Notes: generated by a model not told the origin, from the sequence alone. 32,000 nucleotides of DNA from Propionibacterium ruminifibrarum (GCF_900289195.1 NZ_OMOH01000001.1:238706-270705), one strand, 5' to 3'; counted from the first letter of the stretch, positions 1 to 32,000 are shown. Program-made: numbers and translations.

Positions 1-226
1 CGGTCAGGTGCTGGAGCGGTTCGCCGCTGCTGCGGCGGACGAGCAGTTCCTCGTAGCGGCGTGCCACGACGTCGTCGAGTTCCCGGGTCGTGGCCAGCCC
101 CGACGGTTCCAGTCGTGCGGCATGGGCCAGCAGGAGCCGGGCGTCGGCGCGGGGGGTCGGCAGGCCGGCCCGGGCGAGGCGCTCGATGCCCTCGCGGATC
201 ATCGCCGCGGGACGGTTGGGGGTCAT
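1..226 (-). CDS. prmC: Release-factor glutamine N5-methyltransferase PrmC/HemK, N-terminal part (gene runs off the left edge)
   Basis: Minus-strand ATG at 226-224 overlaps the prfA stop (ATGA). My translation is [74 protein letters not shown], which reads like the PrmC N-terminal helical domain. The prfA-prmC order is conserved. Confidence 0.8.
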
Positions 227-1299
227 CGCCGGCCCACCTGGTTGAGACGCTCGGCCAGATCGGCCTCGTGAAGCGCCGCGAGGACCGGGCCGAGTTCCCC
301 TGCGAGGACGGCATCCAGGTTGTGCGCCTTGAAGCCGATGCGGTGGTCGGTGATGCGGTTCTCGGGGAAGTTGTAGGTGCGGATGCGCTCCGAGCGGTCG
401 ACCGTGCGCACCTGGGAACGCCGGGCCTGCTCCGCGGCCGCGGCGGCCTCCTGCTCGGCGGCGGCGGCGAGACGCGCGCGCAGGATCCGCATGGCCTGCT
501 CCTTGTTCTGCAGCTGGCTGCGCTGGTCCTGGCAGGTGACGACGATGCCACTGGGCAGGTGCGTGATCCGTACGGCCGAGTCGGTGGTGTTGACGCCCTG
601 ACCGCCCTTGCCGGTGGAGCGGTAGACATCGATGCGCAGGTCGTCGGGGTCGATCTCGATCTCGTCGTCCTCGACGTCGGGCATGACGAGGACGCCGGCG
701 GCCGAGGTGTGGATGCGCCCGGACGACTCGGTGACGGGGACGCGCTGGACGCGGTGCACCCCGCCCTCGAACTTGAGGACCCCGTAGGGCGCCTCGTCGA
801 CGCCCTGGCCCGGGCGTGCGCGGAAGGCAACGGTGACCGACTTGTAGCCGCCAAGGTCGGTGCCCTCGGCCTCGAGCACCTCGACGACCCAGCCGGCGTG
901 CTCGGCGTAACGCCTGTACATGGTCAGCAGATCGCCGGCGAACAGGGCCGACTCCTCACCGCCCTCGCCCGACCTGATCTCCATGATCGCGTCGTCGGCG
1001 TCGTTGGGATCGCGCGGCGCCAGGAGCCGGGTGAGCCGGTCGGCGGCGGCCTCACGGCGGGCGCCGAGTGAGACGACCTCGGCGGCGAAACCCGGGTCGT
1101 CGCCGGCCAGCTCCTCGGCGGCGGCGAGGTCGCCGGTGAGCCGGTCGTACTCGTCGAGGGTTCTCACGATGCCGATCAGCTCCGAGTACCGGCGTCCGAG
1201 GAGACGCGAACGTTTGGGGTCGCCGACCACCTCGGGGTCGGCCAGCTGGGTCTCGAGCTCGGCGAACTCGTCACGCAGTGACTGGGCGGCTTCGAACAC
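223..1299 (-). CDS. prfA: Peptide chain release factor 1
   Basis: 358-aa ORF with the GGQ motif ([25 protein letters not shown]) and the RF1-type PVT tripeptide ([14 protein letters not shown]). GTG start at 1299 is preceded by AAGGAG. Confidence 0.97.
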
Positions 1300-1369
1300 G
1301 TGGCACTCCTTTCCGGGTCCGTCGGCTTCCGGCGGTCGACCCGTACGACGGGCAGGTGGGCCAGGGACG

Positions 1370-1405
1370 ACTCAGGCGCCGAGGGAACTCCCCCGGCGCC
1401 TGAGT
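1370..1405 (-). terminator. Perfect 12-bp stem hairpin just downstream of rpmE
   Basis: ACTCAGGCGCCG (1370-1381) pairs perfectly with CGGCGCCTGAGT (1394-1405) around a 12-nt loop. It lies 12 nt after the rpmE stop and has no U-tract, as is common for actinobacterial terminators. Confidence 0.5.
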
Positions 1406-1416
1406 GGGACGAGAGC

Positions 1417-1635
1417 CTACTTGGCTCCCTGACGCTTGCCGTATCGACGTTCGAAGCGCGCCACACGACCACCGGTGTCGAGGATCTTCTGCTTGCCGGT
1501 GTAGAAGGGGTGGCAGTTGCTGCACACATCGGCCGTCATGGTCTGGCCGGGGTAGGTGCTGCGCGTGGTGAACTCGTTGCCGCAGGTGCACACGACCCTG
1601 ACGTCGTGGTACTCGGGATGGGTGGCCTTCTTCAT
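1417..1635 (-). CDS. rpmE: 50S ribosomal protein L31, Zn-binding (type A)
   Basis: [66 protein letters not shown]. CxC...CxxC zinc ligands are present. I chose the internal ATG at 1635 (preceded by AGGAGA) rather than the track start at 1746. Confidence 0.95.
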
Positions 1636-1785
1636 GTTCTTCTCCTGTTTCCTCGTTCCGGGTCGCCCTCGTGGGGCCCCGCGCGAAGTGCGGGGCGGGC
1701 GTGAACCGGAGCGCCGCTCAATGGTAGCCGACGGGTCCAGGTTCATCCAGCGTGCCCGACGGCCAGCGCCGGGGCAGGACCCGCG

Positions 1786-3630
1786 TCAGTCACTACCGGG
1801 TGTCGTCCGGGAGATGACGACCAGGAACTCCGAGTTGTTGCGGGTCTTGCGCAAGCGGCCGAGCAGGGTCTCCGTGGCCTTCTGCTCGTCCAGGCCGGAC
1901 AGCACGCGCCGCAGCTTCCAGATGATGTCGCGTTCCTGGGCGCTCATCAGCAGCTCCTCACGACGAGTGCTGGACGCGTCGACGTTGATGGCCGGGAAGA
2001 TGCGCTTGTCGGCGAGCTGGCGCGACAGGCGCAGTTCCATGTTGCCGGTGCCCTTGAACTCCTCGAAGATGACCTCGTCCATCTTGGACCCGGTTTCTAC
2101 CAGCGCGGTGGCGAGGATCGTCAGCGAACCGCCGTTCTCGATGTTGCGGGCCGCCCCGAAAAACTTCTTGGGCGGGTACAGGGCCGCGGAGTCGACACCG
2201 CCGGACAGGATCCGGCCCGACGCCGGGGCGGCCAGGTTGTAGGCGCGGCCGAGGCGGGTGATCCCGTCGAGGAGGATCACGACGTCACGCCCCAGCTCGA
2301 CCAGGCGCTTGGCGCGTTCGATGGCGAGCTCTGCGATGGTCGTGTGATCCTCGGCGGGACGGTCGAAGGTCGAGGCGATGACCTCGGCCGTGGTCGTGCG
2401 CTGGAAATCGGTGACCTCCTCGGGACGCTCGTCCACCAGGACGACCATGAGGTGCACCTCGGGGTTGTTGACCGTGATGGCGTTGGCGATGTTCTGCATG
2501 ACCATCGTCTTGCCGGCCTTGGGCGGCGAGACGACCAGCCCGCGCTGCCCCTTGCCGATCGGCGACATGAGATCGATGATGCGGCCGGTCATGTTGGTCG
2601 GCGTCGTCTCCATGCGCAGGCGTTCCTGCGGGTACAGCGGCGTGAGCTTGGCGAATTCGGGACGTTGCCTCATGTTCTCCGGCGTGGTGCCGTTGACGGT
2701 GTCCAGGCGTACGAGGGGGTTGTACTTCTCGCGCCGCTCGCCCTCGCGGGGCTGGCGAATCGCGCCGGTGATGACGTCGCCCTTGCGCAGCCCGTTCTTG
2801 CGGACCATCGACAGTGAGACGTAGGCGTCGTTGGGCCCCGGCAGGTAGCCGCTGGTGCGGACGAAGGCGTAGTTGTCCAGGACGTCGAGGATGCCCGAAA
2901 CGTCGAGCAGGACGTCGTCCTCGCGTACCACCGGGTCCTCGAGCTCGTTCATGCCGCCCCGGCGACGGTTCGAGCGGTCACGGTTGCGGCGTCGGCGCGA
3001 GCGGCGCGATCCGCCGGACTCCTCGTCGTCGCGACGGTTGCGGTCACGGTTGCGACGCTGGTCTCCCCCGTTGGTCCTGGCCGGCTCGGTTTCGCTCGAT
3101 TTGCCGGAGAGACGGTCGAGCCGCGCACCGATCTCATCCGCGGTGTCGGGGTCGGTGCCCCGGGGTGTCCTGTCGTGCCCACCCGGGGCCCCCGGCTCGG
3201 CGGCGTTCTCCCGCGTGCGACGCTCTCCGGACAGTTGCTCGGCGGCCTCGAGACGAGCCGCCACGGCATCGGCGGTGGACAGCTTCTCCTCGAGTGGTCC
3301 CGCAGGCGCCTCGGCCTCGTGCCCGGCGACCTCCTGGTCCGCGTGGGCGTCGCTTCCCCTGCGGGTTCGGGCAACGGTTTTCCGGGCGCCCCCGCCGTCG
3401 CCGTTGACGCGGCGGTGGGCGGCCTGCCTGGGAGCCTCGTCCGCCTGCTCGCCGGTTTCCGGACGGTGGGCGCTGATCACCTCGACCAGATCGCCCTTGC
3501 GCATGCTTCCAGCGCCCTTGATCCCGAGTTTTGCGGCGACCGCCTTCAGCTCGGACAGTTTCATGGCGCTCAGCGCGGCGGTGGTGGAGCCCTCGCCCGC
3601 AGCAGCGGGGGAAGCCTGGGTTTCGGTCAC
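1786..3630 (-). CDS. rho: Transcription termination factor Rho with a long Arg/Asp-rich N-terminal insertion
   Basis: Rho_N helix (LSELKAVAAKLGIKGAGSMRKGDLVEVI), cold-shock-like RNA-binding domain (YAFVRTSGYLPGPNDAYVS) and Walker A (SPPKAGKT), with a C-terminus conserved to the end. Probable GTG start at 3630 follows AAAGGA. The open frame extends to an ATG at 3666. Confidence 0.95.
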   Translation of the reverse strand: MTETQASPAAAGEGSTTAALSAMKLSELKAVAAKLGIKGAGSMRKGDLVEVISAHRPETGEQADEAPRQAAHRRVNGDGGGARKTVARTRRGSDAHADQEVAGHEAEAPAGPLEEKLSTADAVAARLEAAEQLSGERRTRENAAEPGAPGGHDRTPRGTDPDTADEIGARLDRLSGKSSETEPARTNGGDQRRNRDRNRRDDEESGGSRRSRRRRNRDRSNRRRGGMNELEDPVVREDDVLLDVSGILDVLDNYAFVRTSGYLPGPNDAYVSLSMVRKNGLRKGDVITGAIRQPREGERREKYNPLVRLDTVNGTTPENMRQRPEFAKLTPLYPQERLRMETTPTNMTGRIIDLMSPIGKGQRGLVVSPPKAGKTMVMQNIANAITVNNPEVHLMVVLVDERPEEVTDFQRTTTAEVIASTFDRPAEDHTTIAELAIERAKRLVELGRDVVILLDGITRLGRAYNLAAPASGRILSGGVDSAALYPPKKFFGAARNIENGGSLTILATALVETGSKMDEVIFEEFKGTGNMELRLSRQLADKRIFPAINVDASSTRREELLMSAQERDIIWKLRRVLSGLDEQKATETLLGRLRKTRNNSEFLVVISRTTPGSD

Positions 3631-4010
3631 TGGAATCCTTTCAACAACCGCATGTGACTCCCGCACTGTGCCGAGGAGTCCTGGTGGTGCCGTACCGGTT
3701 CACCGATGACGGCTGACGTGTGGTGCGCCCGGACATGCGCCGCGCGCACCACCGGGGATCGGCGTGCCCGTACTGCGCGTCACGGTGATGAGGGATCGGT
3801 TCGGCGAGTCCCGGATCGCGGAGGCCGACGCGACGACAGCACGCGGCGGGTCCTGGACGAATGCGGATCCGGTGACCGGCCCGTTCGGCTCAACACCCGG
3901 GCTCAGTGAGAACAAGGGCTGGGTGGCCCCGTCACGGGACAACTGTAGCAGCGCCGGGCAACAACGGTGGCGTCCCGTGCACCCCTGACCACGAGAATCT
4001 GGCACACGTC

Positions 4011-4625
4011 TCAACGGGCCTCGATGGACTCCGCGGCCTGTTCGAAGAGGCTGGCCAGTGCGTCGTAGTCGGTGGCGACCGGCAGGTCGGGGAATTCGCT
4101 GATGACGTTCGGCGGCGGGCAGAACAGCGCACCGTAGTCGGCCTCACGCAGCATGCGGGTGTCGTTGTACGAGTCCCCTGCGGCCAGGGTCGTGAAGTTC
4201 AGCCCGCGGAAGGCCTTGACGGCCTCTCGCTTCTGGTCGGCCATGCGCAGCCGGTACCCGACGACACGATCGTTGTCGGTGACGAGGCTGTGGCAGAAGA
4301 TGGTCGGGCGCCCCATCTGGGCCATCAGCGGGTCGGCGAAGTCGTAGAAGGTGTCCGACAGGATGACGACCTGCCACCGCTCGCGCAACCAGTCGAGGAA
4401 CTCGACGGCGCCGGGCATGGGACCCATGTCGGCGATGACGTCCTTGATGACGCTCAGCCTCAGGTCGTGCTCGGCCATGACCGTGAGCCTGTGCCTCATC
4501 AGTTCGTCGTAATCACTGATGTCGCGGGTGGTCAGGCGCAGGTCATCGATACCGGTGGCCTCGGCGACACTGATCCAGATCTCGGGGACGAGAACGCCCT
4601 CCATGTCCAGGCAGGCAACGTGCAT
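4011..4625 (-). CDS. thrH: ThrH-type HAD enzyme (bifunctional phosphoserine phosphatase / homoserine phosphotransferase family)
   Basis: MHVACLDMEGVLVPEIWI...VILSDTFYDFADPLMAQMG...VVGYRLRMADQKREAVKAF...AAGDSYNDTRML is collinear with Pseudomonas ThrH as I recall it, including the DxEG HAD motif I and GDSYND motif. The ATG at 4625 is preceded by GGGGGA directly after the hom stop. Confidence 0.85.
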   Translation of the reverse strand: MHVACLDMEGVLVPEIWISVAEATGIDDLRLTTRDISDYDELMRHRLTVMAEHDLRLSVIKDVIADMGPMPGAVEFLDWLRERWQVVILSDTFYDFADPLMAQMGRPTIFCHSLVTDNDRVVGYRLRMADQKREAVKAFRGLNFTTLAAGDSYNDTRMLREADYGALFCPPPNVISEFPDLPVATDYDALASLFEQAAESIEAR

Positions 4626-4641
4626 GGTGCTCGCGTCCCCC

Positions 4642-5967
4642 TCAGACGCCCTCGACGCGCATGAAACGCACCTGACCGTGAACGTAACCGGTCTTCTCCA
4701 GCTCGGTGATGCATGCCATGACATCGGCCTCCCGCGCCAGGTGGGTGACCATCGACAGGACGGCGAGGTCGGGATGCTCCTCGGGGCGCTCGGCGTGCTG
4801 ATGCACCGAATGAATCGACACGCGGTGCTGGGCCAGCAGGCCGGCGACCGCGGCGAGCACGCCGGGCTGGTCGGCGACCTGGAATCTCAGGTGGTACCGG
4901 GTACGGGTCTGCCGCATCGGCGCGACCGCGAGCCCCTGGTACACCGAATGGGCCGGGTTCTCGACGCCGCGCAGCCTGTTGCGGGCAACGGTCACCAGGT
5001 CACCGGTCACGGCGCTGGCCGTCGGCGAGCCGCCGGCGCCGGGACCCATGAACATGAGCCGGCCCGCGTTGGCGGCTTCGATGAAGATCGCGTTGTTCGC
5101 ACCCGAGACCACCGCGAGCGGATGGCTGCGCGGAACCATGACCGGGTGCACGCGCACCTCGATGCGGCCCTCGTCGTCGAGCCTGGCGACCGCCAGGAGC
5201 TTGATGACGCAGTCCGCCAGCTCCGCCGCCTGGATGTCCTCGCTCGTGACGCCGGTGATGCCCTCCCGGTAGACGTCGTCGATGCGGACCGACGAGTGGA
5301 AGGCCAGGGAGGCCAGGATGGCGGCCTTGGACGCGGCGTCGAATCCTTCGATGTCGGCCGTCGGGTCGGCCTCGGCGTAACCGAGTTTCTGCGCGGTGGC
5401 GAGGGCCGTCGCGAAGTCCTGATGCTCGGTGGTCATCTTGTCGAGTATGTAGTTGGTGGTTCCGTTGACGATGCCCATGACGGCCAGGATCTGGTCGCCG
5501 ACGAGTGACTCGCGCAGCGGTCGCACGATCGGGATGGCGCCGGCCACTGCGGCCTCGTAGTAGATGTCGACGCCCTTGCGCTCCGCTGCGGCGTAGATCT
5601 CCTCGCCGTGCTTGGCCAGCAGCGCCTTGTTGGCCGTGACGATGGAGGCGCCGTGCTCGATGGCGGACAGGATGAGCTGGCGGGGCGGGTCGATGCCTCC
5701 GATGAGTTCGATGACGATGTCTGCGCCGCTGTCGGCGACCAGGGCGGCAGGATCCTCGGTGAGCAGTTCGTCGGGGATGCCCGGACGTGGCAGGGAGGCG
5801 TCACGAACCGCGACGCCGACCAGCTCGAGCACGCAACCGCTCTTCGCCGCGAGATCTGCACGCTGGGTCAGCAATGTATGGGCAACCTTGGCCCCCACGG
5901 TGCCGCAGCCGAGCAGTGCCACCTTCAGGACGCGTTGAGTGGTTGAATTCTTCGTTTCGTCGGTCAT
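4642..5967 (-). CDS. hom: Homoserine dehydrogenase
   Basis: 441 aa. N-terminal NAD-binding GxGxxG (VALLGCGTVGAKV), a homoserine dehydrogenase catalytic core and a C-terminal ACT domain. It lies 9 nt downstream of lysA. Confidence 0.95.
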   Translation of the reverse strand: MTDETKNSTTQRVLKVALLGCGTVGAKVAHTLLTQRADLAAKSGCVLELVGVAVRDASLPRPGIPDELLTEDPAALVADSGADIVIELIGGIDPPRQLILSAIEHGASIVTANKALLAKHGEEIYAAAERKGVDIYYEAAVAGAIPIVRPLRESLVGDQILAVMGIVNGTTNYILDKMTTEHQDFATALATAQKLGYAEADPTADIEGFDAASKAAILASLAFHSSVRIDDVYREGITGVTSEDIQAAELADCVIKLLAVARLDDEGRIEVRVHPVMVPRSHPLAVVSGANNAIFIEAANAGRLMFMGPGAGGSPTASAVTGDLVTVARNRLRGVENPAHSVYQGLAVAPMRQTRTRYHLRFQVADQPGVLAAVAGLLAQHRVSIHSVHQHAERPEEHPDLAVLSMVTHLAREADVMACITELEKTGYVHGQVRFMRVEGV

Positions 5968-5976
5968 CTCGCCCTC

Positions 5977-7380
5977 TCAGTCACCAACATCCAGGCTCAT
6001 CAGATCATCCATGGTCTCACGGCGAATCATAGGGTGCAGCGCGCCCCCGCTCACGCGCACCACGGGAGGACGCAGCGCGTGGTTGTAGTTGCTGGCCATC
6101 TCGCGGCTGTAGGCACCCATCCCCGGCACCGCGATGAGATCGCCGGGAACGATGTCGCCGGGCAGGAAGACGTCGCGCACCAGGATGTCGCCCCCCTCGC
6201 AGTGCTTTCCGACGACGCGGGACAGCACCGCGGTCTCGTCGGAGATCCGATTGGCCAGGACGCCGGAGTACTCGGCCGCGTACAGGGCGGGACGGATGTT
6301 GTCGCTCATGCCGCCGTCGACGCTCACGTACAGGCGCTGGGCACCGCCGTCAAGGTCGACGACCTTCACCGTGCCGACCGTGTAGACGGCCATGGTGCTG
6401 GGCCCGGCGATCGCCCGGCCGGGCTCGATGGACATCCGGGGCACGTCGATGTTGTAGGCGCGCGCCTCGTGCTCGACGATGTCGCGCAGTCCTGCGGCCA
6501 GGTGCTCGGGAGTCGCCGGGGAGTCCGCGCTCGTGTAGGCGATCCCGAAGCCACCGCCCAGGTCGAGTTGGGGCAGGTGGGAGCCGGTCGCGTCGGCGAA
6601 CTGGCTCATCAGTTTGATGGTGCGACGCGCGGCGATCTCGAAACCGCCGGTGTCGAAGATCTGGGAGCCGATGTGGCTGTGCACGCCGAGCAGCTCGATG
6701 TAGGGGCTGTAGTGGCAGCGGACCATGGCAACCATGGCCTGGCCGTTGGCGATCGAGAAACCGAATTTCTGGTCCTCGTGGGCCGTGGCGATGTACTCGT
6801 GGGTGTGCGCCTCGACGCCGGGGGTCACGCGCACCATGACCCTGGCCTGCCAGCCGCCCGCGCTGCACAACTCCTCGATGCGGGCGATCTCGTCCAGCGA
6901 GTCGACGATGATGCGGCCCACGCCGTTGCGCAGCGCGAGCTCGAGTTCGTCGGGGGTCTTGTTGTTCCCGTGCATGCCGATCCGGTTCGGATCCATTCCG
7001 CCGGCGAGGGCCACGACCAGTTCGCCCCCGGAGCAGACGTCGAGGTCGAGGTCCTCCTCGGCGATGATGCGTGCGATCGTCCGCGTCAGCATCGCCTTGC
7101 CGGCGTAGTAGACGTCCCAGCCGGAGAATGCCCTGGCGAACTCACGGGCTCTGGACCGGAAATCGGCCTCGTCGAAGAGGTAGACCGGTGAACCCTCCCG
7201 CTCGATCGCGGTTCGCACGTCGACACCGCCCACCTCGAGGCAACCGGCCTCGTTGCGCCTGACCGTTCGACTCCACAGCGCCGGGTCGAGGGCATTGGGG
7301 TCGTCGGGCCGGGTGAGCCATTGCGGGCTCGGGGCTGCGACGTCGGCGTGAACCGCGCCGGCAACATGCATATGAGTCAC
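5977..7380 (-). CDS. lysA: Diaminopimelate decarboxylase
   Basis: PLP-dependent Orn/DAP/Arg decarboxylase family (YAGKA lysine, HSHIGSQ, GGGFGI, CESGD-like CEGGD). Start is probably GTG at 7380 (GGAAGGA upstream) or ATG at 7371. The track start at 7467 is over-extended. Confidence 0.93.
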   Translation of the reverse strand: MTHMHVAGAVHADVAAPSPQWLTRPDDPNALDPALWSRTVRRNEAGCLEVGGVDVRTAIEREGSPVYLFDEADFRSRAREFARAFSGWDVYYAGKAMLTRTIARIIAEEDLDLDVCSGGELVVALAGGMDPNRIGMHGNNKTPDELELALRNGVGRIIVDSLDEIARIEELCSAGGWQARVMVRVTPGVEAHTHEYIATAHEDQKFGFSIANGQAMVAMVRCHYSPYIELLGVHSHIGSQIFDTGGFEIAARRTIKLMSQFADATGSHLPQLDLGGGFGIAYTSADSPATPEHLAAGLRDIVEHEARAYNIDVPRMSIEPGRAIAGPSTMAVYTVGTVKVVDLDGGAQRLYVSVDGGMSDNIRPALYAAEYSGVLANRISDETAVLSRVVGKHCEGGDILVRDVFLPGDIVPGDLIAVPGMGAYSREMASNYNHALRPPVVRVSGGALHPMIRRETMDDLMSLDVGD

Positions 7381-7526
7381 GATGCACAATCCTTCCAGAC
7401 CGGATCGAAGCTTTCCAGACGAAGGCCCGGCCACCCGCCGGCTCCAACGGCCCCGGCGCGGCGCCATTCGCCACCGCCCTCACCAGGGCGCTATGCTGAA
7501 GCGCGGCCCACCAGATCGGGGGCCAT

Positions 7527-7598
7527 GCTCCCGTAGCTCAGGGGATAGAGCACCGCCCTCCGGAGGCGGGTGCGAGGGTTCGAATCCCTCCGGGAGCG
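7527..7598 (+). tRNA. tRNA-Arg (anticodon CCG)
   Basis: Hand-folded cloverleaf: acceptor GCTCCCG/CGGGAGC, D arm GCTC-AGGGGATA-GAGC, anticodon arm CCGCC-CTCCGGA-GGCGG, T arm GAGGG-TTCGAAT-CCCTC, discriminator G. CCA is not encoded. Confidence 0.93.
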
Positions 7599-7685
7599 CC
7601 CTACGACCGAACCTACCTCGCGCATCGGCGCGGGGCCTTGCAGCTGAATGGGCGGTGCTCGCCACCTGGCCGCGGAAGGGGCACG

Positions 7686-9098
7686 ATGACGGCAGACCAG
7701 CCACTCATCGGTACCGGTGCCACCGCCGCCACCCCTTCGGGCCTGTCCACCCGCATCTCGCGTCAGATCACGCTGGCCTTCACCCGCGAGCGCCTCCAGT
7801 CGGGTCGCTTCCTGCTGTTCTTCTGGTTCGTCGCCCGTCTGGTCATCTGCTGCATCTGGGCCTTCCTGACCCCCTCGACGCAGGGAGACGTCGTCTACTA
7901 CTACGAGAAGATCCAGGTCTTGTTCGACTCCGGGCCGGCGAGCACGCTCACCGAATACCCCACCCCGGTCATCGCCCTGCTGGTCGTCCCCTACCTGCTC
8001 GGGTTCGGCACCCAGCACGGTTACGTGGTGGCCTTCGCCCTCATGATGCTGGCCCTCGACGCGGCCTTCACCTGGTCGCTCTGGCACACCGGTGGCGCGA
8101 TGAAGGGGCAGGCGGTCGTCTTCTGGACGCTCTTCCTGGCCCTGGTCGGTCCGACCGCCTATCTGCGCTTCGATCTTCTCACCAGCGTCCTCGCCGGCTG
8201 GTCCGTCATCTTCCTGCTGCGCCGTCACCACGTCACCGCGGGCGCCCTGACGGCGGCGGGTGCCGCGGTGAAGCTGTGGCCCGCGCTGCTGTGGCCGGCC
8301 CTGCTGCCCGGCTCCAGGCGCCAGAAGATCACCACGACGGCCGGTTTCGCGGTCACCGGAATCGTCCTGGTGCTGGCCTCCATCGGGTTCGCCGGCTGGG
8401 ACCGCCTCATGTCGCCGCTGCACTGGCAGTCGGGGCGGGGCCTGCAGATCGAGTCCATCGCGGCCACGCCGCCGATGCTCGGACGAGCACTCGGGACCGG
8501 TGACTACGTGGTGACCCTCAGCCGCTACCAGGCCTACGAGATCTGGGGGCCGGGCGTGAGCGCGATCGTCGCGGTCGCCGACATGGCCTTCTACGTGGGC
8601 ATCGTCGCCGCGCTTCTCGCCTATCTGGTGTGGTTGTGGCGTGGCCATGGCCGCATCATCGAGGCAGTCGCCCTGCTGCAGCTGGTGATCCTCATCATGA
8701 TCGTCACGAACAAGACCTTCAGCCCGCAGTACATCATGTGGATCGGTGGCCCTCAGGCAGCCGCGTACGCCGTGCTCGGTGCGCGCAGCCAGCGCACCGA
8801 GAGCTTCTTCACGGATCGTTCGCGCATGAACGCGATCTCGATGTGGATGCTCGTGGCCACCGCCTTCACCCTGCTCGTCTATCCGCTCAGCTATGACCGC
8901 CTGGTCAGCGACTGGAACGTCAGCGACGAGCTGCTGCGCCTGCCGGCCACGGTGCTGCTGGCCCTGCGCAACGTCGCGGTGGTCATCGTCCTGGGGCTCG
9001 TGGTGCGCTGGGTGTGGAGCTACCTGCGCCCGTCGGCGGTCAGGGCCGTTCGCGCTCGACGTGGCGGGACCGTCCTCCCCCCTGGTCCAGGACGATGA
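7686..9098 (+). CDS. GT87 / DUF2029-family polytopic membrane glycosyltransferase (polyprenyl-phosphate-sugar dependent, GT-C type), paralogue 1
   Basis: Multi-TM protein with a first-loop Asp motif (QGDVVYYYE), TEYPTPV, KLWPALL, WQSGRGLQIES and NKTFSPQY blocks. ATG at 7686 follows GAAGGGG. The family call rests on remembered motifs, not a search. Confidence 0.7.
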   Translation: MTADQPLIGTGATAATPSGLSTRISRQITLAFTRERLQSGRFLLFFWFVARLVICCIWAFLTPSTQGDVVYYYEKIQVLFDSGPASTLTEYPTPVIALLVVPYLLGFGTQHGYVVAFALMMLALDAAFTWSLWHTGGAMKGQAVVFWTLFLALVGPTAYLRFDLLTSVLAGWSVIFLLRRHHVTAGALTAAGAAVKLWPALLWPALLPGSRRQKITTTAGFAVTGIVLVLASIGFAGWDRLMSPLHWQSGRGLQIESIAATPPMLGRALGTGDYVVTLSRYQAYEIWGPGVSAIVAVADMAFYVGIVAALLAYLVWLWRGHGRIIEAVALLQLVILIMIVTNKTFSPQYIMWIGGPQAAAYAVLGARSQRTESFFTDRSRMNAISMWMLVATAFTLLVYPLSYDRLVSDWNVSDELLRLPATVLLALRNVAVVIVLGLVVRWVWSYLRPSAVRAVRARRGGTVLPPGPGR

Positions 9099-10456
9099 GG
9101 AGCCGCCCGACCATGCAGCAGCTGTCACCGCACGACGACCGAACCCCGACCCCGGGGGGCGGCTCAGCCCTCTGGCTGATCGGATTCTGGACCCTGAGCC
9201 GGATCGTCATGCTGTTCCTGTGGCAGGCGCTGTGCAGCTTCGTCCGCAATGACGTGAACTACTACGCGATGTCCGTTTCCGGTCTGCCCGTCCCCGTCCT
9301 GACGGACCTGACCGGCGTCCTGATCGAGTACCCCACTCCCCTCGTCTGGCTCATCCAGGTGCTCGAGTGGCCCTCAGCCGGTTCGGTCGATCTGTACGTC
9401 CTGCTCTTCGCGGTACTCGTGGCGACCGCCGACGGCGTCTGCTGCGCCATGCTCCACACCTTTGAGAGCGCCCGTGCGGCATGGGTCTGGGCGGCCTGCG
9501 GCGCCCTGCTCGGCCCGTTGCTGTGGTTCCGACTCGACATCGTCCCGGCCCTGTGCGTACTGGGCGCGCTGCACCAGATGAGCCGCCGGCCCGCCCTGGC
9601 CGGCGCGCTGCTGGCGCTCGGCGCCGGGTTCAAGCTGTGGCCGGCGCTGCTCGTCCTGCCGATGCTGGGCCGCTCACGCACGGCCCGGCGCCGTGGCGTC
9701 GGGTTCGTCCTCACCGGCATGGTGCTCGTCCTGCTCTCGGTGGCCACATCCGGTCTCGGCCGGACCGTCTCGCCGCTGACCTGGCAGTCCGAGCGGGGGT
9801 TGCAGATCGAATCGGTCTGGGCCACTCCGCTCATGCTCGCCCGTGCTCTCGGCGCCACCGGCGTGGACGTCCAGTTCAGTGATTTCAAGGCCTACGAGGT
9901 CTTCGCCGCCTCCGTCGGAGGCTGGCGGATCGCGGCAAGCGCGGCCATGATCATCCTGGTCGCGCTGTCCGTGGCCCTGTCGGCCGTCCTCGCCCTGCGC
10001 GAGCAGGAGCAGGCCCCGATCTCACCCGGCACTCCCCCCGGTCACGAGTGGGCCGTCCGGCTGGCGGTCCTGGCGATCATCTGCGGATGGATCGTGGCGA
10101 ACAAGACCCTCAGCCCCCAGTACATGACCTGGCTCTTCGGCCCGCTGGCCCTCGTCGCCTCGGGGCTGGGCACCCCCGACAGGGCCGGAGCGGCCAGGCG
10201 ACTCGTGGCCGCCGGGCTGACCGCGACGGCCCTGACCCAGCTCGTCTATCCCCTCACCTACAGCGGCATCATCTCCGCCCTCGATCCGAACATCGGGTCG
10301 ACGATGATGCTCGTCCTGCGCAACCTGTGCGTCGTCGCGTTGGCCGTCCTTGCCTGGGTCGAGGCCTTCGTCGCCGCGCTGGGTCTCAAGCGGTCGGCGG
10401 CGTCCCCACTGTCTCCCCGTGACGAACCCCGATCCGCTTTGCCAACTCAGTCCTGA
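9095..10456 (+). CDS. GT87 / DUF2029-family polytopic membrane glycosyltransferase, paralogue 2
   Basis: Shares the same motif series as the upstream gene (RNDVNYY, IEYPTPL, KLWPALL, WQSERGLQIES, NKTLSPQY, LVYPLTY). The ATG at 9095 overlaps the upstream stop (ATGA). An alternative ATG lies at 9113. Confidence 0.7.
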   Translation: MRSRPTMQQLSPHDDRTPTPGGGSALWLIGFWTLSRIVMLFLWQALCSFVRNDVNYYAMSVSGLPVPVLTDLTGVLIEYPTPLVWLIQVLEWPSAGSVDLYVLLFAVLVATADGVCCAMLHTFESARAAWVWAACGALLGPLLWFRLDIVPALCVLGALHQMSRRPALAGALLALGAGFKLWPALLVLPMLGRSRTARRRGVGFVLTGMVLVLLSVATSGLGRTVSPLTWQSERGLQIESVWATPLMLARALGATGVDVQFSDFKAYEVFAASVGGWRIAASAAMIILVALSVALSAVLALREQEQAPISPGTPPGHEWAVRLAVLAIICGWIVANKTLSPQYMTWLFGPLALVASGLGTPDRAGAARRLVAAGLTATALTQLVYPLTYSGIISALDPNIGSTMMLVLRNLCVVALAVLAWVEAFVAALGLKRSAASPLSPRDEPRSALPTQS

Positions 10457-10772
10457 TTTGTCAAGTCAATGATGATGAAATGATCAGAAAGTGCACGCCG
10501 AGCCGCTCAGGATGCACAAAGGATGATGATCGCGTCCGATCTCTAGCTGAATCTTGAAGCGCATGGCAAGCTGGTGCTCTGGGGCTTGAAGTTCCCCGCC
10601 GTCTCACCCGTGATCGGGCGCCCCTGGCCCGGATCACGCGCGGACGGCGGCGGTGGTCCGGGCCCCTGATTCGTTCGAAGAACAATCGCCACGCGACGGA
10701 CGGGGCCTGCCCTGTCCGCGCGCTGACAGCGGGTCATGACGGCCCGCCACTCGCCTAAGGAGTCGTACACAC

Positions 10773-11021
10773 ATGGACTGGCGTCACGAGGCCGCCTGTC
10801 GGGTCGAGGACCCGGAGCTCTTCTTCCCCATCGGCAACACTGGGCCGGCCCTCACCCAGATCGAGGAGGCGAAAAAGGTCTGCCAGCGCTGCTGCGTCTG
10901 CGACAAGTGCCTCGCTTGGGCTCTCGAGGCCGGTCAGGACCACGGCGTGTGGGGCGGCATGTCCGAGGACGAGCGGCGCACCATGAAACGTCGCGCGGCC
11001 CGAGCACGCAAGGCGGCCTGA
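10773..11021 (+). CDS. whiB1: WhiB1/WblE-type Fe-S (NO-sensing) transcription factor
   Basis: MDWRHEAACRVEDPELFFP...GVWGGMSEDERR is nearly collinear with M. tuberculosis WhiB1. AAGGAG lies 10 nt upstream. It is adjacent to pdtaS, as for Rv3219/Rv3220c. Confidence 0.95.
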   Translation: MDWRHEAACRVEDPELFFPIGNTGPALTQIEEAKKVCQRCCVCDKCLAWALEAGQDHGVWGGMSEDERRTMKRRAARARKAA

Positions 11022-11045
11022 GTCTCCGAGTCCCCTTACCGGGAG

Positions 11046-11067
11046 GGCGCCGGCCGACGTCGGCGCC
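11046..11067 (+). terminator. Candidate whiB1 terminator hairpin
   Basis: GGCGCCG (11046-11052) pairs with CGGCGCC (11061-11067) around an 8-nt loop, in the convergent gap between whiB1 and pdtaS. Confidence 0.3.
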
Positions 11068-11109
11068 GCACTTCGTCGTGCCCGAGACCTCACTGCCTCG
11101 GGGCCCGGC

Positions 11110-12579
11110 TCACAGGGCCAGTGTCTCGGCCGGGATGACGACCCGGGAGGTGGCACCGACGCCGTCGGGGTTGTTGAACAAGGTGAAGTCACCGTGCAGG
11201 TCGGCCGCCAGCGTCGCGACGATCGACGTGCCGAGGCTGTCGGTGTGGAAGAGCCGGAAGTCATCGGCCAGACCGACGCCCTGGTCGACGACGTCGAGGA
11301 TCAGCCCGCCGTCCTCCTGACGCTGCGGAACCACGCGCACGGCACCGTCACCGGATTCCAGGCCGTGCTCGATCGCGTTCTGGCACAGCTCCGTCATGAT
11401 GAGCGACAACGAGGTGGCCACCTTGGCCGGGACGAGCCCGAAACTCCCCTCGCGGGTGACGCGGACGACACCGGAACTGGCCGCCATGTCCCCGACCATC
11501 TGCAGAATCGTGTCCGCTATCTCGTCGAACTCGGCGGCCTCATCAATGCTCCGCGACAGGATCTCGTGGACGATGGAGATCGACTGCACACGACTCATCG
11601 CGTCGTTGAGGTCATTCTTGGCCTCGGGGGAGGTCGCCCGCCGCGACTGCAAACGCAACAGGGCCGAGACCGTCTGCAGGTTGTTCTTGACCCGGTGGTG
11701 GGTCTCGCGGATCATCGCGTTCTTCGTCTGGAGTTCGCGGTCGCGATACCGCAGATCGGTGATGTCGCGGCACAGCGCAACGATCGCGACGCACTCGCTG
11801 TCCCTGGTCAGGGGCAGAATGCGCAATCTCATGGAACCGGCACTGTTCTCGGCCTCGTACTCACCGCCCGCCATGCCGTCGAACCGCGCGTGAGTGGGTT
11901 CCACGGGCTGGACCTGCGCTCCGAGGCCCTCCTCGGTCAGGGACCACAGGTTGTCGCCGATGAGATCGCCCACCAGACCAAGAAGCCGGTAGGCGGAGAC
12001 CGCATTGGGGCTCGCGTACTCCATGAGCCCCTCGGCGCGGGCCAGGATGAGACCATCGCCGACGTGGGGACTGAGCGTGGGATCGCTCGGCGGGTCGATC
12101 GGGAAGTCACCATGCCAGACCATGTCGGACAACATGTCGGCGATCCTCAGGTAGGCGTCCTCCATGGCGCCGGGTGCTCGCACACCCATCCTGTTGGTGT
12201 GCCGCTCCAGGATGCCGATGACCTCGTCGTGACGGATGATGGGGATCGCCAGGACGTCGACGGGTATGCCGGCCTGCAGCTTGTTGTTGCTCGTCTCACA
12301 GATCTCGCGCGACAGATAGGCCTCGACGACCAACGAGTCGGGCTCGTAGCGGATCTCGGAGCCGACGACGTCCTCCTCGAGGGCGGTGGGGCCGGTCACC
12401 GGCCGGCGCTGGGCGATGGCCCAGAAGACGTTGTCATCGACGTCCGGCACCCACAGGATGAGGTCGGAGAAGCTGGTGTCCGCCAGCACGTGCCATTCGC
12501 GGACGAAGGAGCTGAGCCAGAGCCGATCCTCCTCGCCGATCTCAGTGTGCTCGGCAAACATTCGCTCCATCGTCTGCAT
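11110..12579 (-). CDS. pdtaS: Sensor histidine kinase PdtaS (GAF-PAS-HisKA_2-HATPase, cytoplasmic)
   Basis: 489 aa with no TM segments. H-box is ETHHRVKNNLQTVSALLRLQ (HisKA_2 type), with a C-terminal ATPase domain. Position next to whiB1 matches Rv3220c. Confidence 0.9.
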   Translation of the reverse strand: MQTMERMFAEHTEIGEEDRLWLSSFVREWHVLADTSFSDLILWVPDVDDNVFWAIAQRRPVTGPTALEEDVVGSEIRYEPDSLVVEAYLSREICETSNNKLQAGIPVDVLAIPIIRHDEVIGILERHTNRMGVRAPGAMEDAYLRIADMLSDMVWHGDFPIDPPSDPTLSPHVGDGLILARAEGLMEYASPNAVSAYRLLGLVGDLIGDNLWSLTEEGLGAQVQPVEPTHARFDGMAGGEYEAENSAGSMRLRILPLTRDSECVAIVALCRDITDLRYRDRELQTKNAMIRETHHRVKNNLQTVSALLRLQSRRATSPEAKNDLNDAMSRVQSISIVHEILSRSIDEAAEFDEIADTILQMVGDMAASSGVVRVTREGSFGLVPAKVATSLSLIMTELCQNAIEHGLESGDGAVRVVPQRQEDGGLILDVVDQGVGLADDFRLFHTDSLGTSIVATLAADLHGDFTLFNNPDGVGATSRVVIPAETLAL

Positions 12580-12638
12580 GCGCCGATCCTACCGAGCTGA
12601 CGAGCACCGGCCCCCGCGGCCGTGGCCGGGCCGTGAGA

Positions 12639-12926
12639 CTAGAGGACCTGTTCACTGATCATGGTGAGACGGGCGATGCGGGCGCGCAGCTCTCCCGAGG
12701 CGCACGGCGTGCCGGAGCAACTGCGCTGCACCAGGGTGCTGATGGTCGCCTCGATCCCGAAATCATCCATGCAGCTCTCGCAGATCATCAGGTGGTGACG
12801 GATCTCGTCCGCGGTGGCCTCGGGCAATTCACCGTGCAGGAAGGCGTGAACGCTGGCCGCGGCGTAGTCGCACGCCGCCTCGTCGGTCGCGCTCACGGGG
12901 AAGAAGTCTGAGCTGAACTCGTTCAT
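12639..12926 (-). CDS. rshA: Anti-sigma factor RshA/RsrA (zinc-associated anti-sigma, redox sensing)
   Basis: 95 aa with the ZAS motif HHLMICESC (H-x3-C-x2-C) plus the N-terminal Cys (AACDY). Its start overlaps the sigH stop (ATGA). Confidence 0.9.
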
Positions 12927-13615
12927 CTGTCACGCTGCCTTCCGATGCCGTGCTCACGGGCGTAGTCCGCCAGGGCCTCGCGCAGCTGAGCCCGGCCACG
13001 ATTGAGCCGCGACATCACCGTGCCGATGGGGGTTCCCATGATTTCGGCGATCTCCTTGTATGAGAAACCGTCCACGTCAGCCAGCAGCACCGCCTGACGG
13101 AAGTCATCCGACAACGAGTTGAGTGCGTCGGTGACCGCCTGGTCGGGGATGGAGTCGAGGGCCGCCATCTCGGCCGATTGCAGACCACTCGAGTCATGAG
13201 AGGCCGCCCTCGCCAACTGCCAGTCCTCGACCTCCTCGCCGCCACTGGTCTGCGGCTGGCGCTGGGCCTTGCGATAACTGTTGATGTAGGTGTTCGTGAG
13301 GATGCGATACAACCAGGCCTTGAGGTTGGTGCCCGGTTTGAACTGCTTGAAGGAGCTGAAGGCCTTCACATAGGTCTCCTGCACGATGTCCTCGGCATCG
13401 CTCGGGTTGCGCGTCATGCGAAGCGCCGCGCCGTAGAGCTGATCGAGATAGACCATGGCATCGCGCTCGAATCGGGCGATCCGCTGCTGCTGCGTCTCGG
13501 TGTCGCGAATGTCGTCGGCCTGCTGGGTCAGGTCGAAGCCGGCATCGCTCATCTCATGCGTCGGGTTCATCGCATACGACAGTACCGAATCTCTCGGTGC
13601 AGTCATCGTCATCAC
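12923..13615 (-). CDS. sigH: ECF sigma factor SigH/SigR
   Basis: [40 protein letters not shown]...[18 protein letters not shown]...[13 protein letters not shown] is close to M. tuberculosis SigH. GTG at 13615 and ATG at 13612 are both possible starts. Confidence 0.93.
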
Positions 13616-13623
13616 ACCGAGGA

Positions 13624-13649
13624 AACGCCCAGGTGCGGCACGGTATTCC
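13624..13649 (-). promoter_or_regulatory. SigH/SigR-type autoregulatory promoter (GGAAT-N18-GTT)
   Basis: Minus strand reads GGAAT accgtgccgcacctgggc GTT, an exact 18-nt spacer. The GTT ends 8 nt before the GTG at 13615. Confidence 0.7.
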
Positions 13650-13740
13650 CACAGGCCGGGTGATCGTGGATCCGACCCGCTGCCCCAACGCCGCCGGGCG
13701 CCGTACCACGGTTGTCACCCGGCTCGCTACTCTGGGCGTC

Positions 13741-15072
13741 ATGGATGACTCGGCGACCTGGACCCGTGCGGCCGGATCCGACGGCGCGGGCTGGCCGGCG
13801 CCGTACCCGGGCCGGGCGCTGCACGCGACGGTCGAGGTGCCCGGGTCGAAGTCCGAGTCCAACAGGGCACTCGTCCTGGCCGCCCTCAGTGACGGCCCGA
13901 GCACCCTCAGCGGTCTCCTCGACGCTCGGGACACCCGCCTCATGGCCGCAGCGTTGCGCTCCCTCGGCACCACCGTCGAGACCACCGGCAGCACCTGCCG
14001 CGTCACGCCGGGCCCGCTGCACGCGGCGACCCGGCCGATCGACTGCGGACTGGCCGGCACCGTCATGCGCTTCGTCCCACCGGTTGCGGCGCTGGCGGGC
14101 GGGTGCAGCTCGTTCACCGGGGACGAGCGGGCCGGCGAGCGTCCCCTCGCCCCGCTGCTCGAGGGTCTGCGTCAACTCGGCGCCTGCATCGACGCCGACG
14201 CGGTCCCCTTCACGCTCGACGCCGGTACCGGCCTGAAGGGCGGCACCGTACGTATCGACGCGAGCAGTTCCAGCCAGTTCGTCTCGGGTCTCATGCTCGC
14301 CGGGGCCCGCTTCGAACGGGGTCTGGACATCGTGCACGTCGGCAGCGCGGTGCCATCGGCTCCCCACATCGCAATGACGATCGACATGGCCGCGCGTCAC
14401 GGGGTCCGGATCGAGACCCTCGAGACCGGTCATCACTGGCGGGTCCACTCCGGCGTCATCACGGCCCGCGATGACCGGATCGAACCCGATCTGACCAACG
14501 CCGCGGTGTTCCTCGCCGCCGGCGTGCTCACCGGCGGGACGGTGTCCATCGCCGGCTGGCCACGTCGCAGCACGCAGCCGGGTGCGGTGATCGGTTCGGT
14601 CCTGGCCCGCATGGGCGCCACCGTCATCGAGGCCCCCGACGGCCTGGGGGCCTCGGCCGTCTCCCTCAGGGGCGCCCGGCTCGACCTCCACGAGGCCAGC
14701 GAACTGACACCGGTCGCCGCCGCGCTGGCAGTCGCGGCGCACGGGTCCACGACGATCACCGGCGTCGGCCACATCCGCGGCCACGAGACCGACCGCATCA
14801 AGGCCATCGTCACCGAGCTGAACCGGCTGGGCGTCCCGGCCGGGGAACTCCCCGACGGCCTCACCATCACGGGCATGGCCGGGCACCTCGACCGGCTCCA
14901 TCCGAGCGAGGGCGATGGCCTGTTCGCCTGCCACGCCGACCACCGGATGGCGCACCTGGGCGCCCTCATGGGCCTGGTCATCCCCGGCGTGCGGCTCGAC
15001 GACGTGGGGTGCACCAGCAAGACCATGCCCGACTTCACCCGACGCTGGGACACCATGGCGGGGACCCGATGA
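13741..15072 (+). CDS. aroA: 3-phosphoshikimate 1-carboxyvinyltransferase (EPSP synthase)
   Basis: VEVPGSKSESNRALVLAAL...DTRLMAAALRSLG and C-terminal HRMAH motifs. I used the ATG at 13741 (MDDSATW). The track start at 13597 overlaps the sigH promoter region. Confidence 0.93.
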   Translation: MDDSATWTRAAGSDGAGWPAPYPGRALHATVEVPGSKSESNRALVLAALSDGPSTLSGLLDARDTRLMAAALRSLGTTVETTGSTCRVTPGPLHAATRPIDCGLAGTVMRFVPPVAALAGGCSSFTGDERAGERPLAPLLEGLRQLGACIDADAVPFTLDAGTGLKGGTVRIDASSSSQFVSGLMLAGARFERGLDIVHVGSAVPSAPHIAMTIDMAARHGVRIETLETGHHWRVHSGVITARDDRIEPDLTNAAVFLAAGVLTGGTVSIAGWPRRSTQPGAVIGSVLARMGATVIEAPDGLGASAVSLRGARLDLHEASELTPVAAALAVAAHGSTTITGVGHIRGHETDRIKAIVTELNRLGVPAGELPDGLTITGMAGHLDRLHPSEGDGLFACHADHRMAHLGALMGLVIPGVRLDDVGCTSKTMPDFTRRWDTMAGTR

Positions 15073-16118
15073 GTCCCCGCCGCACACGCGGCGCCATCGG
15101 CCGTGGCACCGACTTCGACACCCATGACTTCGGGCGCCCCGCCAAGCGCAGCCGCCCACGGACGAAGGACCGCCCCGACTACTCGGCCGCCCGGATCGCC
15201 CGCGTCATCACCGTCGACCGCGGCCGGTACCACTGCCGGATGGTCGACGGCGACCAGCACCCGCTCGTCGCGACGAAGGCCCGCCGGCTCGGACGCAAGG
15301 GCGTCATCGTCGGCGACCTGGTGCGCGTGGTCGGGGACACGAGCGGCGACGAGGGCACCCTGGCGCGCATCGTCCAGCTGGAACCCCGTCGCACCGAGCT
15401 GAACCGCACCGCTGATGACACCGACCCCTACGAACGGCCGATCGTCGCCAACGCCGATCAGCTCGTCATCGTGACGGCCCTCGCCGATCCCCCGGCCCGG
15501 CCCGGCATGATCGACCGCGTCCTGGTGGCCGGGTACGACGCCGGCGTCCGCCCCGTCATCGCGTTGACGAAGGCGGACCTGGCCGACCCGGCCGAGCTCA
15601 TCGCACTGTACGAGCCCATCGACGTGCCCATCGTCGTCTCCGAGCCGGATTCGGATCTCTCGCAGCTGCGTGAGCTCCTGGCCGGGAAGACGACTGTCTT
15701 CGTCGGCCACTCCGGTGTCGGCAAGTCGACCCTCATCAACCGCCTGGTGCCCGGCGCCGACCGCGCCACCGGCCAGGTGAACGAGGCGACCGGCAAGGGG
15801 CGGCACACCTCGACCTCGGCCGAGGCGATCGCCCTGCCCCCCTTCGACGGGCCGGGCGGCCATGATCCCGGCTGGGTCATCGACACGCCGGGCGTCCGCA
15901 GCTTCGGCCTGAGCCACGTGGACCCCCAGACGATCCTGGAGGCCTTCACCGACCTGGCGGATTTCACCGCCGACTGCCCACGCGGCTGCAACCACCACTC
16001 CGATGCCCCCGAGTGCGGCCTGGATGAGGCCGCCGGCCGCGGGGAACTCGCCGCCGCGCGCCTGGAGTCCTTCCGCCGCGTGCTGGAGGCGGTCGACCGG
16101 CCCGAGGAGTACCGCTGA
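15069..16118 (+). CDS. rsgA: Ribosome small-subunit-dependent GTPase A
   Basis: Circularly permuted GTPase (TKADL ... GHSGVGKSTLINRL ... DTPG) with a C-terminal Zn knuckle (CPRGCNHHSDAPEC). The ATG at 15069 overlaps the aroA stop (ATGA). Confidence 0.92.
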   Translation: MSPRRTRGAIGRGTDFDTHDFGRPAKRSRPRTKDRPDYSAARIARVITVDRGRYHCRMVDGDQHPLVATKARRLGRKGVIVGDLVRVVGDTSGDEGTLARIVQLEPRRTELNRTADDTDPYERPIVANADQLVIVTALADPPARPGMIDRVLVAGYDAGVRPVIALTKADLADPAELIALYEPIDVPIVVSEPDSDLSQLRELLAGKTTVFVGHSGVGKSTLINRLVPGADRATGQVNEATGKGRHTSTSAEAIALPPFDGPGGHDPGWVIDTPGVRSFGLSHVDPQTILEAFTDLADFTADCPRGCNHHSDAPECGLDEAAGRGELAAARLESFRRVLEAVDRPEEYR

Positions 16119-16179
16119 GCCACGCCGAGCGCGGGCGAGCCGGCAGGCCGGCGTCGGGATCGCCGGATAGAGTCGGCTC

Positions 16180-16992
16180 ATGGCCGCTGTACCTGACTTC
16201 ACCGATGATCTGCGTCTGGCCCACCTCATGGCCGACAACGCCGATTCCCTCACGCTGAATCGGTTCAAGGCGCGCGACCTGAAGGTGCGGGCCAAGGCCG
16301 ACCACACGCCGGTCTCGGAGGCCGATCAGGCCGTCGAGGCCTCGGTGCGTCACACGCTGGCCACCGCCCGTCCCCGCGACGCCGTGCACGGCGAGGAGAT
16401 GCCCGACACCGGTTACGGTCCCCGCCAGTGGATCATCGACCCGATCGACGGCACGGCCAACTACGTGCGGGGAGTGCCGATCTGGGCCACGCTCATCGGC
16501 CTGCAGGTCGCCGGGGAGATGGTCGTCGGTGTCGTCAGCGCGCCCGCCCTCGGCCGACGCTGGTGGGCGTCCAAGGGCGGCGGGGCCTTCACCGGCACGT
16601 CGCTGTTCAACCCGACACCCATCGGCGTCTCGGGCACCTCGGCCATCGCCGACGCCTTCCTGTCGTACTCCTCGATCCATGGCTGGATCGAGACCGGGCG
16701 TGGCCAGGAGTTCGTCGATCTCATGCGCGACTGCGGCCGGACGAGGGCCTTCGGTGACTTCTTCAGCTACATGCTGGTCGCCGAGGGCGCCGTCGACCTG
16801 GCCTGCGAACCCGACCTGGAGCTGTACGACATGGCGGCCCTCGTACCGATCGTCACCGAGGCCGGCGGCCGCTTCACGAACCTGGACGGCGAACCCGGCC
16901 CGGTCGGCCCGGGCGCCCTCGCCACCAACGGGTTCCTGCACGACGAGGTGCTCGCCCGCCTTGCCCCCGACCAGGACGACCCCGAACCCTGA
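16180..16992 (+). CDS. hisN: Inositol-monophosphatase-family histidinol-phosphatase
   Basis: WIIDPIDGTANYVRGVPIWATLI, SAPALGRRWWA and RAFGDFFSYMLVAEGAVD are collinear with mycobacterial HisN (Rv3137) as recalled. Confidence 0.8.
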   Translation: MAAVPDFTDDLRLAHLMADNADSLTLNRFKARDLKVRAKADHTPVSEADQAVEASVRHTLATARPRDAVHGEEMPDTGYGPRQWIIDPIDGTANYVRGVPIWATLIGLQVAGEMVVGVVSAPALGRRWWASKGGGAFTGTSLFNPTPIGVSGTSAIADAFLSYSSIHGWIETGRGQEFVDLMRDCGRTRAFGDFFSYMLVAEGAVDLACEPDLELYDMAALVPIVTEAGGRFTNLDGEPGPVGPGALATNGFLHDEVLARLAPDQDDPEP

Positions 16993-17045
16993 GCCCTCCC
17001 CGTCGGCTCCAGTGCCCCTCTTTGTCCAACTGGCCGGGACCGGTG

Positions 17046-17337
17046 CGCTTCGTGGGTGGGTTCGCTGCGTTCGGCAGGCCCCTCCCGCCCTGTGATTCAC
17101 AGGTTCGCCGAGGCGAACATGTGAATCACAATGCCCGATGCCGAGCCCTGAGGGGCCTGCCGAACTCCGCTCACAGCCAACCCGGTGCGGGCCGAGTGGA
17201 GCCTGCGGGGGCCTTTCAGGGCTCGGCTCCGGGCATCTGGCGCACCTGTTCGCGCAGCGAACCTGTGCGCCAGCGGGCGGGAAAGGCCCCCACAGGCGCA
17301 ACGGACCCGACCCGTGCAGCAACCCACCCACCGCGAG
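17046..17337. repeat. Composite ~290-bp imperfect palindrome: two diverged inverted copies (17046-17157 and 17210-17337) of a ~115-130-bp hairpin-containing unit
   Basis: Blocks shared between copy 1 and the reverse complement of copy 2: GTGGGTGGGTT(C)GCTGC; GGCC(CCT/TTT)CCCGCCC; a central hairpin with core CACAGGTTCGC...GCGAACA(T/G)GTG; ATGCCCG; GCCGAGCCCTGA(GG/AA)GGCC. Hairpin 1 is 17091-17130 and hairpin 2 is 17237-17273. Confidence 0.75.
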
Positions 17338-17387
17338 CAGGCAACCACACGCGGCAGATCAGGCGGCGAGGCGGTGGAGCATTCGGC

Positions 17388-19172
17388 TCAGCGTCTGCTG
17401 GGGGCGGCACCGCCTGGGCCCATGCCGCCGTCGTTGCCGGGTGCCATGCCACCACCGCCGGGCCCCATGGCACCGCCGCTGGACTGGTTGGCGACCACGT
17501 TCGTCGAGGTGCCGTCGACGCTCACCGTGTAGGTGCCGCCGGGGGTCATGGCCGGGGAGCTGACGATGATGTTCTGGGCCGCCCTGGCCAGCGTGTAACT
17601 GGCGATCTCGGTGCCGGACTCGTCCGAGATCGTCACGGTGGAGCCGGCACGGCCGTCCGCGGAGGCCTGGACCCAGCCCTGCGGGGAGTCGGCGTCGGGC
17701 GACTCGGCCATGCCCTGGCTGCCCGCGGCGAAGAGCGTGCCGCCGGTGATCTGCAGGGAGGTGCCGACGTCGAGGGCGCCGTTGTCGCCGCTGCTTGGGC
17801 CGTTGATGACGGTGGTGCCGCCGGAGATGACCATGTCGCCGTTGGAGTCCAGGCCGTCGCCGTCGGCGGTGATCGTGACGGTGCCGCCGGCGATCGTCAG
17901 CGTCGAGTCGGTGGTGGCCATCGGGTCCTGGGACGTGCCCGAGCCGTCGGAGGCGTTCATGCCGTCATCGCTGGAGGTCACCTCGACGGTGCCGTCGTTG
18001 ATGGTGATGTCGTTGGCCTCGAAGCCCTCGTAGCTGGTGGAGACGGTGACGGCTCCGCCGTTGACCAGCAGCGCGTTCTCGGCGTGCACCCCGTCGTCGC
18101 CGCTGGCCAGGTCGATGGTGCCGCCGTCGATCTGGACGACGTCGTCGCTGTGCAGGGCGTCGTCGCTGGAGTCGATGGTGACGGTGCCGTCGGCGAGGCT
18201 CACGGCGACGCCTGCCTTGACGCCCTTGGTCGACGCCTCGTCGTCAGCCGCGGTGCCGGAACCGGCAGTGATGGTCGTCGTGCCGCCCGTCTGGATGACA
18301 TCGGTGATCGCCGCCACGCCGTCGCCTCCGGCATCGATGGTCAGGGCGCCGTCGTCGATCTGGACATAGCCTCGTGTGGTGTCCTCCTCGTTGTCGGAGG
18401 TGAGACCGTCGCCGCCGCTGGTCACCCGGACGGTGCCGCCCTGAACGATCAGGTAGTCCTTGCCACGGATGCCGTCGTCGACGGCGGTCACGGTGATCGT
18501 GCCGGAGTCGATGACCAGCCCGTCCGTGCTGGTGATGCCGTCGGCGGTCCTGCCCGTCACGTCCAGGGCGCCCTGGCCGCTGATCGTCAGATCGTCCTTC
18601 GAGTGGAGCGCGGCGTTGGCCGCGCCGTCGGCGCTGGTGTCGTAGCCGGAACCGTCCGTGAGCCGGTTGACCGAGTCGTCCGCCAGCAGCACCACGGTCT
18701 CATCGGCCTCCTCCACGAGGAGGGCGGGGCCCGTCGAGCTGGTGATCTCGGCTCCGTCGAGGATGAGGCGGACTTCGCCCTCGCCAGTCGAGTTCACGAT
18801 GATCCGGCCGTCGTCGAGCGTGCCGCTGATCCGGTAGGTGCCGACCCGGGTGATGGTGACGGTACTGCCGTCGATCGTCACGCCGTCACCGCCGCCGGAG
18901 GCACTCGCGCCGGACAGCGTGATGGTCACCACCGCGGACTCGTCGTACTCGGTGTCGGCCTCGTCGTAGTGCGAGCCCTTGTTGTTCGAGATGAGCGAGG
19001 AGGCCGTGGCCTGCTCACCGCCGGCAGTGGTGGCCGCACCCCCCGCCGCCTCACCGCCGCCGGCGGTGGTTGGGGCCGACGTGCTGGTCGCCGCCGGGTC
19101 GGTGGCGGCACTGCAACCCACGAGGCTCGCCGCGACAGCGAGACCGGCAAGGGTCTTCTTCCAAGAGATCAT
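17388..19172 (-). CDS. Secreted lipoprotein, Cthe_2159-type carbohydrate-binding parallel beta-helix protein
   Basis: Signal peptide plus lipobox MISWKKTLAGLAVAASLVGC, then an Ala/Thr/Gly linker. This is followed by about 20 serial turns of the type DG-x-TI-x-GGT-x-TI/V-x-A/S-x-DDG. The block GTYRISGTLDDGRIIVN...VRLILDGAEITSSTGPALLVEEAD is typical of this family. GGAG RBS present. Confidence 0.75.
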   Translation of the reverse strand: MISWKKTLAGLAVAASLVGCSAATDPAATSTSAPTTAGGGEAAGGAATTAGGEQATASSLISNNKGSHYDEADTEYDESAVVTITLSGASASGGGDGVTIDGSTVTITRVGTYRISGTLDDGRIIVNSTGEGEVRLILDGAEITSSTGPALLVEEADETVVLLADDSVNRLTDGSGYDTSADGAANAALHSKDDLTISGQGALDVTGRTADGITSTDGLVIDSGTITVTAVDDGIRGKDYLIVQGGTVRVTSGGDGLTSDNEEDTTRGYVQIDDGALTIDAGGDGVAAITDVIQTGGTTTITAGSGTAADDEASTKGVKAGVAVSLADGTVTIDSSDDALHSDDVVQIDGGTIDLASGDDGVHAENALLVNGGAVTVSTSYEGFEANDITINDGTVEVTSSDDGMNASDGSGTSQDPMATTDSTLTIAGGTVTITADGDGLDSNGDMVISGGTTVINGPSSGDNGALDVGTSLQITGGTLFAAGSQGMAESPDADSPQGWVQASADGRAGSTVTISDESGTEIASYTLARAAQNIIVSSPAMTPGGTYTVSVDGTSTNVVANQSSGGAMGPGGGGMAPGNDGGMGPGGAAPSRR

Positions 19173-19257
19173 GTTCTGCTCCGTGCTGTTGAGGTGATCG
19201 GGGATCAGCGGGGCGCACTCGGGGGATGTCTGCGGTCCTCCGCCATGAACGGGGTTA

Positions 19258-20133
19258 CTAGGACCGAGGGGGTGTCGGACGGCTGATGGGTATGTGCGTC
19301 ACGGGGACGTGCGGCGCGGGAACGGTACTGGTGGAGAGGTACTCCCCCACGACCAGGTCGGGGGCGAGGCGAGTCATCGTCCGGTGCCACTTGTTGTGCG
19401 GCAGGTTCTCGCGCAGGAAGGCCATGCCGGTGGCGTACTTGCTGAACCGGGCCGGCCGGCAACCCAGTCGCCACAGCAGACGGTCGGCCGCGCTTGCCGC
19501 CGCACCGGGTGACTTGGTCTCGACGACGACCGTCTGCCCGAGGCGGCCGGTCCGCCGGGTGATCTCGTAGAGCCAGGACAGGCCGTGGTCGAGGGTGAGT
19601 CGGGCCCGGGAGACCGGGTCGAAGAACGTCATACGCCGATAACGAGTGCTCAGCGTCGGCCGCAGGGCCGCCAGGCTCACCGGACCAACACCCGCCCTGC
19701 CGAGCGCCCCGTCGATCATCAGCTGCTCCGCGTCGCTCCACTGATCGGGGTGTCCTCCGGTCACCTCGATGCGTTCCTTGACGGTGTGCTCCCCGCGGCG
19801 GGTCTTGACCTCCAGCCAGCTGGTACCGGTGTCGAGATAGCTGCGCTCGCGGATCTTCCACCGGCGCTTGCGGCCGCGGGCGGCTGCGTAATAACTGTCG
19901 AGGGCATCGGTGTCGAGGTAGGTGGAGTCGTAGGTGAAGCTCTGACGGCCGTCGATCGTCAGGACCCGGGTCCAGGGCGGCAGCTCCTCGAGCAGCCCGG
20001 CCAGGAGGCGCGGCGGGACGAGGTACTTGCGGTCGACACGGATCTGCAGGGCGCCGGCGTTGTTCAACTCGGCCAGGTCGATCGGCGGGAAGCCCGCCGT
20101 GGGGGTTTCGCGGGGCATCATGGTGGTGCTCAT
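19258..20133 (-). CDS. VTC-domain (polyphosphate-polymerase-like, triphosphate tunnel fold) protein
   Basis: 291 aa. LQIRVDRKYLVP, RRWKIRERSY and SWLEVKTRRG basic beta-strand motifs fit the bacterial VTC/CYTH-like family. Its start overlaps the DUF4956 stop (ATGA). Confidence 0.75.
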   Translation of the reverse strand: MSTTMMPRETPTAGFPPIDLAELNNAGALQIRVDRKYLVPPRLLAGLLEELPPWTRVLTIDGRQSFTYDSTYLDTDALDSYYAAARGRKRRWKIRERSYLDTGTSWLEVKTRRGEHTVKERIEVTGGHPDQWSDAEQLMIDGALGRAGVGPVSLAALRPTLSTRYRRMTFFDPVSRARLTLDHGLSWLYEITRRTGRLGQTVVVETKSPGAAASAADRLLWRLGCRPARFSKYATGMAFLRENLPHNKWHRTMTRLAPDLVVGEYLSTSTVPAPHVPVTHIPISRPTPPRS

Positions 20134-20742
20134 GCCCGTGCCCCATGGGCGCCACCTGCGACGGGGCCTGGCGCGGCGCGACGGGCCCCGTCCTCGTCGC
20201 CGTCGGTGGCCCGGAACCGGACGTCGACCAGGGTGGTGTCGTTGACGAAGTCCAGACGCTGCACCGAGGCGGTGAGTACCTCGCCGCCGAGGCGGGCGCT
20301 CAGCTCATGGCGGAGAGCGGCCTCGTCGGCGATCGCGTGGTCGAGCAGGACGACCTGGCGGTTGGCCCGCCCGGTGACACGACGGGTGTCGATGATCGCC
20401 ATGGACAGGACGAGGACGACCATCAGCGCAATGCCGTAGGTCAGTGACACACCGACACCGCCGAGCAGCCCCCAGTGCCAGGGCGCTGAAGTAGTAGGCG
20501 GTCTCGATCTGGCTGAGTTCCTCGGAGCGGAGCCGGATGATCGACAGGACGCCGAACAGGCCCATGCCCAACCCGGCCGCCGTCGCGCTGATGGACAGGG
20601 CGAAGGCGACGGCCATGACGCCGATGTTCACCGTGATGTAGGAGACGACCATGTCCCGGCGGTGGTGTCGTGGCAGGTAGACGCCGAACACCAGGAGGCA
20701 GATCATCACCACATCGATGGCGGCGAGAATGAGATCGGACAT
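20130..20742 (-). pseudogene. DUF4956-family membrane protein gene interrupted by a +1 frameshift in a G5 (plus-strand C5, 20469-20473) run
   Basis: The N-terminal half (MSDLILAAIDVVMICLLVFGVYLPRHHRRDMVVSY...LSIIRLRSEELSQIETAYYFSALALG) and C-terminal half (LLGGVGVSLTYGIALMVV...VQRLDFVNDTTLVDVRF) sit in two frames. Deleting one G restores a single ~204-codon ORF. The span is 613 nt, not a multiple of 3. GAAGGAG RBS precedes the ATG at 20742. Confidence 0.65.
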
Positions 20743-20800
20743 GGGCAAGTCTCCTTCGGTCGGGGGCCACCAGACAATCCAGCGCGCAAATCTGTGGCAT

Positions 20801-20858
20801 TTCTGTGCGAAACTTGTGACGAAAGCTGTGTCTCTCGGATCACAGATTTCGCACAGAA
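20801..20858. promoter_or_regulatory. 19-bp inverted repeat (17/19 match, 20-nt spacer) in the AT-rich region upstream of the DUF4956-VTC operon; candidate operator or 5'-UTR structure
   Basis: TTCTGTGCGAAACTTGTGA (20801-20819) versus TCACAGATTTCGCACAGAA (20840-20858). CTGTG/CACAG pentamers occur six times within 20790-20858. It lies 59-116 nt upstream of the start codon. Confidence 0.5.
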
Positions 20859-20923
20859 TACTCAAGGAGATGGAACAGCTGGGACACTGGAGACCGAACG
20901 GAGGGTGCGGACACAGCAGTCAG

Positions 20924-20955
20924 CGACCCGGCCGGCTCGTGAGCCGACCGGGTCG
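20924..20955 (-). terminator. serA terminator hairpin
   Basis: CGACCCGGCCGGCTC (20924-20938) pairs with GAGCCGACCGGGTCG (20941-20955), about 13-15 bp including one G-U pair. It lies 22 nt after the serA stop. Confidence 0.5.
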
Positions 20956-20977
20956 TGCAGCACAGCGAGGACTGGTC

Positions 20978-22171
20978 TCAGCGGATCACGCGGCAGCTGA
21001 TGGTGTTGGGAACCTCGGCGAGGGCATCGAGCCAACCGGACTCGGCAGCCACGACGTCGGTGACCGCGTAACCGATCTCACCGCGGGTGGACAACGCCTG
21101 GAAGGCGATGTTCGCGTTGTGCTCGGACAGGACCGAGTTCATGGTGCCGAGGACGCCCGGGACGTTGCGATGGATGTGGACCACGCGGTTGCCCTCACGG
21201 GCCGGAACGGTCACCTCGGGCAGGTTCACGCTCATCGAGGTGCCGCCGGTCGTGACGTACTCGGTGAGCTTGCCGGCCACGTAGCGGCCGATGCTCACCT
21301 GGGCCTCCTGGGTCGACCCGCCCACGTGCGGGGTCAGGATGACGTTCGGCAGGCCCTGCAGCGGCGACACGAAGGGCTCGCCCGCCTTCTTGGGCTCGGT
21401 CGGGTAGACGTCGACCGCCGCCCCGGCCAGGTGGCCGGAGCGCAGCGCCTCCGCCAGGGCCTTGTCGTCGAAGACGGAGCCGCGCGAGAGGTTCAGGAAG
21501 AATGCGCGGGGCTTCATGGCGGCGAACTCGTCCTCGCCGAAGAAACCCGTGTTCTCGGGTCGGCCGTCGACGTGCAGGGTGACGACGTCGACCTGGGCGA
21601 GCAGGTCCTCGAGGCTGTCGCAGCGCCGGGCGTTGCCCATGGCCAGCCGGTCCTGGATGTCGTAGTAGTAGACGCGCATGCCGAAGGCCTCGGCGAGCAC
21701 GGACAGCTGCGAACCGATGTTGCCGTAGCCGACGATGCCGAGTCGGCGACCGCGCACCTCGTGGGAGCCGGACGCCGACTTGTTCCAGGTGCCCTCGTGC
21801 ATCTGGGCGTTGCGGTCGGTCAGGTGCCTGGCCAGGGCGATGATCTCGGCCATGGCCAGCTCGACGACCGAGCGGGTGTTGGAGTAGGGGGCGTTGAAGC
21901 AGGCGATGCCCTTGGCCGCGGCGGGCTCGAGGGCGATCTGATTCGTGCCGATGCAGAAGGCGCCGATGGCCTTCAGGCTCGAGGGGATTCGCGCCAGAAC
22001 CTTGTCCGTGACATTGGTGCGTGATCGGATGCCCAGGAGCTCCACGCCGTCGAGTGCGGCCACCAGTTCGTCCTCCCCCAGCGCACCGGCGCGTGTCTCC
22101 ACGTCATAGCCGGCCTCGGTGAGGATCCGGGTGGCCTCCGGGTGGATGTTCTCGAGCAGAAGTGCCTTCAT
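20978..22171 (-). CDS. serA: D-3-phosphoglycerate dehydrogenase (E. coli-type, with C-terminal ACT domain)
   Basis: MKALLLENIHPEATRILTEAGY...GIVGYGNIGSQ...NASRG-like LSRGSV...TPHVGGST is collinear with E. coli SerA. An alternative start at ATG 22198 (MTRPHKIHAMK...) would overlap the ABC ATPase gene. Confidence 0.92.
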   Translation of the reverse strand: MKALLLENIHPEATRILTEAGYDVETRAGALGEDELVAALDGVELLGIRSRTNVTDKVLARIPSSLKAIGAFCIGTNQIALEPAAAKGIACFNAPYSNTRSVVELAMAEIIALARHLTDRNAQMHEGTWNKSASGSHEVRGRRLGIVGYGNIGSQLSVLAEAFGMRVYYYDIQDRLAMGNARRCDSLEDLLAQVDVVTLHVDGRPENTGFFGEDEFAAMKPRAFFLNLSRGSVFDDKALAEALRSGHLAGAAVDVYPTEPKKAGEPFVSPLQGLPNVILTPHVGGSTQEAQVSIGRYVAGKLTEYVTTGGTSMSVNLPEVTVPAREGNRVVHIHRNVPGVLGTMNSVLSEHNANIAFQALSTRGEIGYAVTDVVAAESGWLDALAEVPNTISCRVIR

Positions 22172-22181
22172 GGCGTGAATC

Positions 22182-23075
22182 TTATGCGGGCGGGTCATCG
22201 GGCCCCGGGGGCATCTCATCCGGCACCTCAGTGGCGGTCCGCCGGCTCGACGCGGTTCTGACCCGGAGCTTCGGCACCGAGGCGAGCAGATTCCGCGTGT
22301 ACTCGCGGGCCGGGCTCGCATAGATCTGCTCGATCGGCCCGGACTCGACGATCCTGCCGCTGCGCATGACGGCGACGTGATCGCACACGTGCCGGACGAC
22401 GGCCAGGTCGTGGCTGACGAAGATGAGCGTCAGCCGGTCGCTGCGCACCAGGTCGGCGAACAGGTTCAGCACGTGGGCGCGCACCGAGACGTCGAGGGCC
22501 GAGACGGCCTCGTCGGCGATGAGCACGTCCGGGCGGGGGGCGATGGCCCGGGCTATGGCGATGCGCTGGCGCTCGCCACCACTGAACTCGTGCGGGTAGT
22601 GGCCGGCGGCATCGGCCTCGAGTTCGACCTGTTCGAGCACTTCGGCGAGGCGCTCGCCGTGGTTGCGCGGGACGTCGGGTCGGCTGCGCAGCAGAGGCGA
22701 TCGGAGCGGCTCGGTGATGATGTCGCCCACCGTCATGCGCGGGTCGAGTGAGCTTCGCGGGTCCTGGAAGACCATCTGCACGCTGGAGCGCAGGTCACCG
22801 AGCTGCCTGCTCGAGGCGTTGTCGATGCGGCGCCCGCGGAACAGCACCTCGCCGGAACTCGGGGGGAGCAACGCGTCGAGAACACGGATGAGGGTGCTCT
22901 TGCCCGAACCCGACTCCCCCACGATGCCCAGCCGCTGGCCGGGCCGCACCGTCAGGTCGACGCCGTCGAGCGCCGTCGTGAGGACCCTTCCGCGGGTGCC
23001 GCTGCGCCGGAAGGTTCGTGAGACCCCGCGTGCCTCGAACACGGGCACGCCCGGGTCCGGCTCGTCGTCGGTCAT
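22182..23075 (-). CDS. ABC transporter ATP-binding protein (DppF/OppF-like)
   Basis: Walker A GESGSGKST, signature FSGGERQR and Walker B LIADEAVSALD. Its start overlaps the preceding ATPase stop (ATGA). Confidence 0.9.
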   Translation of the reverse strand: MTDDEPDPGVPVFEARGVSRTFRRSGTRGRVLTTALDGVDLTVRPGQRLGIVGESGSGKSTLIRVLDALLPPSSGEVLFRGRRIDNASSRQLGDLRSSVQMVFQDPRSSLDPRMTVGDIITEPLRSPLLRSRPDVPRNHGERLAEVLEQVELEADAAGHYPHEFSGGERQRIAIARAIAPRPDVLIADEAVSALDVSVRAHVLNLFADLVRSDRLTLIFVSHDLAVVRHVCDHVAVMRSGRIVESGPIEQIYASPAREYTRNLLASVPKLRVRTASSRRTATEVPDEMPPGPDDPPA

Positions 23076-23908
23076 GGCCGCCCCTCCTTCCCGTCCCAGA
23101 AGTTCTCGATGACCGGAAGCGGCCGTCCCGGCTCGATCTGGTCGATTCGCGCGGTGGCGATCAGGCCGGCGGTGTAGGGGTGCTGGGGGTTCTCGAGCAC
23201 CTGGGCGATGGGCCCGGACTCGACGATGGTGCCACGGTACATGACCAGCACCTCATCGCAGACCTGCGAGACGACGGCCAGGTCGTGACTGATGAACAGG
23301 CACGCGGCGCCCGCGGCATCGAGCTGCTCGTCGAGCAGGCGCAGTACTCGCGCCTGGACGGTGACGTCCAGGGCGGTCGTGGGTTCGTCGCAGATGACGA
23401 GTTCGGGCTGGTTGATGAGGGCCATGGCGATGAGCGCGCGCTGGCGCTGCCCGCCGGAGAGCTGGTGCGGGAAGCTCATCGAGATGCGCTCCGGGTCGGG
23501 CAGACCGACCTGGCTGAGCATCTCGATGACCCGTTCGCGGGCCCTTCCGGCCGGGGCGCCCTGGTGCAGGCGCAGCACCTCGGCCACCTGCCGCCCGACG
23601 CGCATCGTCGGGTCGAGAGCCGTCATGGGCTCCTGGAAGATCATCGAGACGACGTCACCGCGCAGCCGGGCGAAACCCGTGTCGGACAGCCCGACGAGCT
23701 GGCGTCCGCCGAGTTCGATGGAGCCGCTGACCCGCGCGGTGTCGGGCAGCAGCCCCATCGTGGCGAGCGCGGTCACTGATTTCCCGGAGCCGGACTCGCC
23801 GATGATACCGACCCTGGCCCCCTCGCCTACGGTCAGATCGATGCCGTGCAGCGCCTCCGCGCGGCCGAAGCCGATGCGCAGATCACGGATCCTGAGCAGC
23901 GCGCCCAT
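23072..23908 (-). CDS. ABC transporter ATP-binding protein (DppD/OppD-like)
   Basis: Walker A GESGSGKSV, signature LSGGQRQR and Walker B VICDEPTTALD. Confidence 0.9.
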   Translation of the reverse strand: MGALLRIRDLRIGFGRAEALHGIDLTVGEGARVGIIGESGSGKSVTALATMGLLPDTARVSGSIELGGRQLVGLSDTGFARLRGDVVSMIFQEPMTALDPTMRVGRQVAEVLRLHQGAPAGRARERVIEMLSQVGLPDPERISMSFPHQLSGGQRQRALIAMALINQPELVICDEPTTALDVTVQARVLRLLDEQLDAAGAACLFISHDLAVVSQVCDEVLVMYRGTIVESGPIAQVLENPQHPYTAGLIATARIDQIEPGRPLPVIENFWDGKEGRP

Positions 23909-23909
23909 C

Positions 23910-24728
23910 TCAGGCCTCCTGCCTCAGTCTGGGGTCGAGGGCCTCGCGCAGGCCATCGCCGAGCAGGTTGAAACCCAGCACCGTGATGGCGATGAACACT
24001 GCCGGTACGGCGATCTGGGCCGGATGGTCGTAGACGAACTTCTGCGCGTCGTACAGCATCCGCCCCCATGTGGGTGTCGTCGGCTGCGTCCCCACTCCCA
24101 GGTAGCTCAGGGCGGCCTCGGCGAGGATGGCCCTGCCCAGTGCGGAGGAGACCTGCACGAGGACGACGGGGAGGATGTTCGGCAGCACGTGCCGCCAGGC
24201 GATGGCCGTCCAGCCGATGCCCGAGGATCGGGCGGCGGCCACGAAGTCGCGGCTCATGACGCTTCGGCTCGCGGTGTTGGCGACGCGGGCGAAGGCCGGG
24301 ATGGAGCTGATGCCGATGGCGATCATCGCCGTCATCGTCGAGCCGGTGCCGTTCGCCGCGGCCAGCAGGATGGCCAGCAGCAGCGCGGGGAAGGCGTAGA
24401 AGATGTCGGCCCAGCGCATGATGCGCCGTCCGACGTGCCGGCGGCTCATCCCGGCCAGGATGCCGATCGGCACGCCGAGGAGGGCGCCGATCGTCACCGC
24501 CATGACACCGACGAGCATGCAGATACGGGCGCCGACGAGGATCCTGGAGAAGATGTCCTGGCCGAAACCGTCGGTGCCGAGCGGATAGGTGCGGCTGGGG
24601 GGCTGCAGGGCGATCGAGGCGTCGACCAGGCCGGGGTCGTGGGGTGTCCAGAAGAACGAGACGACGGCCAGGATGCAGATGAGGCCGACGAGTACCGCGC
24701 CGACGACGAGTGGGTGGGAGCGCCTCAT
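23910..24728 (-). CDS. ABC transporter permease (DppC/OppC-like)
   Basis: MRRSHPLVVGAVLVGL...PLGTDGFGQDIFSRIL (N-terminal OppC motif) with a BPD_transp_1 core. The ATG at 24728 overlaps the upstream stop. The track ORF to 25487 is an artefactual extension. Confidence 0.9.
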   Translation of the reverse strand: MRRSHPLVVGAVLVGLICILAVVSFFWTPHDPGLVDASIALQPPSRTYPLGTDGFGQDIFSRILVGARICMLVGVMAVTIGALLGVPIGILAGMSRRHVGRRIMRWADIFYAFPALLLAILLAAANGTGSTMTAMIAIGISSIPAFARVANTASRSVMSRDFVAAARSSGIGWTAIAWRHVLPNILPVVLVQVSSALGRAILAEAALSYLGVGTQPTTPTWGRMLYDAQKFVYDHPAQIAVPAVFIAITVLGFNLLGDGLREALDPRLRQEA

Positions 24729-25693
24729 GAGCTCGTCTCCTCGTCCTGAGCACGCACCCGGGGATCGAGCAGGTGGTAGCAGATGTCGACGACCGTGTTG
24801 ATGACGAGGACGATCGCCACGAAGATCATGACGATCGCCTGGACGACGGGCAGGTCCCGCTGGTTCACCGCGGTGAGCAGCTGCGAGCCCAGGCCGGGCA
24901 GCAGGAACACGTTCTCGACGACGATCGATCCGACGAACAGTGAGGCCAGTTGCAGGCCGGCCACCGTGATGACCTCGAGGCTCGCATTGCGCAGGCCGTG
25001 CCGGATGACGGCCGGGACGAAACGCCAGCCGACGGCGCGGGCGGTGCGGAAGTAATCCTCGTTGAGCACGTCGATGAAGGCCGACCGCACGTAGCGGATG
25101 AGCATGGCCGCCTCGACGACGGCGATGGCGGCAACGGGCAGCACGAGATGACGCAGCCACTGCAGTGGATTGCTGGTCAGCGGCGTGTACCCGTTGGCGG
25201 GCAGCCATCGCAGGGTCACGGCGAAGACGATCATGAGGACGAGTCCGACGAGGAAGTGCGGGACGGCCATGGCGACCTGGGTGAGGCCGGAGATGATGAC
25301 GCCATCGGCGCGCTTGCGTCGCACCGCGCTGTACAGCCCGGTGGGAACGGCCAGGACGACGCCCATGAGCATCGACAGGGTCGCCAGCCATGCCGTGACG
25401 GCGAGCTTGGGGCCGATGATCGAGCCGATCGGCGCGCCCGACAGCGCAGAGGACCCCGGTTGCCCGGTGAGAAGCCCGCCGAGCCATTCGACGTAGCGCA
25501 GCAGCAGGGGCCGGTCCAGTCCCATCCGTTCGCGCAGGGCGGCGATGGAGGCCGGATCGGAGTTGGGACCGAGAATCGTCGCGGCGACATCACCGGGCAG
25601 CGCATTGATCAGGGCGAACACGATGAACGAGGCGATGAGCAGACTGCCCGCGAGGCTCAGGAGTTGGCGTGCGATGGCGCCAAGGGCACGCAT
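24725..25693 (-). CDS. ABC transporter permease (DppB/OppB-like)
   Basis: 322 aa, six predicted TM segments. C-terminus VENVFLLPGLGSQLLTAVNQRDLPVVQAIVM is typical of DppB-type permeases. Confidence 0.9.
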   Translation of the reverse strand: MRALGAIARQLLSLAGSLLIASFIVFALINALPGDVAATILGPNSDPASIAALRERMGLDRPLLLRYVEWLGGLLTGQPGSSALSGAPIGSIIGPKLAVTAWLATLSMLMGVVLAVPTGLYSAVRRKRADGVIISGLTQVAMAVPHFLVGLVLMIVFAVTLRWLPANGYTPLTSNPLQWLRHLVLPVAAIAVVEAAMLIRYVRSAFIDVLNEDYFRTARAVGWRFVPAVIRHGLRNASLEVITVAGLQLASLFVGSIVVENVFLLPGLGSQLLTAVNQRDLPVVQAIVMIFVAIVLVINTVVDICYHLLDPRVRAQDEETSS

Positions 25694-25699
25694 GGGTCG

Positions 25700-27220
25700 T
25701 CAGATGTCCGTCGACGAGGCCGCCGTCAGGTCCATCGACTCGCTCGTCAGGTTCTCGGAGATGCCCGAGATGCCCGCGCGCAGGACGACGAGATTGGCCA
25801 TCGAATAGAGGAAGTCCGCTGCCGCGTCGTCGGCGAGGACACGGGCGGCCTGCTTCATCTTCTCGGTCTGCTCATCGGCCGGGCCCGTCTTCGCCTCGGT
25901 GATCAACTGAGTGAACTCCGGGTTGTCGTAGTGCCAGTAGTACTCCGGGTTGGCCCATTTGGCGATGTCCCGGCCCTCGACGTGGCTGATGATCGTCATG
26001 TCGTAGTTCGACTTCGTCATGACCTCGTCGATCCAGCGCGATGGGAACTCGAGGGTGTCAGTGGTGACGGTGATGCCCACCTGGGCGAGCTGACTCGTGA
26101 TGAACGTGGCGGCTGAGGTGGCGTACGGCAGGCTCGGTACACGCAGGGACAGGTCGAGTCCCTCGCCGTAGCCGGCCTCGGCCAGCAGCCGACGGGCCGT
26201 GTCGGGGTCGTAACCGTAGGTGTCCGCGAGGTCCTCGTACCAGGGGTCGGTCGGGGCGACCATCGAGCCGATGAGCGTGCCGTAGCCGGCCGTGACCGTC
26301 TGCAGCAGATCGGACCGGTTGATGGCGTAGTTGATGGCCTGGCGGACGCGCACGTCGGAGAACGCCTCACGCTGGTGGTTGAAGCCGAGGACGACCTCGC
26401 CCATCGACGTGCCGTTGAGAATGGTGTACTGATCCGGGTCCTCGAACTGACTGATCGCCTGGGGGGCCTGCATGTTCGAGATGACGTCGAGGTCACCGCT
26501 GCTCATCGCGGAGTTCTCCGCGGTCGGATCGGAGAAGTACTTGAAGGTGACGGAGTCGAAGACGGTCGGTGTGCCCCAGTAGGATTCGTTCCTGGTCAGC
26601 ACCATCGGGTTGCCCTCGCTCCACGACTCGAAGACGAAGGGCCCCGAGCCCGCCGGGGCGGTACCGAGCGAGTCGATCCCATCGGGGTCGTAGATGATCC
26701 CGGCGGTCTGGGCCGCGTAGTAGAGCCAGTCGTTGTCGCGCTGGGAGAGTTTCACGACGACGGTCGATGCGTCCTGCACGGTGACCGATTCCATGGCGCC
26801 CAACTGGGACTTGAGCGTGGCGAGCACCGCATCGTCGTTCTTGACACGCTCGAGCGAGGTCTTGACCGCCTCGGCGTCCAGCGCGGCCCCGCTGGCGAAG
26901 GTCGCCTTGGGCTGCAGGGTGAACGTGTAGGTGAGCCCGTCCTCGGACTCGTTCCAGCTCGTGGCCAGCAGCGGCACGATCTGGCCGTCCGAGTCGATCT
27001 TCACGAGTGTCTCGTACACGTTGTAGAGCAGCGCCTGCGGGATCGCCGCTCCGCTGTTCGTCGATGGATCCAGCGCGGCGGGAGGGGCCGTGGCCCCGAT
27101 GACGAGCTGACGCGCCTGCTCCTGGGTCTCCGCGCCGCCACTCGAGCAGGCGACGAGCGACGCCGCGGCGCCGATCACCGTTGCCCCCAGAAACGAACGA
27201 CGTCCGAGCCGGATGTTCAT
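25700..27220 (-). CDS. ABC transporter substrate-binding lipoprotein, family 5 (peptide/nickel type)
   Basis: Tat-like RRSFLG plus lipobox LVAC at the N-terminus. SBP_bac_5-like body of 506 aa. GAGGGGGA RBS. It is the first gene of the five-gene importer operon. Confidence 0.88.
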   Translation of the reverse strand: MNIRLGRRSFLGATVIGAAASLVACSSGGAETQEQARQLVIGATAPPAALDPSTNSGAAIPQALLYNVYETLVKIDSDGQIVPLLATSWNESEDGLTYTFTLQPKATFASGAALDAEAVKTSLERVKNDDAVLATLKSQLGAMESVTVQDASTVVVKLSQRDNDWLYYAAQTAGIIYDPDGIDSLGTAPAGSGPFVFESWSEGNPMVLTRNESYWGTPTVFDSVTFKYFSDPTAENSAMSSGDLDVISNMQAPQAISQFEDPDQYTILNGTSMGEVVLGFNHQREAFSDVRVRQAINYAINRSDLLQTVTAGYGTLIGSMVAPTDPWYEDLADTYGYDPDTARRLLAEAGYGEGLDLSLRVPSLPYATSAATFITSQLAQVGITVTTDTLEFPSRWIDEVMTKSNYDMTIISHVEGRDIAKWANPEYYWHYDNPEFTQLITEAKTGPADEQTEKMKQAARVLADDAAADFLYSMANLVVLRAGISGISENLTSESMDLTAASSTDI

Positions 27221-27377
27221 TGACGGTCCCCCTCGATTTCGCGTACAGCGGGTGCGGTCTCCGGGGCGAGGCCGATCGGCGTGCGTCCTCCGGAACGAGT
27301 CTGCCGAAATCTTACGTCACCGGTCCCCGGCCGCTGGGCCACGCTCCCCCACCCCGCCCGGGATCGATCCGTCGGTT

Positions 27378-27405
27378 TTGGCTTTCGGGCGTGGACGTCT
27401 ATAGT
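27378..27405 (+). promoter_or_regulatory. Sigma-70/SigA-type promoter for the initiator tRNA
   Basis: TTGGCT (27378-27383), a 16-nt spacer, then TATAGT (27400-27405), 12 nt before the mature tRNA 5' end. Confidence 0.6.
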
Positions 27406-27417
27406 TGACTGAGCCGA

Positions 27418-27491
27418 CGCGGGGTGGAGCAGTTCGGTAGCTCGCTGGGCTCATAACCCAGAGGTCACAGGTTCAAATCCTGTCCCCGCTA
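27418..27491 (+). tRNA. Initiator tRNA-fMet (anticodon CAT)
   Basis: CGCGGGGTGGAGCAGTTCGGTAGCTCGCTGGGCTCATAACCCAGAGGTCACAGGTTCAAATCCTGTCCCCGCTA. It has a C1:U72 mismatch and three G:C pairs closing the anticodon stem, both initiator hallmarks. It is near-identical to the mycobacterial metU as recalled. CCA is not encoded. Confidence 0.95.
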
Positions 27492-27498
27492 CGATGAG

Positions 27499-27538
27499 AC
27501 CGCCCGGTTCCGAGGATCATGCCGCGGAGCCGGGCGGT
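27499..27538 (+). terminator. Candidate hairpin downstream of tRNA-fMet
   Basis: ACCGCCCGG (27499-27507) pairs with CCGGGCGGT (27530-27538) around a 22-nt loop, followed by TCGTTCGT. Confidence 0.3.
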
Positions 27539-27751
27539 TCGTTCGTCCTGGCCGGTCCGCCACGGTTCGAGGACGAGGCAGGAGACACCGAACCACCGTC
27601 CCCGGCCGGCGCGTCCTGCCCCGCTGCCCTTCCGCCGTGAGGAGCGACACAGCCGGCCTCATCCCTACGGACGAGGACTGCTTCATGGCGAACCGACGAA
27701 GTCGTCCGCAGGGCCGATGCGCGGGCCGGGCCGAGGCGGCACGATGAGGTC

Positions 27752-27952
27752 ATGCGTGACGTGATCTGCCTCCTCATAGTCCTCTTCGTCGCCGTGAGCG
27801 CCGGCGACTTCGTCCTGGCTGTCTCGCAGAACATCGGAGCCGGCGTCTGGCCGGCCCGCGGGCTGGGCACGGCGATCTCGGCTGTCGTCGGCGGTCTGGG
27901 ACACCTCCTGATCCTGCGAGGCAGGCAGCGGTTCGCGCGGGGCTCACGGTGA
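27752..27952 (+). CDS. Hypothetical small membrane protein (66 aa, two hydrophobic segments)
   Basis: MRDVICLLIVLFVAVSAGDFVLAVSQNIGAGVWPARGLGTAISAVVGGLGHLLILRGRQRF. By my hand count, third-position G+C is clearly higher than first-position G+C. This favours the plus frame over the codon-aligned antisense acidic ORF (27683-27904). No recognisable homology and only a weak RBS. Confidence 0.35.
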   Translation: MRDVICLLIVLFVAVSAGDFVLAVSQNIGAGVWPARGLGTAISAVVGGLGHLLILRGRQRFARGSR

Positions 27953-28114
27953 TGCCCACCGGGACTGCAACGGCCCCGGCCAGGGCACCGGCGTGCTCGC
28001 GCAGTCCCAGCGCGGGTTGGTGCGTGTGAGCCCGCTGAACTCGCCGCCCCCGAGAGCAGCCGACTCCCCAGGACGCGTGAGGCATCTCACCTGCCGCCAC
28101 GCGGCGCATCCCGC

Positions 28115-28684
28115 TCAGGCGATGACACCGAGGTGCTCGAGCAGGATTCTGGTGCCCAGGCCGATGAGGACGACACCGCCCAGCACCTCGGCCGGGGTGC
28201 GGAACCGGGTACCGAGACCGTGGCCGATGGGCACCCCGGCCAGGGCGACGACGAAGGTGGTCAGGCCGATCACCGCGACGGCCTGGAGGATCGGCACGTC
28301 GAGGACCGCCAGTGAGACGCCCACCGCCGCCGCGTCGATGCTCGTGGCGACGCCTAGCAGCACGAGCCGCCCGAATCCCATCCACTCGGCGCGCGGGCTT
28401 CCCTCGCTGCCGGGGCGCAGGGCCTCCCAGATCATCCTGGCCCCGATGAACCCCAGCAGGCCGAAGGCGATCCAGTGATCGACTGGCTCGACGAGGGTGG
28501 CGAACTGCGAGGTGAGGGCCCAGCCGAGAAGGGGCATGAGCGCTTGGAAGACTCCGAAGGTGCCGGCGATGAGGAACGCCCTGCCCCAGAGCAGACGCAC
28601 CATCTGCAGGCCGCTGGCGATCGAGACGGCGAAGGCGTCGGCTGAGACGCTGAGGCCGACGAGCAGGATACCGAGGAAGGACAT
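28115..28684 (-). CDS. mntP: Manganese efflux pump MntP
   Basis: MSFLGILLVGLSVSADAFAVSIA...HWIAFGLLGFIGARMI...ATSIDAAAVGVSLA...VLIGLGTRIL is collinear with E. coli MntP (two DUF204 repeats). The ATG at 28684 follows GAAAGG. The track start at 28897 would read through the riboswitch. Confidence 0.9.
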   Translation of the reverse strand: MSFLGILLVGLSVSADAFAVSIASGLQMVRLLWGRAFLIAGTFGVFQALMPLLGWALTSQFATLVEPVDHWIAFGLLGFIGARMIWEALRPGSEGSPRAEWMGFGRLVLLGVATSIDAAAVGVSLAVLDVPILQAVAVIGLTTFVVALAGVPIGHGLGTRFRTPAEVLGGVVLIGLGTRILLEHLGVIA

Positions 28685-28741
28685 CTGGAGCCTTTCGGTG
28701 GTGGCCGAAGGCTCGGGGAGGACTTCGGCCGTGGACAACAG

Positions 28742-28860
28742 CCGAAGGTCTCGCTCACTCCGCGATGGGCGGAGCGATACGCCGGGCGGTGGTGCCGCCA
28801 GTGTGTCGACGTATCTCCGGGCCCCGCAGAGGACCCATCCGTGGGAGCTACTCCCCTTCG
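28742..28860 (-). promoter_or_regulatory. yybP-ykoY manganese riboswitch aptamer; expression platform continues to 28685
   Basis: Minus strand reads cGAAGGGGAGUAGc...cGUCGACACAC...GUGAGCGAGACCUUCg. This matches the class hallmarks AAAGGGGAGUAG, GUUGACAUAC and AGCAAGACCUUU, with P1 formed by GAAGG/CCUUC. It lies directly upstream of mntP, the canonical regulated gene. Confidence 0.85.
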
Positions 28861-28942
28861 CCCGTGACGTTACCGGGGTCACGGCACGATCTGTCAATGC
28901 CCCTGTCCACGGGCCGGACAGTGCGGCGGGCGACCGGACCGG

Positions 28943-29986
28943 TCAGGAATCGCTCACGTGCAGCAGCGATTTGACCGCCCTGCGCTCATCCATGGCCCGG
29001 TAGGCCTCCTGCACGTCGTCGAGGTCGAATTCCGCGGTGAACACCCGCCCGGGATCGATCAAGCCGTCGAGAACGGCATCCAACAGGACCTGGCGGTCAT
29101 AGGTCGTCACCGAGGCCGGTCCGCCGCGCAGACCGATGTTCCGCCAGAACAGGCCCATCGCATCGATGTCGACGTCGTGGGGAACGCCGACACGGCCGAC
29201 AACGGCCCCGGGGCGGGCGACGGCGATGGCCGTCTGGGTGGACTGGTTGGTGCCGACGCACTCGAGCACGGCTCCGGCACCGCCGCCCTCGGTCAGCTCC
29301 ATGACCCGCGCCACCGCCTCGGTGCCCCGTTCGGGCACGACATCCGTGGCGCCGAACTCGCGGGCCAGGGCGGCGCGGTCGTCGTGCCCGCTCATCGAGA
29401 TGATGCGTTCGGCGCCCAGCAGCCGGGCGCTCAGCACCCCCATCAGCCCCACCGCGCCGTCTCCGAGGACCACCGCCGTGACGCCGGGCCCCACCTCAGC
29501 CATCCGGGCCGCGTGGTAGCCGGTCGCCATCACATCGGACAAGGTCAGCAGGCTCGCCCGCATCGCCGCCGAGTAGTCGCCCGGGGCCCCCGGCACCTTC
29601 ACCAGGGCGCCGTCCGCGTTGTAGGCGCGCATGTACTCGGCCTGGTAGCCGGCGTTGCCACCCGGCTCGCCATTGCGGCAGTTGGCGTCGAAACCCGCTT
29701 GGCACGCGGAGCAGGTGCCGCAGCCGTGGGTGAAGGGCACGATGACGAAGTCCCCGGGGACCAGCGAGGACACCTCGGAGCCGGTCTCGGTGACGACGCC
29801 CATCGCCTCGTGCCCGGTGAGTGAGCCGTGCTCGCGGTGACTGATGCCCCGGAACCACCACAGGTCGGAGCCGCACACGCAGGCGTCGGTGACGCGAACG
29901 ATCACGTCGGTGGGCTTCTCGATGACCGGCTCGGGACGATCCTCGACCCGCACCGTCCCCGGCTCGACGAAGACTGCTGCTCGCAT
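28943..29986 (-). CDS. Zinc-dependent alcohol dehydrogenase family protein (formaldehyde/threonine-dehydrogenase-like MDR)
   Basis: Catalytic Zn ligands (CVCGSDLW, GHEAMGVV), structural Zn site CGTCSACQAGFDANC and Rossmann motif VLGDGAVG. The ATG at 29986 follows GGAGGG. Confidence 0.88.
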   Translation of the reverse strand: MRAAVFVEPGTVRVEDRPEPVIEKPTDVIVRVTDACVCGSDLWWFRGISHREHGSLTGHEAMGVVTETGSEVSSLVPGDFVIVPFTHGCGTCSACQAGFDANCRNGEPGGNAGYQAEYMRAYNADGALVKVPGAPGDYSAAMRASLLTLSDVMATGYHAARMAEVGPGVTAVVLGDGAVGLMGVLSARLLGAERIISMSGHDDRAALAREFGATDVVPERGTEAVARVMELTEGGGAGAVLECVGTNQSTQTAIAVARPGAVVGRVGVPHDVDIDAMGLFWRNIGLRGGPASVTTYDRQVLLDAVLDGLIDPGRVFTAEFDLDDVQEAYRAMDERRAVKSLLHVSDS

Positions 29987-30142
29987 GATGCCCTCCAGCT
30001 GACGCGGCATGCCCGGCACCGTCCGGCCGGTGCTCCTGATCCAGCGTCTGGGGCGAGCCTATCGCGACGCCCCGCGCAGCCGACAATAAGTGAGGTTCGG
30101 CTGGGCTTATTTTTTCCGCACAGGTTCCCTAGTCTGGTGCTC

Positions 30143-30961
30143 ATGGCTGACAAGAGAACCGAACCCGATACCCCGCTTCCCTTCGCCGACCGGCCGGTGT
30201 CCTCCGCGCCCGGGCACTGGGTTCTCGCGCGGGCCGGCAAACGGGTGCTGCGCCCCGGGGGCGCCGCACTGTCATGGCAGATGCTCGACGAGGCCCGGAT
30301 CGCAGGCTCTGACATCGTCGAGCTGGCGCCCGGGCTGGGCCGGACGGCCGTCGAGGTGCTCAGGAGGGAGCCGGGCTCCTACACGGCGATCGACCGGGAC
30401 CCCGACGCCGTTCAGCGCGTCGCCGCCATCATCGCCGACCGCGGCACCTGTCGGCAGGGCGAGGCCTCCGACACCGGCCTGGACGATGCCTGCGCCGACG
30501 TGGTGATCGGCGAGGCGATGCTCACCATGCAGGGCGACAAGGGGAAACGAGCCATCGTCGAGGAGGCTGCGAGGATCCTGCGGCCGGGCGGGCGCTACGC
30601 GATCCACGAACTCGGCATCGTCCCCGACGACGTCGACGAGGAGATCTACACCCAGGTGCGCCAGGGGCTGGCCAGGGCCATCCACGTGAATGCCCGGCCG
30701 ATGACGGAGAAGTCCTGGCGGGAGCTCTTGGCGGACGCCGGCCTGGTCGTCGACTGGGTGGGCATGGCGCCCATGGCCCTGCTCAAGCCGCGCCGCAATC
30801 TTGAGGACGAGGGCGTCCGAGGGGTCCTGCGGATGGCCCGCAACATCCTGGCCGACAAGGAGCTGCGGCAGCGCATCCGGGGCATGGCGGCGACCTTCAG
30901 GACCTACGAGGACAGCATGCGCGGCATCGCCGTCGTGGCCCACAAGCCGCTGTCCGGCTGA
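30143..30961 (+). CDS. Class I SAM-dependent methyltransferase
   Basis: Motif I VELAPGLGRTAVEVL, an acidic loop IDRD and post-I/II GEAMLTM...LRPGGRYAIHE. Start is the ATG at 30143 (MADKRTEPD). The track start at 29828 overlaps the divergent ADH gene. Confidence 0.8.
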   Translation: MADKRTEPDTPLPFADRPVSSAPGHWVLARAGKRVLRPGGAALSWQMLDEARIAGSDIVELAPGLGRTAVEVLRREPGSYTAIDRDPDAVQRVAAIIADRGTCRQGEASDTGLDDACADVVIGEAMLTMQGDKGKRAIVEEAARILRPGGRYAIHELGIVPDDVDEEIYTQVRQGLARAIHVNARPMTEKSWRELLADAGLVVDWVGMAPMALLKPRRNLEDEGVRGVLRMARNILADKELRQRIRGMAATFRTYEDSMRGIAVVAHKPLSG

Positions 30962-30978
30962 CCGCTGCCCGATCAGGG

Positions 30979-31016
30979 GCAGTGGTTCCGTGGTGCTGCC
31001 ACCACGGAACCACTGC
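30979..31016. terminator. Perfect 17-bp stem / 4-nt loop hairpin; bidirectional terminator between convergent genes
   Basis: GCAGTGGTTCCGTGGTG ctgc CACCACGGAACCACTGC, located between the methyltransferase stop (30961) and the permease stop (31042). Confidence 0.6.
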
Positions 31017-31041
31017 GCGCGTCCGAGCGGAGGATCCTCCC

Positions 31042-32000
31042 TCACCCCTCCCGGGAGGAGGCAGCAACGGCAGCCACCGAGGCGAGCACGAGCGCGAGCG
31101 CCGGGGCAAGGACGACCCAAGGTGCTCGTTCCAAGTAGTCGATGCCCTCTGACAACAGCAGGCCCCATTCGGGCGAGGGCGGCTGCGCCCCGAGTCCGAG
31201 GAACCCCAGCGAGGCGAGTTCGAGTGCCCTGCCTGGAAGCCTCAGGACAGCGTGCCGGCCGATCGTCGGCACGACGGCCGGCAGCACACCGAAGAACAGC
31301 TGCCGCGCTTTGCCCACGCCCCACAGCGGTTGCAGCTGGATGTAGGGTCGCGCCCTGACCTCGGCCACGAGATCCGCCGTGTGCGCCGCGAGCGGCGCCC
31401 AGGCGGTGATCGCCACTGCGATGGCAGCGCCCAACCAATTCGGGCCCGTTACCGCGGCAACGAGCAGGCCGACGATCAGTGTCGGCAGCGCGTTGACGAC
31501 CTCGATGAGACCGGTCGCCCAGCGCCCGCACAGGCCGACGAGGATGCCGATGACGAACGTGGCGGCCACCACGAGGACGGCGACCCCCAGTGTCGAGACG
31601 GCGCCGTGGGCGACCCTGGCGAGAACGTCGCGCCCTGAAGCGTCGGCGCCGAGGGGAAGCCCCCAGCTGGGGGCCTGGAGCCTTTCATGGTCGGCGGCGT
31701 AAGGGTCGCGCGGCAGCCCTGCCGCGATGATCAGCCCGAGCAGCCCGGCAGCAACGAGCGCCGTGACACCGGTTCGTCTCGTACCCACCGCCGCAGGTCT
31801 CGGCACGGGAATGGCCCCGCCCCTCAGCGCGGGGCCGAGAATGATCCACCGTCCGACGGCGGCCAGGACGCCGACCACCGCGGCGAGCAGGAGCAGCAGC
31901 ACCATGGCGGCTTGGACCGCAGGCACGTCCTGGGCCGCCGCCGAGCCGAGCATGCTGCGGCCCAGGCCGGGGATGGCGAAGATCTGCTCGACGGCGACCG
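31042..32000 (-). CDS. ABC transporter permease, DppC/NikC-like domain apparently fused in-frame to a DppB-like permease (gene continues past the right edge)
   Basis: The DppC-type core (LPLGADASGRDVLARV...) is preceded in the same frame, with no stop, by a DppB-type C-terminus (VEQIFAIPGLGRSMLGSAAAQDVPAVQAAMVLLLL). That frame is still open at position 32000. Confidence 0.8.
   Translation of the reverse strand, partial: VAVEQIFAIPGLGRSMLGSAAAQDVPAVQAAMVLLLLLAAVVGVLAAVGRWIILGPALRGGAIPVPRPAAVGTRRTGVTALVAAGLLGLIIAAGLPRDPYAADHERLQAPSWGLPLGADASGRDVLARVAHGAVSTLGVAVLVVAATFVIGILVGLCGRWATGLIEVVNALPTLIVGLLVAAVTGPNWLGAAIAVAITAWAPLAAHTADLVAEVRARPYIQLQPLWGVGKARQLFFGVLPAVVPTIGRHAVLRLPGRALELASLGFLGLGAQPPSPEWGLLLSEGIDYLERAPWVVLAPALALVLASVAAVAASSREG

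Follow-up and report, generated by a model that had tools for sequence, protein, structure and literature searches.

Polyphosphate synthesis in bacteria is ascribed to PPK1 and PPK2, and polymerases of the VTC type are regarded as eukaryotic (e.g. PMC12526157). A locus of Propionibacterium ruminifibrarum raises the question of what a VTC-domain protein does in a bacterium, beside a DUF4956 membrane protein and a lipoprotein of the Cthe_2159 type. The locus lies in a 32-kb stretch of DNA, here called the window. A sequence-only reading of this window had proposed that the three genes form an operon for a machine that makes and exports, or displays, a phosphate-rich or other anionic polymer.

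Organization of the locus

The window contains three minus-strand genes in the same direction, encoding DUF4956, VTC and the Cthe_2159 lipoprotein, and ORF analysis bears out the co-directional arrangement described earlier. The features of the locus are the following.

17388–19172, minus strand: Cthe_2159-type parallel beta-helix lipoprotein, 594 aa (PF14262)
19173–19257, minus strand: 85-nt intergenic gap from VTC to the lipoprotein, with GGAG at 19179–19182 (sequence)
19258–20133, minus strand: VTC-domain protein, Vtc4-like triphosphate tunnel, 291 aa, pI 10.2 (PF09359)
20130–20450, minus strand: C-terminal frame of DUF4956, with TM5 and the predicted cytoplasmic beta-alpha-beta-beta domain (Pfam profile 92–169, E=1e-17, 65 bits)
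20305–20742, minus strand: N-terminal frame of DUF4956 (Pfam profile 1–83, E=1e-30, 107 bits)
20469–20473, minus strand: G5 homopolymer with a +1 insertion (DNA alignment with the homologous loci L002, L003 and L005)
20751–20754, minus strand: GGAG ribosome-binding site, 8 nt ahead of the DUF4956 ATG (sequence)
20786–20858, minus strand: candidate operator in the promoter region (19-nt inverted repeat and CACAGA direct repeat)
20924–20955, minus strand: GC-rich hairpin after serA, likely a terminator (repeat search and folding)

The ATGA overlap claimed at 20130–20133 is seen in the sequence, where the TGA of DUF4956 overlaps the ATG of the VTC gene. The claimed 85-nt gap is also present, and its GGAG lies six nt before the lipoprotein ATG at 19172; compared with shuffled sequence, the gap shows no significant RNA structure (z = -0.13). 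The GAAGGAG ahead of DUF4956 is kept in orthologous loci. The module is flanked by housekeeping genes, with serA on one side and an inositol-monophosphatase-family gene on the other.

The hairpin after serA had been described as a strong terminator. Its arms of 15 nt are 93% complementary, and the surrounding 63 nt fold with a dG of -35.6 kcal/mol (z = -3.7), a value equalled by none of 200 shuffles. The strong fold is confirmed; a U tract is missing, which is why the consensus terminator scan did not call the site. Judged from the sequence, the hairpin is likely a terminator isolating the trio from upstream transcription. The hairpins proposed downstream could not be recovered, the folding of 17280–17387 being close to that of shuffled sequence (z = -0.7), and the consensus promoter and terminator scan gave nothing relevant at the locus. 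The inverted repeat of the candidate operator has its arms at 20801–20819 and 20840–20858. The CACAGA repeats are spaced 11 nt apart, and the exact CACAGA-N5-CACAGA occurs nowhere else in the window. These blocks are kept in three Propionibacterium species, while their flanks diverge.

Pfam profile searches place all three proteins in the families first named for them: Cthe_2159 (318.7 bits, E=3e-95), VTC (88.9 bits, E=5e-25, cut-off 23) and DUF4956 (PF16316). No NCBIfam model matched any of the three. The PADLOC models gave no match either, and the idea of an anti-phage defence system was dropped on that result.

The VTC-domain protein

Residues 32–240 of the VTC protein cover positions 2–234 of the 235 in the Pfam model; the 291-residue protein has no second Pfam domain, and SPX is absent. 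A single-sequence search against the PDB gave no significant match (best E 0.58), and a profile of the family finds Vtc4 (3g3q, E=3e-8). The AF2 model (pLDDT 86) is a triphosphate-tunnel barrel. With this model, the nine best Foldseek matches are all Vtc4 (E 3e-13 to 7e-11, TM 0.49–0.57), the top ones reaching TM 0.53–0.57 at E 3e-13. Vtc2/3, YgiF and the remaining CYTH enzymes rank below them.

The presence of the basic tunnel residues, also claimed earlier, is confirmed by profile alignment. Vtc4 K200, R264, R266, K281 and K294 correspond to K36, R95, R97, K110 and K119 of the window protein, and Y359, R361, R373, S457 and K458 to Y165, R167, R178, S231 and K232. All ten aligned residues are invariant across 30 actinobacterial homologues. 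E205 and K207 can be likened to Vtc4 E426 and K428 by motif order only, as they lie outside the alignment. The family is large, with 10,240 clusters at 50% identity (E<=1e-3).

The DUF4956 protein and its frameshift

DUF4956 had been read as an intact gene, and a +1 frameshift was overlooked. The 613 nt from 20130 to 20742 are not one ORF; two frames are needed, and the profile match is split between them, while an intact relative (P0121) scores 184 bits. The N-terminal frame starts with the ATG at 20742 and continues for 91 native residues to 20470, followed by 54 out-of-frame residues and a stop at 20305, these limits having been set by comparing the translation with an intact orthologue. 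The C-terminal frame is recorded in GenBank as a 106-aa protein with a GTG start (exact match to SPF67222.1/WP_239018338.1). At 20469–20473 the window has GGGGG where a 99%-identical rumen relative (L002) has GGGG, and the DUF4956 gene of this relative is intact and encodes 203 aa. In the family alignment the G run falls within the invariant ALALG/LLGG motif of helix 4, and the insertion truncates the protein midway through this helix, leaving helices 1 to 3 whole. In close relatives the gene is intact and encodes 201–213 aa, and among the relatives compared the frameshift was found only in the P. ruminifibrarum genome.

Because DUF4956 is truncated by the G-run insertion, the module is probably inactive in P. 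ruminifibrarum, and the machine envisaged earlier is probably not intact in this organism. Programmed frameshifting at the G run was ruled out because the run is not conserved, the relatives having GGGG, GGGC or CGGC in frame. An error of sequencing or assembly, with the operon actually intact and functional, would agree with a difference of a single base within a homopolymer and with the lack of decay elsewhere, the VTC and lipoprotein genes being full length and ~99% identical to their counterparts in the rumen relative. However, the G5 is present in two assemblies, that of GenBank and the Logan contig of ERR1938110, which agree over 12,863 identical bases, although both may derive from the same reads, and decayed copies of the module are known in other genomes (L029, L060 and L065). 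We consider such an error unlikely.

The prediction for DUF4956 is a membrane part of five helices and a beta-alpha-beta-beta domain in the cytoplasm. The invariant arginines of the protein lie together on the predicted cytoplasmic face, and its invariant core resembles a glycine zipper in the family alignment. The membrane part of the monomer model is poor (pLDDT 60–70). Profile and fold searches of the PDB found no significant relative of DUF4956, and no Vtc1; the only matches, to the C-terminal domain, were weak and ACT-like. Kinship with Vtc1 or MgtC has been set aside because these searches gave nothing further. Neither sequence nor fold supports the earlier analogy with an enzyme that threads its polymer through a membrane channel of its own; no likeness of DUF4956 to Vtc1 or to any solved structure was detected.

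The Cthe_2159 lipoprotein

The lipoprotein has the signal peptide MISWKKTLAGLAVAASLVGC with the lipobox LVGC, the lipidated Cys being residue 20, in agreement with its earlier description as lipid-anchored. The mature protein is strongly acidic (pI 4.05, 84 acidic and 18 basic residues), and its C-terminal tail is rich in Gly, Met and Pro. At this pI it could bind polyphosphate only via cations. The founder of the family, Cthe_2159, reportedly binds cellulose, pectate and Ca2+, as described in the original structure paper.

Conservation of the module

The gene neighbourhood was surveyed in 80 actinobacterial genomes. Of the 79 loci that could be tested, 78 have DUF4956 directly upstream of VTC. 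Among 84 DUF4956–VTC pairs, 53 offer a start codon within a 4-nt overlap of stop and start. Downstream of VTC, 63 of 74 loci carry a gene for one of two partners, a Cthe_2159 protein in 49 and a secreted CotH kinase in 14; CotH-model matches to positions 1–250 are artefacts of over-extended ORFs and were left out of the counts. The CotH partners carry CHB_HEX_C and CBM2 domains, and a lipobox is present in at least 45 of the 63 partner proteins. The two core genes are also neighbours in every one of the 15 VTC-carrying plasmid records. The ten longest members of the family include no VTC–DUF4956 fusion. The recurrence of the trio across Actinomycetota is far beyond chance. The co-conservation claimed for the trio is thereby established in this phylum, and the suggested link with CotH takes the form of a replacement, in which CotH stands in place of the Cthe_2159 gene.

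The third gene of other lineages codes for a metallophosphoesterase with a TAT signal or for a phytase-like esterase, once (in Nitratireductor) accompanied by a PiT phosphate transporter. In Deinococcus a third gene of this kind is missing, and the pair has an acid phosphatase gene and phnDCE as neighbours. Every class of third gene seen encodes an exported protein. Taken together, the gene comparisons define a module conserved in bacteria, in which two genes, DUF4956 and VTC, form the core and the third varies.

Comparison with known systems

The closest known system is the yeast VTC complex (Vtc4 with Vtc1/2/3; PDB 3G3Q, 7YTJ, 8I6V). Both have the barrel fold and the lysines and arginines of the tunnel, among them the counterpart of K200, and the yeast complex likewise combines a soluble catalytic domain with a membrane component. 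Unlike in yeast, the bacterial VTC protein is a stand-alone protein of 250–290 aa without SPX and without DUF202 TM helices of its own. The bacterial membrane partner, with its five helices and small cytoplasmic domain, has no detectable likeness to Vtc1, and the bacterial module adds an exported third component. E. coli YgiF, the class IV adenylate cyclases and the CYTH proteins have the superfamily fold in common with the window protein (Foldseek ranks 14–40), but they match it more weakly than Vtc4 in fold and sequence. These enzymes, hydrolases or cyclases, are soluble and have no coupled membrane protein.

The lipoprotein matches the right-handed beta-helix domain of Clostridium thermocellum Cthe_2159 (PDB 4PEU/4PHB) over residues 94–304 (4peu, E=4.6e-32). 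In contrast to Cthe_2159, it is lipid-anchored, about twice as long and genetically tied to a VTC enzyme; it also contains a linker of Thr, Ala and Gly, additional helix turns and a domain at the C terminus.

Related gene sets have been reported before. An accessory cluster of cotH, polyphosphate polymerase, DUF4956 and DUF4832 genes lies beside Gram-positive pel operons (Whitfield et al. 2020, PMC7112168), and the VTC/DUF4956/CotH set adjoins pel operons in Firmicutes and bifidobacteria (PMC7112168). The NELoc-2 locus of Clostridium perfringens contains VTC-'tubulin'-CotH genes (Lepp et al. 2010, PMC2879425). As in the window, these clusters have a VTC and DUF4956 core with an exported partner and are uncharacterised. 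They differ in that the partner is CotH or DUF4832 and not a Cthe_2159 lipoprotein, and the P. ruminifibrarum locus has housekeeping neighbours with no pel genes nearby. Literature searches on DUF4956, VTC with CotH, Cthe_2159, the Pfam accessions and the NCBI product names found passing mentions only, with no experimental characterisation and no published enzyme assay of a bacterial VTC-domain protein. The earlier description of the trio as uncharacterised therefore stands, but the association of VTC, DUF4956 and CotH was already in print (PMC7112168, PMC2879425).

Proposed function and alternatives

Family membership, fold, conservation of the tunnel residues, gene coupling and conserved synteny with exported partners are established for this module. 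The function that we tentatively prefer, while placing it somewhat below an even chance, is that of a membrane-docked polyphosphate polymerase passing its product to the cell surface. The VTC enzyme would dock on a DUF4956 oligomer at the inner membrane face and polymerise the gamma-phosphate of ATP into polyphosphate, which would be delivered across the membrane. Outside, the lipoprotein would hold the polymer, probably via Ca2+, and in other lineages CotH kinases or phosphoesterases may use the exported polymer instead. The parts of this scheme that we infer are the polymerase activity, the VTC–DUF4956 complex, the passage across the membrane and the lipoprotein's hold on the polymer. Export or display of a phosphate-rich polymer, as first proposed, is likewise inferred, and this reading is strengthened because exported phospho-enzymes replace the third gene in other lineages.

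Polyphosphate is tolerated in the bacterial cytoplasm, so nothing forces export. Synthesis could face inward, with DUF4956 only anchoring and regulating the VTC enzyme and cytoplasmic polyphosphate serving as a sink for phosphate captured or released by the exported partner. The phosphate-related neighbours in Nitratireductor and Deinococcus agree with such a role, as do the lack of any sign of a channel in the PDB profile and fold searches with DUF4956 and the weak likeness of its C-terminal domain to ACT domains, which are of a regulatory type. However, a secreted CotH kinase as the partner does not fit scavenging, and the enzyme's tight coupling to a five-helix membrane protein with a glycine-zipper-like invariant core exceeds the needs of a simple anchor. 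We regard inward-facing synthesis as improbable.

Characterised TTM enzymes other than Vtc4 are mostly hydrolases (CYTH/TTM family). The VTC protein may be no polymerase but another enzyme of the tunnel fold, such as a triphosphatase or polyphosphatase, for the modification of a surface glycopolymer or exopolysaccharide, acting with neighbouring glycosyltransferase and phosphodiester-glycosidase genes. A gene pair of a NAGPA phosphodiester glycosidase and GT2-GtrA adjoins the module in 22 of 61 loci, which together with the proximity to pel operons and the fold common to YgiF and other CYTH hydrolases would suit this role; we nevertheless hold it to be very improbable, since catalytic Vtc4, and not a hydrolase, gives the best matches in fold and profile, the lysine equivalent to Vtc4 K200 is invariant, and NAGPA, GT2-GtrA and CotH (the last searched by HMM) are all absent from the window.

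Implications

A wider form of the polymerase reading is that DUF4956 and VTC constitute a third, unrecognised and vectorial route of bacterial polyphosphate formation, with synthesis at the membrane and export to the surface. At the surface the polymer would be held by Ca2+-binding beta-helix lipoproteins and trimmed by phytase-like esterases or metallophosphoesterases, and for secreted CotH kinases it would serve as a phosphoryl donor outside the cytoplasm. We consider this rather unlikely; if true, it would explain how a kinase such as CotH works outside the cell without ATP.

The comparative data provide a directly testable system, for which the intact orthologues of P. australiense, Arthrobacter, Cellulomonas and Actinomyces are better suited than the frameshifted copy. 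If active, the module would be a new source of polyphosphate in Actinomycetota, Firmicutes, Alphaproteobacteria and Deinococcota, and it could account for cell-surface polyphosphate and for the role of secreted CotH kinases.

Gene layout and genomic setting

The interval 17388-20742 of the window contains three coding regions, all on the minus strand, in actinobacterial sequence of 66-73% G+C. The sequence-only reading had described them as three co-directional genes of the DUF4956, VTC and Cthe_2159 families, and each assignment is matched by a Pfam profile.

Coding regions of the DUF4956-VTC-Cthe_2159 module
17388-19172, minus, Cthe_2159-type lipoprotein, 594 aa (Pfam Cthe_2159, E=3.3e-95)
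19258-20133, minus, VTC-domain protein, 291 aa (Pfam VTC, E=4.8e-25, whole model covered)
20130-20742, minus, DUF4956 region in two reading frames

The DUF4956/VTC junction has the ATGA overlap at 20130-20133, and an 85-nt gap precedes the lipoprotein gene, with GGAG located 6 nt ahead of its ATG at 19172. The hairpin at 20924-20955, after serA, has arms of 15 nt that are 93% complementary; the enclosing 63-nt stretch has a dG of -35.6 kcal/mol (z -3.7), a value equaled by 0 of 200 shuffles. The hairpins proposed downstream of the operon fold only at the level of shuffled sequence (z -0.7). Upstream of the operon, the 180-nt region has CACAGA direct repeats with 11-nt spacing, together with an inverted repeat of 19 nt (arms 20801-20819 and 20840-20858). 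Both P. australiense and an uncultured Propionibacterium keep these blocks (20786-20858) although the flanks have diverged, so they probably serve as an operator.

At one end the module is bordered by serA and an oligopeptide ABC transporter, and at the other by an inositol-monophosphatase-family gene, rsgA, and aroA; this arrangement is syntenic in three Propionibacterium species. The remainder of the window consists of housekeeping genes. Not far from the operon (a few kb), the minus strand encodes a PdtaS-type GAF histidine kinase (11110-12579), a zf-HC2 anti-sigma factor (12639-12926), and an ECF sigma factor (12923-13615) whose gene is syntenic in related Propionibacterium loci. The window also contains a 208-aa ORF with high third-position G+C and no Pfam match (9262-9888, minus), and plus-strand genes for tRNA-Arg(CCG) (7526-7601) and tRNA-Met(CAT) (27418-27492).

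The VTC-domain protein

A PDB search with the single VTC sequence returned no significant match; a profile of 30 actinobacterial homologues reached the Vtc4 catalytic domain with E=3e-8. Vtc4 residue numbers follow the 3G3Q chain, offset by 185; this consistently reproduces the numbers attributed to Hothorn et al. 2009. Ten residues of the window protein are invariant in the 30-sequence alignment and correspond to Vtc4 positions: K36 (K200), R95 (R264), R97 (R266), K110 (K281), K119 (K294), Y165 (Y359), R167 (R361), R178 (R373), S231 (S457), and K232 (K458). E205-T206-K207, in a stretch outside the alignment, is probably the counterpart of the Vtc4 E426 strand. The AlphaFold model is a beta-barrel (pLDDT 86, pTM 0.82) whose nine best PDB fold matches are all Vtc4 (E 3e-13 to 7e-11, TM 0.49-0.57), with the inactive Vtc2/3 domains, E. 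coli YgiF, and CYTH cyclases and triphosphatases ranking lower. The enzyme is equipped to bind triphosphate in its tunnel. It has neither an SPX domain nor a transmembrane segment, and its pI is 10.15. At 50% identity, the family comprises 10,240 clusters at E<=1e-3 and 2,312 at E<=1e-30.

The lipoprotein

The lipoprotein N-terminus, MISWKKTLAGLAVAASLVGC, carries a lipobox and is followed by a Thr/Ala/Gly linker and a beta-helix. Residues 94-304 match Cthe_2159 (PDB 4peu, E=4.6e-32), and the remainder consists of more helix turns, a C-terminal domain, and a Gly/Met/Pro-rich tail, GGAMGPGGGGMAPGNDGGMGPGGAAPSRR (window 17388-17480). This tail is kept in the closest relative of the locus, a rumen metagenome contig. 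The mature protein is strongly acidic, with a pI of 4.05 and 84 Asp/Glu against 18 Lys/Arg.

DUF4956 and its frameshift

The intact DUF4956 relative P0121 is modeled with five helices (3-22, 29-51, 53-71, 78-95, and 100-122) and a well-predicted beta-alpha-beta-beta domain at 126-178 (pLDDT about 90). Its membrane part reaches a pLDDT of only 60-70, as may be expected of the model if partners are needed. The invariant clusters are PRxxRRD after helix 1 and GLGxGLFGVLSIIRLRSxExxxxExxYxF across helices 3-4. By the positive-inside rule, the invariant arginines and the C-terminal domain would be cytoplasmic, on the side of the VTC enzyme. Neither profile nor model found a significant DUF4956 relative in the PDB (best Foldseek E-value 0.03, with weak ACT-like matches for the small domain), and the proposed analogy to the Vtc1 channel therefore lacks homology support.

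The description of the operon was largely right but missed a frameshift. At 613 nt, the interval 20130-20742 cannot be one ORF, and DUF4956 is matched twice, at profile positions 1-83 in the frame beginning at ATG 20742 and at 92-169 in the frame ending at 20130. GenBank annotates only a C-terminal piece of 106 aa (SPF67222.1/WP_239018338.1); exact protein matches to P. ruminifibrarum entries are WP_220474282.1 and WP_119714506.1. The gene is intact in the nearest relative, the rumen contig (203 aa; VTC protein 99% identical), in P. australiense (213 aa), and in the uncultured Propionibacterium (201 aa), and all three share the gene order of the window. In the DNA alignment, the window has GGGGG at 20469-20473 where the rumen contig has GGGG. 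The corresponding bases are GGGC and CGGC in the other two species, which rules out a conserved slippery site. The insertion falls within the invariant motif ALALG|LLGG: 91 native residues are retained, 54 out-of-frame residues come after them, and helix 5 and the cytoplasmic domain could be produced only from an internal GTG. A homopolymer error at this run is the alternative; the Logan assembly of ERR1938110 equals the window over 12,863 bases, lesion included. We consider a real, strain-specific inactivating mutation the more probable explanation, and the module is probably broken in this genome. Decayed copies also occur in other genomes, with Cthe_2159 in three fragments (L029 10863-11488), a truncated DUF4956 fused to NAGPA remnants (L065 8887-9827), or several split genes (L060 7059-12127). 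The module therefore appears dispensable and sporadically lost.

Conservation and partner genes

A scan with one genome per species gave 544 VTC relatives, from which 80 loci, all Actinomycetota, were kept; neighbors were counted by six-frame search with HMMs made from the loci. The expected co-conservation of the three genes is borne out. DUF4956 lies directly upstream of VTC on the same strand in 78 of the 79 loci with enough sequence, and 53/84 pairs offer a possible start codon in a 4-nt overlap with the DUF4956 stop. Directly downstream of VTC is a Cthe_2159 gene in 49 of 74 loci and a CotH gene in 14. Of the loci with 5 kb or more on each side, 57/61 have Cthe_2159 anywhere within 10 kb or CotH directly downstream. 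A lipobox is present in at least 45 of 63 Cthe_2159 partners, and the CotH partner is secreted, with CHB_HEX_C and CBM2 domains. In the same 61 loci, a NAGPA phosphodiester glycosidase and GT2-GtrA glycosyltransferase pair is nearby in 22, and an OmpR-type response regulator with a histidine kinase in 15. The NAGPA pair, absent from the window, directly precedes DUF4956 in the same orientation in Arthrobacter, Microbacterium, and relatives.

Related loci with additional or variant genes
NAGPA and GT2-GtrA: L010, L016, L044, L052, L058, L063, L068, L081, L085, L086 (about 7000-9300); L041 (2196-4272)
Alphaproteobacterial megaplasmid DUF4956-VTC-PF13449: L088 6403-8715; L091 4400-6726; L092 4469-6721; L090 5366-9406
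Tandem DUF4956-VTC pairs: L025 9269-14640; L080 7789-13383

Some loci have a different exported phospho-enzyme in third position instead of Cthe_2159 or CotH: Nocardioides carries a TAT-signal metallophosphoesterase, and the megaplasmids of Aminobacter, Shinella, and Nitratireductor a phytase-like esterase (PF13449). Nitratireductor has a PiT inorganic phosphate transporter inserted in the trio; there and in Aminobacter, the trio is preceded by an S8 peptidase and an ECF sigma/anti-sigma pair. In Deinococcus, the DUF4956-VTC pair adjoins an acid phosphatase and phnDCE. Each of the 15 plasmid records with a VTC gene has DUF4956 next to it. Actinomyces bowdenii and A. naeslundii have two tandem DUF4956-VTC pairs followed by a single Cthe_2159, a pattern resembling the duplicated VTC-'tubulin' pairs described for C. 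perfringens NELoc-2, a further case of the module (PMC2879425). In Firmicutes and bifidobacteria, pel operons are followed by cotH, 'polyphosphate polymerase', DUF4956, and DUF4832 (PMC7112168).

Proposed function

DUF4956 and a Vtc4-like enzyme make up the core unit, which is linked genetically to an exported protein differing by lineage and lies in neighborhoods that are repeatedly phosphate-related. We infer that the VTC enzyme would dock on DUF4956 and make polyphosphate at the membrane. Synthesis and export or display of a phosphate-rich or other anionic polymer, as the sequence-only reading had it, is a sensible hypothesis that has gained support but is still unproven. We tentatively favor the full polyphosphate export model, because every partner class is extracytoplasmic and a CotH kinase would otherwise have no phosphoryl donor outside the cell. 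Two partner classes, the Cthe_2159 beta-helix and the phytase-like esterases, presumably come from families with Ca2+-dependent founders. The main rival, in which polyphosphate stays in the cell and serves as a sink for the phosphate that the partner acquires, seems unlikely. Still less probable is a role for the VTC enzyme in glycopolymer modification, as a hydrolase or another tunnel enzyme.

No characterization of any of these proteins was found in the literature searched. The class, already noticed in print, belongs with the VTC-type polyphosphate polymerase systems as a bacterial variant.
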